Source of the DNA: a virus
Lineage: Duplodnaviria > Caudoviricetes
Strand: one strand, 5' to 3'
Virus record (IMG/VR): IMGVR_UViG_2595698952_000001
Span: 128,001 to 192,000 of that record
DNA length: 64,000 nucleotides
Shown: in pieces, positions 1 to 64,000 of the stretch
Layout of the letters: each line of letters starts with the position of its first letter
Numbering within the stretch: position 1 is the stretch's first letter
Notes under the pieces: generated by a model
Seen by the model: only the letters and a program-made list of their open reading frames with translations
Told to the model about the DNA's origin: nothing
Database searches by the model: none
Made by a program: the position numbers and the translations under genes

Positions 1-1941
1 AGTCACCTGAATATCACACGACAACGGCACCCCATCACCACGCCACCCAAGACCCCCAGCACCGAACTGCAACGACAGGTTCGTTACCATGGCATTACGC
101 ATGGAGTAACGACCGCGTGAGTAGCACTCGAGATAGAACGGGTGTGTAAACGATTGTTTACCGGTAGCAATAGGACAAACGGCCGCTAACCAAAACGACA
201 TCGGTACGAGCAAATCCTGGAACACGTCCAAATCATTACCTGACCAACAACGGAGTGGGATACTCATGGTGATATCGTCGCCTGACGTATCTGAGGAATC
301 CCACACCTCGGGGAAGTCAATCACTGACGAGTTGTACAGTGACATAATCCCGGACAGGTGTAACAAGTCCAGTGCGCCGGTGAATGCGGACTTCAAGCCA
401 GTGACCAGACCGTCGATGGCATCAAAGCCGGTCTTGCCCCCTGACAGGTTTACTTCCAACGAACGGGCTTTCTGGGTGACGGAGTTCACGGTGCCGGAAA
501 TCTCCGGTTCTTTAGTGGTGTTCGAGAAGTTACGGGAGACGGTATCCCGCCCGTCAATCTTCCAGGTTACCCACTGCGAGCCGTTACGGATTTCGGAAGC
601 CGCCTGTTCAGACACATTGTCCCAGGTACGCTCCATCATCCCGACCATGTCTTTAAAGAATGAACCCACGTTTTCTTTTTGCCCTTCTGCCATCCAGTTT
701 TCAATCTTGCCGATGTCCAGGTTGTTCTCGTCCATCGCGGTGGCGGAGTTCTGCGCATTCGCGGCGTTTTCCTGGTTCTTTTTCATCTCGTCAAGTTGTG
801 ATTGGAGTTTCTGCTCTTTGGCCTTCGCCGAGTTCTCAAAGTCCTGGGCAGTGCCGCCGGACTGCTGGGCGTCAGTAATCCCGCCTTGCATTCCGTTGAC
901 CAACTCGTTTTCTTGCTGGGTGGCATCATTGAACCCGGCCGAATAGGCAGGGTCTTTGCGGGCTACCGTTTCCAACATCCCCAGCGTCACTTCAAACTGT
1001 GCCGCATCGGTTTGCACTTTGGTGGAATATGTAGCTTCGTTGTAGAACGCTCTCAAACGTTCCGCGAAATCCTCTTCGTTATCCCCGGCCTTCTTGCGAA
1101 TCTCTTCGATGGTCTTCGCCTGGTAGTTCGCCAGGGTCTGATAACGGTTGATCATGCGGTAGATATCGAACTCACCGTTGTCCTTCCAGATAGCCGGGAG
1201 CATCGAGTACCAGTCTTCACGTTCTGCGTTGTACTTGTTTTCCTTGTCGTTAACATCGTAACCTAAGGCAAACGTACCGAGTACCCCGGTTGGGACTAAA
1301 CGACGGTAGACCAACTGTGTGTTGACCATGTTCTGCACCGCGCGCAGATACAGGTGCATCGTTGGCATCACGTAGTAGTAACGTGAGGTTTCTTTGTTCA
1401 GTACCACTTTCAGGATACGGGGAGTAATCAGGATGATGGCAAAGGCCACTGTCCCAACGGTCGCCCACAACGCAGCGGCGGCCACGTAGGTTCCGATAGA
1501 ACGCAACATCCCCGGATAGTTACCAGTACGCGCCAGGTACGCCAGGTTGGAGTCGTACATGTTCGCAAAGAATGCGGCTACCCCAAGGTAACGCGGTTTA
1601 CCAAAACGACAATGAAGATAGTACGCGTTCTGGTTAATCGATTCCCAGTAGAAGGTACCGAGCTTATAAGACCCGCGCGCATCCTGGCCAGAGATTTGGC
1701 CTTGTGCCGCGGAACTTGTGGAAGTTGGTTGTGCGAACGCTCCGGTGGAGGGAGGGTCTGCAAACAACGTGAACTGTGGGGGTGCATTGATAGCGCGAGA
1801 ACCACCCATCGTGGTATCTTCAAACGACATCATCGCATTTGAGAAACGACGAAGACCCATGAATCGTTCGTCGCGACGCTCCCCTGTCCCACCGAATAGC
1901 GTCTGAACCCAACTTGTGTCTTCTAACTTGCGTGCATCCAC
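1..1941 (-). CDS. virion structural/baseplate hub-type protein (phiKZ gp182 / SPN3US gp238-like), runs off the left edge
   Basis: Not in the ORF track because it is truncated. GTG at 1941 after an AAGAGGTG RBS; reads MDARKLEDTSWVQTLFGG...FEDTTMGGSRAINAPPQFTLFADPP; lies directly downstream of the tape measure gene. Confidence 0.65.
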   Translation of the reverse strand, partial: MDARKLEDTSWVQTLFGGTGERRDERFMGLRRFSNAMMSFEDTTMGGSRAINAPPQFTLFADPPSTGAFAQPTSTSSAAQGQISGQDARGSYKLGTFYWESINQNAYYLHCRFGKPRYLGVAAFFANMYDSNLAYLARTGNYPGMLRSIGTYVAAAALWATVGTVAFAIILITPRILKVVLNKETSRYYYVMPTMHLYLRAVQNMVNTQLVYRRLVPTGVLGTFALGYDVNDKENKYNAEREDWYSMLPAIWKDNGEFDIYRMINRYQTLANYQAKTIEEIRKKAGDNEEDFAERLRAFYNEATYSTKVQTDAAQFEVTLGMLETVARKDPAYSAGFNDATQQENELVNGMQGGITDAQQSGGTAQDFENSAKAKEQKLQSQLDEMKKNQENAANAQNSATAMDENNLDIGKIENWMAEGQKENVGSFFKDMVGMMERTWDNVSEQAASEIRNGSQWVTWKIDGRDTVSRNFSNTTKEPEISGTVNSVTQKARSLEVNLSGGKTGFDAIDGLVTGLKSAFTGALDLLHLSGIMSLYNSSVIDFPEVWDSSDTSGDDITMSIPLRCWSGNDLDVFQDLLVPMSFWLAAVCPIATGKQSFTHPFYLECYSRGRYSMRNAMVTNLSLQFGAGGLGWRGDGVPLSCDIQVT

Positions 1942-1952
1942 GTTTCACCTCT

Positions 1953-1980
1953 TAAAGAAAAGGGGGCATTGCTGCCCCCG
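1953..1980 (-). terminator. intrinsic terminator after tape measure gene
   Basis: Minus strand GGGGGCA-GCAA-TGCCCCC followed by TTTTCTTT. Confidence 0.65.
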
Positions 1981-1983
1981 TAT

Positions 1984-4900
1984 TTAGCCGACCTTGCGTT
2001 GGACGTTCAGCGAAGGTGCGGGTTGAGTGATGGGTTGTTGGCGAGAGGCTGAGCCCGCGGGTGCTTGCCCTTGTGCTTGTGCCTGGTTCCCACCTGTCGA
2101 TAAACCACGACCGGGGTTCGCCTTCATGTAGTCGCGGATTTCTTTCAGATACCCGGCTGACTCTTTCAGGACATTCAGCTGTTGCACATCGACCGGCACG
2201 GTGTTCAGTGTCGGTGTTGATGCTGTAGCGTCTGAACTGTTGGCCGCAGGTTGCTGCGCGGCTTTTTGCAGTTGCTTCTCAGCCCCTGCTTTGACCTTCG
2301 CAACATCCGTTGGTGACAGCCCGTCTGCTGCTGCGGCAGCTGCTACCCCATCCGCAGTGGTCGACGCATCACCTCCGCTGGTACCTGCCCCTGGAGACGG
2401 TACCGCAGGCCCTGCATTCCCTGACGCCGTGGCTTGTGCATCCGCGGCCGCTTGTGCCCCTTTTGCATCCAGTGCGTCATCACGACGAGCTGCGTTATCG
2501 GCAGGCAAGTCGTCTGCCGCCCCGGCAATCGACGGGTCATTAGCCGCACCGGCTGCCACCGCTGGGTTAGCCGGAGACAGGTTCTTCGTCAAATCAGCCG
2601 TCATTCCTGGCGCTGCACTCATCACGTTGGCCGAGACAGCACCCATGCGACGGTTCAACTCCTGAATCACTTCACCGATTGTCCGGTTGCGACCTTGTCC
2701 ATCGTAGAACACCCCTTTGTTCCCTGAGAGAATCGCCGCGGTAATCCCTGGCGCACGCGCCGATGGAGCCGTTGGGTTCTTCTGCCAGGCTTTGAGGAAC
2801 AGTTTACCGCCACCGGCACCGAGGAAGTGGTACAGGTACGCCACCGCTGGCGGTGGTGCTGCGCCACCCAAGTCACGCTGCGCGGAAGCGATGTTGTCAC
2901 GGATAAACTGCATCCCCAGCAGGGTGTTCGCCCACGGGTCAAGTTGCCCGCCGTTACGGTTCAGTTTGTTCGGAATACCAAACTTATTCCCGTGCCCTTT
3001 CATCATGTCGCCCCAGGTTCCGTTAATGAACTGGAACAACCCACCGGCTGACCCGGCACTGTTGGTCACGGTATAGTCGTAGCTTGATTCCGCTTTCGCC
3101 ATTGCCAAGGCAACGGCTGGCGGAACCCCGAACATCTTCGCCGCATCCACAATCATCGACTGGATGGCTTGGACATTCAATGCCCCACGACGACCCAATT
3201 TCTCTATCGGGTACTTCTCCGCTAGAGATTTGTAATCCCCGGCCTGGACTTCCCCGAGACTAATCCCGGACTGACCAGTGGTCATCTTCGCGTAGTTCTC
3301 AATCCCCCCGACCGCATCGACCGATTGTGATAGGTCGTTCGGTGTCCCGTTAAAGCCCGGCGCTGCCGCATAGCCGTTTGCACGGTTTGCCGCATCCGAC
3401 CCTTTCCCGTAGGTTTCAAAGAACTTGCTTTGTGGGTCATCTCCAGAGGTCTGGAAGAAGTTGGTGTTCTTATCACGACGCTGCCATTGGGCACGTTTCC
3501 CAGCAGATTGCGTTTCCTTCAACAGGTTACGCACTGCCAGGTCAGCTTCCTTCGACAACACACGCAAGGTTTCCAACTCTTTGTCGACAGTACGTGGGTC
3601 TGTGTTGGCTTCACCGCCCAATGGGTTGAACGGGATTTCCCACACCGACTGACGTACGCCCCCTTTCAGGTTGTACGCACCACGTACCAGCAAGGCGATT
3701 TCGTACAGATAACCACCCGTCATTTTCAGGTTCAATGGATCACCGGCAGGCAGGTAGCGCTTCACCCCAACGAGGAACGTCATGAAGGCTGGTAAGAAGC
3801 GGCTAAAGAACCACAACTTGTACCTGTCTTCTTTCGGTCCCCCAATGGCGTCAGGTGCCAGCACTGCCACCGCTTTCTTCCAATCCCCTTTGTAACTGGC
3901 AGACTTCGTATCGACGTCTTTGATGACTTCCTTCTCGAAGAGGTTCAACTGCGTACGGGCCGCAGAATCAATCGTCACCAACCCGTACGTTTTCCAACGC
4001 AGGGATTCGAGGGCATCCAAATCTTTCTTGTCTGCCACCGCATTCCAGTCGACCTGAATCTGTACCTGTTCGGTACCGTCTTCCCAGCCTTGGGTTTTGA
4101 TGGTGTTGTCGTTACGCGCCTTATCCAGCGCGGCCAGTTTCTGGGTTGATTCCGCAACCGACGCTGACTTGACCCCATCCACCGCCTCACGCATCCCTTT
4201 CTTCTCAGCGATTTTATCATCAACCAGCCAATCAATCTCTTTCCCTACCCGGTCTTGCACCTTCATCACTTCATCCGCATCCAGCAAGTCCGGTGAGGTG
4301 AAGGTGATGGCATCCCAGGCTTTCGAGAAGAAGCCCTGATTCACTTTACGTGGGTCAGTTAGGGCATGGAAAGCGTTGGCGTCTTTCGACATCTTCACTT
4401 TCGCCCAGAGGCGCTTCTGATCCGCTTTCGAGGTTTTCGATTGGTCAGCCACATCGGCTAACTGGATATCATTGTCCATCGACTTCAAGGCGGTTACCCA
4501 ACGCAGGTAGACCGGCACGAAACGTTGCAGCATGAACGCCTGGAAGGCCAGCATTTCGCCTTTCTCTTCCAGATTCACCCCGTACCCTTCGGCGAGTTTC
4601 TCTACGTCTTTGGCAGCCATACCACGCAAGGTGGCTTGTCCTTTGTCATCGTAGCTGATGTATTGTTTGATGTTGTCTTCGAGGAAGCGGGCTTTTGCAC
4701 CGTCATCGGATGACCAGGCATCGTTGTTGCGATAACCGTACTGGGCCAAACGCATTTTGTCTAAACGCAATGCGGCTTTGTACGTGGCGATATGGTAAGC
4801 CAGCCAGGATGCGCCGACGACAGCAGCCCCGATAGCAATGGCAGGCCAACCGACCGCAGCAACCACCGCAGAGGCGGCTGTGTACAGTCCGGTTGCCACC

Positions 4901-7900
4901 GCCGGGATAGCACGCGTTACTGCGAACTTCCCAACCTGCCAGGCAGCTTTCCCTACCAACGCAGCGGGTTTAAAGATACCCCACTTCGCCACGGTGCCGA
5001 GGATAGACCCGACGGTACCAAGGATACTGACAATCGGACCGATTAAAGGCAGACCCTTAAGCATGTCCATAATGCCACCCTTCTTCCCACCACGTTTCGG
5101 TGGTGCAGCGGCTTCCTCTTCTTCCTTGGTACGGCGACGGCGACGGAAGAACGAGAAGTAATCACGTTTCTCATCGGACTCTTTCGGCTTGTTACGACGA
5201 CCAAACTTCGAGAACATGGTGCGCAGTAACCCGTCTGACCCACCGGCTTTCTCTACCGAGTCGCGCATGGTGTTGAACCATGACATCTCTTGCAGATCAA
5301 CCATCCGGGACATACGGTCTAACAACCGACTGCCGAGCGAACGGGATTTGTCCGCAGCAGACCCAATCACATCAGCTGCTGCCCCCTTCACTTTATCCAC
5401 ATCGTCTTTGATGGCCGACTTGACTTTCTTGCCCGAGATACCGCCGCGCGCATTCAGGTGGTCACGGTAGAAGTCTGCCACATCATCATCACGTCCGGCT
5501 AAACGGCGCGCGACTTCGTAACGGGTAGCGATGTCGTGACGTGATCCGCGGAACGAATCCACGATGTTGTTGCCACGTTCTACCACATTCCCGAATTCGT
5601 CACGCACAGTATCCATCCCGTCACCGACACGACCACGGAACCGACCCCAACGTTTACCGAACCGACGACGAGCCATCACTTTGGCCCGACGGAGCGCCTG
5701 AGCGGCTTGACCGCGTAAGCCTCTGCCACCCCCGACGTTCTTCTCCATCTGCTCAGTCCAACCTTCATCCTCCGCCTCACCGGCTAAGCGCTTGTTCAGC
5801 AACTTATAGATGCGGATTAAGATGTGGTTAGTCTTACGGGCATTGGACATCGAAAACAGCGAGATACCACCGCCCCCACCACCTTCACGGTTTTGCCACC
5901 ACCGGGTCAGTGGGTTGTTCTGGGCCATGTCCTTGAACTTGTCCCAGCCGTTCTTGGCAACGTCCCACACTTTCTTCGGTAAACTGGTTACACGGGAGAA
6001 AGCAGCCTGGATGCGTGACTTCTCTTCGCCCTCGGGGATTTCATTCAGCCAGTCTTTGACCTTGGTCATGAATGACCCGGCTTTCGGGGAGATAAAGTCC
6101 AGCAAGCGTTTTGGCAGCTTCACAATCTTGTTCACCCCGGTACCGGCCTTTTGAGCCAGTATCTGGAACAGGGCTTGTGCTTTACCGCCTTTGTAGTAAC
6201 GCAGCTTTCCGGCTTTGGCTAAATCGGCCGCAGCAAGAATCAGGTTCCCGGCCTCATCAACAATGTCACGACCGAGACGAATATCATCCAGCGTCTTCAG
6301 CTGTTTCATTTTCGCACCCGACCCACTGGAGACCTGGTAATATTCCCCGGCTTCCAGTTTCGCGCCTTGCAGCACGACATTGCCCTTCTCATCAAAGATG
6401 TCACGGATACCCAGGGTACCTTTTACAAAGCCAGAGGCTGAGTTCCACGCCCCTTCAAACCCCCCTGTGACTAAGCCCCGAATCTTCGACAGAATCCCTG
6501 GCCCTTCACCGCCCCCAAACTTACCACGGGCCCAAGAACCGAATTTACCCAGACGGTCTTTTGCCCCTTTACCCAAACGACCGGCAAAGCGACCCATCCC
6601 GGCAGCGGAGTCAAACAACACTCCACCCCAACGACGCAGTAACCCATCTTCCCCGATGATGATACGACGACGGCGACCGCCGCCACCCGGACCACCCCGC
6701 GGCGGACGCGGTGGGCCTTGAATATCATCCGACCCGTCACCCCCTGGACCGCCACCGCCTGCCAATGACGCTAACAGCACACCCTCTTCATCCATGCTTT
6801 TCACATGCTCGAGGATTTTCTGTACCACGGACAAGTTGCTGGATTCACGGATAGCCGCGACCACCCGGTCGGTTTGACCAGACTGGTCTTGTGCCTGGTT
6901 ACGCTGGCTTAACAGTTCCACAAAGTTCGTGGAGGTTTCCCCGTAAAGCACTGCGGCTAACTGGCGTGGGTTCAGTCCTTTTCCGCCCTTGCCTTTTCCT
7001 TTCCCGCCTAATCCTGGCGGTAAGGAGGTATCGTCGTCTGCCGGGCCGCCGCTCCCCGCCCCCATACGGCGCAGGTAGTCCCCGAGCGCCGAACCGTTCT
7101 GCAACTTCTTGGCAATTTCCTGGTCACGCGTTAATGCACGACCAGTACGGGTTTTACCCATAGCCAGGTTATTGAAGAGGGTATAGGGATCGGACAGGTC
7201 TTTGTCTACGGCGAACACATCACTTTTCGCATCGTAGTTAAAGATACCCGCATCGCGCAGAGCACGTTCCCCGTAAATGTTCGCAGCTTCATCAATCATG
7301 CTCTGACGGGCAGTAATTGACGACTGGATGGTAGCGATACGGGACGCCAGTTCGTTACTCAGTTCCGCATGACCACCGGTAAGACCCTCTGAGCGTCTCT
7401 GTAAGATGCCCTGGAGCTTCTCAGAGCCGTTGCCACCCATGTGTCGCATTAAGTGGCTAGAGTCTTTCAGGATGGCTCCTACGTCGAATGCGCGGCCTTG
7501 TGAGGCACGGGACTCAACATAGTCAGCCAGGTGCTGACGTTCTTTGGCGGAAAGTTCCCCTTTGTCGTCAATGAAGTCAACGGTTTTGTTGATTGACCCT
7601 TGCAGACGCAGACGCTGTTCATCGTTGGCTACCGCTTTACGGACACGGTTACCAATCACCTTACGGTCAACGAATCCCCGGCTGGTGATGTCGTATTCCA
7701 TGTCTGCATGTTCACCGTAGCCACGCCGAATCGATTTGTTGATTTCGGATAACCAGGCCGGGATAATCTCGGTCAAGGTTAAGTGAGCTTTACGGTCAAA
7801 CTTGGCCGAGCGTTGCATCGCTGCACCGTCACGTTCATCCAGGAACGCTTTCTCACGGTTCAGCGGTTGTACAATCCCCATCTCGTTGAGGAAACGGAAG

Positions 7901-9132
7901 ATGTCGGCCAACGGGCCTTCGGATTCACCGGCGATGGCCGAGTTGGAAATCGATGACAGGTTCTGGAAATTGAATTTCCCCGCCTGCAACCGTTTCATCA
8001 CCTCGGGGTTCTTTTCCAGTTCCTCGCGTGACCACTTCTGCAATTTCTCGATTTGTGGGCCGAGCAGTTTCTTCGCTAACCACCCGGAACCCCAGCCCAC
8101 GGTTTTATCGCGGGCATTGGTTTTCCGTTTCTCGGCGGTCAGGGACGAGCTGTCATCCATCCCAAAATCGTCTTCCACACCCATACCGAGCAATTGCTCG
8201 AGCATCCCGCGGCCTTCACCGAAGGCATTGCTGATTTTCTTTTTGGCATTCTCACGGATTTGGTCAATAAACCCATCAGCGTGTTTCAGGGGGTTTATCC
8301 ACTCCGCGGCTTTACGTTTTACGTTTGCCCAGTGAACTTCCGAGAACTCCTCTTTCGCGTAGTCCGGTAACGCGGTGTTCTTCTGGATAGCTTCGAGTGC
8401 TGGGGTGTTACGGTCAAACTCATCCTGTTTCAGTTTGGCCAAATCCTGCAAGGCGAACAGTGTCCGGTATTGCAGTTCCAGTTGTTTACGCTGGACGTTT
8501 AAGAACACCCCACGGTGCAAACTGGTGGTGAGACTGATGTCCTTGGCGATGCCGATAACTGTCTGGAACATCGCATCGGACTTCATCTGTTGGACGGAGT
8601 CACGGATACGGTCTTCGGTGGCGACTTCACGCATATCGCGTTGCTGTTCTTCGGTTGGGCCACCGCCCCCGAATACTTCGCCCAGCTCCCTGTCCATCAT
8701 CGCCTGTTTCGGATCGTAGTTGTTGTATTCAACTTGATCCGATTTTGCCCACTTATCAATTTTGCGGGTCATGGCATCTGGCAGATACCGTTTGAGGGTT
8801 GGGCCTAACTGTCGCGCTTGCTGCTTAATCATGCGCTCAGTCTTGACAAGCTCATCCTTCGTATGGGCAACTATATCCTTCCCCGCAGCTGCCACGTTCT
8901 GGTAGCCGTCGTAGGCATCTGCCGCAGGCTTTGGTAATCCTTTCAGGATGACCTGATCACGTTTCCCTTTTGGCCAGATAGTTGAGAGGGCGGACTTACG
9001 CGCAACGCGCAAGGTGTCCATAATCGGGTTACGACTCTTGTCTGTATTTCGTGGTGGCTCGCCGAAGTCATCCCAGTCGTCCATCCTGTCGAGATCAAGA
9101 TCGTCGAAGTCGTCTCTGCCTTTTTTAGCCAT
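1984..9132 (-). CDS. tail tape measure protein with C-terminal lytic transglycosylase domain (phiKZ gp181-like)
   Basis: 2382 aa, helical and Gly/Ala-rich; SLT motifs AKAESS, AGGLFQFINGTW, YLYHFLGAGG; divergent from the vRNAP genes. Confidence 0.85.
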   Translation of the reverse strand: MAKKGRDDFDDLDLDRMDDWDDFGEPPRNTDKSRNPIMDTLRVARKSALSTIWPKGKRDQVILKGLPKPAADAYDGYQNVAAAGKDIVAHTKDELVKTERMIKQQARQLGPTLKRYLPDAMTRKIDKWAKSDQVEYNNYDPKQAMMDRELGEVFGGGGPTEEQQRDMREVATEDRIRDSVQQMKSDAMFQTVIGIAKDISLTTSLHRGVFLNVQRKQLELQYRTLFALQDLAKLKQDEFDRNTPALEAIQKNTALPDYAKEEFSEVHWANVKRKAAEWINPLKHADGFIDQIRENAKKKISNAFGEGRGMLEQLLGMGVEDDFGMDDSSSLTAEKRKTNARDKTVGWGSGWLAKKLLGPQIEKLQKWSREELEKNPEVMKRLQAGKFNFQNLSSISNSAIAGESEGPLADIFRFLNEMGIVQPLNREKAFLDERDGAAMQRSAKFDRKAHLTLTEIIPAWLSEINKSIRRGYGEHADMEYDITSRGFVDRKVIGNRVRKAVANDEQRLRLQGSINKTVDFIDDKGELSAKERQHLADYVESRASQGRAFDVGAILKDSSHLMRHMGGNGSEKLQGILQRRSEGLTGGHAELSNELASRIATIQSSITARQSMIDEAANIYGERALRDAGIFNYDAKSDVFAVDKDLSDPYTLFNNLAMGKTRTGRALTRDQEIAKKLQNGSALGDYLRRMGAGSGGPADDDTSLPPGLGGKGKGKGGKGLNPRQLAAVLYGETSTNFVELLSQRNQAQDQSGQTDRVVAAIRESSNLSVVQKILEHVKSMDEEGVLLASLAGGGGPGGDGSDDIQGPPRPPRGGPGGGGRRRRIIIGEDGLLRRWGGVLFDSAAGMGRFAGRLGKGAKDRLGKFGSWARGKFGGGEGPGILSKIRGLVTGGFEGAWNSASGFVKGTLGIRDIFDEKGNVVLQGAKLEAGEYYQVSSGSGAKMKQLKTLDDIRLGRDIVDEAGNLILAAADLAKAGKLRYYKGGKAQALFQILAQKAGTGVNKIVKLPKRLLDFISPKAGSFMTKVKDWLNEIPEGEEKSRIQAAFSRVTSLPKKVWDVAKNGWDKFKDMAQNNPLTRWWQNREGGGGGGISLFSMSNARKTNHILIRIYKLLNKRLAGEAEDEGWTEQMEKNVGGGRGLRGQAAQALRRAKVMARRRFGKRWGRFRGRVGDGMDTVRDEFGNVVERGNNIVDSFRGSRHDIATRYEVARRLAGRDDDVADFYRDHLNARGGISGKKVKSAIKDDVDKVKGAAADVIGSAADKSRSLGSRLLDRMSRMVDLQEMSWFNTMRDSVEKAGGSDGLLRTMFSKFGRRNKPKESDEKRDYFSFFRRRRRTKEEEEAAAPPKRGGKKGGIMDMLKGLPLIGPIVSILGTVGSILGTVAKWGIFKPAALVGKAAWQVGKFAVTRAIPAVATGLYTAASAVVAAVGWPAIAIGAAVVGASWLAYHIATYKAALRLDKMRLAQYGYRNNDAWSSDDGAKARFLEDNIKQYISYDDKGQATLRGMAAKDVEKLAEGYGVNLEEKGEMLAFQAFMLQRFVPVYLRWVTALKSMDNDIQLADVADQSKTSKADQKRLWAKVKMSKDANAFHALTDPRKVNQGFFSKAWDAITFTSPDLLDADEVMKVQDRVGKEIDWLVDDKIAEKKGMREAVDGVKSASVAESTQKLAALDKARNDNTIKTQGWEDGTEQVQIQVDWNAVADKKDLDALESLRWKTYGLVTIDSAARTQLNLFEKEVIKDVDTKSASYKGDWKKAVAVLAPDAIGGPKEDRYKLWFFSRFLPAFMTFLVGVKRYLPAGDPLNLKMTGGYLYEIALLVRGAYNLKGGVRQSVWEIPFNPLGGEANTDPRTVDKELETLRVLSKEADLAVRNLLKETQSAGKRAQWQRRDKNTNFFQTSGDDPQSKFFETYGKGSDAANRANGYAAAPGFNGTPNDLSQSVDAVGGIENYAKMTTGQSGISLGEVQAGDYKSLAEKYPIEKLGRRGALNVQAIQSMIVDAAKMFGVPPAVALAMAKAESSYDYTVTNSAGSAGGLFQFINGTWGDMMKGHGNKFGIPNKLNRNGGQLDPWANTLLGMQFIRDNIASAQRDLGGAAPPPAVAYLYHFLGAGGGKLFLKAWQKNPTAPSARAPGITAAILSGNKGVFYDGQGRNRTIGEVIQELNRRMGAVSANVMSAAPGMTADLTKNLSPANPAVAAGAANDPSIAGAADDLPADNAARRDDALDAKGAQAAADAQATASGNAGPAVPSPGAGTSGGDASTTADGVAAAAAADGLSPTDVAKVKAGAEKQLQKAAQQPAANSSDATASTPTLNTVPVDVQQLNVLKESAGYLKEIRDYMKANPGRGLSTGGNQAQAQGQAPAGSASRQQPITQPAPSLNVQRKVG

Positions 9133-9161
9133 GTTGATAATTCCAATTCAGGAGCTTAAAA

Positions 9162-10775
9162 GTGAAAAAGCTAAACTGGGTTGACTTTTATTTATTAAAC
9201 GTCAACAAGTCCCTGGTGTCGCAACTCAAACCCGTAACATCGACAGACACCTTTCAGGGGTTGACGAAAAACTTTCACCCTGAGGGACTGTACTCAACCG
9301 ACATCTTCGGTCTGACGGGAAGTGAAGCGCGCGACAGTACATTCTCGTACATCGATATCAAACTGGATATCATTTCGCCCACCGTGTGTTTGGCCATGTT
9401 TCAGCTGAAACAGCTGTACGAAGAAATCTGTTCCGGGAAACGCTTTGCGACCTGGAACGAGAAAGAAAAAGACTTTGAGCCAGCGCTGCCCAGTGAAAAA
9501 GGTGCAGACACCGGCTTTAACTTCTTCTTAAGTCATTACACCGAACTTGACCCGAGCCGGAACGATTCCCTGCGTCGTGATGAGTCCGTTGACTTCTTCA
9601 ATAAATTCCGACCCGTCAGTTTGAGTCGTTACGTGTTAGTCCTGCCAGCCGGTCTGCGTGACCTGGTGGTACGCCCTGACGGTCGTGACCAGGAAGATGA
9701 CATTGGTGGTTTGTACCGCCGTCTGGTCTCCTTGTCCCGTGCGATTCCTGACCGCAATGCGCGTACCGAATTGACTGACCCCGTCCGCTGGAAACTCCAG
9801 CAAACCTTTAACGAAATTTGGATGTACTTCTTTAACATCCAGGACGGCAAGGGTGGTTTTGCTCGGCGTAAGGTAACGTCCCGTAAACTCCTGAACGGTA
9901 CCCGTAACGTACTGTCTTCGTTCTCAACCGGTTCTAAGGTGATGGGGCGTGAGGATGCGGTACGTCCAACCGATACGCGTATCGGTCTGTACCAAACCTT
10001 GAAGGCGCTCCTCCCGGTTGCCCAGTACAACATCCGCGAACGTTACCTCAGTAACATCCGTGCGGGTGACGGGAACCTTTACGGGGTGAACACCAAAACC
10101 CTCAAGCGGGAATTCTTAGAAGTGCCGGGGCGGGTCTATGACCTCTACGCCACCGACGATGGTATTGAGTTACTCATCAACCGCATGGAAGCTCGCGAGC
10201 TTCGCCATCAGCCGATGATGATTGACAAAGACCATTACGTTGCTCTGATTTATCAGGACAAGAAGCACTTCAAAGTCTTCTACGACATTGAAGAACTCCC
10301 TGAAGGATTCTCGCGCAAACTGGTACGCGGAATTTCATTAGCCGAACTGCTCTACCTTTCCGGATACGATCTCTGGAATGACTACTTCTCATTCATTACT
10401 CGTTACCCTGTAACGGGTCGTGGATCGACTTACTCCTCGACCATAAGATTGGAGACCACGACGTCATCGCTCTATTTAAAAGAGCTGGAAGACGACTGGG
10501 TGACCGTAAAAGCCAAGGGTGCCACGAGCTTCCCTGACCGTAACGTGCCGACCTTTGTGGAATCTATGGCCCCCCATCCTTCCCGATTGGGCGGGCTGGG
10601 TGGTGACTACGACGGCGATACTGGCTCAGCCAACAGCCCGATGTCACAAGAAGCCCTCGAGGAGAATAGAAAGTGGGTCAATTCAAAGAACTACTGGTTT
10701 GCGACTGACGGCAGTTTCAAAGTCCAACCTGTCAACAATGTGATTAAGCGTGCGACGCAAGCTCTGTTGAAATGA
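9162..10775 (+). CDS. virion RNA polymerase beta' N-terminal subunit (phiKZ gp180-like)
   Basis: EGLYSTDIFG, VLPAGLR, TRYP and catalytic GGDYDGD motifs. Confidence 0.9.
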   Translation: MKKLNWVDFYLLNVNKSLVSQLKPVTSTDTFQGLTKNFHPEGLYSTDIFGLTGSEARDSTFSYIDIKLDIISPTVCLAMFQLKQLYEEICSGKRFATWNEKEKDFEPALPSEKGADTGFNFFLSHYTELDPSRNDSLRRDESVDFFNKFRPVSLSRYVLVLPAGLRDLVVRPDGRDQEDDIGGLYRRLVSLSRAIPDRNARTELTDPVRWKLQQTFNEIWMYFFNIQDGKGGFARRKVTSRKLLNGTRNVLSSFSTGSKVMGREDAVRPTDTRIGLYQTLKALLPVAQYNIRERYLSNIRAGDGNLYGVNTKTLKREFLEVPGRVYDLYATDDGIELLINRMEARELRHQPMMIDKDHYVALIYQDKKHFKVFYDIEELPEGFSRKLVRGISLAELLYLSGYDLWNDYFSFITRYPVTGRGSTYSSTIRLETTTSSLYLKELEDDWVTVKAKGATSFPDRNVPTFVESMAPHPSRLGGLGGDYDGDTGSANSPMSQEALEENRKWVNSKNYWFATDGSFKVQPVNNVIKRATQALLK

Positions 10776-10790
10776 CCATAAGGCTCGACT

Positions 10791-13700
10791 ATGCTTCTCA
10801 TTAAGCAGTTTAACCAACGCTTCTCTGTGCGTAAAACGGATGAGTTCGGGAAACCGCGTATCATCCCGCTGGAGAAGTTGCAGATTCCGCGCGGGGCCGT
10901 TTTCCATACCATCGACCTTGACCAGGTCGTTCTGGCTCCGCCGGTCAGCACCCCGATTCTCCAGGACTTAGAAAAGCCTGCGCAGATTCGTCACCACTTC
11001 AAACTGCCTGAAGAAGGTATCTCTGGCCACCCACGCAATAAACCAGTGCAGGGGCAAGAGAAAGCGATTTTCCAGTACCACCGTGTGAACCGTAGTTTCC
11101 GTCGCCTGTCGTCTGACGCCCTGGTGCGTAAAGACCTGAAAACCCTGCTGATTGAAAACTACACCCCGATGCTGTCGCACTACATCTACCCGGACACGCA
11201 GCTGGCCTGGTATGACCGTCTGCGCAACATCATGGTCACCATGACCAACCAGTTCAAATACGATACCGCAGAGTACCTGCGTCAGAACTACTTCGTCATT
11301 GAGCTGGGTTCGACCCTGCCCTCCTTCAACAAATTCCAGACCACGTTTAACGACCGTGTGAAAACCAAACTGGAAAAGTTCCACGACTTCAACCTGTTGT
11401 GGCTGTTGGAAATCTTTGCCTGGGCGTACGGACATCAGAAAGACTCGCTGTTTGACGGTATGGACATTACCCAGCTGTCACGCATGAACTTCATCTTTAC
11501 CCACAACAGCGGCTTTACGTCGATGAACATGGGTCTGGTTGAGAAAATGCGTAAATCCTCTGGCGGGCGTCTGAGTGATGATCAGATGGGGCGTAACTTC
11601 TACAAGTCACTGGTACAGGTGATGACCCAGGCTCCGTCTGACGAGTACGAAGCCGAGTTCCTGACCCCGGAAGGTGAAGAACGTATCGTGACCCGTGACG
11701 AAGTCGAAGAAGACAACGTTGACCTGGTTGACGATAACGATGACGTGGATAATGAAGCGGACGTGCAGGACGATAACAGCTTCGATGAAAAAGAAGACCT
11801 GGTTATCGAAGCACCGAAAGAAGACATCAAAGCCACCACTATCGTTGTTGAGAAACACATTGCTCACGACGAAGTGATTAAGCAGGAAGTGAAGCGTCTG
11901 GCTGAGGCTGGACGCGTGACGTCGAAAGCGTACCAGTTCCTGTCTGATTCTTCGCAACGTTTCGTCAATCTGCCGAACCCGTACAACCCGAAAGAAACCT
12001 ACGGCCAGGCTTTGACCATCGACGTGAAAGACATCGAAGTCAAAGCCAAACCGAAAAAGATTGAGCGTCTGGTCACAGACGAGGCCTGGTTTGAAAACAC
12101 CAACGACCAGGTTATCTCCCAGTATAACAAGACCATGCTGCCGAAAGACGTCTTGTCCGCCGTAGCATCAACCCAGCGCCTGGGCTTGGCGATTCACAAC
12201 CACACGGTAGAGAAAGAAAACACCGTGACCGGTAAAGTGGAACACCACACCCTGCGCATTCAACCTATCGGTGGCGAACCGACCACTATCCGTTTCTCTA
12301 TCCCGTCGTTAACTGAAGACGGTACCTGGGTGGCGAACGGTGTGGAATACACCATGCGTAAGCAGCGTGTTGATTTGCCAATCCGTAAGGTTGCCCCGGA
12401 TACGGTTGCCCTGACCACTGCGTACGGCAAGAACTTTGTACGCCGCAGTGATAAAGTGGTAAACGATTACGGGCGTTGGTTGACGAATGCGATTATCACG
12501 CGTGCCGTTGACCCGAAAAACACCGAAGTGACTGATGCCAAACTGGCAAACGTGTTCGACCCTCTTCTGACGCTGCCACGTCAATACACCGAAGTGGCAC
12601 GGCGTGTAGCAACCTTCAATGCGATGGGCTACATGTGGAGTTTCGATTACAAAATGCGTGACACCTTCTTTGACAGTGATCAAATCGCCGACGCGGACCG
12701 CGCCAAACTGATCCCTGTTGCGAAGAAAGCGCGTAGCGAAATCATTCTCTGCATGGACGACAAGTCGCAGATGTACAAGGTCAAAGAAGACCAAGTCGAA
12801 CCGCTTGGCACCTTAGCTGAAATGCTGGGTGTTGATGAATCCAAAGCACCGCGTGAAATGACCGAACTGTCGCTGATGGGCAAGTCTGTTTCGCTCGGCT
12901 TCATCTTCTCCTTCTACCTTGGGTTGCAGGGGGCGTTGAAACACTTTGGTATCCAGTACGAACTCGTCCCGGCGGGTCAGCGTGTGGGCAAGTCGCAGTA
13001 CGACAGTATCATCCGTCTTCAAGATGCGAAGATTCTGGTGAATTGCGATAACGACCAGCAACGCATGATTCTCAACGGTCTTGACCGTTATTTGAAACAC
13101 CTGACTGCCTACACCGAGTCAGAAGTCGAACGTGAAGACATTTACCTGAACCTGTTACGTGATGCAGATGGCCTGACACCTCGGTACATCAAAGAGCTGA
13201 AACAAATGCGGACCGCCTTTGTTGACGACATGCACGCCCGTATCCTCAGGAAGATGGGTGAGCCGGAAACCTTTATCGGCTTGCTGGAACGTTCCAACGA
13301 AATGCTTCAGACCGACCAGACCTTGCCGGAAATCAACGGTGAGGAAATGATGTTCATCGGGAACCAGCGTATTGCGTACCACATCTATACCGCAATGGTG
13401 CGGGCGATGCGTAACTACAATAACGCACCGGGTGCGAACCGTAAGTTCGAACTGACGCAGGACATGATTTGGGGGGCTATTAACTCCGATCCGTCTGTGC
13501 TGTTGGCACCAGGGGCTAACCCGATTCAGAGCATCAAAGAGAAGGACGTGGTGACGATGGGCGGTACCGGTGGTCGTAACCGTAAGACCATGGTGTACCA
13601 CACCCGTGAGTTCCAGCCGTCTGACCTCGGTATCGTGTCGGGTAACACGGTCGATAACGGGGACGTAGGTATCACCGCGTTCTTAACCAACAACCCGGCT

Positions 13701-14957
13701 TTCGACACCATCGATGGTACCACGTACAAACGTAAAGACGAGTTAAAACCCGGAGAGGCGCTGTCGTTTATCGACGGGCTGGTACCGGACACCCTGATGG
13801 ATGACGCCAAGCGTCAGAACTTCGTCGGAATTCAGATGGGGTCAGCGACATCGTGCATCGGTGCTACGACGACCCCGTACCGTACTGAACAGGAGAAAGC
13901 AGTCGCACACCGTACGTCTGTGAAACACGCACGCGTGATTGACAAAGCAGGCAAAATCACGGGCATCTCTGATGACCACATTGAAATCACTTATGAAGAC
14001 GGTGAGAAAGAGGCATTCCCACTGGGTCGCTGGTTCGGCGCTCACGAAGGTACCTATTATCCTCACACCCTGGTGACTCGCTGGAAAGCCGGAGACAAAC
14101 TCCCGGCCGGTACAGTCATCACTTACAACGACCAACATTTCGAAGTCGATATTTACGATCCGACGCAGGTATCCTGGAAGAACGGGATTCTGGCTACGGT
14201 AGCGTTACCCGAAGGGGAAGAAGTAATTGAAGACTCCAATGCGATTAGTGAGCGGTTCGCCTCGAAAGCACAGTCTGACGTTACCAAACTCAAAGAGGTG
14301 ACGATTACCTTTACCCAGAACTTGCTCGAGATTGGTAAAGAAGGCGACCACGTCGACGTGGACTCAATTCTATGCACCTTTACCGACAACCTAACAGGCG
14401 ATATGTCGGGGTTCAGTAAAGAAGCTGCGGCAACCTTGCAAGACTTGAGTTCGTTCGCCCCACGCGCTGGGGTACGTGGCCACATCGATAAGATTGAGGT
14501 GGTGTATCACGGCGAAACCGAAGACATGACACCGTCACTGGCTGAACTGGTGCGCAAATACGACCGTATCCGTCGTAAGGCTGCACTGGCTGTCAACCGC
14601 GACGACCCTACTGATGGGCGTGTTACCGGGGACTACCGTGTTGAAGGGGTGCCGCTGGCGTATAACTCACTGTGTGTTCGATTCTATATCACGCACCGTG
14701 TAGATATGGCAGCTGCGGATAAAATGGTTATCGCGAACCAGCTGAAAACCACTGTGCAGGAAGTGATGCGTGGCGTGAACCGGACAGAGTCTGGTGATGA
14801 CATCGACATCCTCTTTGGTCGTGACTCAGTTGACGCCCGTATCGTTGGTTCGATTCAACGTATCGGAACAGCGAATGCGGTTGGCGAACGTGCAGGTATT
14901 CTCATCGGGGATATTCTCGATGGTAAAGACGTACCGGTACTGCCGACGAAACTTTAG
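10791..14957 (+). CDS. virion RNA polymerase beta subunit (phiKZ gp178-like)
   Basis: 1388 aa; ANGVEY, DDAKRQNF, EDSNAISE, ADKMVIANQLKT beta-like motifs. Confidence 0.9.
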   Translation: MLLIKQFNQRFSVRKTDEFGKPRIIPLEKLQIPRGAVFHTIDLDQVVLAPPVSTPILQDLEKPAQIRHHFKLPEEGISGHPRNKPVQGQEKAIFQYHRVNRSFRRLSSDALVRKDLKTLLIENYTPMLSHYIYPDTQLAWYDRLRNIMVTMTNQFKYDTAEYLRQNYFVIELGSTLPSFNKFQTTFNDRVKTKLEKFHDFNLLWLLEIFAWAYGHQKDSLFDGMDITQLSRMNFIFTHNSGFTSMNMGLVEKMRKSSGGRLSDDQMGRNFYKSLVQVMTQAPSDEYEAEFLTPEGEERIVTRDEVEEDNVDLVDDNDDVDNEADVQDDNSFDEKEDLVIEAPKEDIKATTIVVEKHIAHDEVIKQEVKRLAEAGRVTSKAYQFLSDSSQRFVNLPNPYNPKETYGQALTIDVKDIEVKAKPKKIERLVTDEAWFENTNDQVISQYNKTMLPKDVLSAVASTQRLGLAIHNHTVEKENTVTGKVEHHTLRIQPIGGEPTTIRFSIPSLTEDGTWVANGVEYTMRKQRVDLPIRKVAPDTVALTTAYGKNFVRRSDKVVNDYGRWLTNAIITRAVDPKNTEVTDAKLANVFDPLLTLPRQYTEVARRVATFNAMGYMWSFDYKMRDTFFDSDQIADADRAKLIPVAKKARSEIILCMDDKSQMYKVKEDQVEPLGTLAEMLGVDESKAPREMTELSLMGKSVSLGFIFSFYLGLQGALKHFGIQYELVPAGQRVGKSQYDSIIRLQDAKILVNCDNDQQRMILNGLDRYLKHLTAYTESEVEREDIYLNLLRDADGLTPRYIKELKQMRTAFVDDMHARILRKMGEPETFIGLLERSNEMLQTDQTLPEINGEEMMFIGNQRIAYHIYTAMVRAMRNYNNAPGANRKFELTQDMIWGAINSDPSVLLAPGANPIQSIKEKDVVTMGGTGGRNRKTMVYHTREFQPSDLGIVSGNTVDNGDVGITAFLTNNPAFDTIDGTTYKRKDELKPGEALSFIDGLVPDTLMDDAKRQNFVGIQMGSATSCIGATTTPYRTEQEKAVAHRTSVKHARVIDKAGKITGISDDHIEITYEDGEKEAFPLGRWFGAHEGTYYPHTLVTRWKAGDKLPAGTVITYNDQHFEVDIYDPTQVSWKNGILATVALPEGEEVIEDSNAISERFASKAQSDVTKLKEVTITFTQNLLEIGKEGDHVDVDSILCTFTDNLTGDMSGFSKEAAATLQDLSSFAPRAGVRGHIDKIEVVYHGETEDMTPSLAELVRKYDRIRRKAALAVNRDDPTDGRVTGDYRVEGVPLAYNSLCVRFYITHRVDMAAADKMVIANQLKTTVQEVMRGVNRTESGDDIDILFGRDSVDARIVGSIQRIGTANAVGERAGILIGDILDGKDVPVLPTKL

Positions 14958-15006
14958 TCCTAAGGGTGGGTCGCTCCCACCCTCGTAAACAACTCCGGAG
15001 TTGAGA

Positions 15007-15300
15007 ATGAGTATTTTAGATTCTATCAAAATGCGTAACGGGATTCCGACTGGGAAAAATATCACCCAGCAAGAGACCGAAGGTTATTCCCCGCAACAGC
15101 GTTTGAATTTCGTCACGCTGGGCAATGCCGTTGAACTGACCACGGAAATCCTCCACGGTCTGATGAAAGGCAACAGCGGTCTGACTGACCGTCAGGGCGA
15201 TCAGCGTATGTTGAAACGCGACATCGCGGATTTAGTCGGTGCACGCATTACTGCGCGTATCCAGGAAGCAGTTAGCACCGAGAACGGGGGTCAGGCATGA
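15007..15300 (+). CDS. small virion (head) protein
   Basis: GGAG RBS then ATG 15007; stop overlaps next start; synteny with the SPN3US gp242 position. Confidence 0.6.
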   Translation: MSILDSIKMRNGIPTGKNITQQETEGYSPQQRLNFVTLGNAVELTTEILHGLMKGNSGLTDRQGDQRMLKRDIADLVGARITARIQEAVSTENGGQA

Positions 15301-16772
15301 TCAGCTTATACTCACTTAACGCCGTCACCAACGCCATGAAGCTGTGTAAGCAGCACAACGTGCGTTTGGATGCGGAAGAAGAAAGCCCGATTGGTCTGCT
15401 GAATAAAGCAACCGACCAGGCACCCATCTTCAACACCGCAATCACTGACGAGCAGTTCTTCCAGCAGCTGCCCGACATCACCAAAATCAAAACGCCTGCA
15501 CACGGCACCGGTGAAGCGTCTGTGGTGGCTGATACAGCTGCCGGAGCAGAAATGCTGAACGTGGAAGACCACGAACCGACGCTGTTCGAACTGAAGAACA
15601 TGGCTATCCTGCGTTGTAACGGGATGCTGGACTTTGCCCGTAACGTGATTCAGCCGTTCGTGCAAACTGTTATTCAGAACAACCAACCGGTTGACCAGCA
15701 GGAACTGTCGGAAGAGTGGAACCTGGTACCGGTCGGGATGGATGCTGCACTGGAAAGTCCGGTAGTGCAGGCGCTGATTGACGAAATCGAAAACCCGCTG
15801 GGCAACGGCACTACGCACGAAGCGGTCAATGCCAACGTACCGACTAACCTCGAAGTGCCGGAAACCGGTAACAAGATGTTTGACAGTCTGGTGGCCACCC
15901 TGTTGAACGAAACGGGCATGTCCATCGTTGAAGCAGTTCAGGGGATGCTCGAAGGGAACATGCTGTCGCCGGTTTCTGACCAGGCTCCGCACAACCTGAA
16001 AAAGAACATCCTGTTCATGCTGCTGGCGTCGTACTACGTTGAACGTCCGTGGGAAAACTCTAACCTGGGCAGTGGTGAGTGGCGTGCGAAGATGCTGCCG
16101 TTGTACTACTCCAACATTGGTTGGGTGTATGCTTACGCACAGGGTATCGTTGATCGCGTGACCACCGGTAACGTGGTTTACTCCTACGACGGTGCAGACA
16201 AGAAAGTCTACATCTGTCAGGAAGCGTTCAAAGACTACCTGGAAAAAGGTGGGGATGTGGAAGCGCTGTTGGGTGCTATCTACATGCTCGATGACGGCGA
16301 CTCTTCTGTGTCAACCCGTGTACCGGGCCTGCTGGAAAAACAAAACGATTACCGTGCCGCATACGGTCGTCGTAGCGCTATCCAACGTGCGAAGAACGAT
16401 ACCGATTGGTTGACCCGTAACCGTGCATCGCTGAAAACGGCGTTTGCAGTGGCTATCGATACCCTCGACCCGGAAATGCTGTCGCGTGACCATCAGGGTA
16501 ACCTGTGCACGCCAGAGCAGTCGAAAACTGCGGTGTTCTCTGCTATCGACCATCTGTTCGGTAACAGCACCAAGGACATTACCGAGTTCGTGATTCGCAC
16601 AGCATCGGCCGAAGTCTTCGGTGAGTACGACCTATGCAATCTGCTGCTGGATATTCACCGCGGCATGATTGAAAACCGTCAGCCTGACGAAGTGGCTACC
16701 GACTGGATGATTAACTACGTCATCAACTGGGTTGGTGGTGCCATCTGTGTTGACATCCTGAAACGCGCTTAA
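15297..16772 (+). CDS. virion head protein (SPN3US gp243-like)
   Basis: 491 aa, phage-like codon usage, between vRNAP beta and beta'-C/protease. Confidence 0.6.
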   Translation: MISLYSLNAVTNAMKLCKQHNVRLDAEEESPIGLLNKATDQAPIFNTAITDEQFFQQLPDITKIKTPAHGTGEASVVADTAAGAEMLNVEDHEPTLFELKNMAILRCNGMLDFARNVIQPFVQTVIQNNQPVDQQELSEEWNLVPVGMDAALESPVVQALIDEIENPLGNGTTHEAVNANVPTNLEVPETGNKMFDSLVATLLNETGMSIVEAVQGMLEGNMLSPVSDQAPHNLKKNILFMLLASYYVERPWENSNLGSGEWRAKMLPLYYSNIGWVYAYAQGIVDRVTTGNVVYSYDGADKKVYICQEAFKDYLEKGGDVEALLGAIYMLDDGDSSVSTRVPGLLEKQNDYRAAYGRRSAIQRAKNDTDWLTRNRASLKTAFAVAIDTLDPEMLSRDHQGNLCTPEQSKTAVFSAIDHLFGNSTKDITEFVIRTASAEVFGEYDLCNLLLDIHRGMIENRQPDEVATDWMINYVINWVGGAICVDILKRA

Positions 16773-16789
16773 CCCTGTAGGAGGTGATC

Positions 16790-17518
16790 GTGAGTGCAAT
16801 TGAAACAGCCCGTCGTGACCCAACGAAAATCCATGCGGACTTGGTCAACAACGGCACGGTCACCACTACCAAAGGGGGATGTTACATTTACATCCCTGTT
16901 GGGTTTGTGGCGAAAGAGTTGGCGGTGGTGTCTTCGACGGTAACGATTATCGGCTTGTTTGCGATTTCGACCGACCGGAGAACCTACGGGGTATCGAGCG
17001 TTACGACGTTCATCGAGATTACCCCGTCGGCGTTTGAAGAAATCGATGTCCACGGTGTTCCGTATTACGAATTCCGTTTTGACCCTGGTACGGTTGTTTT
17101 CCCCAACCGCATGTTGCAGGTGCTGCCAAGCCCTGTGTATAACATCGCGTCGTACGAGTACGACTTTGGTAACCGTCCCTTCTGGACGACGTCTGATGAC
17201 GATGCTGAGTTACTGGCACCGGATAAGACTAAGAAGTGGAACGGTTTTACCGTGTTCGCTGACCAAATCACAGCGGACTGTTATGCTGCGCACACACAGC
17301 GCAAAGTTGGCGACCCACGAACGTATTTCCGGGACACATTGAAAAAGGACAGCGATTTGAGTAACACGGTGCAGTTCATTCCATTGCGCAGTGGCTCACT
17401 CAACAAAACGTCGCGCTTGGCGAAACTGGCTGACGTGGAACTGAAACAAGGTATCCGTTCTGCGTTGCAAGTTGACCCGGTACGTGCCGAACCGCTCGAG
17501 GATTTGTTTATGCGTTAA
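16790..17518 (+). CDS. virion RNA polymerase beta' C-terminal subunit (phiKZ gp176 / SPN3US gp244-like)
   Basis: GGAGG RBS + GTG; C-terminus SLNKTSRLAKLADVELKQGIRSAL..EPLEDL resembles the beta' C-terminal region; synteny. Confidence 0.65.
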   Translation: MSAIETARRDPTKIHADLVNNGTVTTTKGGCYIYIPVGFVAKELAVVSSTVTIIGLFAISTDRRTYGVSSVTTFIEITPSAFEEIDVHGVPYYEFRFDPGTVVFPNRMLQVLPSPVYNIASYEYDFGNRPFWTTSDDDAELLAPDKTKKWNGFTVFADQITADCYAAHTQRKVGDPRTYFRDTLKKDSDLSNTVQFIPLRSGSLNKTSRLAKLADVELKQGIRSALQVDPVRAEPLEDLFMR

Positions 17519-17573
17519 CTGGTGCTGCGCCTTCGGGCGCAGACTGGTCTGAAAAAAGAAACTGGGGAAAACA

Positions 17574-18377
17574 ATGGAAAACATGTCACTACGCTATAAC
17601 TGCGTGGCGCTGGCTGGGGTCAATAAAGGGGCAACGCTCAAAAAAGATGCTGACGGGTATTACTACGTCCTTTTAGGCGCACTGAATATTTTCAACTCTG
17701 AGAATATCTATTACGCTTACAACGAATCGAAGCATGTCTTCGAACGTTCTAACATCTTCATGCGCAAAGTGCAGGCGGGGAATCTCTTCGGTGAAGAAGA
17801 CCACCCTCCGTACGAGCAGGGTATGTCCGAAGCCCAGTGGATTGAGCGCAACGAATGGATTGAGACGAAAAACGTCTGTATGCACATTCGTGAAGTCGAA
17901 GTGAAACCAACAGACCAGGTATGTAACGGTCTGCCGGTAATGGAAATCTGGGGCTGGGTCAAGCCGAACCGTGAACGCGGTCCGCTGTTGGCAGAAGCGC
18001 TGGAGAATCCACATCAGAACGTGTGCTTCTCGCTGCGTGCTATCGTGCGTGAAGGCCGCATTGGTGGGCAAGTGGTACGCCGTATCGATAAGATGGTCAC
18101 CTTTGACTGGGTTATCGAAGACGGTTTGCAGATCTGCAACAAATACTCCGCGATTCAGCGTGGCAGTAAAGTCGCGCAAGAATCTACCCGTACGTACGTT
18201 GACCGTCCGATCAGCATGGAAGTGCTGGAAGACATCATCTACAACCCGCAAGCGTCTTCTACGGTTGCTACGGAGTCTCGTCGTGGAGCACTGCGTGGTA
18301 TTGCCCAGGAATATTTAGCGCTTAATCCTCGCCGGTCTAACCTGCGTGTGATGGGTATGGGTAAAGGAAGCTGGTAA
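17574..18377 (+). CDS. prohead (head maturation) serine protease (phiKZ gp175 / SPN3US gp245-like)
   Basis: GEEDHP (His), CFSLR (Ser), VTFDWV (Asp) motifs; C-terminal AQE/ATE candidate autocleavage sites. Confidence 0.85.
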   Translation: MENMSLRYNCVALAGVNKGATLKKDADGYYYVLLGALNIFNSENIYYAYNESKHVFERSNIFMRKVQAGNLFGEEDHPPYEQGMSEAQWIERNEWIETKNVCMHIREVEVKPTDQVCNGLPVMEIWGWVKPNRERGPLLAEALENPHQNVCFSLRAIVREGRIGGQVVRRIDKMVTFDWVIEDGLQICNKYSAIQRGSKVAQESTRTYVDRPISMEVLEDIIYNPQASSTVATESRRGALRGIAQEYLALNPRRSNLRVMGMGKGSW

Positions 18378-18378
18378 A

Positions 18379-19008
18379 ATGAGCGAAGCCATCGACCCCT
18401 CTTTAGAACGTTGGCGGGAACAACAAATGCCGAGCGTGGCCAAAAAGCTGACGCTTCGACAATTGTCAAATCCGCCGTTACATCTAAGCAAGTGTAAGAT
18501 TCCGGTGTTCTCACCGCGTATCCCACTTTCCGTTGCGCGTGATGAAGACATGACTGTGCCGCGTATTTGCTGCTCAGTTGATCTCAGTCGCTGTATTCAC
18601 GGTGTGCGTCACATCTATTCCACAATAGAGATACCCACCCGTTTGTACTTGTACGGCTTCGAAGAACGCGCGGTCGCACAACCGTCCGTGGATTTGACTT
18701 GCGAACCCAACCGGGCAGGCGAAGTGTGGATTGTTCCGCACCGCATGTCTAACTGGGACATCAAACCGACTCTGCTCGGGGAGCTGCGCCTGTCAAGCCT
18801 CGGTGCCGGTGGGCATCAGTTCACGTACCAGATGTGTTTCGGACAGGATGTTCGTTTGTCGTCCGACCAACTCTTAAAGGCGGATACCTTCTATGAAGTC
18901 AAAGTAACCGTTAACTGGGAGAAGGAAACGATTAAGGTTAGTGACGCCAAACAAGTCGATCGCAGTAAATTCGACATCGCCATCAACGAGTATTCTGTCA
19001 CCCCGTGA
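18379..19008 (+). CDS. hypothetical protein (probable virion protein)
   Basis: 209-aa ORF abutting the protease; FSPRIP..ED..VPRIC motif typical of jumbo phage proteins. Confidence 0.6.
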   Translation: MSEAIDPSLERWREQQMPSVAKKLTLRQLSNPPLHLSKCKIPVFSPRIPLSVARDEDMTVPRICCSVDLSRCIHGVRHIYSTIEIPTRLYLYGFEERAVAQPSVDLTCEPNRAGEVWIVPHRMSNWDIKPTLLGELRLSSLGAGGHQFTYQMCFGQDVRLSSDQLLKADTFYEVKVTVNWEKETIKVSDAKQVDRSKFDIAINEYSVTP

Positions 19009-19060
19009 TCCGGCAAGTTCGTGGTCTGCAACTACCACTTACCGTACCCAGGGGGAACGC

Positions 19061-19360
19061 ATGAAAGTCGTTAACATCGCAATACCCTCGACGCTGCAAA
19101 CGTTGACACCTGATGAGCTGAAGGCTCTGGCCATTTACGCTATTCAGGAACGCTGTGGTCGAGAAGTGTTAGCTGAGATTCTCAGTTCGCGCTTTGACAC
19201 CAAACGTAAAATCAATAACATTGTCGCGGGCATTGCCCAACAAGACATCGCACAATTTTATTGCGATATTCGAGATGCAGGGGTGGCTATCGATTTTACC
19301 CGCACTTACTTTTTGCTCGCTGAACCTTACCGCACCAACGTGTCAATTAAGCAGTTGTAG
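19061..19360 (+). CDS. hypothetical protein
   Basis: GGGGGA RBS + ATG at 19061; 99 aa. Confidence 0.6.
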   Translation: MKVVNIAIPSTLQTLTPDELKALAIYAIQERCGREVLAEILSSRFDTKRKINNIVAGIAQQDIAQFYCDIRDAGVAIDFTRTYFLLAEPYRTNVSIKQL

Positions 19361-19418
19361 TTTTTTTACGGATGCGGTAGTTCATGTGTTGGGGATACAC
19401 TTTTAAAGGAAGAGAGCA

Positions 19419-19967
19419 ATGTTTTATTTGGATAGCGATGGGTTATTTGCGCGTTGGCGTACCTACGTATTATCCACACATTTTCCGGGAATGACGATTA
19501 AGGAGTTCAATGCTTTACCCGAACTGCGTCGTCGGAGTCTGACACGCGAGATGTATCAGCGTGACCCAGATTTGTTTTACAAGCTACCGCCGATTCCCGA
19601 AGCGGCAGGCATTCTTGAAACGCTGGAAAAGTTGTGTGATTCGTGGGCAATACTGACGTCTGGTTCGGAAGATCACTTTGATCACCGACTGGTTATTGAA
19701 TCAAAACAGAGGTGGTTCTTAAAACACTTCGGGATTCCGTCAGATAAAGTCATCGTCACTGAAAACTCTGGGCAGAAAGCAGCTTACGCCTCACGGGGGA
19801 ATTTGCTTGTCGACGATTATGGTCGGAACTGTCGTGAATGGGTGTTGCAGGGTGGGGGCGCGATTTGGGTACGTACAGAACAGCCTAACATCAAGGGCAT
19901 CTGTAATCAGTGCGAAGCGTTCTACGAAGACCCGGTTAATTTGTCGGGGACTCTGTTACAAGTTTAA
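19419..19967 (+). CDS. HAD-superfamily 5'(3')-deoxyribonucleotidase-like protein
   Basis: N-terminal YLDSDGLF (DxDG), ILTS, K and LVDDYGRN HAD motifs. Confidence 0.8.
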   Translation: MFYLDSDGLFARWRTYVLSTHFPGMTIKEFNALPELRRRSLTREMYQRDPDLFYKLPPIPEAAGILETLEKLCDSWAILTSGSEDHFDHRLVIESKQRWFLKHFGIPSDKVIVTENSGQKAAYASRGNLLVDDYGRNCREWVLQGGGAIWVRTEQPNIKGICNQCEAFYEDPVNLSGTLLQV

Positions 19968-19971
19968 TACT

Positions 19972-20012
19972 TAGGTAGTCCTTTCACCCGAGAGGACTAC
20001 CTGTTTTATTTT
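19972..20012 (+). terminator. intrinsic terminator
   Basis: AGGTAGTCCT...AGGACTACCT stem + GTTTTATTTT. Confidence 0.75.
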
Positions 20013-20015
20013 AAG

Positions 20016-20052
20016 TGCATTCGAAAAACTTATAGATATATTTTACTTAGGT
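20016..20052 (+). promoter_or_regulatory. putative phage RNAP promoter (TGCATTC..AAAAA..AGATATATTTTAC)
   Basis: Near-identical copy at 42846-42882; both follow a terminator and precede an operon. Confidence 0.55.
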
Positions 20053-20101
20053 GAGATTACATTCCTAATCTTTTCGACCATTAACCTCAAGGAGCTTTAT
20101 C

Positions 20102-20497
20102 ATGCAAGTCCACCCTAACATTGTTAAGCAGTGCGAAGACCCGTTTACCATGATGCTGGTTGCCAGCAAATGTCAGGATAAAAACTTCGAGGAGTTTATG
20201 AATAATCCTGCCGCCGTGCAAGCATCGGTACTGCACCATCTCGAGCGTATCGAAACCGGGAAGATGGTAAAAGACGTCGGTGAAGAACCGTTCGTCGTCA
20301 AAATGATTAACCACATCGCGTCGCCGGAGTTTCGGGCGATTCGATTAGAACGTGACGGTATGCCAAATAAGATTCGTGACCTGTTCACACGTATTCTTAA
20401 CGACCGCCAGTTCAAACACGTTATGGACCGCGAGCCTGACGTTTACGAAGACATCAAACGCCACATGGAAGAAACCATGTACGTCTTCACTCACTAA
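20102..20497 (+). CDS. hypothetical protein
   Basis: AAGGAG RBS, 131 aa. Confidence 0.7.
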   Translation: MQVHPNIVKQCEDPFTMMLVASKCQDKNFEEFMNNPAAVQASVLHHLERIETGKMVKDVGEEPFVVKMINHIASPEFRAIRLERDGMPNKIRDLFTRILNDRQFKHVMDREPDVYEDIKRHMEETMYVFTH

Positions 20498-20536
20498 GCC
20501 ATTCAATCCGACCATTACCTTTAGGAAATAGAAACT

Positions 20537-21208
20537 ATGCAAGGCGCAGAACTGAACACCATGTGGGAAAAACTGTTACGTCAATTCCGTGACTTCTATC
20601 TGTACACTGATAACGCTCACCGTATCGACCACATCCAGGCAGTGAAATCCAATGCTGTTCGTATCGCACACCTGTTAGGTGAAACTGAACATTTGAAGTT
20701 GGCGTTTATTGCGATTGCTGCACACGACATCTTCTCCACCAAAGATGACCGGGCTGCGCACCACATCAAAGGCTACAATTGGATACTGGACAACAAACCG
20801 GTACTCAAGCGCAAGTACAAGCTGAGCGATGACGATTGTCTGGTTATCGCCCACGCCGTGTTAGAACACCGTAGCTCCCACAAAGGGAACTACAACGGTA
20901 TCGTTTCCGAGATTGTGGCCGCAGCTGACCGCGGCATTCCGTCGGTTGACGATGTCACCAATTACGCTTACCGTTCTTACTTGTATGCACGCGACCACGG
21001 CAAAAGCGTCACGGATGCGAAGTTCCATGCGGTACGCCACATCAAAGAGAAGTTTGGTAAGGATGGCACATCTAAAGTGCCGGAGTGGTACGGTACTCTG
21101 TTTGCAGAGAAACTGTTAATCCGGTTAGACTACGTAGAGCAACTCGACATCGATTGCTTTACACCTGAAATCACCGATGAGCTTGAAGCTCGTTTACAAC
21201 CCAAGTAA
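20537..21208 (+). CDS. HD-domain metal-dependent phosphohydrolase
   Basis: H..DH, AHD, EHR and AADR motifs. Confidence 0.8.
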   Translation: MQGAELNTMWEKLLRQFRDFYLYTDNAHRIDHIQAVKSNAVRIAHLLGETEHLKLAFIAIAAHDIFSTKDDRAAHHIKGYNWILDNKPVLKRKYKLSDDDCLVIAHAVLEHRSSHKGNYNGIVSEIVAAADRGIPSVDDVTNYAYRSYLYARDHGKSVTDAKFHAVRHIKEKFGKDGTSKVPEWYGTLFAEKLLIRLDYVEQLDIDCFTPEITDELEARLQPK

Positions 21209-21224
21209 CCTGAAGGATAATGCA

Positions 21225-21710
21225 ATGACTGTTAAAGTAACCTCAATCAAAGAACTGAACTCCATCATCGAAAGCATCGACGGCCCAACCGTGGTACTGA
21301 ACGAAGACCTGTCGCTCAAAGCTGAGCCGCTCATGGACATCTACGTCGATACCCTCCCGGTGGTGAAGGTCGGTGAGACTGATTATCGCTTTACGCTGGA
21401 CGACGCCAATGCGCTGCGTCAGCATGACGCAAACTTCCTCGAAGCGTTCGGCGGTATCGCCAGCGGTGTGATCGTTGACCGTGCGAAAGCCGACAGCGAC
21501 ATCGGCGCACTCGACCTGAAACTGGACATCGGTAACGCGTCCTTCTCAACCGTGTTCGCTCGCCCAACCGGTGATGAGCCAACCAAGAAAGAGTGGGAAG
21601 CCTCCATCGGCTTCGGCTATGGTGTGCCGAAGTCTAAAGCGCTGGAAGGCAAACTGCGTAAAGGCTTCGCGGCCGCCATGATGGCAAGCGATGAGGAAGA
21701 CGAAGAGTAA
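21225..21710 (+). CDS. hypothetical protein with acidic C-terminus
   Basis: AAGGA RBS + ATG 21225; ends DEEDEE. Confidence 0.7.
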   Translation: MTVKVTSIKELNSIIESIDGPTVVLNEDLSLKAEPLMDIYVDTLPVVKVGETDYRFTLDDANALRQHDANFLEAFGGIASGVIVDRAKADSDIGALDLKLDIGNASFSTVFARPTGDEPTKKEWEASIGFGYGVPKSKALEGKLRKGFAAAMMASDEEDEE

Positions 21711-21777
21711 TCTTCGTTTCCTTAACAAATTGAGATGGTCTTATGACCATCTCTTTTTTTTGATCCTGGAGTAAAGA

Positions 21778-22365
21778 ATGCCTAGAGAAGAACTCTTTAG
21801 CGGCGGAGCACTCAGTGCACGGGAAGCCCCCGAGCGCACCACCATGCGCAGTGCCATGAACCGCGATGAGGTTATCCAGCGTCTGAACCAAATCGGTGAC
21901 GTGTTTACCCTCTCCCTGCGTACCGTAACCGATGACACGGCGTTTGAGAATACCGCAGGGTTTGCTGCGGAGATGATTCCCCACACCGTCAACGGCTACC
22001 AACGTTTCTTAGACGACATCACTAAGTCTGCGGCAGGACGTGTGATTGCCGGTTTCGTGATTCGCTTTAAGCAGCTGTTGTTGATTGAGTTCGGCGAGTA
22101 TGTGATTGCTTCGCTGGAAAATGAACTGGTGACGCTGTCGCCTAACGACATCATTGCTGCTGAGAAAGGCGAAGGCCACAACGAAACCACGCTGTGGAAA
22201 ATCGCGCACCCAGACAATCCCGATCTCGCACCCCCGTCTGAATACGACCTGCTGACCTCTTTCCTGCTCCTGATGCAGATGAAGAACCTCATCATCCGGG
22301 CCGGTGCCCAACAGCAGATGCAGCAAGATGAAAAAGACGCTGCGCACCAAGGGCGAAAAAAATAA
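21778..22365 (+). CDS. hypothetical protein
   Basis: GGAG RBS, 195 aa, TATG upstream. Confidence 0.7.
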   Translation: MPREELFSGGALSAREAPERTTMRSAMNRDEVIQRLNQIGDVFTLSLRTVTDDTAFENTAGFAAEMIPHTVNGYQRFLDDITKSAAGRVIAGFVIRFKQLLLIEFGEYVIASLENELVTLSPNDIIAAEKGEGHNETTLWKIAHPDNPDLAPPSEYDLLTSFLLLMQMKNLIIRAGAQQQMQQDEKDAAHQGRKK

Positions 22366-22411
22366 AACGTACCTCACTCCCGCAAAGGAGTGAGGCGCGC
22401 TTCTTTTTTTT
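22356..22411. terminator. bidirectional terminator between convergent genes
   Basis: A-tract, CCTCACTCC-CGCAAA-GGAGTGAGG stem, T-tract. Confidence 0.75.
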
Positions 22412-22413
22412 GC

Positions 22414-23292
22414 TTAGCCGCGGAGCTGCTGAGCCATCTGCTCGTCAGAGACAGAACGGTAACCGCCCGCCGTCGCATCGACGTCAGGGTTGATACCATC
22501 AGTCTGCTGAGACGGAGTCAGCCACAGTTTACGCTCGTATGGACGCAGACCGTACAGCTTCATGCGTTCCAGTTCCTTCTGAGCTGCCTGCATCGGGCCC
22601 CAACCTGTCCATTGCTGGGAGGTAAAGGTGATGGACAGTTCGTTGGTCTGAGGACCGGTGTTCGGATCACGTTCACCGATGTCCTGACCAGAAGTTTCTG
22701 GAGACATATTGGTCAGCCACCAGGCGTTCTGTGCTTTACGCTGATACGCATCTGGTTCGAAGTACAGCACAGTCATGCTGTACATGTCCGGCAGGTGGTC
22801 TGGCACGTTCGGGTTGATTGCCGCAAGACCTGGGTGACCAGTTTGCGGGTCACAGACCCCGTACACGAGCCACGCCCAAAGCATGTTCTGATACACCTTG
22901 CCGAGTTTATCCGGCGTAGTGTGCGTTACGGAAGACAGTGCTTCGGTAACCAGACCAGCTTCATACTGCACGCGGTTGTTACGACCCTGTTGGGTCTGCA
23001 CGTACTCTGCGCTCAGGGTTTTATCCAAACCAGTAATCGTGGAGTGAACCTCGATGAAAGATTTGATAGCCTGACGCCACAGCTGCGGGTTCGGCATGTA
23101 ATCCACCCAACGAGGGAATTCCATGACACGCGCAATGACGTTACGACGCAGACGACTGGCGTTCGTAACGAATTTACCAACCTGTCCAACCGGGCCTTGT
23201 TGGCCCGAGGAGAACGGATTGACCATGTCGTACGAACCACCGTCGACGTGCAGGCCCTGATCAGGCAGAATCAAACGTTCTTTGATAGCCAT
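22414..23292 (-). CDS. tail tube protein (phiKZ gp30-like)
   Basis: 292 aa immediately downstream of the sheath gene; ITGL, YFEPD, AWWLTNMSP motifs. Confidence 0.8.
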   Translation of the reverse strand: MAIKERLILPDQGLHVDGGSYDMVNPFSSGQQGPVGQVGKFVTNASRLRRNVIARVMEFPRWVDYMPNPQLWRQAIKSFIEVHSTITGLDKTLSAEYVQTQQGRNNRVQYEAGLVTEALSSVTHTTPDKLGKVYQNMLWAWLVYGVCDPQTGHPGLAAINPNVPDHLPDMYSMTVLYFEPDAYQRKAQNAWWLTNMSPETSGQDIGERDPNTGPQTNELSITFTSQQWTGWGPMQAAQKELERMKLYGLRPYERKLWLTPSQQTDGINPDVDATAGGYRSVSDEQMAQQLRG

Positions 23293-23295
23293 CTA

Positions 23296-25338
23296 TTAGC
23301 TCTCCCGACGGTAAACTTTGATAGTGGTGTTGAACTGAGTCAGCAACACACCGCCGTAAGCATTCAGATCCAGCGTCACGGAATAACCGTTAGCTTTATC
23401 GTCCGCAGTGAAGTAGGCGCTCGGAGTCACGTCTGCAATATTATCCAGACGACCTTCCAGTCGTTCGGTAATTTTGTTTTCGATCATCTTCGCACGCTCG
23501 TTGTCGGTCATGCGGTTTTCACCAGACATGTCCGCCCACACCCCATCAGACACACGGTATACGTAGGTCATGATGAAGTTGAACAGTGCGTTGTTCAGCA
23601 CCGAACGGTCTTCGCTGTAGATGGACTGAATCGCCGGAATGAACAGACGATAGTAGTCGCGGCTACGGGCAGTGATGAGCGACACATCCCAGTCGGACGC
23701 ATACACTTCATTGCCTTTCCACGGCATACTCAGATCGTACAGATCCTCGATGATCGTTTCTTCACCGCGGCTAAAGCGGGCTGAAGGTTTCGCACGACCC
23801 TCGCCAGCACCGAGATACTTCGAGAAGAAGCTCGCGATACTGTAGTTCATCGGAACCGGCTTCTTGTAGGAAGAGTTACGGATGAACGCGGTCTGACCGG
23901 TCACCATCCCACGCGCCGCAGGCGTACCGTAGTACGAGCTTTCTGGCACAGAGGTGATGAGTTCAATCAGAGCAACTTTGGCACCCTCTTCGGTTTGCAG
24001 GTCATTACGACCCTGGTCGAAGACGTGGGTACACAGAGTCAAGAAGGTGTTACGCGACTTGCCGATGAAGTTCACGCAAGCTTCTTTGGTATCGAACGAG
24101 AAGCCCGAGTCCCAGAAGCAGCCGAGTGAATATTTCAGTTCGTTGTCGTAACGGACTTTCCCGTCTTCTGGGAACAGCAGCATTTCACGACGAACGAGTT
24201 CATCGTACGTGCTGTCGCCCATGGTACCATCGCTACCACCTTGCAGGTAGTGGATGTTAGACGCGGAGAAGACCATTTTGCCGGTTTCGGTCGCAGGGTT
24301 GACCTGCACACCGTCGTACGGCTGACCAATGAGGTCGAGACCGCCAAAGATGTCGACCATGTACGGATCGGCAATATTGACGTTTTGCACAGCAGCCTGT
24401 GCCAGGCCCAGTACGGTTTCGAGGTTGTCACGGTAGATGTGGAACTCTTCGAAAGGACCGTAGTCTGGCAGCCCGCCGACATCCGGCATCGTCTTACGGT
24501 AGCCATCAGGAATGATGACATCGAAGTCGAGCTGGGTGCGCATCGGCAGATAGTATGCATCAGGCTTAAAGCTGAAGTTCATGCTGCTCAGACCGGTGAG
24601 GGTTTTCCACACCACTGGTGAAGTCACACCTTCCAGGGTTTCGAACCACTGGAGTTGGTACATACGGCCACCGACGCTGTTCTGATAAGCAGACGCCATC
24701 GTTGGGCTGGACTTCTCATTGAGCGGAACCATCTTAAACCCAAAGCCATTGACATCTGCACCCGCGTACGGGCCCTGGATGTCGAACAGTGGGTAAAGCT
24801 TGGATTTGGTACCGCCGTCGCCGGTCATGGTACCATCGGTCACTACACCCGCTTTGAAAGCAGGGGTCGTGCTATCGATGATAACAGAACGGAACACAAC
24901 GACGATACCGTCAACCTGCTCTTTGACCTTGGGCTTGCCAGTCGCATCATACTGGACAATCCCGTTAATGCGTTCGTACGCCGGAACTTTCGTTTCGAGT
25001 ACATCTGCAAACACACGGATCGCTGCGGTTTTCGCATCGTCCGGTACCAGACGCTGATACATACACTCGTTGCCGTTGGCGTTAAACATTGCCTGATAAG
25101 GCGTGTTGAACGTCGCATACGGGCCACGCAGGTCAAAGATACTACGACCAAGCAGAGACAGTGCATTATCCCCGGTTAACGGGAACGCCTCGTTGTCTAC
25201 CCCGCGCGCGGCAAAGGTGAAGATCAGCGGCTTATGAATCGGATCGCCGGTGGCGGTCCGTACAAGCGGAAGAACAGAATTATCCTGCCAACCTTGCTTG
25301 TTATTCAACGGCGCGCCGTTTCGTGGAATAAAAGTCAT
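23296..25338 (-). CDS. contractile tail sheath protein (phiKZ gp29-like)
   Basis: 680 aa; YLQGGSDGT and FWDSGF motifs; divergent from the baseplate/terminase operon. Confidence 0.85.
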   Translation of the reverse strand: MTFIPRNGAPLNNKQGWQDNSVLPLVRTATGDPIHKPLIFTFAARGVDNEAFPLTGDNALSLLGRSIFDLRGPYATFNTPYQAMFNANGNECMYQRLVPDDAKTAAIRVFADVLETKVPAYERINGIVQYDATGKPKVKEQVDGIVVVFRSVIIDSTTPAFKAGVVTDGTMTGDGGTKSKLYPLFDIQGPYAGADVNGFGFKMVPLNEKSSPTMASAYQNSVGGRMYQLQWFETLEGVTSPVVWKTLTGLSSMNFSFKPDAYYLPMRTQLDFDVIIPDGYRKTMPDVGGLPDYGPFEEFHIYRDNLETVLGLAQAAVQNVNIADPYMVDIFGGLDLIGQPYDGVQVNPATETGKMVFSASNIHYLQGGSDGTMGDSTYDELVRREMLLFPEDGKVRYDNELKYSLGCFWDSGFSFDTKEACVNFIGKSRNTFLTLCTHVFDQGRNDLQTEEGAKVALIELITSVPESSYYGTPAARGMVTGQTAFIRNSSYKKPVPMNYSIASFFSKYLGAGEGRAKPSARFSRGEETIIEDLYDLSMPWKGNEVYASDWDVSLITARSRDYYRLFIPAIQSIYSEDRSVLNNALFNFIMTYVYRVSDGVWADMSGENRMTDNERAKMIENKITERLEGRLDNIADVTPSAYFTADDKANGYSVTLDLNAYGGVLLTQFNTTIKVYRRES

Positions 25339-25396
25339 GGAACGTCTCCATAATTCGTCTTAAAAGACCTGTGGGTCATACTAAGGTATCAATCTC

Positions 25397-26305
25397 ATGG
25401 CACTCGAAAACGCTTACAGCGGCAATCCCTTTAGCAGCCTTGACCTGACACGCATCAAAGCTGACCTGGAACTGGCCCGTTCACTCAATCAAACCAGACC
25501 GCAGTCTGACGAAGTTCACTACGTTATTGAAACTGCCGATGTAAAACCGTTTCCTCTGCCGATTGTGATCGGCGACGACGTGTATGTTGACGCACGCACG
25601 TTTACCACGCTGGACAAATCCAACGAGCTAAAAATTCGTAACCTGACTGAGCACGCACTGCGACTCGACCAGGCACGTTGGGAATTAGTGTGGAAACGGA
25701 ATGGCGGAAAGCTGGGTGCACTGATGTCCCAGATGTATTATCACCATGAGATTTTCAGTAAATGGGTGACCGATGCCATCGACCACGCAAATACACTCGC
25801 TCCATATCAAAGCGCACAAGTCAAAGCACTGGCCGCGCTTTTCTCTGTGGGGCAGTTCTACAACAACTTCGAAGACGAAGTAAAAGCACTGCGGATGCAG
25901 CAAATGTTGGAGAACGAACTGGGTATTGCGAGTGAAGTGTTTGAATCGGTAACGGGACATACTGATTACTTATTCCCCCGCAACATCAGCGAATTCGTTG
26001 AGATGGTGAAACAGGCTGACATCAGTTCCCGCCTGAAAGACCTGAGTGTGGTCAGCCTGCAAGCCATGCTCTCGGCAAGCTTTGGCCCGTTCGTCAGCTA
26101 CGACCGCCAGTTGGCGACCAGCGCGATCGAATACCCGCCAACGCTGTTCTGCATGACCAAAGCGTGTCTGGACAACAACATGTTTAACCGTTTCCGTTTC
26201 GGTGGCATGGTGAAGAAAACCGACGCAGCGAAAAAGAAAGACAAGTTCGAAGGTACTTTCAACACGCTGATGAACCAGTACACTAAACCCCTGAACACAA
26301 AGTAA
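25397..26305 (+). CDS. virion structural protein (phiKZ gp28-like)
   Basis: 302 aa; synteny sheath - three structural genes - terminase. Confidence 0.6.
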   Translation: MALENAYSGNPFSSLDLTRIKADLELARSLNQTRPQSDEVHYVIETADVKPFPLPIVIGDDVYVDARTFTTLDKSNELKIRNLTEHALRLDQARWELVWKRNGGKLGALMSQMYYHHEIFSKWVTDAIDHANTLAPYQSAQVKALAALFSVGQFYNNFEDEVKALRMQQMLENELGIASEVFESVTGHTDYLFPRNISEFVEMVKQADISSRLKDLSVVSLQAMLSASFGPFVSYDRQLATSAIEYPPTLFCMTKACLDNNMFNRFRFGGMVKKTDAAKKKDKFEGTFNTLMNQYTKPLNTK

Positions 26306-26315
26306 GAGGCCCACT

Positions 26316-28835
26316 ATGGAGAACTGGCTGGTCGCCCACGCCGTTAAGAATGCGTGGCAGCGTCCGTACCTCGACGGGGAGTTGAACATCGCTCCCTTCC
26401 GACTCTCTCCGCAAACCGGGGCGATCGGCTTTTTCAAACACGGTCGGCTTCCTGTCCCCCTCCCAAAAGAGGGGAGTTGGTGGCACGCGTATGTGATTGA
26501 CAAACTGCACCTGAATTGGGGCAACCTGGCGATTCCGGTAAACCGCTGGAAGAAACTGTCGACCTGTGTAAACGGGTTCAGTACCTGGATGCAAGTATAC
26601 AACGAAGACGGTACGATTATTCCAGCCGACTCGGTATACTTCTGGCGTACCATCGCCGGACAGATTTACATGGCGATTCCCCAGACCGATCGCTATAAGT
26701 GGTTGGATACGGAACCGTGTTATCTGCGCATCTATGCTGGTTACAATGGTGGCAACAATGCCCCGGTGATTAAACCCACTTTCACGGAGTATTACGCCCC
26801 GCCGAATCCGCAACAGATTCAGGTGGTGCTCGATCGCTACAACTTACTGAAAACCCAAAACGTGGGCTACGTTGACATGTGGGTTAACGGTAAGATGGTT
26901 CTGAACCCAACCACCTCGAGCATGAAGTCGTGGGACGATGTGGATGTGCGAGTTGATGGGCGCGCGCGCCGAGTGATTGATTACCGCTGTGGGGATTTGC
27001 CAACGTTTTATTCCGATTTGGATAAGACCCGTAAATACCTGCTGCACATCCCGAAGAAAGACGGTCAATGGATTTTCAACGATGACGTTGAGATTCAGTT
27101 GCTGTGGAAAGGGGAAGGGCGGTATTACCACCTGCACCGCCAGCAGGCAGTACGTCAGTTAACCTGGAACGATTTGGCGATTCCTACGGAGCGCATTTCG
27201 AAATACCGCAACACGTTCAGTAACCCGTTAAACGACATCGACGAATTAACCATTCGCTTGATTATCCGTGACGACTACCTGGACTTGGCCCCGCTGTATA
27301 ACTCTTCCCACACGCATGACCTGTACCGTCTGACCGATGAGTTAATCATCGATGCGATGGTCGGGGCCAATGCGAACGTGGCCGAATGGCAAGCCGCCAA
27401 TTTGGAGAAGTCTGCGGCCAACCGTTTAGCGGCAGCGAAGTTACGGAACATTACCCGTGACCTGGCGACGGATGCGTACGGGTATAATGCGGTGTCGTTG
27501 TATGCCGCGGATACGCCGCAGCGGTTAGTGGCGCAACCCGGTGGGTCATTACAGGGTGTTCTGCCCGACCACCTTGCAGCACTCTCAACCGTGTACGAGT
27601 ATGACGCGGACGGTGTTCTGCTCGAGAAGCACGCGAACAAAGGGTACGACATTTACATTGCTCGTAACCCGCAAGCCCGTATCATCGAAGCCATTGCCTC
27701 GGATGCCTCGGATGCGGTACACATCGTTGACAATGCCCCAGACTTCGAAATCGAAGAGGGTATGAATGTGAATCTGTGGATTCGTATTCTGAAAAACGAA
27801 GTACCGACCGATGACTATTACCAGGCCGTGGAAGACGAAGATTACCAACGCAAAGACAACCAGATTACCTGGACAGTCGATCGCACACGTCGTCATCCGA
27901 CGGTGATTTACGATGACAAGCATCTCTTCTTTGAAGTTGATGTGAATGTCAGCGAAGGGCAGATTCGTGTGCCGATTGTGGCGCGTAACCAATCCGGGCA
28001 ACAGCGTACTTTGTGGATTCCGATGGAATCGATTGAAGTGTGGCTGAACGGTCACCCGCTGGTGCACTCCATTGACTTTGTGGCTATTTGGCCTGAGGTC
28101 GTGGTGACGTGTAAAGCCTGGATGAGTGACACCGACACTAACCGCGTGGCAGTACGCTGTCGCGGTGTGACGGGATTAATGCGGGTGCCGAAGTGTGGGT
28201 TTGTCTCCAGTGGGTTACTGTCCAACAACAGCCAATACGACTGCCGTGATGACAAAGTGATTCGCGTAATTGGGGGCGGGTCGCTGTTACTGCGGGACGA
28301 GGTTATCTTCCGCGAAGACAATGCCATTGGTACCGACATCGTGGCTGACGGGTTCCCGTACTCTGTCGCTGACCCAACGATTCCCCTGCGCACGTTAATC
28401 AGCGGGGACTTGTACGCCCTGCGTGATGCTGCCCGTGACCTGGATGACCGTGTTGAAGCGTACCTGACCAACTGGTTCCCAACACCACCGCCGGTAAACC
28501 CGGTGCCGTTGCCTGGCCGGTATCATTTGTACTCGCCGACACTGAACAAAATCCTCTGGGATTACCTCAATGGGATTTTGATTCTGAAAGAGGACGACCC
28601 GGAATACCGTATCTCCACAACCCAACTTGACGACATCATGGAGCGTTACAAAGACCTCCTGAATTTCGACCCGGCGTATATCGGGTACGACAAAGCGTTT
28701 GTGAAACTGCATCCGCACGTTAAGTACGAAGTGGTGGAAGTGAACGAGTTAGGCTTTGCCTTCTTGGATCGCGTGAACCAACGCTATCTGAATGGCGAGG
28801 TGCAGCTTAACCAGTATCTGAAAATCAAGGGTTAA
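26316..28835 (+). CDS. virion structural/baseplate protein (phiKZ gp27-like)
   Basis: 839 aa; N-terminal HAVKNAWQRP; synteny. Confidence 0.65.
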   Translation: MENWLVAHAVKNAWQRPYLDGELNIAPFRLSPQTGAIGFFKHGRLPVPLPKEGSWWHAYVIDKLHLNWGNLAIPVNRWKKLSTCVNGFSTWMQVYNEDGTIIPADSVYFWRTIAGQIYMAIPQTDRYKWLDTEPCYLRIYAGYNGGNNAPVIKPTFTEYYAPPNPQQIQVVLDRYNLLKTQNVGYVDMWVNGKMVLNPTTSSMKSWDDVDVRVDGRARRVIDYRCGDLPTFYSDLDKTRKYLLHIPKKDGQWIFNDDVEIQLLWKGEGRYYHLHRQQAVRQLTWNDLAIPTERISKYRNTFSNPLNDIDELTIRLIIRDDYLDLAPLYNSSHTHDLYRLTDELIIDAMVGANANVAEWQAANLEKSAANRLAAAKLRNITRDLATDAYGYNAVSLYAADTPQRLVAQPGGSLQGVLPDHLAALSTVYEYDADGVLLEKHANKGYDIYIARNPQARIIEAIASDASDAVHIVDNAPDFEIEEGMNVNLWIRILKNEVPTDDYYQAVEDEDYQRKDNQITWTVDRTRRHPTVIYDDKHLFFEVDVNVSEGQIRVPIVARNQSGQQRTLWIPMESIEVWLNGHPLVHSIDFVAIWPEVVVTCKAWMSDTDTNRVAVRCRGVTGLMRVPKCGFVSSGLLSNNSQYDCRDDKVIRVIGGGSLLLRDEVIFREDNAIGTDIVADGFPYSVADPTIPLRTLISGDLYALRDAARDLDDRVEAYLTNWFPTPPPVNPVPLPGRYHLYSPTLNKILWDYLNGILILKEDDPEYRISTTQLDDIMERYKDLLNFDPAYIGYDKAFVKLHPHVKYEVVEVNELGFAFLDRVNQRYLNGEVQLNQYLKIKG

Positions 28836-28837
28836 TC

Positions 28838-30481
28838 ATGGCCAAGATTGCTACCAAATTAATCGACAAGGATCGCGGGTTCGAAGTGTGGGACCCGAGT
28901 GAATTGTATCAAACGGGGAAACCCACGGGGTATGTGCCAAACCCGAAAGACCTTATCATCAACGAAATCACCAGTGGTTTCGATCGGGTGGTCAGCACCA
29001 ACTATGCCGTACCCAGTTGGGAAGTTGAACCGTTCGGGGGTGTGGGTGTGGCAAACCAGGATGGCCGGTTAAACGGCCACTATGCGCTGCGTTCTGACAA
29101 ATACCGTGTGTACGTTGACAGCTCTAAGTTGCCTGCGACCATGGTAATTGACGATGCGGTGTCCTGGGATGGCCCAGACATCGATGGGGTACGTATCTTG
29201 CGTGGCTCCAGCGTGTCGGATGCCGCAGAGATTCTCTCGGGCTTCTACAAAGACGGTAAACTGAAATACACCTACCTGCCAACCCAAACCATTTCGGTGG
29301 AAGGGGCGGACACGGTGGTGAAGAAAGCTTTACCGGGCAGTTGTCTGGCAGAAGTCAGCAACGGTGAAGAGTGCATGTTCATCGTGTATTCCGATGTCGG
29401 AAACGTGGTGCAGATTGCCCACGGTCATATCGTCAAAACCAATTTGGTGATGGCGCAGGAAACCCCGACACGTACCGTCCTCGGTATCAAGTTGATTTCT
29501 CCGTTCCTGGTCGATGACGACGGTACCACCCTGACCCTGCCGATTAACATGCCACTGGATTCGATTCCGCTGTGGTGTGATATTCAGTACAGTGACGGCA
29601 CCAAACGTCTGCCGATTGACCAGGCGCGTGTGAAGTTTAACGGTCTGCGTAACTCCGGTTCGCAAGACACGTTCTACATCTCCTCGAATGCCGGGAACAA
29701 ACTGCCGTGCGTGTTAAGTTACCAACTGGCCAAAGGGGAAACCTACGGCGGAACGGATGTGGTCGGTGACACCATTGTCAAGGACTACACCGCGGTAACT
29801 GAGCAAGTGGACGGGGCGTACTCCATGAAACTGTTCGTGATTCCGCGCTGGCTTGATGCTAACCGTGGCTACCGACTGGACTTCATGTTGTATAACCTGA
29901 CGCGTGGGAAAGTGTACGATGCGACCGCCGCCATCCAATACACCAGTGGGACAACCTTTGACCCGCTGCTGATGGGTGTGAAGCAACGTCTGAATGTGCA
30001 GGTCGATATCTCGAAAGTCGATGCGCAGTTCCGTGCGTTTATTCAGGCACAATCGTTCGCGATTACACTGGTGAACCCAGGTAACGAACTCAACACCAAC
30101 TTCCTGCTGGAATACTTGCCAGATGGCTTGAAATACGGTCAGGAGATTTGGGCTGAGTTTAAATACTCCAACGTCAACTACTCTGAACTCGACGTCAGTG
30201 TGAAAGCTGCATCGAAAGCCGAATGGTTGAAAACGCTGTATGACCCGGTCTACCCGCTGTACGATCGTCGTAACGAATCAGGGCCACTGGAGCCGACCCA
30301 CTTTGAAATCCACGTTGGCGGCAAGGTTTACACCTACACCGTTGATGAATGGATGACGAAGAAGGTTATCGACTACCGTGTGGCACTGGATGCTCCGCTG
30401 GTTATCCGTTGGATTCGTCGCACACCAACCGATACGTTAAACCTTGCGGCCACGCCAATGTTGGCGCACCACATCGAGTAA
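28838..30481 (+). CDS. virion structural protein (phiKZ gp26-like)
   Basis: 547 aa, beta-rich; synteny upstream of terminase. Confidence 0.6.
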   Translation: MAKIATKLIDKDRGFEVWDPSELYQTGKPTGYVPNPKDLIINEITSGFDRVVSTNYAVPSWEVEPFGGVGVANQDGRLNGHYALRSDKYRVYVDSSKLPATMVIDDAVSWDGPDIDGVRILRGSSVSDAAEILSGFYKDGKLKYTYLPTQTISVEGADTVVKKALPGSCLAEVSNGEECMFIVYSDVGNVVQIAHGHIVKTNLVMAQETPTRTVLGIKLISPFLVDDDGTTLTLPINMPLDSIPLWCDIQYSDGTKRLPIDQARVKFNGLRNSGSQDTFYISSNAGNKLPCVLSYQLAKGETYGGTDVVGDTIVKDYTAVTEQVDGAYSMKLFVIPRWLDANRGYRLDFMLYNLTRGKVYDATAAIQYTSGTTFDPLLMGVKQRLNVQVDISKVDAQFRAFIQAQSFAITLVNPGNELNTNFLLEYLPDGLKYGQEIWAEFKYSNVNYSELDVSVKAASKAEWLKTLYDPVYPLYDRRNESGPLEPTHFEIHVGGKVYTYTVDEWMTKKVIDYRVALDAPLVIRWIRRTPTDTLNLAATPMLAHHIE

Positions 30482-30524
30482 AACCACTCCTCCTCTCCTT
30501 CGGGAGAGGAGGTGAGGAGATTGT

Positions 30525-32633
30525 ATGATACTGCGTGAATCTGATTGGGGATACTATCCGGGTTCGTTACCGGATGACACCACACCCAATAAGAGCTTTA
30601 AGAAATTTGCGAGTCTGCTTAACCAGTTAGGCGTGAAACATTACTACGTTCACCTCGCGCTGCACAACCGTGACCTGCTGGGTGTCGACCCGTTCTCACC
30701 AGACTTAACGCTGGAACAGAAAGCGGCAATCATTACCGAGTGTGCTGAGAACCCGTGGTACTTCTTCCGCGAATGTGTGCGGGTACCTGCGGATGGTATG
30801 AAAAACGGTTTACCCTTTCGTATCGACCGCGGTAACTTTTCGATGTACTGGATTTTCTTCAACAACATCGATGCGGCAGTAGAGTTCCTCCGTCAGCACG
30901 GTAAGACAGTCGGGATGTCCGCGCTGCTGTTGTGGCTGATGCGCTTCCTGGAGAACTCCCGTACCATTCTCGTGACCAAAGGCCCGGCCCTGCGTGAAGA
31001 AACCATCAACAAGATGAAACAGCTTCGCAACGGATTACCGGATTACCTGTGGCCACACCATCCGGATGACCCGGATAACCGTGAGACCTTTGCATGTCTC
31101 GCGCAGGGCAACAAACTGATTACCGGTATCGGTCAGAACGATGCAGAATCAGCAAACGGTGTGGGGCGTGGATTAACCGCCGGTCGTCTGTTCGGCGATG
31201 AAGGCCCCTTCACCAAAAACATCCACCACATCTTACCTGCGGCACTGGCATCGGGTACGGCTGCGCGTCGTATCAACGAAGCCGAAGGCGTCCCTTATGG
31301 AAACGTCTTCGCCACTACGCCAGGTGACCTCGCCACGGAAGAAGGCGCGTACATGTACGAGCTAATGACTTCCGGGATTATGTGGGATGAGCGTTACATT
31401 GACATTCCTTCGCGTACCCAGCTGATTGACATTATCCGCAAAGGGTCAACCGCGAAGATTCCACGTATCATGTTCTACGTGAAGTACAACCACCGACAAC
31501 TGGGCACCACCGATGAGGAGCTGGCAGACATGATCGCCAACGCCCCAGGTACCCCTGACCAGATCCGCCGTGACTTCGGTGGGGAATGGACTACCGGTGG
31601 CTTTAACAAACCGTTCTCGGGTGATGACGCGCGTCGCATGAACGCCTCGAGAATGCGTGCCGTGTACAAGGACATTTCTCCGTCCAACTACGTGACCGAC
31701 TGGTATTACACCGAAGAAGAGATGATCACCAAGTTACACGATCGCCACATCATCGGTCTGGATACCTCGGAAGCCGTAGGGCGAGATGCTATCGCAATGT
31801 CGATTGTCAACTCTATGAACGGGGAATACGCTGGGAAGCTCACAGTGAACGAAACCAACGTCATCGGGTTTGCTATTCACCTGGCAGACTTCATGGTGCG
31901 GTATCCGAACACTGTCCTGATTCTGGAACGACGGTCAACGGGTTCTTCGGTCGCGGATGCTATCATCCTGCAATTGCAGTCGAAGGTACCTGACCTCCAC
32001 CGTCGCTTGTATGTGAAAGTGACCCAGGATTATGCCCGTACTCATGAGCTCTACAAAGAGTACCACCGTGGTCCGGTGGGGAGTGCGGAACGCTTCTGGG
32101 ACAAGTTCCGTAAATACATCGGTTTTTCAACCGACCAGGATAAACGCCGTAAGCTGTACGGTGAAGTTTTCACCATGGCGTTACGCCTGACCGCGGACAC
32201 TTTACGGTCTGGTGAATTAATCGACCAAATCCTTAGTCTGGTTGAACGTAACGGTCGTATTGACCATAAAGCGTCCGGGCACGATGACTTGGTTGTCTCT
32301 TGGCTTCTGGCGATGTGGCTGATTCTGTTCGGTAATAACTTAGGCCATTACGGCATAAGCAACAGCCGACTGATGATGCGCAATCGTAATTTGTTGGAGA
32401 ACAAGGGCGACTTTGACGAAGAGGAACAGGTCGAGGAGGAAGAAAAGCAACAAAAACTGATGGGGGAAATCGAGGAGGCTATCCGTTACTCAGCCGGGTT
32501 ATCCGATCCGGTTCAGCAAATGGCAAGTCGCAATCGGTTGCAATCTCTCATTGCCCAACTCAACACTGATACGCGAAATGTCGCGTCGATGGAAAGCTTG
32601 AAAGAGCTTATCCAACGGCAGAGGATGAAGTGA
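30525..32633 (+). CDS. terL: terminase large subunit
   Basis: ECAENPWYFFRE, Walker A RQHGKT, Walker B FGDEGPF, ATTPG, nuclease GLDTSEAVGRD and HDDLV. Confidence 0.92.
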   Translation: MILRESDWGYYPGSLPDDTTPNKSFKKFASLLNQLGVKHYYVHLALHNRDLLGVDPFSPDLTLEQKAAIITECAENPWYFFRECVRVPADGMKNGLPFRIDRGNFSMYWIFFNNIDAAVEFLRQHGKTVGMSALLLWLMRFLENSRTILVTKGPALREETINKMKQLRNGLPDYLWPHHPDDPDNRETFACLAQGNKLITGIGQNDAESANGVGRGLTAGRLFGDEGPFTKNIHHILPAALASGTAARRINEAEGVPYGNVFATTPGDLATEEGAYMYELMTSGIMWDERYIDIPSRTQLIDIIRKGSTAKIPRIMFYVKYNHRQLGTTDEELADMIANAPGTPDQIRRDFGGEWTTGGFNKPFSGDDARRMNASRMRAVYKDISPSNYVTDWYYTEEEMITKLHDRHIIGLDTSEAVGRDAIAMSIVNSMNGEYAGKLTVNETNVIGFAIHLADFMVRYPNTVLILERRSTGSSVADAIILQLQSKVPDLHRRLYVKVTQDYARTHELYKEYHRGPVGSAERFWDKFRKYIGFSTDQDKRRKLYGEVFTMALRLTADTLRSGELIDQILSLVERNGRIDHKASGHDDLVVSWLLAMWLILFGNNLGHYGISNSRLMMRNRNLLENKGDFDEEEQVEEEEKQQKLMGEIEEAIRYSAGLSDPVQQMASRNRLQSLIAQLNTDTRNVASMESLKELIQRQRMK

Positions 32634-32869
32634 TGACTCTAACTTACTATATCGTAGTAGCCCTGATGTGGGTTTGTCTGTTTCTGATGGTAAGACATAC
32701 CTGCACCGTGGTGAACAATTATGGTCGGCGTTGTGGTGCGTGTTCGCGCACGGTACGCATGGCTCAGTTCACCGGGGTGTTTGGCTTGTTTGTCGTCGGT
32801 ACAGGTGCAACCTACGCGGCGAGTGTGGTACTCGCTTTACACACACTTGCTGTCTCCGGAGTCCATTAA
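32630..32869 (+). CDS. small two-TM membrane protein
   Basis: Two hydrophobic stretches; start overlaps the terL stop. Confidence 0.5.
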   Translation: MMTLTYYIVVALMWVCLFLMVRHTCTVVNNYGRRCGACSRTVRMAQFTGVFGLFVVGTGATYAASVVLALHTLAVSGVH

Positions 32870-32897
32870 ATCCAGAAACTCAAAAATAATTCGAGTT

Positions 32898-32937
32898 AGC
32901 CGCTACCCTTTCGTGGGGTAGCGGCCTTTTATTTTAT
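32898..32937. terminator. terminator between convergent genes
   Basis: GCCGCTACCC...GGGTAGCGGC stem + TTTTTATTTT. Confidence 0.75.
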
Positions 32938-34310
32938 TTCTGTAATGAGCGAATCAGGAAATACAACAGCAACGCATTACGCAATGCAGCAAGCGCAGAC
33001 TCGTGACGGATGTGAGTTTCCTTGGCAGCCAGTTTCTCAATCCGGGTACGCAACGACAACACGTACGGGTTCGGGGATTTTGATGCCTGGTACAGGGAAC
33101 GCATCCGCAGCAGTACCGTGCCTGCATCGTTGAAGTTCAAGCGACTGCTCACGACTTCGTCAAATGCATGGGACAGGGTGTCTTCCATGATGCTGTTAAT
33201 CTCATCACGCTTCTTACCCAGGGGCAGTCCGGCGATGTAACTCAGCAGCTGCTTGAGGGCCGCAGGCGATGCCTTCGGAACCATCTCCAGCACCACGCGA
33301 GCCAACTCTTCCTTGTACAGGTTGTTGATGTCGTAAGAGGCATCGAACAGGTTCTGCTTGGCAATGTCCAGGGCACCGACTTTGTCACGGATAATGGATT
33401 CACCGTCCAACTCAATACGAGAGGACTGAATCACCATGCGGCTGTTTTCCCGACGTACCCGGTCTAACACGGCGTAGTAGTCTTTCACGGTCTGTTTGGT
33501 ACGAGTGTTCAAGTCCGTGATAAACCGCAGCACCAAGTCCGGGGTGTCGTAGCGCTTGACCGCATCGTAGTTCGGGTAGTCTGGTGAGCAGAAATACTCC
33601 GCACGCTCCTGCATGTGCAAGCCCCAGTTGCCCAGACGACGAATGTCAAACTTTAACGACAGCATCGAGTAGGTCACCTCGGCCGCATTCATATCCACCG
33701 GTTTCGGGAAGAAGTGGTAGTAGATACTCGAGTAGAATTTGAACTGGAGAATCACCACCAGATCAACCGCCGCATTACGGATCTCTTTGTCGCTGAATTT
33801 CGGGAACATCAAATGCAGCAGATAAGTAATGGTCAGGTTGAAGGTGTCCCCGGCCACGTTCCAGTCGGTGTTGATGGCTTCGGCTTCTTTGATAAGCTCG
33901 GCCAAGAAGTCTTCGTCGACTTTCAACACTTCTTCGAACAGGCGGTTACGGTCGGAGTCGTAAAAACGAATCTGGTGCACGCCCAACAGGTTCGACCCAC
34001 GCCACTCGACGTTGCCGTCACGGCCCAGAATCGATGCAACGTACATCCGCATCCGCTGCGCCATCTTACGGTCAATCACCACGCCCTTAAAGGCGTTGTC
34101 AAACGCTTTACGCAAGCGGTCATTCTTAAGGGCTTCGGTGGCAACCACCATCCCCATCGGAACATATCCGCCAAACCCGTAATCGTAGTACAATCCGGTG
34201 GCGAAAGAACCGTCGTCAAAGAAGGGGTCACGACCGTGTCTTTCACGGGCAACTTTTACCTCGGGACTCGCGTAAAGTCCTGATGCAAAATCATAAACTA
34301 GATCGGACAT
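32934..34310 (-). CDS. virion (head) structural protein (SPN3US gp262-like)
   Basis: GAGG RBS + ATG 34310 (MSDLVYDF); GSNLLGVHQIRF motif; N-terminal AXE sites. Confidence 0.65.
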   Translation of the reverse strand: MSDLVYDFASGLYASPEVKVARERHGRDPFFDDGSFATGLYYDYGFGGYVPMGMVVATEALKNDRLRKAFDNAFKGVVIDRKMAQRMRMYVASILGRDGNVEWRGSNLLGVHQIRFYDSDRNRLFEEVLKVDEDFLAELIKEAEAINTDWNVAGDTFNLTITYLLHLMFPKFSDKEIRNAAVDLVVILQFKFYSSIYYHFFPKPVDMNAAEVTYSMLSLKFDIRRLGNWGLHMQERAEYFCSPDYPNYDAVKRYDTPDLVLRFITDLNTRTKQTVKDYYAVLDRVRRENSRMVIQSSRIELDGESIIRDKVGALDIAKQNLFDASYDINNLYKEELARVVLEMVPKASPAALKQLLSYIAGLPLGKKRDEINSIMEDTLSHAFDEVVSSRLNFNDAGTVLLRMRSLYQASKSPNPYVLSLRTRIEKLAAKETHIRHESALAALRNALLLYFLIRSLQK

Positions 34311-34323
34311 GGCATGAACCTCT

Positions 34324-34353
34324 AAAAAATTACGGATAGATATTATCCTTTTG
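34324..34353 (+). promoter_or_regulatory. putative early promoter (AAAAAATTAC..AGATATTATC..TG)
   Basis: Motif repeated upstream of several operons. Confidence 0.5.
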
Positions 34354-34383
34354 ATAGTAGTATACCTAAAGGAGATTTTTCCC

Positions 34384-35517
34384 ATGAAGAAATATGAACG
34401 CAAAGCAACGTGGCACAAAGCGCTACGTTCCGGTACGATATCAAAAGACCAGGATGTAAAGATGTGGGTATTGCCACACGGGGTTATCTGTGAGTTAGCC
34501 CGTGTTGGGGGTATGCCGATTCTACGCAACGGCAACTATGACGCCGTCAATTCTTTCCTGGCGAAAACACTGTCTGATGCGGGCATTGAAAACGAGGTGC
34601 TGTTTTATACCACCCGTGTTATCCCGCAGACGTTATCGCGTTGGCTTACACACTGGTTGTCGACAGACCCCGGTGAAAACGATCCAGAGCTGAGTTCCGT
34701 TACCGTTACCACAATGGGACAATATCCGCAGAAACCTTTACCCTTTCAGGTTAACGTGGTGGAGCCAGTTCTGGTGAAAGCAGGGGCTGTGTTTGAGAAC
34801 ATCAAACAGAAATCCCGTAATAACGCCGTCTCTCAATTTATCGTTGAGGCGAACGGTGTGCAATACCGACTAGAACCGGTGCGTAACACCACCGGGAAAA
34901 TCATTGACTGCACAGAGTACGGCTACGTGGTCCGCACACCCACAGGTCACACTTTCCTGGCAACTATGATCTCTCGTCGCATCCAGTCGCAGCTAAAACA
35001 TTACAATGTGCGGCCGGACGATCTTATCGGTACCGAAGTTAAGATCGAATATACGATGTTTACCGAAGGGACTCGACTGTGCAACTTCAAGTCTTCGATA
35101 ATTTATCGAAGCATTGCCCTGGATAACATGGGCGACTCTTACCCTGCCACATACGATGGCCCGAACCTCTTTAAGCAATTACCAGGCGGTAGCAATCCAG
35201 CGCTCTTGACTGTAACGCGTTGCGGCCGTGCGGATATTGCGCTAAGAGAAGGGACAATTTATGGCATTGAGCGGGAGTCCGGTGAGACCCTCTTTAGATT
35301 TGAACCTGGCGTATCGCATGGTTTGTATGCGGCGCAGTTCGAACACAAAGGGGTGACCGAAACCTGGCGTTTCGTATCTGAGTTTGCTGTGGATGTTATA
35401 GACCCGACCGCATTCGTGGAGAGTGTGGCTACCCAAATCTTTGGGGCAACGGGCTATAGTCTACAAAGGCTTGGACTGTGTTACGCTGAAACCGAACCAC
35501 AGTCAATGGAAACTTAA
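34384..35517 (+). CDS. hypothetical protein, possible degenerate ATP-dependent DNA ligase-like fold
   Basis: AAGGAG RBS; LIGTEVKIEY..FTEGTRL resembles the ligase OB-fold; no KxDG (LPHG at the equivalent place). Confidence 0.5.
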   Translation: MKKYERKATWHKALRSGTISKDQDVKMWVLPHGVICELARVGGMPILRNGNYDAVNSFLAKTLSDAGIENEVLFYTTRVIPQTLSRWLTHWLSTDPGENDPELSSVTVTTMGQYPQKPLPFQVNVVEPVLVKAGAVFENIKQKSRNNAVSQFIVEANGVQYRLEPVRNTTGKIIDCTEYGYVVRTPTGHTFLATMISRRIQSQLKHYNVRPDDLIGTEVKIEYTMFTEGTRLCNFKSSIIYRSIALDNMGDSYPATYDGPNLFKQLPGGSNPALLTVTRCGRADIALREGTIYGIERESGETLFRFEPGVSHGLYAAQFEHKGVTETWRFVSEFAVDVIDPTAFVESVATQIFGATGYSLQRLGLCYAETEPQSMET

Positions 35518-35527
35518 GGAGCACCCT

Positions 35528-36037
35528 ATGTTTACTGCGCCAACCATGCTCTCTGGTAGCAGCCTGCGAGTAGCGTGCCAAGATGCACGCCTCATGGAAC
35601 TCTGCGATCAGAGCATACTTACTGCGATGATGACCCACAACCCTTTAGGTGACTACGGAAATACCAGCGAGATATTGGCCGTTGCTGCCGTGCTCCGTCG
35701 TATTTACGGTCATTTCACAATCGTGGATCTGTGTGACTTTATTGACAACCATACCGATTTAGCGAAAGGGTTGGTGGCGTTAACACAAGACGGTGTATCA
35801 AGCTTTGATAGCGGCATCGGCAACTTTTTGGATATTGGCTCAGGCTTTGACTCGGGGATGATGTTTATCACCCGTGAACGCTATGTGGCCGTTTGGGAAT
35901 TCATGGCGAAGATGGGCGTGAACGTGCCGTCTAAGATCATGTACTACCCGACTCACGATTTGAATATCTTCGGTGAGCCAGGACTCTGGGTAAAACCCGT
36001 GCACCTGGGACTTGACGGACTGACCGTTAAGTGTTAA
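35528..36037 (+). CDS. hypothetical protein
   Basis: AAGGAG RBS + ATG 35528; 169 aa. Confidence 0.7.
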   Translation: MFTAPTMLSGSSLRVACQDARLMELCDQSILTAMMTHNPLGDYGNTSEILAVAAVLRRIYGHFTIVDLCDFIDNHTDLAKGLVALTQDGVSSFDSGIGNFLDIGSGFDSGMMFITRERYVAVWEFMAKMGVNVPSKIMYYPTHDLNIFGEPGLWVKPVHLGLDGLTVKC

Positions 36038-36046
36038 GTATCCAAC

Positions 36047-36085
36047 GCGCACTCTCTTCGGGGGGTGCGCAACACTTTTTTATTT
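36047..36085 (+). terminator. intrinsic terminator
   Basis: GCGCACTCTC-TTCG-GGGGGTGCGC + T-tract. Confidence 0.7.
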
Positions 36086-36102
36086 CCTAAAGGATAACGA
36101 GT

Positions 36103-36651
36103 ATGTTCCAATTGTTTAAAGACGTGTTCTCCCTGACCTCGACCCCGCACATCTCCCTGGCAGAGAACTGGCAGGAGGACATCGCCAACCAAATGCGTGA
36201 CCTGGTACGTACTGACCGCATGGAGAATCGTTACGTGGTGTGGTACAAGGACGACAAGCCGTATTTCATCTTTGTGGTCGCGCCTGTCGAGGATCGCCAT
36301 TACCTCTACGTCAAAGAGCACCTCAGTGACGAAATCGTCAACGGGCTACGCGGTACATTAAGCGAAGAGGGGGATGTGAGCAAATACATCCTGTGCAGCG
36401 ATTTAAGGACACCAATCGAATTAGCGGCGGCAACGTTCCAGGGAGTGGCTATCGACATCCCAGGGAGCGTTACAGACGACGTAATCGTGCAATTCATCGG
36501 AAGCGCCGGGGAGGAAGTTGTCCGTCATCGGAAAACGCTGGCCCCTGGTCTGTCACCGGTGTTGTTCCTGTCGGGTAATTTCACTGTCGAGGACATTGCC
36601 GAACTTGAACAAGCGGGTTTCAAGTTGGGTAATCTTCTGTACAAATTTTAA
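36103..36651 (+). CDS. hypothetical protein
   Basis: AAGGA RBS; 182 aa. Confidence 0.7.
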   Translation: MFQLFKDVFSLTSTPHISLAENWQEDIANQMRDLVRTDRMENRYVVWYKDDKPYFIFVVAPVEDRHYLYVKEHLSDEIVNGLRGTLSEEGDVSKYILCSDLRTPIELAAATFQGVAIDIPGSVTDDVIVQFIGSAGEEVVRHRKTLAPGLSPVLFLSGNFTVEDIAELEQAGFKLGNLLYKF

Positions 36652-36658
36652 CCAATTT

Positions 36659-36688
36659 GGGTGCCTTCGGGTGCCCTTTTATTTTTTT
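36659..36688 (+). terminator. intrinsic terminator
   Basis: GGGTGCC-TTCG-GGTGCCC + TTTTATTTTTTT. Confidence 0.7.
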
Positions 36689-37090
36689 GCCCTGCTCACT
36701 TTTTAACCAATGTTTGTACACTTTTTAACCAGCGCCAAAAAGCCCCCTGAAAAGCTCTCTGAGGAGATTTACTCTGACCCGGTACGTTTGGGTGCCTGCC
36801 CCCCTTTCGTCGCTGTGACGTGGCTTACAGGACGCGTGCGCCCCATCCCCGGTTCGCCGAGCCGACCGCCGCGACGATCAAAATATCATGTACGCTTCGC
36901 GTTGGAATGGATTGGGAGACTGGATCGATTTGTAATTCGCATCTCTGCGAATTACCTTCGAGTGCTTTTCCTGGCTTACTGCCTATCCGGCCCTTAAGGC
37001 CGGGATTATTTAAAAATTTCCTTTTTAAATTAGTGACTTACGTCACTCATTGATTTCAGGTTTTGATCTTCGGCGGATCTCTTTCATTAT

Positions 37091-37238
37091 ACGCGCGTAC
37101 GCGCACACCCGTATCCTCCAGGATCTTTTAATATATATATATTTATTATTAATATCTTTAGATATTATTAAATATATTAAAATATATTAATATCTTTAGA
37201 TATATTTAAAAGATCTTAAAACGCGTGGGTGCGCGCGT
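37091..37238. repeat. AT-rich imperfect palindrome with internal direct repeats (candidate replication origin or packaging site)
   Basis: GC-rich inverted flanks; GATCTTTTAA/TTAAAAGATC inverted repeat; ATTAATATCTTTAGATAT twice; ~95 nt almost pure A/T. Confidence 0.6.
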
Positions 37239-37298
37239 GATCCTTATTACGAGATCGTGATCGGGGGGAGGGGAGGAATTATTTTTTACAAGACTTCC

Positions 37299-37519
37299 CA
37301 GTAGTGTGACAAGTTGACCCCGATGGCATTACGGGAAAGCCACTCTCGACCGAGGATGAGTCTCAGTGTAGCGTGTGTGCGAAATGGGAGTGGCGCTTTT
37401 TCAACGAACGAATCTTACAGGCTGGTAGGATGGAAGGGGAAACCTAGCGACCCTCAGAGTCGCAAACTGCTGTGTGTTGGCTCCGCCCCTGGGGTAAAAC
37501 CTCGGGGCGATTTTTTTTT
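37299..37519 (+). ncRNA. candidate structured ncRNA ending in an intrinsic terminator
   Basis: Stems CAGTAGT/ACTGCTG, GTTGA/TCAAC, GCCACTCTC/GGGAGTGGC, GCGAC/GTCGC; terminator 37484-37519. Confidence 0.5.
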
Positions 37520-37552
37520 CTCCCGAAATCGAATTACGAGTTTGTTTAGTTA

Positions 37553-38095
37553 TATGCGAATAGTTTCCTCGAACGTCACTGCTTGGGGATAGCTGATTTT
37601 CTGCGGATGCAGAGCTCCACCCTGGTCTTCACCAGCCAGGGTGCTTTTTCGAGAATTCCTATCGTGGGAGCCCTCGAAAAAGCAAATCGCTCAGCCTAAC
37701 ACTGTTGGTTTGTTTAGTATGTTCGGCAAAAAGTGTTTCGCGACACTTCGAACGGGTGGTTCCGAGCGGGGAAACTTTGAACCACCCACCCATTCAGGTA
37801 TCGGCTTTTTGCAATCGGCCTTTGGTCGTGATGCATGACGCTTTCACCGTCACACATGTGCCGGTACCGTGGCAGCTCCAGATGCGGGACTTCGAGTATA
37901 CGCCGTTGAACTTACCTCCGGTAGTCCTCGTCGTTCCCGCCCTGGGGTGCGGCCAATCCGAATTCGGCGTTGCGTCGATAGGGGTCTGCGTGTAGAACCG
38001 CAGGCTTGGGGTTACTCCCGAAGGAGAGTGGTCCATATCTTGGCGGCTCGGGAAGACGAGAGGGGTGGATGTCCTCGTTGGGAAACGACGATGTC
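37553..38095 (+). ncRNA. candidate hairpin-dense ncRNA(s)
   Basis: Back-to-back 8-11 bp stems and no credible ORF. Confidence 0.45.
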
Positions 38096-38156
38096 TGGCT
38101 GAATAAAATTTACAGGTTAGCCGTTGGGTATGTTAAACAACCCACGGAGAACTGCA

Positions 38157-38666
38157 ATGACCACAATCGCTTACGACGGGAAAACCCTCGCGGGTGATTC
38201 CCAAACGACACAAGGCGACATCCGCCTGTCGATGCACGCTGTGAAAATCTTCACCCCCCAACCAGGTGAGTCCTGGGCGGTGAACGGGGAGAAAGCGGTT
38301 TCGTTTGGTGTGGCTGGATGTCTTCAAGGCAACAACGCACTGCGTGAAGCGCTGAACAGTTGCATGAAGGGCTACCAGGGTCTGACCGGAAGCACACGAT
38401 TCCCAAAAGGGATTGTGATTAGTTATCTGGTTGTGACCGAGCATGGTAACGTCTACGCCGGTGGTCAATACGAGAACGACGAGATGCCTTGGCTGACCAA
38501 AGTCGCTGCACCCATTGCGGTGGGTAGCGGGGCAGAGTTCGCCATTGGTGCGATGGCCGCAGGCGCATCCGCTGGTGACGCAGTTAGTATTGCGGCACGG
38601 TTCGATGTAAACACTGGTGGCGAGATTCGGGAGATTAGCCATGAAGCTCTTTCACGTCACGCGTGA
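38157..38666 (+). CDS. HslV/proteasome-beta-like Ntn-hydrolase peptidase
   Basis: M-TTIAYDG..LAGDSQ.T N-terminal Thr nucleophile, K, GVAG and AVGSGAEFAIGAM. Confidence 0.75.
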   Translation: MTTIAYDGKTLAGDSQTTQGDIRLSMHAVKIFTPQPGESWAVNGEKAVSFGVAGCLQGNNALREALNSCMKGYQGLTGSTRFPKGIVISYLVVTEHGNVYAGGQYENDEMPWLTKVAAPIAVGSGAEFAIGAMAAGASAGDAVSIAARFDVNTGGEIREISHEALSRHA

Positions 38667-39018
38667 CTCGTATGTTTTATCTGGCGTGGTGGCAACCGCG
38701 ATTATCTGCGCGGAATCCCACGAAGCAGCAGTCAGACATTGGCCTAAGGTCGACCGTCAGATGCAGCTCGAGGTTGTTGAGTTAGCACCCGCACCAGAAA
38801 ACCAGTTACCGGGTGTCGTGTTGACAACCCAGTTCTGGGGACAGGGTAAACCGGGTTCATTGGCCTCGCGTCATCCGGAAGCAAAGATTTTCATCATCGA
38901 GTTTGAACGTACGGCAACGACCGCGCTTAAAGTCACAGACTGGAAAGACCACAGAGGTCCCCATCCGGATTTTGAGGGTGGCGATATTGACCCGCAAACG
39001 TTAAGCCCGGCGTTTTAG
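38641..39018 (+). CDS. hypothetical protein
   Basis: GGGAG RBS + ATG 38641; 125 aa. Confidence 0.6.
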   Translation: MKLFHVTRDSYVLSGVVATAIICAESHEAAVRHWPKVDRQMQLEVVELAPAPENQLPGVVLTTQFWGQGKPGSLASRHPEAKIFIIEFERTATTALKVTDWKDHRGPHPDFEGGDIDPQTLSPAF

Positions 39019-39024
39019 TATTCT

Positions 39025-39100
39025 AGGGGCATAGCTCAGCTGGCAGAGCACCGGTCTCCAAAACCGGGTGTCCAAGGTTCGAATCCTTGTGCCCCTGCCA
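39025..39100 (+). tRNA. trnW: tRNA-Trp(CCA)
   Basis: Full cloverleaf, anticodon loop CT-CCA-AA, encoded CCA end. Confidence 0.95.
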
Positions 39101-39174
39101 AATTTAGCCTGCAAGTTCAGTTCTATCCAAAAGCCAATCTGTCCACTACGGACGCTGCTGATTTGGAGAACACC

Positions 39175-39429
39175 ATGAACTTGTATTTGTTAGAAAGACT
39201 AGACCGTGTGGATTACGACGAGTTTGATTCCATAGTCGTGGCTGCCCCTAACCGGGGTGCCGCGCGCGCAACACGTCCCAGATACGGTCATTGGGCTGGC
39301 TCTTGCTATTGTGACGACGATGTACCGTGTACTTGTGGCTGCGATGACGGCGTACGCCTGAGCGTCACTTGTATCGGTCGTACTGACTTACCGGCAGGAG
39401 TTATCCACGAGTCGTTCTGTGCAGGCTGA
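39175..39429 (+). CDS. small hypothetical protein
   Basis: GGAG RBS; MNLYLLERLDRVDYDEFDSIVVAA; Cys-rich middle. Confidence 0.65.
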   Translation: MNLYLLERLDRVDYDEFDSIVVAAPNRGAARATRPRYGHWAGSCYCDDDVPCTCGCDDGVRLSVTCIGRTDLPAGVIHESFCAG

Positions 39430-39458
39430 ATACGGTGGGCTTCGGCCCACCACACTTT

Positions 39459-39534
39459 GGGGCGATGGCTCGAGCGGTAAGGCGAGTGATTGCAAATCAC
39501 TTTTAGGCCGGTTCAAATCCGGCTCGTCCCTCCA
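39459..39534 (+). tRNA. trnC: tRNA-Cys(GCA)
   Basis: Cloverleaf, AGTGA-TTGCAAA-TCACT, U73 + CCA. Confidence 0.9.
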
Positions 39535-39569
39535 ATTTTTTTCTGAATTCCTGTAGGAACTCAAATCGG

Positions 39570-39737
39570 ATGAAAGCCAAACTTCGTAATTTTGCGTTGC
39601 TGGTTTTCCTGGTGTTGGCCGTATTGTTCTACCTGGCTAAGAATTTTGTGATGCTCGCCGTTGACGTCGCAATAATTCTGATGGTCTTGTGGGTGCTACG
39701 GTCACTCGCTAAACGGGCTTTCCGTCGGAAGGCTTAG
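39570..39737 (+). CDS. small two-TM membrane protein (55 aa)
   Basis: Below ORF-track cutoff; MKAKLRNFALLVFLVLAVLFYLAKNFVMLAVDVAIILMVLWVLRSLAKRAFRRKA; basic ends flank a hydrophobic core. Confidence 0.6.
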   Translation: MKAKLRNFALLVFLVLAVLFYLAKNFVMLAVDVAIILMVLWVLRSLAKRAFRRKA

Positions 39738-39800
39738 CGAACAGCGGAAACTCCGCTCTGTTGTATCAAACCCTGATATTCACCAGTAGGATAATAAAAC

Positions 39801-40631
39801 ATGAAAAAGCTTTTGGTAGGTTTGTTGGCAATCCTGGCGTTCTCCGCTCACGCTACTGATGTTACCATTACGACGGGCCAGCAAGGTCTGACGTACAACG
39901 CCACGTACGGCGTGAATCTTGCCAGTGCTCTGAATGAGTTCGGCAACAAGTCCACTGTGGTACCGTCGAAAGGTTCCCTGGACAACCTGGACAAAGTTGC
40001 TGCCGGTTCTGCGCAGATTGGTTTTACCCAGGCAGACGCTTTCCAGTTCTGGCGCTCACAGCATCCGAACGAAGCACAGAACGTAGACATCGTTGGCCAG
40101 CTGGGTGACGAGTGTGTCTTCGTGGCTGTCAAGAAAGAAGGTAAGGTTGGCGGTGAAGCCGATCTGAAAGAAGGCATTAAGATTGCGGTCGGTGAACCCG
40201 ACTCTGGTTCTTACGCCAGTTGGCAATACCTGCAAGGTTTGGTGAAGCAATACGCAAAAGCTGAAACCTACGCGAAAGGCGGTATCCGTTCTCTGTCCAA
40301 AGTGGCCACGGGTGAATACGACGCGTTCATGTGGGTAAGCGCACCGGGCAAGAATAACAAATTCCTCGAAGCAGTTAACCAGGATAGCTCTGGTCTGAAA
40401 CTCATCGACATGAACAACTGGAACGTCAACGATAAACTGCCTAACGGGCAAGCAGTCTACGAGAAGAAGTCTGCTAAAGTTGATAACTCTGCGTGGTTCG
40501 GTGGTGATGTGAAAGTGCCGTGCACCAAAACGTTGGTGGTTGCTAATACCGACGCCGGTGACGAACTGCTGGAAGCCGTTTCTACTATCCTCCTCAAGAA
40601 TGCTCCACGCATCATGGGGACGGGTAAGTAA
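39801..40631 (+). CDS. TAXI-family TRAP transporter solute-binding protein
   Basis: Signal peptide ending AHA; ITTGQQGLTY, SKGSLDNL, IGFTQAD, IAVGEPDSGS motifs. Confidence 0.8.
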   Translation: MKKLLVGLLAILAFSAHATDVTITTGQQGLTYNATYGVNLASALNEFGNKSTVVPSKGSLDNLDKVAAGSAQIGFTQADAFQFWRSQHPNEAQNVDIVGQLGDECVFVAVKKEGKVGGEADLKEGIKIAVGEPDSGSYASWQYLQGLVKQYAKAETYAKGGIRSLSKVATGEYDAFMWVSAPGKNNKFLEAVNQDSSGLKLIDMNNWNVNDKLPNGQAVYEKKSAKVDNSAWFGGDVKVPCTKTLVVANTDAGDELLEAVSTILLKNAPRIMGTGK

Positions 40632-40688
40632 GTGCTGACGTGTAAAGGGCACTGGCTGGGCTGATAACCCCGCCGGGACGGTTTCATC

Positions 40689-41212
40689 TGAGGGGTTGGG
40701 TGAAGTGAAGAAACGTGGCACACCAATAAGTCCACGTTAACCGGATTGCATAAAGCACTACCTGCGGGTAGGCAATCCTGCCGTCTAACATTATTCGGTG
40801 ATTAAACATGGAAGAGTTGTTCAGAGCGTTTCTGTACCGAATGGGTACCTGGTTGAAAGACCTCAAGCTCTGGAAGCTCGATTGCTATTGGTTATCAGGA
40901 TGTGGGACTGAACGCCATAAACCTGTTTTAGGACGAGAGTCCTCAACCCAGGCGAAGTCCGTTACGGACGAAGGTCAAGCACCGGCCCATTAAGCCGACT
41001 CGCTGACATAGGCAACCTTCACCCCACAATCTGAATGTAACTGATGGGATTGAGTTCCCAGTGTGAAAGAGTAGCAGTGTGCTACTGAGTTCCTCCCTGG
41101 GACTGCTGAGCAGCGAGGGAATAGGGCCAAGAAGAAAGTAAGTAGGGTTGGTGCTTGGAGGCGCTAAGACCGGGGGATACCCTGGCTCAGAAGAAGAAGT
41201 CCATCAACCTCA
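40689..41212 (+). ncRNA. candidate large ornate structured RNA (~525 nt)
   Basis: Closing stem TGAGG/CCTCA; domain stems GGGTGAAG/CTTCACCC and TGATGGG/TCCATCA; more than ten internal helices; directly upstream of tRNA-Gly. Confidence 0.65.
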
Positions 41213-41218
41213 CTTAAT

Positions 41219-41294
41219 GCGAGTATAGCTCAGCTGGTAGAGCTTCTGGTTCCCAACCAGACGGTCGTGAGTTCGAATCTCATTGCTCGCTCCA
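41219..41294 (+). tRNA. trnG: tRNA-Gly(CCC)
   Basis: Cloverleaf, TCTGG-TTCCCAA-CCAGA, TCCA end. Confidence 0.92.
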
Positions 41295-41403
41295 ACAAAA
41301 TCAATGACTTATAGCGATTTCCCCATTTCGCTACAAGACAACCTAAGTATATGTAAAACAACCAAGACGTGTGCGAATTCGAAGTTGAGTTCTCAGACGT
41401 ATT

Positions 41404-41489
41404 GGCGCGGTACTCAAGTGGTCAACGAGAGCAGACTGTAAATCTGTTGCCTTCGGGCTTCGTAGGTTCAAATCCTTCCCTCGCCACCA
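41404..41489 (+). tRNA. trnY: tRNA-Tyr(GTA)
   Basis: Cloverleaf with long variable arm, CT-GTA-AA, ACCA end. Confidence 0.92.
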
Positions 41490-41495
41490 ATATTT

Positions 41496-41570
41496 GTTCC
41501 TGTCGTCTAGTGGTAAGGACACCTGGTTTTCAACCAGGCAACCGGAGTTCAATTCTCCGCAGGAACGCCA
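41496..41570 (+). tRNA. trnE: tRNA-Glu(TTC)
   Basis: Cloverleaf, CCTGG-TTTTCAA-CCAGG, GCCA end. Confidence 0.92.
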
Positions 41571-41575
41571 AACAA

Positions 41576-41722
41576 TGACACTGACCCTCGCCGCCATTGA
41601 GCAGCTTAGAGGTCTGGCAGCCAATAAAGGCATCCGTAAGTAACCGTAGCCTTCGGGCGTAGATGGTGAAAGCCGCCAAGTGCAGCCTTAGAACTCCGTG
41701 GGATTCGGAGGAGTGTCACCCA
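41576..41722 (+). ncRNA. 147-nt CCA-ended tRNA-like RNA
   Basis: 7-bp acceptor-like stem TGACACT/AGTGTCA + C-CCA; T-arm-like CTCCG-TGGGATT-CGGAG; expanded internal arms. Confidence 0.6.
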
Positions 41723-41726
41723 TTTT

Positions 41727-41804
41727 AGGATTGTAGCTCAGTTGGTCTAGAGTGCCGCCCTGTCACGGCGGAGGTCGCGGGTTCGAGCCCCGTCAGTCCT
41801 GCCA
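41727..41804 (+). tRNA. trnD: tRNA-Asp(GTC)
   Basis: Cloverleaf, CT-GTC-AC, GCCA end. Confidence 0.95.
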
Positions 41805-41813
41805 TTTTTAAAT

Positions 41814-41889
41814 TGCGTCTTAGCTCAGTTGGTAGAGCGCACCCCTGATAAGGGTGAGGTCACTGGTTCAAGTCCAGTAGATGCAACCA
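41814..41889 (+). tRNA. trnI: tRNA-Ile(GAT)
   Basis: Cloverleaf, CT-GAT-AA, ACCA end. Confidence 0.95.
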
Positions 41890-41895
41890 GTATTC

Positions 41896-41971
41896 GGTTC
41901 TGTAGCTTAGCTGGTAGAGCACGCCACTCATAATGGCGCGGTCGTTGGTTCGAATCCAGCCAGAACCACCA
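41896..41971 (+). tRNA. tRNA with CAT anticodon (elongator Met or Ile2)
   Basis: Cloverleaf, CGCCA-CTCATAA-TGGCG, ACCA end; lacks the initiator GGG/CCC stem. Confidence 0.9.
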
Positions 41972-41978
41972 TTTCAAC

Positions 41979-42056
41979 GGTGTATGTAGTTCAGCTGGTT
42001 AGAATACTGGCTTGTGACGTCAGTGGTCGAGAGTTCGAGTCTCTCCATACACCCCA
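41979..42056 (+). tRNA. trnH: tRNA-His(GTG)
   Basis: Cloverleaf, TT-GTG-AC, G-1:C73, CCA end. Confidence 0.92.
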
Positions 42057-42061
42057 ATTCT

Positions 42062-42151
42062 GGAGAATTGTCCGAGAGGCTTAAAGAGCTCCCCTGCTAA
42101 GGGAGTGGTGGCGAAAGCTGCCCGTGTGTTCGAATCACACATTCTCCGCCA
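42062..42151 (+). tRNA. trnS: tRNA-Ser(GCT)
   Basis: Cloverleaf with long variable arm, CT-GCT-AA, GCCA end. Confidence 0.92.
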
Positions 42152-42157
42152 AACAAT

Positions 42158-42277
42158 AGTCGCCTAGCTCAAGATTAGAGCACACCTTACGACCAATACT
42201 GACCAACACGCACCGCGGTGCAATAATGGCGGTGGCGTGATGTGCGGTTACCGGTTCAAGTCCGGTGGTGACTTCCC
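42158..42277 (+). ncRNA. tRNA-like RNA with a ~50-nt structured insertion replacing the anticodon loop
   Basis: Acceptor AGTCGCC/GGTGACT, D-arm GCTC/GAGC, T-arm ACCGG-TTCAAGT-CCGGT; ends T-CCC. Confidence 0.65.
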
Positions 42278-42284
42278 TATAATG

Positions 42285-42347
42285 GCTACTCCCGGTCGGT
42301 CTGGGGTCGTCTGTAAAGACGAGGATGGTTCAAATCCGTCAGTGGCA
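42285..42347 (+). ncRNA. minimal tRNA-like cloverleaf (63 nt) with Tyr-like CTGTAAA loop
   Basis: GCTACT/AGTGGC, CCCGG/CTGGG, TCGTC/GACGA, GATGG-TTCAAAT-CCGTC. Confidence 0.5.
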
Positions 42348-42348
42348 A

Positions 42349-42425
42349 GAGCGATGCTGTTAAGATGGTTAACACCCGACTCATAATCGGATATTCGCAG
42401 GTTCGATTCCTGTCATCGTTCGCCC
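42349..42425 (+). tRNA. atypical/pseudo tRNA with CAT anticodon
   Basis: 8-bp acceptor GAGCGATG/CATCGTTC, CCGA-CTCATAA-TCGG, T-arm GCAGG-TTCGATT-CCTGT; ends G-CCC. Confidence 0.55.
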
Positions 42426-42431
42426 TATTTT

Positions 42432-42508
42432 GGTTCCATAGCTCAGTTGGTTAGAGCGGCTGCCTGTTAAGCAGTAGGTCCCTGGTTCGAGTCCAGGTGG
42501 TACCGCCA
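42432..42508 (+). tRNA. trnN: tRNA-Asn(GTT)
   Basis: Cloverleaf, CT-GTT-AA, GCCA end. Confidence 0.93.
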
Positions 42509-42510
42509 CA

Positions 42511-42706
42511 TTTGTGTTGCCCTAGTCCCGAAGACGTTCCGGAAAAACCTATTCATGGTCGGGGGTAACACGAACACATTCGCTGTCTTGCATCCTTTAC
42601 GTTAGTCTCCAGACGCGTTTCGGGGCGCGGGACGGTGAACCCCTTTCTGGTTGCATTTCCATTTTCATGAACCCTGCCTGGTGTGTTGGTGTTTATGTAA
42701 CCAGAA
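42511..42706 (+). ncRNA. three tandem long-stem, large-loop hairpins
   Basis: 12-13 bp stems with 35-38 nt loops and 4-5 nt spacers; many G-U pairs favour the + strand. Confidence 0.5.
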
Positions 42707-42803
42707 TCAATTAGCCCATGCCGATGTGCTATTGTCTTCCGAACGCGACCCGCGTTCTGCCCAGGAAGACGCCTGCTGTAGTTTCAATGCCAGTACCAGG
42801 GAA

Positions 42804-42847
42804 GCACCTACTCTTCGGAGTAGGTGCAATCTCTTTTTATTTTTTTG
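42804..42847 (+). terminator. terminator closing the tRNA/ncRNA transcript
   Basis: GCACCTACTC-TTCG-GAGTAGGTGC + T-rich tail. Confidence 0.8.
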
Positions 42848-42882
42848 CATTCAAAAATATCACAGATATATTTTACCTATTG
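42846..42882 (+). promoter_or_regulatory. putative phage RNAP promoter (copy of the 20016 motif)
   Basis: TGCATTCAAAAA..AGATATATTTTAC. Confidence 0.55.
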
Positions 42883-42943
42883 GAGATGAGAAAACCTTAT
42901 CTCCAAGCGACCCATTCGACTATAGCCTTAAAGGAGTTATACC

Positions 42944-43921
42944 ATGCCACGTAATTATCGCCCTACTGCTGCTTCTGCCATCGATGGTTTAGTGGCTGCG
43001 CATTACAGTCGTGAAGAAGCAACCATGATTCGCCCGTTCCTGCCTTTGCACTTCGATAACTTCGTTGCATTACCGAGTGCGAACTATGAATTCTGGAGTG
43101 CGTACCGTGCGGTACAAGATGCCCTGACGTACGACCGTCACAAGTTCCGTTTCTATTTCTGGCGTGATGAAGAAAAGAGCCACATCCCAAACAGCCCGTA
43201 CGTCAAGATGTACTACGAATCCCCCACGTTCAAAGCAGAGTTCAGCACCATTGAATTCATCCGTCACTTTGGCCGTGCTCTGTTTACTGACCATGGCTCA
43301 GATGGCCTGGGACGTAAGCTCAATTACGTTAACGGTGGATTACGGATTAAGACCCGTATCCTGAGAGAGTTGTTTGATGAGATTGGTAAAGAGACTGATA
43401 ACCCAGCACCGTGGTTCAACGGGTATCGTCGTCCAACCATCTCGGTACTGATTCCACCCCAGCCAACTGTGTTCACTCCACGCGAAGTATTAATCGCCTG
43501 GCGTGCCGGTGAGCGCGTTCATCGTACGTTACACGGTGGTCGCTTTGACCGTAAGCAACACTGGATTAACCCAATGCAAGATGGTTGGGATATTGCCCGC
43601 TACTTAGACTTGCAGGCATACCGTGAGTCAAAAGGTTTCATCTCGTCACAAGAGTTCCACCGTCTGCGTTCGGATGTCATCACGGTATTAACGGCCACGG
43701 ATATTTTCCCGGCCTACACCATGTACCACCGTTCACTGATTCTTAACAACCATATCTTCGGCGAGTCTATCGACCCCACTGGGTATCAACGATTAGATTT
43801 GCCAGCAGTTGACAACGTTCATCCCATCGGGTACCTCACCCCGAAGAACAATTACAGCGTAACCATGCCGAGCGATGTGTTCAGCATGTTTACACCGGAT
43901 GAATGGCACGCCGTATTGTAG
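42944..43921 (+). CDS. hypothetical protein
   Basis: AAGGAG RBS; 325 aa. Confidence 0.75.
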   Translation: MPRNYRPTAASAIDGLVAAHYSREEATMIRPFLPLHFDNFVALPSANYEFWSAYRAVQDALTYDRHKFRFYFWRDEEKSHIPNSPYVKMYYESPTFKAEFSTIEFIRHFGRALFTDHGSDGLGRKLNYVNGGLRIKTRILRELFDEIGKETDNPAPWFNGYRRPTISVLIPPQPTVFTPREVLIAWRAGERVHRTLHGGRFDRKQHWINPMQDGWDIARYLDLQAYRESKGFISSQEFHRLRSDVITVLTATDIFPAYTMYHRSLILNNHIFGESIDPTGYQRLDLPAVDNVHPIGYLTPKNNYSVTMPSDVFSMFTPDEWHAVL

Positions 43922-43935
43922 GTGAAGTCGATGCT

Positions 43936-43968
43936 TAGGGGTCCTTAGTGGCCCCTATTTTTTTTTTG
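43936..43968 (+). terminator. intrinsic terminator
   Basis: TAGGGGTC...GGCCCCTA + T11. Confidence 0.7.
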
Positions 43969-44009
43969 TATTTTTACGGTTCCGCTATTAGTTATAGGAG
44001 GTAGTCGCC

Positions 44010-44417
44010 GTGAAACATACAACTCATCAATATCTGGAATTCTATTCCGCGTTAGAACAAGGCAGTATCCCGACTTCCATTAATCCAGGAAGTGAATGGG
44101 AGCAACATCTCTTCTGCGATTTAATCCCGTTACTGACAATGCACCCGCATTACCAGAAATGGTTTGAGTCGTTAGAGAAAGTCCACGCTGTTGGATTCCG
44201 CCGTGGGGTTGATTCCCCGGTGGTCGATACAGGCATCAACATTACCCGCACTGAGTGCACCTCACCCACCGAGAAGTTCATTAACTCATTCATGAAAGAA
44301 ATGGCCAATGCTTTAATCAGTAGAAGCCATCCCTATGAGGAACTGTTCGCGGTGTTGCTGGATGGGATTTATACATTCCAACTCAAACATTATAAAACCC
44401 TTTCCACACTACATTAA
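44010..44417 (+). CDS. hypothetical protein
   Basis: AGGAGG RBS + GTG; 135 aa. Confidence 0.7.
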   Translation: MKHTTHQYLEFYSALEQGSIPTSINPGSEWEQHLFCDLIPLLTMHPHYQKWFESLEKVHAVGFRRGVDSPVVDTGINITRTECTSPTEKFINSFMKEMANALISRSHPYEELFAVLLDGIYTFQLKHYKTLSTLH

Positions 44418-44485
44418 CCTTTTTTACGGCACCTACCATTTCTTTTGGGAGTCTGTGCTGTAATAGATTCCAAAGGAGACGTAAC

Positions 44486-44875
44486 ATGAAGACGAAACTG
44501 CGTCCGATGGACGTGATTATGGCTCATCCGGATACCCTCAAGAACATTAAGCCACGCAGTGAACTTGATAGTGCCCTTATCGAGATGACACTGTGGGGTT
44601 TCACATTCCACCCGGATGAACACCACAACACGAAGCATTTGGATGTGGCTGCTGATGCAGAGATTGACTGGTCGGTTAAAGAGGGTTTCGAAGATGTAGA
44701 AGCCTACGTGACCAGTTCCACGCAACCAGCCCGTTTCCCGGTTGCTGGTGAAGCTGAGAACATTATCTCTTTGCGCCGCTTGCTTAACGCGCAACCCGAA
44801 GTTGTCCGCGAGGGAGATGCGTGGGCGGCTGGCACAGCGTGCCATTTGAAGAACATGCTTACCCAGGCCGGTTAA
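44486..44875 (+). CDS. hypothetical protein
   Basis: AAGGAG RBS; 129 aa. Confidence 0.7.
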   Translation: MKTKLRPMDVIMAHPDTLKNIKPRSELDSALIEMTLWGFTFHPDEHHNTKHLDVAADAEIDWSVKEGFEDVEAYVTSSTQPARFPVAGEAENIISLRRLLNAQPEVVREGDAWAAGTACHLKNMLTQAG

Positions 44876-44885
44876 AATAGAAGTA

Positions 44886-44926
44886 CCCCTACTCGATTGA
44901 GTAGGGGCTGTTTCTTTTTTTTTCTT
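44886..44926 (+). terminator. terminator between convergent genes
   Basis: CCCCTACTC-GATT-GAGTAGGGG + T-tract. Confidence 0.75.
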
Positions 44927-45739
44927 TTACGCTTTGAAACGTCCGGCGTTAAGATAGTTGTAACGGTTACCGATGTCATCGTTGTGGATGAGTGCACGTT
45001 GCATCCGCGGTAAGTTGTCGTTGAACATCTCACCGGAATCTTCATACTTCTCAATGAAGTTACGGAAGGCACCGAACTCCATCCCGTTTTCCAGTTTCCC
45101 GGCATCCATGTCAAACATCATCTTGTTGTAGATGTACTGTCGGGTAGCGTACAACCCTAAGTCAGCGACAACCGGATAGAACGGCGGTTTGATTTCGTTC
45201 AGGTCATCAGACAACATGAACTTCGCCATAATCTTCGTGGCGTAGACAAACATGCCTGGGTCTTTGATACGAATCACGTTCGGGCCTAATACCTTACATT
45301 CCGGCGAACCGATACGGGGCATGGCGGACTGACTGTCAACGACCTGCTGGGTGGAAGACATTACCCCGGTCGATGCACCATCAAGGTATGAACCCGCGGG
45401 CGGTAGCGTGTACGCTTGTCCCGCGACCGGCGTAACCGCCAGGTGTGCATCAATAAGCGGACGACCACCCGTTTTGATATCGTCGATGTAATAGACACGA
45501 CTGTAGTAGTCTTGCGTGTCGTTTTCATACGCCACCCCCTGTAAGTCAATCTCGGTATACTGACCCATCCGTGAGACTTCGGGAATCAAATACTCCTTAA
45601 AGACTTTTTCGCTGATCTCGTTATCCAGGGAAGAGGCGATCCCGAGTAGGCGAAGGTTTTCTGGTGCAAATGCAGCCCGTAGAATGGGCTCTGGGATCTC
45701 GCGGCGGATACGCCGGAGACAATAATCGATAACACTCAT
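44927..45739 (-). CDS. conserved virion structural protein
   Basis: AGGAG RBS + ATG 45739 (MSVIDYCLRRIRREIPEPILRAAF); late-type TATG upstream. Confidence 0.6.
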   Translation of the reverse strand: MSVIDYCLRRIRREIPEPILRAAFAPENLRLLGIASSLDNEISEKVFKEYLIPEVSRMGQYTEIDLQGVAYENDTQDYYSRVYYIDDIKTGGRPLIDAHLAVTPVAGQAYTLPPAGSYLDGASTGVMSSTQQVVDSQSAMPRIGSPECKVLGPNVIRIKDPGMFVYATKIMAKFMLSDDLNEIKPPFYPVVADLGLYATRQYIYNKMMFDMDAGKLENGMEFGAFRNFIEKYEDSGEMFNDNLPRMQRALIHNDDIGNRYNYLNAGRFKA

Positions 45740-45860
45740 TCTAGAGCTCCTGTAAAGCACGTACGTCGGTTCATAGCATCGGGTAATATGATTGCTAACG
45801 CCAATAAAAAATACGCGTAGCGCCCTTTCTGTGCGCACCATACTCGAAGATATTTTGCAT

Positions 45861-45876
45861 AGATATTATCTTCGTG
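45861..45876 (+). promoter_or_regulatory. putative early promoter AGATATTATC..TG
   Basis: Repeated motif, upstream of the 45.9-50 kb operon. Confidence 0.5.
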
Positions 45877-45899
45877 AAGTTCCCCTTAAGGAGTATTAA

Positions 45900-46223
45900 A
45901 TGACGCGCGTGTATTTCAATTTTCGATTAGACGTGAGTCACGTATTAACGCTGAGTCCCCAGAGGGCGTTGCTCTGTATGCAAGAGCTCATCTATCCGGG
46001 GCTACATGACTTACCGTCTGAGCACTTAAGTATTGCCGAAAGATATTTCGGTTCGGAAGCGTGGTACATGATATCAGCACTCGGTCGTTACCATCGCAAT
46101 CCTTTCCTTTACAATAACGGAGTTGTGCAAACGTGGTCAGAATTCACCTCGAGCCAAATGCGGTTCACAATTGCTTCTGGGGCGCAGTGGAGTCATCCTC
46201 ATATGCTACCACTTTGCGGATGA
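45900..46223 (+). CDS. hypothetical protein
   Basis: AAGGAG RBS; first gene of an overlapping operon. Confidence 0.65.
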   Translation: MTRVYFNFRLDVSHVLTLSPQRALLCMQELIYPGLHDLPSEHLSIAERYFGSEAWYMISALGRYHRNPFLYNNGVVQTWSEFTSSQMRFTIASGAQWSHPHMLPLCG

Positions 46224-46786
46224 CACCTCAGGAGAAACAGACCGTTACGGTGCAGTTGCTACACACGGCATTGGAAGACATCTTTTATTCCATTCCGTCT
46301 GAACCCAACTGTCGCCTGTCCGACCACTTAGAACCGTTCGTCGATTGTTTTGAATTGACAATGGCATTGGTGGCCGATCAAATCATTGCACCGCCTAAGC
46401 GTATTCAGCGTAATACGTTGATAGTGTCTAACGGAGGGTTGGGAGCATCTCCAGTTGGGCGGCGGTCACAAGAAGTGGCGGTATTAAAACCGGCCAGTTA
46501 TCTTCTGGGCATTGCTTTTGAACCTTGCTACGACGTGTTCCTTAACGAAGTAGAAGGTGTTGTGCGTGCGGCTTTCGAAGCGGCGAAGCAACCGTATAAC
46601 CGTTATGCAACGGTCGAGGTTGAACCGCATCTCACCCCGCGTGGTCAGGTAGCTACACTGGAGTTGAAAATTGGAGAGGACATCCGCTTTATCCACTACC
46701 GCAAGTCCTTCCCAAACAAAAGATATCGTCCACATGACGCTCATCGATCACATCGCGAGCAAGGCGTATCTGAGGATTTTGAATGA
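46220..46786 (+). CDS. hypothetical protein
   Basis: ATGA overlap with the upstream stop. Confidence 0.6.
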   Translation: MTPQEKQTVTVQLLHTALEDIFYSIPSEPNCRLSDHLEPFVDCFELTMALVADQIIAPPKRIQRNTLIVSNGGLGASPVGRRSQEVAVLKPASYLLGIAFEPCYDVFLNEVEGVVRAAFEAAKQPYNRYATVEVEPHLTPRGQVATLELKIGEDIRFIHYRKSFPNKRYRPHDAHRSHREQGVSEDFE

Positions 46787-47102
46787 CGATAGGTTGGCCA
46801 GTCGTTCAGGTTACGACATCCAACAAATCAAACACATCATCCTGGACTTGATTGAGTATTTTGTCGGCAATGTAACGGAACATGGAGCATGGGACAGTCG
46901 TGTCGTGACGGCTATCGCAAACTGCTACCGGAAATCCAGCGCAGCGGAAGTGACGATGTTTGCTACACAGGTGCGTCTGGCCATGAGCGAGGAAATGGGC
47001 ATTCCTCTCAAAGGTTGGCGTTATCATTATCGGATAGTGGGTAGGTTTATCCGCTTTATCCCTCGCAAGATAACAGACGTTTATGATGACTATCTACCTT
47101 GA
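46734..47102 (+). CDS. hypothetical protein
   Basis: In operon; start uncertain. Confidence 0.55.
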   Translation: MTLIDHIASKAYLRILNDDRLASRSGYDIQQIKHIILDLIEYFVGNVTEHGAWDSRVVTAIANCYRKSSAAEVTMFATQVRLAMSEEMGIPLKGWRYHYRIVGRFIRFIPRKITDVYDDYLP

Positions 47103-47481
47103 CTTCCCGCACACATATGCGGAGATGTTAGCGATTGTCAGAAAGTTTGCTTATAAGAGCTATCTGGATGTGGCGGATACTGTTGATTACTATCTCGAGC
47201 AACTTATCCGGTTGGAAGTGCTACGGCGTAAGCATAACGTAGCCTACCCGATACTCCGTGATATCTTCGGCGAGATTGTGAGAAAGCACCCGTTGATGGA
47301 TAGCGATGAGCACTACTTCAACTGTCGCGCCATTGAGATTTATTTACAGAACTCCACTCGTCTATGGGACTTGGTGGAAGAGGAGCTGACGATGCTCCCC
47401 AGTACCGACTTTCTGCTCTGGCATGTGGAATTCGGTATCTGGAAAATGTATACAGCAGGAGTTATCCATGTTGGAGAGTGA
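47083..47481 (+). CDS. hypothetical protein
   Basis: In operon; MTIYLDF N-terminus. Confidence 0.6.
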   Translation: MMTIYLDFPHTYAEMLAIVRKFAYKSYLDVADTVDYYLEQLIRLEVLRRKHNVAYPILRDIFGEIVRKHPLMDSDEHYFNCRAIEIYLQNSTRLWDLVEEELTMLPSTDFLLWHVEFGIWKMYTAGVIHVGE

Positions 47482-47977
47482 GTATTTCTTTATCCCGGAC
47501 TATCAGCTTATCTGTGGTCCGCTCTCGGAGTTTGACCCTAACTGCATTCTCCGTGAGGTAAACGATGACCTGAATAGCATCATCAATTTGGCGATGTCGT
47601 TTGTAGAGAAGGGCACCATCGGCGAACAAGTCGGGTTCAGTATGCCGAAGACCTTTGAGTTCGTAGCCCGTGAGATGAATGCACGCGGTTATGTTATTGA
47701 AGGTGACAGCATCATTGAATACGGCGTGGCAATACAGGAAGTAGGTAAGGCGTTCATGACAGCTGTGTCGAACAATCCCTATTGGTTCACACGGTACGGT
47801 ACTTGGGTAGGTGCCCGGTACGGCGCAAAGAGTCAAACGGGCGGGGTGGAATTCCTGTTACGTTACTCAATGCAGAAGTTCCCTCAGTACGAGCAACCAG
47901 GGATGGCTGAGAAAGTGACACCAACATTACTGGCGGTAATCGAAATGCTGTTTGGTAATTTGGGAGGGAAGTTATGA
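47468..47977 (+). CDS. hypothetical protein
   Basis: AGGAG RBS + ATG 47468. Confidence 0.65.
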   Translation: MLESEYFFIPDYQLICGPLSEFDPNCILREVNDDLNSIINLAMSFVEKGTIGEQVGFSMPKTFEFVAREMNARGYVIEGDSIIEYGVAIQEVGKAFMTAVSNNPYWFTRYGTWVGARYGAKSQTGGVEFLLRYSMQKFPQYEQPGMAEKVTPTLLAVIEMLFGNLGGKL

Positions 47978-48558
47978 GAATCATGTTTGATGTACCGAAT
48001 GAAGTTAATCGGTACGGGGCCATGAAGTTCTTTGAGACCGTGCGGGATAATGTCCTGCACGCCATCGAAGCCGGGAACCTGGAGATTGCCGAAAGTAACA
48101 TTCGGCAGTTTTATCAGGACTATGCCTGGGCATACATCATTGCCACCAAGAACCGTAACCCTGCCATGCTGGATAAGTATCTGATGCAGGTGACCTGTGA
48201 CCCGATTGGGGACTGGACACCGATGACGGATGCATCTGGTGCGGAAATTCAGTTAGGGGCTTTAGCAAGCGATAAGCCGTTGCCAGACCACATGCTCATC
48301 ATTGACGACCAGTTCGCCAGCGGTGAAGATGAGACGTACACGTTTTTGTGTGCCGAAGACAGCAACACGCTATCACACTTTGCCGCACTTGAGGCAGTAA
48401 AGGAGCGCCTGACGCACGAGCTGACTACCCGAACCGGGTTAGCCGCTCTGATTGAATCGATGTTGCCGGGAGACTTCTCGTCGTACGTCGGGGAATCATT
48501 TGACGGTATGGTGGTAATTTGTCATGAAACTTTACTTGGACGTGGCGGAAATATTTGA
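47974..48558 (+). CDS. hypothetical protein
   Basis: GGAGG RBS, ATGA overlap. Confidence 0.65.
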   Translation: MRIMFDVPNEVNRYGAMKFFETVRDNVLHAIEAGNLEIAESNIRQFYQDYAWAYIIATKNRNPAMLDKYLMQVTCDPIGDWTPMTDASGAEIQLGALASDKPLPDHMLIIDDQFASGEDETYTFLCAEDSNTLSHFAALEAVKERLTHELTTRTGLAALIESMLPGDFSSYVGESFDGMVVICHETLLGRGGNI

Positions 48559-48955
48559 CTTCGAAGAACTGATGGCACGGGCGCACCTCGCGAATGAAAA
48601 CGAGGTGGAGCCCGCTATCGCTTATTTATTTCTGACGAAGTACGCGGAAGAAACCGTGCGGTCTATCGCAAAGCGGGCAGGGGAAGGCGAGAACTTTCTG
48701 ACATTCATCTCACCGGAACCACACCTTATTGTGACTCAGTTAGCCCAGATGTGGGGTCGCGAAAAGGTTGTCCCGCTATTGATGTCGCACATGTCGTGGA
48801 AAATCAACGAAGATGTTCAATTCACCCGTATCCTTAATACTGTGGAGCGATTGTGGAAAGAAGTTGGTCTTCCGCGAGACGAAGCGGCCAAACGCACGAA
48901 GGTTTCTCTCCTTATGAAAGAGATCGGTAGTGCAACCATTTGCGTAGAGTGTTAA
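48524..48955 (+). CDS. hypothetical protein
   Basis: In operon; MKLYLDV N-terminus. Confidence 0.6.
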   Translation: MKLYLDVAEIFDFEELMARAHLANENEVEPAIAYLFLTKYAEETVRSIAKRAGEGENFLTFISPEPHLIVTQLAQMWGREKVVPLLMSHMSWKINEDVQFTRILNTVERLWKEVGLPRDEAAKRTKVSLLMKEIGSATICVEC

Positions 48956-48964
48956 GGGGCGAAG

Positions 48965-49558
48965 ATGTTATATAGGGTGAGAGCTAACCACCTTATTTGC
49001 GTCGACTTAGGTGTGCTGGGTTATGTGAACGACGGGGAGTGGTTCTTGCAGATGGTGATTAACTACATCCGCACCATTCCCCGTTTACACATCGAGCTGG
49101 GGGAAAGTCCGAACGAGCAAAGTATCGTGACTGCGGTTGAATGGGCGTTGTTGTCGTACACCCGTGAGCTGCGTTTCCCCGGTACCCGTTCAGAGTTCCA
49201 TCAGCTGAACCAATACCTAAAGACGTTGAATGATGAATACCGTCGCTGGAAGTTCGACGAGTGTATGGAGTCGCAAGTGGGGTCAGTTGCTTTTGATGAC
49301 CTGCGTCCGCTCCTGACTATCGTGGAACAGTGTCGTATTCTGGGTGAATCGTCGTGGGACATCCTGCGGACATATGCCAATGACTTGATGCTTGAGGTTA
49401 TCCTTTCGGCAATCAAGGAACATTTCGCTGCACCGATGGACATGTTTATGACCGTCCACAAAGAGAAAGTCAAGGGCTTTGACCTGTACGTCCATTTTCC
49501 TACGGATGCCACGTCAGCGCTTGATTTGAAACTGTTGGTAGATATTCCGGAGGAGTGA
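48965..49558 (+). CDS. hypothetical protein
   Basis: In operon; 197 aa. Confidence 0.65.
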   Translation: MLYRVRANHLICVDLGVLGYVNDGEWFLQMVINYIRTIPRLHIELGESPNEQSIVTAVEWALLSYTRELRFPGTRSEFHQLNQYLKTLNDEYRRWKFDECMESQVGSVAFDDLRPLLTIVEQCRILGESSWDILRTYANDLMLEVILSAIKEHFAAPMDMFMTVHKEKVKGFDLYVHFPTDATSALDLKLLVDIPEE

Positions 49559-49968
49559 TGTTCAACGTTAAGTCGATTGAGCCAGGGAGTGTGGTAAACA
49601 TTGTTTACGATACCCCTTTAAAAGGTAACGAAACCCGTGTGCTGGTCTTGGCCTCCAACGTGGGATTCGAAATGGCCAAGTCGTATCTGGATGTGCGCGC
49701 TGAGCAGAAGAACATTTATTCTTCTCTGGTCGCGCAACCTGACGACGACCCAACCAAATACACCTACCTGTTGTTCAAAGGTGCTGATGGTAAACCGAAT
49801 GTAGCGGCGGATGCGTGGATTCGCAACGTGGCAATCATCGAGACCATCTCAGTACAGTTCAAAGTGACCCTGGATAACAAACAGGAAATCGATGACCTGA
49901 AACTGGCACTGGCAGCCCGCGGCTTCAATGATGTGCAGTTTGAAATCATTGAAAACGTAGCAGGTTAA
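49558..49968 (+). CDS. conserved hypothetical protein (SH3-like beta-rich; phiKZ gp49 position)
   Basis: GGAGG RBS; DDDPTKYTYL..AADAWI; directly upstream of DNA polymerase. Confidence 0.6.
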   Translation: MFNVKSIEPGSVVNIVYDTPLKGNETRVLVLASNVGFEMAKSYLDVRAEQKNIYSSLVAQPDDDPTKYTYLLFKGADGKPNVAADAWIRNVAIIETISVQFKVTLDNKQEIDDLKLALAARGFNDVQFEIIENVAG

Positions 49969-49974
49969 GATAGA

Positions 49975-50011
49975 CCCACTCTTCGGAGTGGGCTTTCTTT
50001 TTTTCTTTTTT
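49975..50011 (+). terminator. intrinsic terminator
   Basis: CCCACTC-TTCG-GAGTGGG + T-tract. Confidence 0.75.
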
Positions 50012-50059
50012 CACGTATCTGACCTGTCTTATAGCTGAGAATACACCAAGGGGCCAGAC

Positions 50060-52345
50060 GTGGAATACCAATCGCCATTTCGTCTTACTGAAGACGAATA
50101 CCACCGTGACATCGACATCATCGATGCGTACTACGAACAGTTGGCCTTATACATCCACACCGTGACTGCCGGTAAATACTCGCTGGAGTTTTGCCGTGAG
50201 CAAGTCGAAGACATGTTCAAACCAGGCGGGGAGTTAGTACAAGACTTCCCGGTCTGTAAGATGTGGGTGCGTAACCAAAAGACCGGTGACCGCGAAGAGA
50301 AGTACACCACGGTTGACCGTCTGTTCCGTACAGTAATTGATAAACAGATTATCTCGGCCCCGTCATTAACCTTTTACGTGCCCGAGCATGTCAAGCGTTC
50401 GAAGCTTGCGGAGTTTACCGCAGAGAACGTGCGTAAGCGTGCTGTGGTGAAAAAAGAAATGTACGTGGCCGCTGCTGCGGGTAACGAAGTCTTAAAGATT
50501 AACAAAAAGAACGAACAAAACGCCGTTAAGACTTTGAACAACGGGATGTCCGGAGCTTTCTCCTCACCGTATACCGTTATCTTTAACCAGTCGTCGCACT
50601 CCGTGTTGACGTCAACGTGCCGTACGGCGACCTCGTTTGGTAACGCCGGTAACGAACGTCTGTTGGGTGGTCGTCGTCACTACGACACACCGTCCCGCGT
50701 ACTCGACCATTTCCTGTCTATCGGTACCCTTACCGACTGGCAGGGATTCAAAGCGTGCATGGACAAATACAACCTGCACTATCCGTCGGTCGACGAAGTT
50801 ATGGAAGTGGTGGAGCACTCTTCGAAAGATTACTTCATCAACCCAGAAGGTCTGGCGTTTATTCGTCAGTACGCCACTAACACAACTGCACTTACGCGTG
50901 CGGCATTTGTGTACATGGGCGACTTCTATCACTTAGCGAAGTACAACGATCAATTCATGCGTGGATTTATTGGTGCACTGATTGCCGAAGAGATGGAAGA
51001 AGAAATCACCGATTGGGATGCCGCTGAGAAATCGATTGACGGGGACATGGAGATTATTATCTCTCAGTTCCGTACCGACATCGTGCCGCTCGGTAAGTCT
51101 TTCTCGGATGTGAAGCTGAAAGATGAAGACACCAATAAAGCTGAGCCATGGGAGAAGCAGGACAAATACAAAGAGCTGATTCGCTCTGCGGTGTATCTGC
51201 AAAAGACCATTGGCCACTACGCGTGTCTGATTCGTAATGTGCTGACCACCAAGAACCTGCCAATCAACATTGCCAGGATGCCTGACGTGGTGCGTAGCGT
51301 AGGTGTGGTATCGGACACCGACTCCACGATGATGACTGCGCAGTGGTGGGCACAGTGGTACACCGGACAACACTATGGTCGTGAGGCAACCCGTGTTTCC
51401 GATGCGATGATTTACCTGGCCACTCAACACTTGCGTCATTTGATGGCAAGTATGTCAGTAAACATCGGTGTAGCAAAAGAGCGTCTGTTCCTGTACGCAA
51501 TGAAGAACGAGTACAAGTTCGACTCCTTTGCCCTGACCACCAAAGCCAAGCATTACTTCTCCATTATTACCGGACAGGAAGGCCAGCTGAAGAAAGACCC
51601 AGAGCTAGAAGTGAAGGGGGTTTCTCTGCGCACGTCGAACATTCCACCGGTTATCATGAAAGAGTTCAAGCGTACCATCAAACAACTCTGTGAGATTGTT
51701 GCACGCGGCGACAAAATCGAAATCATTCCTCTGCTGGAGAAGGTCGCAGGGATCGAGCACACCGTGGCGAATTCTATCCGCAGCGGTAACGCCGGTTACT
51801 TGAAAACCACCAACATCAAGGAACGTACCGCGTATAACGAGAACGACGAGAAGAACTACCACTACCACCGTTTCTACAACGAAGTGTTCGGGCCGAAGTT
51901 TGGTCATATCGGTGAACCTCCGTACGACGGTGTGAAGTTGCCGGTTAGCTTGCAGACTAAAACTGCGGTTAAGGAGTGGTTAGAGTCCATTAAAGATCCG
52001 ATGATTAAAGCCTCTGCAACCCAGTGGTTTGAATCCACCAACTTCCGTACTTACCGTACGCTGATTCTGCCAGAACACCTGGTAGAGAACTACGGGATTC
52101 CACAGGAGCTGATTGACATCGCGGATATTCGCCGTACTGCGTTTGCCACGGTTGAACCGTACTACCACATCCTGGAATGTCTGGGTGTGTTTATGATGGA
52201 CAAGAACCGCACTCGACTGCTGTCAGATTACTACGGCGAATCGCTGGATGCGGAACTGGCCGAAGCCTTAGCCGAGGTCACGTATGTTCGTAACGATGAG
52301 CGTGAAGACGAGGATGAAGATGAAGAAGAAGGCGGTGAGGAATAA
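50060..52345 (+). CDS. family B-like DNA polymerase, polymerase-domain subunit (phiKZ gp50-like)
   Basis: QNAVKTLNNGMSG (motif B-like), SDTDST (motif C), KAKHY, EVKGV; acidic tail; no exonuclease motifs seen. Confidence 0.85.
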   Translation: MEYQSPFRLTEDEYHRDIDIIDAYYEQLALYIHTVTAGKYSLEFCREQVEDMFKPGGELVQDFPVCKMWVRNQKTGDREEKYTTVDRLFRTVIDKQIISAPSLTFYVPEHVKRSKLAEFTAENVRKRAVVKKEMYVAAAAGNEVLKINKKNEQNAVKTLNNGMSGAFSSPYTVIFNQSSHSVLTSTCRTATSFGNAGNERLLGGRRHYDTPSRVLDHFLSIGTLTDWQGFKACMDKYNLHYPSVDEVMEVVEHSSKDYFINPEGLAFIRQYATNTTALTRAAFVYMGDFYHLAKYNDQFMRGFIGALIAEEMEEEITDWDAAEKSIDGDMEIIISQFRTDIVPLGKSFSDVKLKDEDTNKAEPWEKQDKYKELIRSAVYLQKTIGHYACLIRNVLTTKNLPINIARMPDVVRSVGVVSDTDSTMMTAQWWAQWYTGQHYGREATRVSDAMIYLATQHLRHLMASMSVNIGVAKERLFLYAMKNEYKFDSFALTTKAKHYFSIITGQEGQLKKDPELEVKGVSLRTSNIPPVIMKEFKRTIKQLCEIVARGDKIEIIPLLEKVAGIEHTVANSIRSGNAGYLKTTNIKERTAYNENDEKNYHYHRFYNEVFGPKFGHIGEPPYDGVKLPVSLQTKTAVKEWLESIKDPMIKASATQWFESTNFRTYRTLILPEHLVENYGIPQELIDIADIRRTAFATVEPYYHILECLGVFMMDKNRTRLLSDYYGESLDAELAEALAEVTYVRNDEREDEDEDEEEGGEE

Positions 52346-52473
52346 TTTCTCGCACTTGTACCTAAGCCGTATGCCGCACCTGACCCGCAGAGTTGTTCTG
52401 TCACCGCCAGGTGGGTTGCAGCCGTCAATGGATACCGCGGGCTCACCGCGGTTCTACCACCGGGAGGAGAAAG

Positions 52474-52665
52474 ATGGCTTATCGTAATCCCTCCATCGCC
52501 AGCGCAGCCATCAGCGAAATCCGCAAAGAACTGGAAGAACGCGGCTGCACCGATATCGTTCTGCATCGCGGTGGTGAGTTTGTACACATCACCGCCAAGC
52601 ACCCGAAAAAGAATCGGGAGATAAATGTTTACGCCCAGCCGTACCTGGCACAGGAGAATAAATGA
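52474..52665 (+). CDS. small hypothetical protein
   Basis: GGAGG RBS + ATG 52474; 63 aa. Confidence 0.6.
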   Translation: MAYRNPSIASAAISEIRKELEERGCTDIVLHRGGEFVHITAKHPKKNREINVYAQPYLAQENK

Positions 52666-53123
52666 AAGAGGAAGAGAGTCGGTTCACGCCGATCCCGGAT
52701 TACCGGGTACCGCTGGGCCTGGTTATTGAACAGCGTGACGGTAAGGGTACCGCAGTTACTGTTACTTACCACCCTAACTCGCGCATCGGTCGTCAACTGT
52801 TAAAAGAAATGGAGTACCGCTATGTGGCGGTACTTGACCGTGATGAAACCGGCGTCCCGGAATACAGTGACTGCTACTTCATGAAAGAGCAGGCAATTGT
52901 TGAGATGTTGAATGCGCTGCCGTGGCTGCGTAATCAGTATCAGGTCATTGATGGTTGGGTTGGGCCAGAGGTGCACGGGCCGAATGCGATTGTCGATATG
53001 GACTTTATGGTTATCGACAAGCTCGAGCGTACGCATCTGCATCGCTACACCGATGAGAACGTTTCGAAGATTTGTAACGATCTCGGGGTGCAGTTCTACC
53101 AGAGCAAAAAAAGAAAGGAATAA
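52662..53123 (+). CDS. hypothetical protein
   Basis: AGGAG RBS, ATGA overlap. Confidence 0.65.
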   Translation: MKEEESRFTPIPDYRVPLGLVIEQRDGKGTAVTVTYHPNSRIGRQLLKEMEYRYVAVLDRDETGVPEYSDCYFMKEQAIVEMLNALPWLRNQYQVIDGWVGPEVHGPNAIVDMDFMVIDKLERTHLHRYTDENVSKICNDLGVQFYQSKKRKE

Positions 53124-53148
53124 CTCTACACCGAAGTGTAGAGTTATT
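53106..53148 (-). terminator. terminator (minus strand, possibly bidirectional)
   Basis: AATAACTCTACAC-CGAA-GTGTAGAGTTATT with an upstream A-tract. Confidence 0.7.
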
Positions 53149-53199
53149 TACCTATTATATGGGAGATTCGAAAGAATCTTTGGCAGGAGAGAGTAAGTC

Positions 53200-54261
53200 T
53201 CAATTTTCGAGAGCTGCGTACAACGGTTTTATCAGGTTCAGTTGCAGATACGTTTGCACTGACTTGGTTTGACGTTGTAACACTTTCGAATCCTCAAAGC
53301 GGGCGATGTCGATGTTCAAGTTCGATTTGAATTTGTCCATCGAAGGGTTGTCGTATTGCAGTACATACAACGCCCAGTACCAGTTAATGATGTTCTGGTG
53401 CCAACTGGCTTGTGTCGTCGAACCGGAATACCGGTGCTGCACACGGTCTACCGCTGTAGAGGGGTCGAGAGGGTTCTCAAAGAATTGGGGGACGTGGGCT
53501 AATACCGTACCGGGGTGCGGTGTGCCTGCGAGAAGACTTTTGTGTATGTTCCGCGCGTGCCTAACCGTGAGGTCGTGCAATGGCGGAACGTTAACAACGC
53601 GCATCGGCAGGTCATCTTCCATCTCTTTATTAAACGCTACTGCCCGATGGACATTCAGAAATGCGATGTCCATGTAGCTTGGCAACATGCGAGTAATCAC
53701 ATGACGCTGAGCATAAACCACGCTGGTCATCTGTTCCGTTGACTTTCGGTAATGCTGTTCCGCAAGAACGTATTGCCAAAGCAAGGCGACCAGGTTAATT
53801 TCAATGATTGCTACGCCCCGAGGTCGGTTATCGCCGAATTGCCAATTCAAATTGGTATACTCGTGGTAGAGATAGACTGCGGGGGTGTAATCGCGAAATG
53901 GCAGATCCGGATCAACCGGACGAGCGACGAGAGAGATTATCTCATCTTGTCCCTCTATAAAGGCACCGTTATACACTTGCCCAAAGTTGCCGGGCGAAAT
54001 GAGACGTAGTGCATTCCCTATATCGGACAGTTTGCGACGGCAGGCCCATTCGATATCAAGGTATTCAGGTTCAGCTGCATAGCCGATACTGGATAGGATT
54101 TTCAAGATGAGGTGACCGGATCCCACACGCGTCTGCACCGATTCGAGGAAGTTACGAATGCGCTGTTGATTATTTTTTACGGCAGCAACCAATTGTATAG
54201 CGGAAGGGTCCGCGACGTGACCCTTTATGGCCACTTGGTTTAACTCGGCTTGACTGAACAT
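53200..54261 (-). CDS. virion structural protein (phiKZ gp52 position)
   Basis: AAGGAG RBS + ATG 54261; TATG upstream; conserved inverted gene between DNA pol and chimallin. Confidence 0.6.
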   Translation of the reverse strand: MFSQAELNQVAIKGHVADPSAIQLVAAVKNNQQRIRNFLESVQTRVGSGHLILKILSSIGYAAEPEYLDIEWACRRKLSDIGNALRLISPGNFGQVYNGAFIEGQDEIISLVARPVDPDLPFRDYTPAVYLYHEYTNLNWQFGDNRPRGVAIIEINLVALLWQYVLAEQHYRKSTEQMTSVVYAQRHVITRMLPSYMDIAFLNVHRAVAFNKEMEDDLPMRVVNVPPLHDLTVRHARNIHKSLLAGTPHPGTVLAHVPQFFENPLDPSTAVDRVQHRYSGSTTQASWHQNIINWYWALYVLQYDNPSMDKFKSNLNIDIARFEDSKVLQRQTKSVQTYLQLNLIKPLYAALEN

Positions 54262-54301
54262 GACGGGCTCCTTTGGTTCCACATAGGAATTGGTCACAGT
54301 C

Positions 54302-54424
54302 AAAAAAATTACAGATTGATATTATCATAGTGAGAGTTCTGGTCTTCTGTCTGGTATATGTTATTGCAATAAGCGACGGCTTACCTGTATTCCATATATT
54401 CTCAGGCAGATATTATTACTGTGA
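54302..54424 (+). promoter_or_regulatory. two tandem putative early promoters for chimallin
   Basis: GATATTATC at 54318 and AGATATTATT at 54408, each followed by TG. Confidence 0.5.
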
Positions 54425-54467
54425 ACTTCACTACGATTGATATAAAACCACTTAAGGAATATTTACC

Positions 54468-56324
54468 ATGGTAAAAGTAGTAGACACCAACGCAAACAAC
54501 GCTTCTCAGAATGCTAACCTGAACACTGAAACTCAGGCACCTCTGGGCGGTAATGCATCTCAGCCTTCTGCTGCGGCAGCGGCTGCAAGCTCTCTCGGTA
54601 ACGTGGGTCTGTTCGACCGTGCGTTCGGCTGGCAGAGCACCAACTCTTACGCTTCCGCTTACGTTGCTCAACTCGAGGAACTGGCGAAAGAAAACTCCTA
54701 CCTGCGTGGCTTCAAATGGGGCATCGTTGACGGCGTCGGCGCGGACATGGGTTCTGCGGCTTACATCGCTGGCGATTACAACGGTCACTGGCTGTACGGT
54801 ATTCTGTTCTTCGAACGCGGTCAGTCTCTGCGTCTGAAAGAAACTACCGGTGGTGCTGAGTCTTACTACACCATCACTGAGCTGCTGGATACTGAGTTCC
54901 TGAAAACTGTATCCAAAACTATCCAGGCTACGCATCAGCTGCCTAACGCACACTTCATGGCGGTGAACTCCGTACCTGACCTCGGCAAGCAGCTGAGCAA
55001 AGAGTGGGCGCAGCAGTTGACTGGTCAGCTGGCGCTGGGTATCTTCGGTCGTATCCAGGGCTTCCTGGGCCAGATGCAGCTGAGCAAATCCGATCGCTTC
55101 ACCGCGCAGGTCTTCCAGCTGGACGATGGTTCTGTACTGGACGGCAACGGCCACGCACAACGTGCTGACTTCGGTGTGACCCTGGAACACGTTCCGGCAA
55201 CCAGCGATAACAGCACCCCGACTCTGATGGACAACAGTCAGGCGCAGATGTATCCGCGTGTTCACGGTGTTGGCTATGTCAACATGCGTTTCACCGGCCA
55301 GAAACCTGCGGTTAACGGCGTGCCAGATCTCAAGCAGCTTCAGGCGGAAATCGTCGTGTCGCTGATGGACTCTCAGGCCGAAGGTTCTCGCGTTCCGATG
55401 GAACGTCAGATTCTGGAACTGGCAGCGTTCGCAGAAATCGCCTCTATCGGCGGCTGGCGCGACCTGTTCATGAAAGGTCTGAACGGTACCGATCGTAAAT
55501 GGTCTCGTGTGGTTGAATACCTGAACTGGGGTACCGACCAGCGTCCGGACATCTCCAAAATCGACAAGAGCCGCGAAGCGATTGAAGGTTGCCTGGATAT
55601 GTTTGCACCGCGTGAAGCAGCGCTGGTTGTCAGCCATCGTGCCGGTAACGGTATCGGCGGTCTGTCTACCATCCTGTCTGAAATTGCCGGTAATTCCGAT
55701 ATCGCACTGAAACAGCTCCTCACCATTCTGAACGGCATGACCCCGCGTGCCAAGAAGTCTAACGACGAGCTGATCGGTACCACCGGTACTAAGAACTTCA
55801 CTCAGCGCTTTGCCGCCGCACTTGGCAAAGATACCATCACCTGTGCTGACGTCGTGAAAGCTGCCGTACCTACCGTATCCGGTGTGTACACTGGTAACAC
55901 CCAGAAACGTAGCTTCCAGGACATGGACCTGGTGTCTGTGCTGACTAAGTTCGGCGACAACCAAACTGATGTGTACACTTACCTGCACGCTCAGTCCTAC
56001 TCCCACCGTGAACTGAACGCCCGTGCTCAGCGTATCTACATGCTGAAACTGGCTGCGGTTCTGTTCGGTGCTAAAGATGCGCGCATCACCGGCGAATCTC
56101 TGGACATGGCTGTGAACCCGGTATTCGCGAAATGCGTACTGGACTTCGTGCGTGAGAACTGCAACTGGCAGCTGACTGGCGTATCTGCGCACAACAGCAT
56201 CGCTAACTCCCTGTTCTTCAACAACGGCGGTGAGAACTTCACCCTGTCTGGAACTGGTAGCAGCGCGCAGGGTTCTGACTTCTCTCTGGGTGTATCAATC
56301 GGTAGCCTTGACCTGGGCCTGTAA
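54468..56324 (+). CDS. chmA: chimallin, major phage nucleus shell protein
   Basis: 618 aa; low-complexity N- and C-terminal arms; strongly biased high-expression codons; DGNGHAQRADF motif; position between DNA pol and nvRNAP beta' matches phiKZ gp54. Confidence 0.8.
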   Translation: MVKVVDTNANNASQNANLNTETQAPLGGNASQPSAAAAAASSLGNVGLFDRAFGWQSTNSYASAYVAQLEELAKENSYLRGFKWGIVDGVGADMGSAAYIAGDYNGHWLYGILFFERGQSLRLKETTGGAESYYTITELLDTEFLKTVSKTIQATHQLPNAHFMAVNSVPDLGKQLSKEWAQQLTGQLALGIFGRIQGFLGQMQLSKSDRFTAQVFQLDDGSVLDGNGHAQRADFGVTLEHVPATSDNSTPTLMDNSQAQMYPRVHGVGYVNMRFTGQKPAVNGVPDLKQLQAEIVVSLMDSQAEGSRVPMERQILELAAFAEIASIGGWRDLFMKGLNGTDRKWSRVVEYLNWGTDQRPDISKIDKSREAIEGCLDMFAPREAALVVSHRAGNGIGGLSTILSEIAGNSDIALKQLLTILNGMTPRAKKSNDELIGTTGTKNFTQRFAAALGKDTITCADVVKAAVPTVSGVYTGNTQKRSFQDMDLVSVLTKFGDNQTDVYTYLHAQSYSHRELNARAQRIYMLKLAAVLFGAKDARITGESLDMAVNPVFAKCVLDFVRENCNWQLTGVSAHNSIANSLFFNNGGENFTLSGTGSSAQGSDFSLGVSIGSLDLGL

Positions 56325-56357
56325 GTCCCGGTTAAGTTGGTTGTAGTAAGTTAGGTA

Positions 56358-56398
56358 GGGACAGGGGCTAACGCCTCTGTCCCTTCTCTCTTTTTTTG
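56358..56398 (+). terminator. intrinsic terminator after chmA
   Basis: AGGGACAGGGG...CCTCTGTCCCT + T-tract. Confidence 0.75.
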
Positions 56399-56411
56399 TT
56401 GAGGTTGCAGA

Positions 56412-58013
56412 GTGGAAAAGGCACCGAAGTATTACGGCGTATCAGGCCGATTGATTAACCATGACGGGTATTTGCGTGACCTCTATATCGAGGCAGCTGC
56501 AAAAGGCATTAAACCGCCAACCGTTATCAACGACGTTGCCAAGAACGGAGATGCAATTGAAACAGCCGAGCTTATCGATCAGATAATTCAGAACCGAATC
56601 GTCGACGAAGAACTGAACTCGGCACCCATCTGTAGTCTGACCTGCGAGAAACCGATTGCACACCGACCGAATCTGGGTCGTAAGTGTCCAACCTGTGGTT
56701 ACGTGGTAACAGAGCACCGTATCGAATCTGAAGTCTGGGTTCGTGCACCGGATGAGATGGGTAATTTTATCAACCCGCGTTTCTGGGGTTTATTTAATGC
56801 CTTCTTTGGCAGCAAGTTCAAGAAGTTTGACCGCAACAAAGTGACCGTTGAGCGTGGTTCGGATTTGATGATGTGGATTATCGATCCCTATTATCGTCCG
56901 GATGAAGCCGATGGTAAACGTGCGCACGTAGTGAAACGTATCTTAGAGGAACACCGCTTTGAACGTGGACTGCGGAACTTCATCGACCACCACAAAACAA
57001 TCTTCGCCATCCTGACCAGCAGCGATGCCTGGCGGGAAATCTATCCACCCACGCGTCACAATGCAGCAGCCTCTGAGTTGTTACGTTCTCAATGGCAGCA
57101 CTTCTTTGAGACACAGGCGCACGCGTTCTTCCCAACGCACCTTCCGCTGTTATCACCAAAGCTGATTGTGACGGAAGAAGGACGTCGCGGTGTGATGATA
57201 GATCCGGTCTTTACCGGGGCAATTGATGCGGTGAAAAATATCGCATTGTTGTATACTCGCAGTAAACCGATTGAGTCCCGCTTCCTAATCAGTCGCGCAA
57301 TCAAGGCCAATCGGCAGTTGGCGTACTTCTATATCGATTACCGTCGTGAAACGATGGAAGGTAAGCCTGGACACTATCGCGCGAAAATAGGGTCAACCTA
57401 TATTCCGTTTGGTGGCCGTGCAACCATTTCACCGATCTCGGAACCGCACGATGCCTGGAAGCTAAAAGCTCCGTGGCGTTGGGCAGTGGGTCTGATGTCT
57501 GTGGATATCGAGAACAAGTTGCTACGCCGGGGGTACAGTCCTCGCCAGTGCGAACGCATCGTCGCGAAAGCGTGTATGCAGTATATGCCACTGGTGCACG
57601 AAATCTTCAAAGAGCTGATAGCGGAAACGCCTGGTGGTTTGGGGATTATGGTAGAGCCACTGCGTAACCCAACGTTGGTACAGTTGTCCGTACAGACGTT
57701 GTACATCGATGAGATTGTCACCGATGTGAACCAGTGTTCTCTGCGCATCTCTGACCGTGTGATTAAGATGGCGAACGGTGACTTCGATGGCGACCAATTC
57801 CAGGTACGTCGTCCAGTTGACCAGCGTGAAATGGAGCTGGCCTTGGCATACCGTCCGGATAACGGCTTTATGTCCAGCACCGATGTAGACCGTGTCGAAC
57901 ATGGCATGATTTTACATAACGAGCTTATCAGTATGCAGAACCAGTTCCTCATTGAGGCAGATGAGGATGCAGAGATGGGACTGTCGATAGAAGAGATACT
58001 TGCACAGGAGTAA
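56412..58013 (+). CDS. non-virion RNA polymerase beta' N-terminal subunit (phiKZ gp55-like)
   Basis: Zn-finger C..C / CPTC, GRATISP, RNPTL and catalytic NGDFDGD. Confidence 0.9.
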   Translation: MEKAPKYYGVSGRLINHDGYLRDLYIEAAAKGIKPPTVINDVAKNGDAIETAELIDQIIQNRIVDEELNSAPICSLTCEKPIAHRPNLGRKCPTCGYVVTEHRIESEVWVRAPDEMGNFINPRFWGLFNAFFGSKFKKFDRNKVTVERGSDLMMWIIDPYYRPDEADGKRAHVVKRILEEHRFERGLRNFIDHHKTIFAILTSSDAWREIYPPTRHNAAASELLRSQWQHFFETQAHAFFPTHLPLLSPKLIVTEEGRRGVMIDPVFTGAIDAVKNIALLYTRSKPIESRFLISRAIKANRQLAYFYIDYRRETMEGKPGHYRAKIGSTYIPFGGRATISPISEPHDAWKLKAPWRWAVGLMSVDIENKLLRRGYSPRQCERIVAKACMQYMPLVHEIFKELIAETPGGLGIMVEPLRNPTLVQLSVQTLYIDEIVTDVNQCSLRISDRVIKMANGDFDGDQFQVRRPVDQREMELALAYRPDNGFMSSTDVDRVEHGMILHNELISMQNQFLIEADEDAEMGLSIEEILAQE

Positions 58014-58016
58014 TGA

Positions 58017-58607
58017 ATGGCAGGCATGTGGTTGCAAGGTAGTACCGTCTGGGGCAGACAGTCGGAAGGTTCCGGAATGTTTGATACATTCAAAGAGAAT
58101 TTCTCTCTTGATGGAATCGCGGCGGATATGCTCGACAGCGTGAAGAAACACACCACGGAGTTAATCTCCCTGGAGCGCTGGCGCGAGACGTTTACTGCTG
58201 CCCGTAAGTTGCGTTATAACGACGTGACAGACGTGGTACGTCAGCTTGATGAGCTGGGCGACTTCCAGTTCGCTAATGAAGCGTTGCAGCCTTTCCTCGT
58301 CGCTATGCCTGAGTATCGTAAGCTGTATAACGAGAAGATGGCCACTGGTTATGAGAACGGGTATTCACAAATCGATGCGTTCCGCGGTAATGCATACATG
58401 CACACCGACGACAACTATCGTGAAGTGACCTCCGGTATGAGTACAGGATACGATGACGAGAAGATTTGGATTTGGGCGTCCAATGAAAATCGTGCAAACC
58501 GTCTGTCCAGTATTCAGAAGGTGGAAATGCAAATCAACTGGACACGTATGCGTGACTTCGACTGGGAAGATGGTGATCCCTGTTCGGAACTCGGCGCTAC
58601 GTGCTAA
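58017..58607 (+). CDS. conserved hypothetical protein (chimallivirus core region)
   Basis: 196 aa following nvRNAP beta'; ends DPCSE. Confidence 0.65.
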   Translation: MAGMWLQGSTVWGRQSEGSGMFDTFKENFSLDGIAADMLDSVKKHTTELISLERWRETFTAARKLRYNDVTDVVRQLDELGDFQFANEALQPFLVAMPEYRKLYNEKMATGYENGYSQIDAFRGNAYMHTDDNYREVTSGMSTGYDDEKIWIWASNENRANRLSSIQKVEMQINWTRMRDFDWEDGDPCSELGATC

Positions 58608-58609
58608 GA

Positions 58610-58640
58610 AAGAAGGGGCTTCGGCCTCTTCTTTTTTTCT
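58610..58640 (+). terminator. intrinsic terminator
   Basis: AAGAAGGGGC-TTCG-GCCTCTTCTT + T-tract. Confidence 0.7.
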
Positions 58641-58654
58641 AAGAGGAAAAGAAG

Positions 58655-59041
58655 ATGCCGATAGCAGTAGGAACTCTGTCAACCCGTGGGTGGGCGAGAA
58701 CCGCGAAAGAGCAGATTCGTGAACTGATGAATCATTACACTGAGGCAGGCTTTAGCCAGTCGCAGATTTATCAGGGTAACGTAAAATCGCTGGCGAAAGC
58801 CATGCAGGTCTTCTCGCAAGATCCCGATGGGTTGGCGAACCGTGTCAAATCCGATCTCGAAAGCTTGTACGGGAATGTGTTCCCCGAAGGCGTTGAGGTC
58901 ACCACGTCCTGGGAGTATGCTCAGGATTCCGACGTTCGTTACCGCATTAACATTTCACTGCGGGTAATGAAGAACGGTGAGTGGATTGATACGGAGCGTT
59001 ATGTGGAAACAGAATCAAGCACGGTTGAGGATGAGTCATGA
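58655..59041 (+). CDS. conserved hypothetical protein, possibly virion (gp25-like size)
   Basis: GAGG RBS; 128 aa; VGTLSTRGW. Confidence 0.55.
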   Translation: MPIAVGTLSTRGWARTAKEQIRELMNHYTEAGFSQSQIYQGNVKSLAKAMQVFSQDPDGLANRVKSDLESLYGNVFPEGVEVTTSWEYAQDSDVRYRINISLRVMKNGEWIDTERYVETESSTVEDES

Positions 59042-59730
59042 GTCAGCAAATTTTTAATGGTGTCCCGGTAGACGAACTCCACGGTAAGATGAAGTTTGAG
59101 TTCGATAAACTGTGCGACTTCGAAAAAGAATTGCTCGGTGGGCAATATGTGTGCAGTACCTTTACCGAAGCGATGTTTCGCCGACAGGGTCTGCCACTGC
59201 TGAGCGGGATGTTGGACAACACGTTTAACGAAGTGGCTTGGGAGAACTACGTCGGGAACGCCTTTGTGCCCCTCCAGATTGTATCCGATCTCGACCACTC
59301 GCAGCTGCTGTTTACCATTCCCCCGCTGATGAACACTGGTCGCTCGTTGCAACACATCGAGGGACAGGTGAGCCTGACCGAAGAGACAGAGAACATCCGT
59401 TTACAGGCGGATATCATCTCCGAAGTTGGTGAGCAGCAAATGCACCAGATGATTGACTCGACGCTCTCGGGCATTGAGCAACTGTCATATCTGGAAAATG
59501 CGGTTGCCGCGAAATACAAAATCGACTTACTTAACTGGATATTCCGTCGCTACCAGCTTAATGGGCAATTGGAATACCCGGATGGTTTGTTAGATGTTGT
59601 GGCATTTGCCGAAGGGAAGGGGGTTGCAGCGCCGAGCACCAAGGCTGCTGTTGCCGCACAACCTACGGCACAACCCGAAGTCAAACAAGTTAAGTCGGGC
59701 GGTATCGGCGATGGTGATGACGATTACTAA
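59038..59730 (+). CDS. conserved hypothetical protein
   Basis: GAGG RBS; LLFTIPPL motif; 230 aa. Confidence 0.65.
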   Translation: MSQQIFNGVPVDELHGKMKFEFDKLCDFEKELLGGQYVCSTFTEAMFRRQGLPLLSGMLDNTFNEVAWENYVGNAFVPLQIVSDLDHSQLLFTIPPLMNTGRSLQHIEGQVSLTEETENIRLQADIISEVGEQQMHQMIDSTLSGIEQLSYLENAVAAKYKIDLLNWIFRRYQLNGQLEYPDGLLDVVAFAEGKGVAAPSTKAAVAAQPTAQPEVKQVKSGGIGDGDDDY

Positions 59731-60862
59731 TCCACCTCACAAACCTGTGGGTGTGAAAAGAATCTTCAGTACCGGGGATGTGCACCTGCTGCATAAGCGG
59801 GTGCCAACCTGGCACATTGTCATGGTGTTTAAAGAAGCACTGTTGGCATGTGGAAATACGATTGATGCCCTTTATATAGCCGGGGACTTATTTGATGATT
59901 CCCGGCAGTTGCGCCAAGAGGATTCTCACGAAGCCGTGGGATTTCTGACCTGGTTGCTCAACTGGGCAAAAGAGACAAATACGGCTATCCGTATTGTTGA
60001 AGGTACACCGTCCCACGATCACAATCAATCGAAGATCGTCGAGTCACTCAATGCAACCATTGGTGCCGATTGTCTGTATCTCGAGAAGATTGGTGTCTTT
60101 TACGATGGTGCACTGGAGGCACATGTCGGTTGGGTGCAGGATGAGTACAAGGCCATTGGCGCACCTGAAATTAATGCCAAATCCACCGAGGCGGAAATGG
60201 CAGAGTTGATGGCAACGCGCGGTTTGGAGAAAGTTGATTTCTTCTTCATGCACGGCTGTTTCCAGTTCCAACTCCCGATAGAGTCCCCCCGTTCGTTTAA
60301 CGAGGAGTTTTGGGAATCGAGAGTCAATCATTTGATTATCATTCACCACGACCACAGAAACAAACGTAAGGGTAAGATTCGTGTCACCGGCAGCCCTGAG
60401 AGGCTGGCACAAGGTGAAGAGGAAGACAAGGGTTTCGCCATTGTCGATTTCACCCCAGAGATTGCACGAGATTATTTCTTGGTCAATCCCCGCGCATGTC
60501 CGCAGCGCAAAGTACGGGCACAGGAAGACTATGAAGCGCAATACGCCGAATGTCTCTCTGCTTTATCGTATATCGATTCCCATCCGTCCGCTAGTATCGG
60601 TCGGTTCGAAGTCGAGTATTACCCCGGCTCTCCACTGGCCGAGCATGTGAATCAGTGGAAAAAAGAATATTCGTTCCACGTATCTGGGGAGCGAGTACGA
60701 ACCTCCGAAGAGGAGGAGTTGTTGGTACAAGGCTTCTCTATCGATGCACCTGTCGATGAGATTATTACGCAAGACAACGTCGAGCGTATCATGTTGGAAG
60801 AGTTGGCACCGTTTAAATACGATGCTGCTATTGTCACCAGCATTATCAGGAGCGTTGCATGA
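59711..60862 (+). CDS. sbcD: SbcD/Mre11-like metallophosphoesterase nuclease
   Basis: GDVHL, AGDLFD, GTPSHD, MHG, HHDH, GSPER motifs. Confidence 0.8.
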   Translation: MVMTITNPPHKPVGVKRIFSTGDVHLLHKRVPTWHIVMVFKEALLACGNTIDALYIAGDLFDDSRQLRQEDSHEAVGFLTWLLNWAKETNTAIRIVEGTPSHDHNQSKIVESLNATIGADCLYLEKIGVFYDGALEAHVGWVQDEYKAIGAPEINAKSTEAEMAELMATRGLEKVDFFFMHGCFQFQLPIESPRSFNEEFWESRVNHLIIIHHDHRNKRKGKIRVTGSPERLAQGEEEDKGFAIVDFTPEIARDYFLVNPRACPQRKVRAQEDYEAQYAECLSALSYIDSHPSASIGRFEVEYYPGSPLAEHVNQWKKEYSFHVSGERVRTSEEEELLVQGFSIDAPVDEIITQDNVERIMLEELAPFKYDAAIVTSIIRSVA

Positions 60863-61695
60863 CCCCTATTAGCGTTGACCGCAAATTTGGGTTTTATCAG
60901 ATGTCCATCGCCAGTTCGCTGGCGTTTGAAGGGCTACTCCACACCGGCGAACATGCCGACTGGAAAGGCGAACTGCCAATCCATGACTATCAGGAAATTT
61001 TCCTGAATCTCCGGACCTTGTTCCGTAACGCATTCTACGCGTTTGAAGAGAATCGTGAACGTTTAACAGCTGACGTCTTACTGACATCGATTGAAGAAGA
61101 TATTACAAATATCATGGCTACCGCTCAGGCGGTAGCCCCTTCGGTGTTATGTGTGCCGTATCTGTGCACGTATAAAAGTGCAAACAAAACGTTCCCGGAA
61201 GCTTCATTTCGTTCGATTGCCAGCGGGGAAAACAAGATGACGCCGACCATGCTCCACTATAATGCACTGGAGCATGACGCGCTGAAATTGTTCGATGAGA
61301 AGTGGCCCGAAGCGTACCGTAAGTTCGATGTGTTCCCAGACGGTAAGCACGACACCCTGATGTTAACCCATCTGCCAGCAGACTTGTTGGCACGTACTGA
61401 TTTTCCGAAGTTAGGCTTGTTAGAGTCCCACACGGGGAAGGTGAAGACCCAACTCGAATGGTACACCAAGCTGAACAATAAACCTGAACAGATCCCGTTC
61501 AACAAAGCGTTCTTAACAATCTTTGGTGATGCGTATATGTTCGCCCCGTTAGACCGTAAAGTCCGTACCGTGTTACTGAAGACAGCGGAGAAATACCACT
61601 GGCGTCAGGACACAACCATGGATCGTATCTACAGTTGTTTGCGCCTGGTGAACGAACCCCATGTGATGGAATTCTTACGTCGCTGCTCCCGCTAA
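60859..61695 (+). CDS. conserved hypothetical protein
   Basis: AGGAG RBS; FLNLRTLFRN and LLESHTG motifs; 278 aa. Confidence 0.65.
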   Translation: MTPISVDRKFGFYQMSIASSLAFEGLLHTGEHADWKGELPIHDYQEIFLNLRTLFRNAFYAFEENRERLTADVLLTSIEEDITNIMATAQAVAPSVLCVPYLCTYKSANKTFPEASFRSIASGENKMTPTMLHYNALEHDALKLFDEKWPEAYRKFDVFPDGKHDTLMLTHLPADLLARTDFPKLGLLESHTGKVKTQLEWYTKLNNKPEQIPFNKAFLTIFGDAYMFAPLDRKVRTVLLKTAEKYHWRQDTTMDRIYSCLRLVNEPHVMEFLRRCSR

Positions 61696-61759
61696 AAATT
61701 TACGCATTAGGGTTATCCTGTGGGAACCCAAACATGCTTTACCGAAGGAATTAATTTAA

Positions 61760-62434
61760 ATGGTCAATCAAAATATTTTCAAAGAGAAATGGCTTTATCC
61801 GCAGACTGAACCGGATCAGCAAAACCGTACCCGTAAGTTGGGTATTGAGCCGAATGATTTTAACGGTGATGTCGAAGGCATGAAGTTCAACTATTCCTTC
61901 GCTAAAGGTGAAGGTCTGTACTTCTCTGCCCCCTTGACCGTTTGCCGTGACATCGTTGATACGCTGATCGCCACTCTGTCTAAACCAGAAAAATCGGTGA
62001 TTAAGTTTACCAACGAAAACGGCAACAAACCGCCGGTCAGTATTCACGTTGGTCGTGATGAAAACCTGGTACCGTTCATGGCAATCTCTGGTGAAATCCA
62101 GGGCGCAGGCGCGCGCCAGAAGAAGTTCTACTTCTCTTATCCGAAAGGCTTCCGTGTATTCCGTAACGGTGAGCAGGTAAGCGATCTCGAATTGGCCGAA
62201 CGTGCATGTCGTGCGTTTACCAAAAACTTCGACCTGTTCGTGCGTGACCTGGAAGAGAAGTACAAGCCGCGTGAGTTTAACAACACAGGCGGTGGTAACT
62301 TCGGTCGTGGCGGTTATAATGGCGGTGGCGGTAATGGTGGCGGAAACCGTGGTGGTAATAACGGTGGCGGTTATCAGCAGCAGCAGCAGTCTCAACCTCC
62401 GGCAACGGATTCCAGCTACGACGATTTCGTATAA
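61760..62434 (+). CDS. ChmC-like nucleic-acid-binding protein (phiKZ gp67 position)
   Basis: Folded N-terminal domain + G/N/R/Q-rich disordered tail ending YDDFV; immediately upstream of the gp68-like gene. Confidence 0.6.
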   Translation: MVNQNIFKEKWLYPQTEPDQQNRTRKLGIEPNDFNGDVEGMKFNYSFAKGEGLYFSAPLTVCRDIVDTLIATLSKPEKSVIKFTNENGNKPPVSIHVGRDENLVPFMAISGEIQGAGARQKKFYFSYPKGFRVFRNGEQVSDLELAERACRAFTKNFDLFVRDLEEKYKPREFNNTGGGNFGRGGYNGGGGNGGGNRGGNNGGGYQQQQQSQPPATDSSYDDFV

Positions 62435-62518
62435 TTAATAAAGCGCAAAGCCCGAGGGAAATCCCTCGGGCTACAAAGCTGCTATGTGTACAAGAGTGCA
62501 GTGAAAGAGAACTGAGAT

Positions 62519-62534
62519 AGATATTATCTTGGTG
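62519..62534 (+). promoter_or_regulatory. putative early promoter AGATATTATC..TG
   Basis: Repeated motif downstream of hairpin 62449-62472. Confidence 0.5.
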
Positions 62535-62563
62535 CAATCGACTATTCGCGGAGCTTTACCATA

Positions 62564-64000
62564 ATGAAAATTGAGAAAAATCGTGACCGCCTGGTCATCC
62601 GTCTGGATGATAAAGAGGTGGGGTTTAACGGTTTCCGTGGCACTCGTAAGGACTCTAACGTTCCTGATGTCTACGATGCCAAAGGAGCAGTGATTCCCCG
62701 TGACCGGATTATGTTCATGGAAATCGAACGTTATTGGATGACGTTGAGTGCTGACGAGAAAGCAGACCTGTTCGGGGCGTATGCTGAGCTGGAGCTGTTG
62801 GCCAACGAGCCACCGGAAGTGGTACGTAATCATACCCCTCGCTTGGTGGAAAAGATTTCTCGTTATCATCGTGCTGATCGCTTTAAGCAACTGTACCCAC
62901 TCAGTTCTGTCTGGATTCCGGAAAACATGTCAGGGACTCATGATGACATGTCGACCAATTATCCGGAGGCGATGACGTATATCGTCTCGGACTATTACGA
63001 GCTGATTATCTTAGCGATGATGATTAAGCCGTTCATTCCGGTGTTCCTGAGCCTCGGGGCTTTCCCGACCAGTAAAGGCGCAGCGGTGGAGATGAAACGC
63101 AAGAACGTCTATAACCTGACGTACTGCATGGAACTCCTTAGCGATACCGACATCATGAAGTTGCCTGCGATTCCAAAGCTGCGTGGCTTCCTGGATAGCG
63201 TGCTGGAGAAAGTCCAACGTGACCAATCCAACAAAGGCATGATGTCAACCAGCTTGTCTGTGCTGGCCACCGTCAGTGGTTACGGTACGGACATGATGGA
63301 AGAGTACGTGATGGCGTTCGCTATCATTCGTTTACTGTCGATGCGTCTGATTGGGGCGGAACTGCCGAAAGGTACGATGGTAGAGAATAACATGGTGGCG
63401 GGCTTGTTCTTTAACGTGAAGCAGGAGATTGAGACGGGGTTTGCTGGTAAGATCTCGAATCAGAACGTGCTGTTAAAGCAACATCCTGAGAACGTGGTGT
63501 TCAACGGGGAACGCGGCAAGATTAACTCAACGGACTTGATTCAAGCCCGTACCGCAGCACCGATTAAAGAGTACGTGCGTACTGAGGTCTTCTTTAAAGA
63601 TTACCGCAAAGCGCTCAAGTGCCTGGACATCGCAGTTCCTCCGGCAGATGTGAAGACGCTGATTGATTCTGTTCAGCTGAATCACACCTCGCCGTTCTAC
63701 GAGATGCACGAGTGGCTGATGGCTGCGGCATTGCATCGGTTTGCCGATAGGCGCACCTATAAAGACATTGACGCCGAGGCGTTCATGTGCGGTATGGGGT
63801 TAGCACAAGCGGTGTACCTGAACTACGGAATGCCTGAAATCGCACAGCTGCTTAGTTGTGAAATGATTCAGTCTGACCTCAGTACCGGGTATCCGATTGA
63901 ACCTATCGACAATGAAATCAAAATAAAGACGGATAGATATTATCCTCAAGCATACCGTGGACAACGCAATACCAGCGAGTCCTCAACTTTACGTGATTCT
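62564..64000 (+). CDS. non-virion RNAP promoter-specificity subunit (phiKZ gp68-like), runs off the right edge
   Basis: Not in the ORF track because it is truncated; GGAG RBS + ATG 62564; TYIVSDYYELIILAMMIKPFIP resembles the gp68 motif; synteny. Confidence 0.65.
   Translation, partial: MKIEKNRDRLVIRLDDKEVGFNGFRGTRKDSNVPDVYDAKGAVIPRDRIMFMEIERYWMTLSADEKADLFGAYAELELLANEPPEVVRNHTPRLVEKISRYHRADRFKQLYPLSSVWIPENMSGTHDDMSTNYPEAMTYIVSDYYELIILAMMIKPFIPVFLSLGAFPTSKGAAVEMKRKNVYNLTYCMELLSDTDIMKLPAIPKLRGFLDSVLEKVQRDQSNKGMMSTSLSVLATVSGYGTDMMEEYVMAFAIIRLLSMRLIGAELPKGTMVENNMVAGLFFNVKQEIETGFAGKISNQNVLLKQHPENVVFNGERGKINSTDLIQARTAAPIKEYVRTEVFFKDYRKALKCLDIAVPPADVKTLIDSVQLNHTSPFYEMHEWLMAAALHRFADRRTYKDIDAEAFMCGMGLAQAVYLNYGMPEIAQLLSCEMIQSDLSTGYPIEPIDNEIKIKTDRYYPQAYRGQRNTSESSTLRDS

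What the first reader, a model, noticed from the sequence alone, without database searches (positions are those of the whole stretch)
40689..41212. ~525-nt two-domain ornate RNA at the head of the main tRNA run
Seen: between the TAXI gene and tRNA-Gly almost the whole gap pairs. A closing helix TGAGG(40689)/CCTCA(41208) encloses domain 1, closed by GGGTGAAG(40698)/CTTCACCC(41017), and domain 2, closed by TGATGGG(41042)/TCCATCA(41200). Internal helices include AACGTGG/CCACGTT (40712/40732), GGATTGC/GCAATCC with nested CTACC/GGTAG (40743-40778), ATTCGGTG/TACCGAAT (40793/40835), CCTGGTTGA/TCAACCCAGG (40848/40943), AGGAC-GAGA-GTCCT (GNRA loop) and AGTAGCA/TGCTACT (41070/41080). A possible pseudoknot pairs ACCAATA(40722) with TATTGGT(40886). 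Established: ROOL and GOLLD are large ornate RNAs of broadly similar size, often found next to tRNA genes in phages, with unknown function. Inference: this is a ROOL/GOLLD relative or a new class of large ncRNA in a nucleus-forming enterobacterial jumbo phage.
Basis: partly seen in the sequence, partly recalled or inferred. Interest (0 to 1): 0.85.

Follow-up and report, generated by a model that had tools for sequence, protein, structure and literature searches.

The report
Structured phage RNA carrying a small gene
The gap before the phage's tRNA genes holds a roughly 555-base folded RNA, shared by a group of giant enterobacterial phages and absent from the RNA family catalogue, that also encodes a small helical peptide, so it is a coding RNA with conserved architecture rather than a pure non-coding one.

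Summary
Window 40658-41212 (+) is a real, conserved element. I collected 28 distinct homologues, all from SPN3US-like jumbo phages (Seoulvirus, Erskinevirus, Wellingtonvirus, Machinavirus) and related metagenome contigs. Rfam 15 matches nothing there, so it is not ROOL, GOLLD, tmRNA, RNase P or an intron by those models.

Covariation supports a 5' four-way-junction domain with a pseudoknot just upstream of a Shine-Dalgarno-like site. It also supports a 3' hairpin array ending in a long hairpin as conserved as the neighbouring tRNAs.

Its local hairpins are.

Its first ~40 codons show frame-specific purifying selection (pN/pS 0.44, p=2e-6). It is predicted to form a 30-residue basic amphipathic helix. 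Its last third evolves like structured RNA, and its UAA stop sits in a conserved hairpin loop.

Best reading: a bifunctional (coding plus structural) transcript, closest in architecture to S. aureus RNAIII. Expression, translation and function remain untested.

The parts
40658..40670 (+). P1 hairpin (GGG/CCC, 7-nt loop). This is the first conserved base of the element. Loop bases 40663-40666 form the 5' strand of pseudoknot PK1.
   Evidence: Stem invariant in 26 of 26 distinct rows. Sequence upstream is not alignable between groups.
40677..40785 (+). Four-way junction closed by P2 (40677-81/40781-85). It holds variable P3 (40684-88/40699-703), P4 (40713-18/40732-37), P5 (40743-49/40772-78) and P5b (40758-62/40767-71).
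   Evidence: 88.8% of cells paired against 73.2% in shuffles; covariation 0.403 against 0.145 (0 of 500 shuffles as high); slid controls <=0.14. After a one-column alignment correction, P2 is paired in 123 of 130 cells and P5 in 164 of 164.
40792..40802 (+). PK1 3' strand (UAUU, 40792-95), followed by a Shine-Dalgarno-like GGUGAU (40797-802) 5 nt before the AUG.
   Evidence: PK1 is 96.4% paired against 88.2% in shuffles (0 of 500). Two pairs change on both sides: AU23/GC4 and GC15/AU11. The SD-like motif was read and is weaker in Seoulvirus.
40808..40993 (+). Small ORF of 61 aa (PHROG 26199). Codons 1 to ~40 code for a basic amphipathic helix. The last ~20 codons overlap hairpins Ha (40930-43), Hb (40957-69) and Hc/Hd.
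   Evidence: Open in 28 of 28. N-terminal part: pN/pS 0.44, p=2.3e-6, in frame 0 only; C-terminal part: 0.88, not significant. AF2: helix at residues 2-30 with pLDDT 71-82, tail <50. PHROG hit.
40978..41004 (+). Hc inner helix (AGC 40978-80 / GCU 41002-04) enclosing the stop-codon hairpin Hd (40983-86/40994-97). UAA 40991-93 lies in the Hd loop. UCGCU 41000-04 is also the 3' strand of the candidate long-range helix LR1, whose 5' strand is AGUGA 40704-08.
   Evidence: Hc inner helix 100% paired (invariant); Hd 92% paired with two covarying pairs. LR1: 75% paired against 69.7%; covariation 0.18 against 0.105 (2 of 500).
41026..41086 (+). Invariant linker ACAAUCUGA (41026-34), invariant hairpin He (41045-60) and covarying hairpin Hf (41070-86).
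   Evidence: Invariant columns listed. Hf is 98.1% paired, with 4 of its 6 pairs changed on both sides.
41087..41128 (+). Hg, a variable modular hairpin.
   Evidence: At least four unrelated sequence variants, whose distribution does not follow overall relatedness (alignments).
41145..41211 (+). Hh, the terminal long hairpin with a conserved purine-rich internal loop. It ends 7 nt before tRNA-Gly.
   Evidence: Outer helix 96.6% paired with 5 covarying pairs. It is 92-97% identical to Machinavirus records, where nothing else in the gap matches.

Best explanation
Window 40658-41212 (+ strand) is one conserved transcript unit that is both a structured RNA and the mRNA of a small peptide.

Shown:
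- A 5' four-way-junction domain whose first hairpin loop pairs with four bases just upstream of a Shine-Dalgarno-like site (pseudoknot PK1).
- An ATG-started ORF of 54-69 codons. Its first ~40 codons are under protein-level purifying selection and are predicted to form one basic amphipathic helix.
- A 3' part, beginning inside the last third of the ORF, made of conserved hairpins with invariant loops and linkers. The UAA stop lies in a hairpin loop.
- A terminal hairpin as conserved as the tRNAs next to it.

Inferred:
- The 5' domain gates ribosome access to the ORF through PK1. It possibly also contacts the sequence just after the stop codon (LR1).
- Ribosomes reaching the stop must unfold hairpins Ha-Hd, so translation and the 3' fold are coupled.
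- RNase P cleavage of the adjacent tRNA makes the 3' end, and the terminal hairpin Hh protects it.
- The invariant 3' loops are recognised by a conserved partner (host or phage protein, ribosome or RNA). This gives the RNA a role beyond coding, as in S. aureus RNAIII, which carries the delta-haemolysin gene.
For: Conservation:
- 28 distinct homologues in four genera.
- One copy per genome.

Structure:
- 5' domain: 88.8% of cells paired against 73.2% in shuffles; covariation 0.403 against 0.145; 0 of 500 shuffles as high.
- PK1: 96.4% against 88.2%, 0 of 500.
- 3' helices: 94.7% against 86.3%; covariation 0.244 against 0.106; 0 of 500.
- Slid controls are all far lower.
- Many G-U pairs exist only on the + strand, the strand of the tRNAs. 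Examples: PK1 GU in 24 of 28, Hh GU in 24 of 28.

Coding:
- ORF open in 28 of 28.
- N-terminal pN/pS 0.44 (p=2.3e-6) in frame 0, against 1.02 and 1.26 in the other two frames.
- C-terminal part 0.88, with a low substitution rate.
- AF2 helix at residues 2-30.
- Net charge +1 to +6 and hydrophobic moment 0.4-0.7.

RNA-level constraint:
- Window versus Asesino differ by two compensatory pairs in hairpin Hb (GTCCG..CGGAC against GTCTA..TAGAC). These changes alter the peptide.
- Identity between groups is 0.71-0.73 in the 3' domain against 0.48 in the coding N-terminus.
- Hh is 92-97% identical in Machinavirus records, where the flanks do not match.
Against: - No expression data. The runs I could lay were DNA contigs of related phages, or of unknown kind. 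So neither a discrete transcript nor translation is shown.
- Shine-Dalgarno-like sequences are weak in Seoulvirus.
- Folding energies are only modestly better than shuffles, and not at all for the 5' domain in 4 of 7 sequences.
- The sequences come from four related groups, so the number of independent compensatory events is limited. R-scape was not available.
- LR1 is only suggestive (2-7 of 500 shuffles reach it) and competes with an invariant local helix.
- In Machinavirus-like phages a TATATG motif sits at the ORF start. If this is a promoter, it would separate the 5' domain from the ORF.
- A trans-acting role for the RNA is pure inference.
Confidence: 0.5

Rival explanations
1. An ordinary small protein gene with unusually structured untranslated regions. 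All RNA structure acts only in cis, on stability, processing and translation of this one mRNA. There is no function beyond making the peptide.
For: The ORF is real by evolutionary criteria. PK1 sits next to the ribosome-binding region, as in translational leaders. Hh at the 3' end could be a simple stabiliser or terminator.
Against: The RNA parts are more conserved than the coding part: 0.71-0.73 against 0.48 between groups. Loops and linkers, not only stems, are invariant. Hh is conserved at the level of the tRNAs across genera. The ORF's last third is constrained as RNA and not as protein. That is more constraint than stabilising hairpins usually need.
Confidence: 0.25
2. A pure non-coding ornate RNA of the ROOL/GOLLD kind. 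The ORF is never translated and stays open by accident or through RNA constraints.
For: Size of about 555 nt, many covarying hairpins, variable peripheral hairpins and a position in a phage tRNA array. Stop-free frames of 45 codons or more are common on both strands of this element. Annotators disagree about ORFs here.
Against: No Rfam match at all. The excess of synonymous change is frame-specific in the N-terminal 41 codon columns (p=2.3e-6; other frames 0.54 and 0.91). An ATG and the same UAA are kept in 28 of 28 sequences, although nucleotide identity between groups is only 48% there.
Confidence: 0.1
3. Three independent products that merely stay adjacent: a ~150-nt 5' RNA, a small leaderless or short-leader mRNA, and a ~220-nt 3' stable RNA processed out of the tRNA precursor. 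The 3' RNA would resemble the small stable RNAs in the phage T4 tRNA cluster (recalled from memory).
For: The TATATG-type motif at the ORF start in Machinavirus-like sequences also recurs before tRNAs. Flanking genes vary while the element stays in the tRNA region. One metagenome relative has a tRNA about 80 nt upstream.
Against: Order and spacing are kept in 28 of 28. PK1 links the first hairpin to the ORF's ribosome-binding region. The 3' structure begins inside the ORF. LR1, if real, ties the 5' domain to the stop region.
Confidence: 0.1
4. A hok-like type I toxin mRNA: a heavily folded mRNA that keeps a small toxic membrane peptide silent until it is processed.
For: A small ORF inside a long, conserved, folded mRNA, with possible 5'-3' contacts.
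Against: No transmembrane segment: the maximum Kyte-Doolittle 19-residue mean is <=1.05 in 8 of 8 peptides examined. No Rfam match to any toxin-antitoxin RNA. No conserved antisense feature was seen, though none was specifically searched for.
Confidence: 0.05

Closest known systems
Staphylococcus aureus RNAIII, which carries hld (delta-haemolysin); a dual-function RNA (recalled knowledge, not tested here)
   Same: About 500 nt, many hairpins, and a short ORF for an amphipathic helical peptide in the middle. Conserved 5' and 3' hairpin domains flank it and are more than untranslated regions.
   Different: No sequence or structure homology. Here the ORF's last third is itself part of the conserved fold. 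Base-pairing targets of this RNA are unknown. It is a phage element inside a tRNA gene array.
ROOL and GOLLD large ornate RNAs (Rfam)
   Same: Several hundred nucleotides, many helices, variable peripheral hairpins, found beside tRNA genes in phages, function unknown.
   Different: No match to either covariance model. This RNA holds a conserved ORF under selection. It occurs in enterobacterial jumbo phages only. Oligomer formation was not testable.
tmRNA
   Same: A structured RNA with an internal reading frame whose stop codon lies in a hairpin loop, and a pseudoknot upstream of the frame.
   Different: No tRNA-like domain: ARAGORN and Rfam are negative. The frame has its own ATG in 28 of 28 sequences and is 54-69 codons long.
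Translational riboswitches and leaders that use a loop-to-RBS pseudoknot or kissing loop, such as cobalamin or SAM-II classes (recalled)
   Same: A multi-helix junction with conserved unpaired junction bases, and a hairpin loop that pairs next to the ribosome-binding site.
   Different: No Rfam riboswitch model matches. No ligand or partner is known. The PK1 target lies just upstream of the SD-like site, not on it.
hok-family type I toxin mRNAs
   Same: A long, conserved, folded mRNA around a small ORF.
   Different: The peptide is a basic amphipathic helix without a membrane-spanning segment. No antisense partner was seen.

Membership tests
ROOL (Rfam) | Match to the family covariance model | tested here: not met
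   No hit at the gathering score over the whole window, at E<=10 in 40500-41400, or at E<=5 in six homologous loci.
ROOL / GOLLD | Non-coding: no conserved reading frame (recalled criterion) | tested here: not met
   ORF open in 28 of 28, with frame-specific pN/pS of 0.44, p=2.3e-6.
ROOL / GOLLD | Located next to tRNA genes in phage genomes | tested here: met
   tRNA-Gly starts 7 nt after the element in the window. tRNA arrays lie downstream in the annotated relatives.
ROOL / GOLLD | Homo-oligomeric RNA-only assembly (start of abstract seen in the listing) | not testable with these tools
   No RNA 3D or complex prediction is available.
GOLLD (Rfam) | Match to the family covariance model | tested here: not met
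tmRNA | tRNA-like domain (acceptor stem from the 5' and 3' ends, T arm) | tested here: not met
   ARAGORN finds no tmRNA. Rfam finds none. The 3' end forms a local hairpin, Hh.
tmRNA | Tag frame without its own start codon | tested here: not met
   An ATG-initiated frame is present in 28 of 28.
Dual-function (coding plus structured regulatory) RNA, RNAIII-like | Conserved RNA structure and a translated small ORF on one transcript | tested here: inconclusive
   Structure and coding selection are shown. A single transcript and translation are not shown (one search gave no RNA evidence).
Dual-function RNA, RNAIII-like | RNA acts in trans on other molecules | not testable with these tools
   Inferred only, from invariant loops and linkers.
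Riboswitch / translational leader | Match to a known aptamer family | tested here: not met
Riboswitch / translational leader | Conserved tertiary pairing at the ribosome-binding region | tested here: met
   PK1 is 96.4% paired, two pairs change on both sides, and 0 of 500 shuffles reach it.
Type I toxin mRNA (hok-like) | Small hydrophobic membrane-spanning peptide | tested here: not met
   Maximum Kyte-Doolittle 19-residue mean is 0.20-1.05 in 8 of 8 peptides examined.
PHROG 26199 (small phage protein, unknown function) | Profile match of the ORF product | tested here: inconclusive
   E=0.025 for the window protein, 7.6e-5 for SPN3US and 1e-49 for Machina. The family carries no function.

The most novel reading that the evidence does not exclude
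The element is an RNAIII-like bifunctional riboregulator or ribonucleoprotein of SPN3US-type jumbo phages. Its 5' domain clamps both ends of the reading frame: PK1 before the start codon and LR1 just after the stop codon. Translation therefore switches the fold. The near-invariant 3' hairpins include a purine-rich AAGAAGAAG internal loop that resembles an (ARN)n Hfq-binding motif (resemblance recalled, not tested). These hairpins would capture a conserved host or phage factor, or the RNA's own basic helical peptide, to reprogramme translation or RNA handling during infection.
Probability: 0.25. Interest if true: 0.85.

Novelty: new variant of a known kind. Interest (0 to 1): 0.65.

Why it matters
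Large conserved RNAs of unknown function are rare, and few are known from jumbo phages. None of the paper searches I ran found this one, and Rfam 15 has no model for it.

It combines two usually separate things: an ornate covarying fold and a small gene under selection. The stop codon is built into the fold, and a pseudoknot sits at the ribosome-binding region.

This makes it a tractable case for asking how translation and RNA architecture are coupled. The phages' relatives are reported to separate transcription from translation, which was not tested for this genome. The finding also corrects inconsistent annotation in dozens of phage records.

Tried and rejected
- **Rfam.** Gathering scores over the whole window, permissive E-values on 40500-41400 and permissive E-values on six homologous loci. 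Only tRNAs and chance hits: mir-278 at E=3.7 on the minus strand, and plastid UTR models lying over tRNAs.
- **ARAGORN.** No tmRNA.
Rejected by comparison with homologues (alignments).
- **PK2 (P4 loop with the Tyr-Trp codons).** Weak. A ~97%-identical relative in run X1 changes the loop AA to CG without compensation in the target's core.
- **RNAalifold on the raw MAFFT alignment.** It missed P2 because of a one-column misalignment. Realignment with covariance model R1 did not repair it. I corrected it by a scripted shift.
- **Sigma-70 promoter and intrinsic terminator scans.** Near chance, and none fits the element's ends.
- **Motif counts.** TATATATG: 0 in the window. GTATATG: 4 against 4.05 expected.
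- **Sequencing runs.** No run holds the exact stretch (best share 0.54). The four runs laid gave whole-phage DNA contigs or contigs of unknown kind, so there is no evidence on expression. A contig break near 40647 in X15 is not interpretable.
- **Protein homology search.** 3 close relatives only.
- **Pfam.** Nothing.
- **ESM Atlas.** Best score 0.75, no lead.
- **Metagenome pattern scan.** 41 loci, of which 8 were real by nhmmer. The rest were chance matches.
- **Minus-strand ORFs such as Kwan gp5.** Not conserved across groups.
- **Folding z-scores by sub-domain.** Too weak to discriminate.
- **The search of earlier findings.** Closed.
- **Supplements of papers.** Not consulted. No paper that I found deals with this locus.
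- **Not run.** R-scape and a complex prediction for the peptide.

Full report
**What is at the coordinates.**
- The window has a TAXI/NMT1-like solute-binding CDS at 39801-40631.
- tRNA-Gly(ccc) follows at 41219, the first gene of a ten-tRNA run.
- The 587-nt gap between them folds to -209.2 kcal/mol against -189.1 +/- 6.5 for dinucleotide shuffles (z = -3.08, 0 of 100 as low).
- Rfam 15 finds only tRNAs in the whole window at gathering scores.
- In 40500-41400 at E<=10 it finds only the tRNA and a chance mir-278 hit on the minus strand.

**Relatives.**
- blastn against 50,697 phage records found 49 records, all Erwinia, Salmonella, Escherichia, Proteus or 'Enterobacteria' jumbo phages.
- Asesino (Erskinevirus) matches 99% of the gap at 87.7% identity.
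- Wellingtonvirus records match the 3' 47-58% of the gap.
- Seoulvirus (SPN3US-type) records match the 3' 40% at about 70% identity.
- Machinavirus records match only the last ~65 nt, at 92-97%. In a 6-kb megablast these Machinavirus records otherwise matched only tRNAs.
- MAFFT of the unannotated gaps showed that the whole element is nevertheless alignable in all four genera.
- Two IUPAC pattern scans of IMG/VR and one of metagenome contigs added further loci. Of the 41 metagenome loci, 8 were real by nhmmer.
- I dropped 9 exact duplicates and 2 truncated copies. That left 28 distinct full-length sequences of 507-572 nt. Among the first 15 collected, pairwise identity was 51-91%.
- The element is single-copy in the window and in its 243,050-base virus record.
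- Annotation of this stretch is inconsistent. There is a + strand ORF in Asesino, Machina and ChrisDB, a - strand ORF in Kwan, and nothing in SPN3US, Caitlin and others.

**The ORF is real.**
- An ATG-initiated frame of 54-69 codons ending at the same UAA is open in 28 of 28 sequences.
- Open frames of 45 codons or more are common on both strands here, so openness alone is weak evidence.
- I summed over six phylogenetically separate pairs. The first 41 codon columns have pS 0.43 and pN 0.19, so pN/pS is 0.44. The synonymous fraction is 0.39 against 0.22 expected (binomial p=2.3e-6).
- The same columns read in the other two frames give pN/pS of 1.02 and 1.26 (p=0.54 and 0.91).
- The remaining ~25 codon columns show no coding signal (pN/pS 0.88, p=0.38) and a three- to four-fold lower synonymous rate.
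- The window and Asesino differ in hairpin Hb by two compensatory pairs (GTCCG..CGGAC against GTCTA..TAGAC). These changes alter the peptide from KSVT to TSIV.
- AlphaFold2 on a shallow 9-row alignment predicts one helix at residues 2-30 (pLDDT 71-82) and an unstructured tail (<50).
- The peptides carry net charge +1 to +6 and hydrophobic moment 0.38-0.70. None has a membrane-spanning segment: maximum Kyte-Doolittle mean <=1.05 in 8 of 8 examined.
- The product falls in PHROG 26199, of unknown function. It has no Pfam family, only 3 close homologues among 5.8 billion proteins, and no lead in the ESM Atlas.

**The 5' domain (40658-40802).**
- Conservation begins exactly at GGG 40658. Upstream sequence is not alignable between groups.
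- The structure I derived has:
  - hairpin P1;
  - helix P2 closing a junction that holds a variable hairpin P3 (absent in 10 of the 28 sequences);
  - P4, with a conserved 13-nt loop;
  - P5/P5b, with a conserved ACAAAGCAC internal loop.
- Counted on the MAFFT alignment A2, 88.8% of 841 cells pair against 73.2% in shuffles. The covariation score is 0.403 against 0.145 (0 of 500 shuffles as high), and slid controls give 0.06-0.14.
- MAFFT, and a covariance model built on it, misplace one column in the groups that lack one base pair of P5. After a scripted one-column shift, P2 pairs in 123 of 130 cells (AU12/CG7/GU7 at one pair) and P5 in 164 of 164.
- Four loop bases of P1 (40663-66) pair with 40792-95. 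That site lies just 5' of a Shine-Dalgarno-like GGUGAU (40797-802) and 13 nt before the AUG.
- This pseudoknot PK1 is 96.4% paired against 88.2% in shuffles (0 of 500). Two of its pairs change on both sides: AU23/GC4 and GC15/AU11.

**The 3' part (about 40930-41211).**
- Inside the last third of the ORF each group has hairpins. Their sequences are group-specific.
- The 3' part then contains:
  - helix Hc, closing hairpin Hd, whose 7-nt loop ends in the invariant UAA stop;
  - the invariant linker ACAAUCUGA;
  - the invariant hairpin He;
  - the covarying hairpin Hf;
  - a variable module Hg;
  - a purine-rich linker;
  - the long terminal hairpin Hh, with conserved internal loops.
- On alignment A4, 94.7% of 1093 cells pair against 86.3% in shuffles. 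Covariation is 0.244 against 0.106 (0 of 500), and slid controls give 0.03-0.07.
- Many pairs are G-U on the + strand only, so the fold belongs to a + strand RNA, the strand of the tRNAs.
- Identity between groups is 0.62 for the 5' domain and 0.48 and 0.47 for the two ORF parts. It is 0.71 for stop hairpin to Hf, 0.41 for Hg and 0.73 for the 3' end.

**Long-range contacts.**
For the three together, the covariation score equals the shuffled value.
- RNAalifold itself proposed another contact. On 28 sequences, junction bases AGUGA 40704-08 could pair with UCGCU 41000-04, three bases after the stop hairpin.
- This contact, LR1, is 75% paired against 69.7% in shuffles (7 of 500). Covariation is 0.18 against 0.105 (2 of 500). 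Its fourth pair reads GC10/UA8/AU2/unpaired 8, and three different standard pairs occur within one close group.
- LR1 competes with the invariant local AGC/GCU of Hc, so it remains a candidate, possibly an alternative conformer.

**What it is not, and what it resembles.**
- Six homologous loci also gave no Rfam match inside the element.
- Paper searches on SPN3US with non-coding RNA, jumbo phage with structured RNA, SPN3US with RNA-seq, and ROOL/GOLLD with phage found nothing on this locus.
  - For the jumbo-phage review I read only the passages returned.
  - For the antisense-oligomer paper I read only those.
  - For the ROOL/GOLLD cryo-EM preprint I saw only the listing and the start of the abstract.
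- In architecture the closest analogue I know (recalled) is S. aureus RNAIII: about 500 nt, many hairpins, and an internal ORF for an amphipathic peptide.

**Mechanism and its limits.**
- Shown: conservation, fold, the pseudoknot at the ribosome-binding region, a coding signature confined to the N-terminal two thirds, and the stop codon inside the fold.
- Inferred: translational gating by the 5' domain, unfolding of Ha-Hd by terminating ribosomes, 3' end formation by RNase P at the adjacent tRNA, and recognition of the invariant 3' loops by a conserved partner.
- No expression evidence could be obtained. No run holds the exact sequence. The four runs laid gave DNA-type whole-phage contigs at about 97% identity, or contigs of unknown kind.
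- Thermodynamic z-scores by sub-domain are unimpressive, from +0.8 to -3.7. The case therefore rests on covariation among four related groups, which shuffles can overstate.

Noticed in passing
window 41087-41128 and the homologous stretch in L001, L014, L016, L068 and others (A4 columns ~187-228): The variable hairpin Hg comes in at least four unrelated sequence versions. Their distribution cuts across overall relatedness: the window differs from its ~88%-identical relative Asesino; pSal-SNUABM-04 carries the SPN3US/Asesino version while other Machinavirus records carry another; L014 differs from Kwan. This looks like module exchange by recombination between co-circulating phages.
   Followed up: partly
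L003, L021, L022 (Kwan, Wellington and a metagenome relative), terminal hairpin: These three carry a strongly diverged terminal hairpin Hh. The outer stem and overall shape are kept, but the inner conserved loops are replaced. The close relative L019 keeps the standard version.
   Followed up: no
L005-L008, L065-L069, L003, L014, downstream of the element; window 41347-41353: A TATATG-containing motif (TATATATGC/T, TATATGTCGG) recurs 45-55 nt after the element, before tRNA genes and a ParB-like gene. In Machinavirus-like sequences it also sits exactly at the small ORF's ATG. It may be a phage RNA polymerase promoter. It is not enriched in the window.
   Followed up: partly
16-30 nt upstream of the element start in window (40636-40640), L003, L019, L005, L008, L009: A short shared CTGAC motif is the only similarity upstream of the conserved GGG start. 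Its distance from the start varies and its meaning is unknown.
   Followed up: no
between the element and tRNA-Gly: L016; contig of run X1/X3 at window 41216-41218: Some relatives carry an extra tRNA-sized insertion (~84 nt in X1/X3; a tRNA-like sequence in L016) between the terminal hairpin and tRNA-Gly, again with a ~6-nt spacer after the hairpin.
   Followed up: no
window 42152-42348; L001 3145-3265: Asesino is annotated with a 121-nt 'tRNA-Ile(aat)' in the position where the window has a ~197-nt stretch without any ARAGORN or Rfam tRNA call. It lies between tRNA-Ser and tRNA-Met. It could be a degenerate, intron-bearing or mis-called tRNA.
   Followed up: no
window 41187-41199 (AGAAGAAGAAG in the 3' strand of Hh): The conserved purine run reads as three or four A-R-N triplets. 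This is the pattern recalled for the distal face of Hfq, but part of it is predicted to be base-paired.
   Followed up: no
L001, L003, L004, L005, L006, L007 annotations: Public records annotate this stretch inconsistently: a + strand ORF, a - strand ORF, overlapping ORFs or nothing. The conserved small ORF is missing from SPN3US-type, Caitlin and several pEa_SNUABM records.
   Followed up: yes
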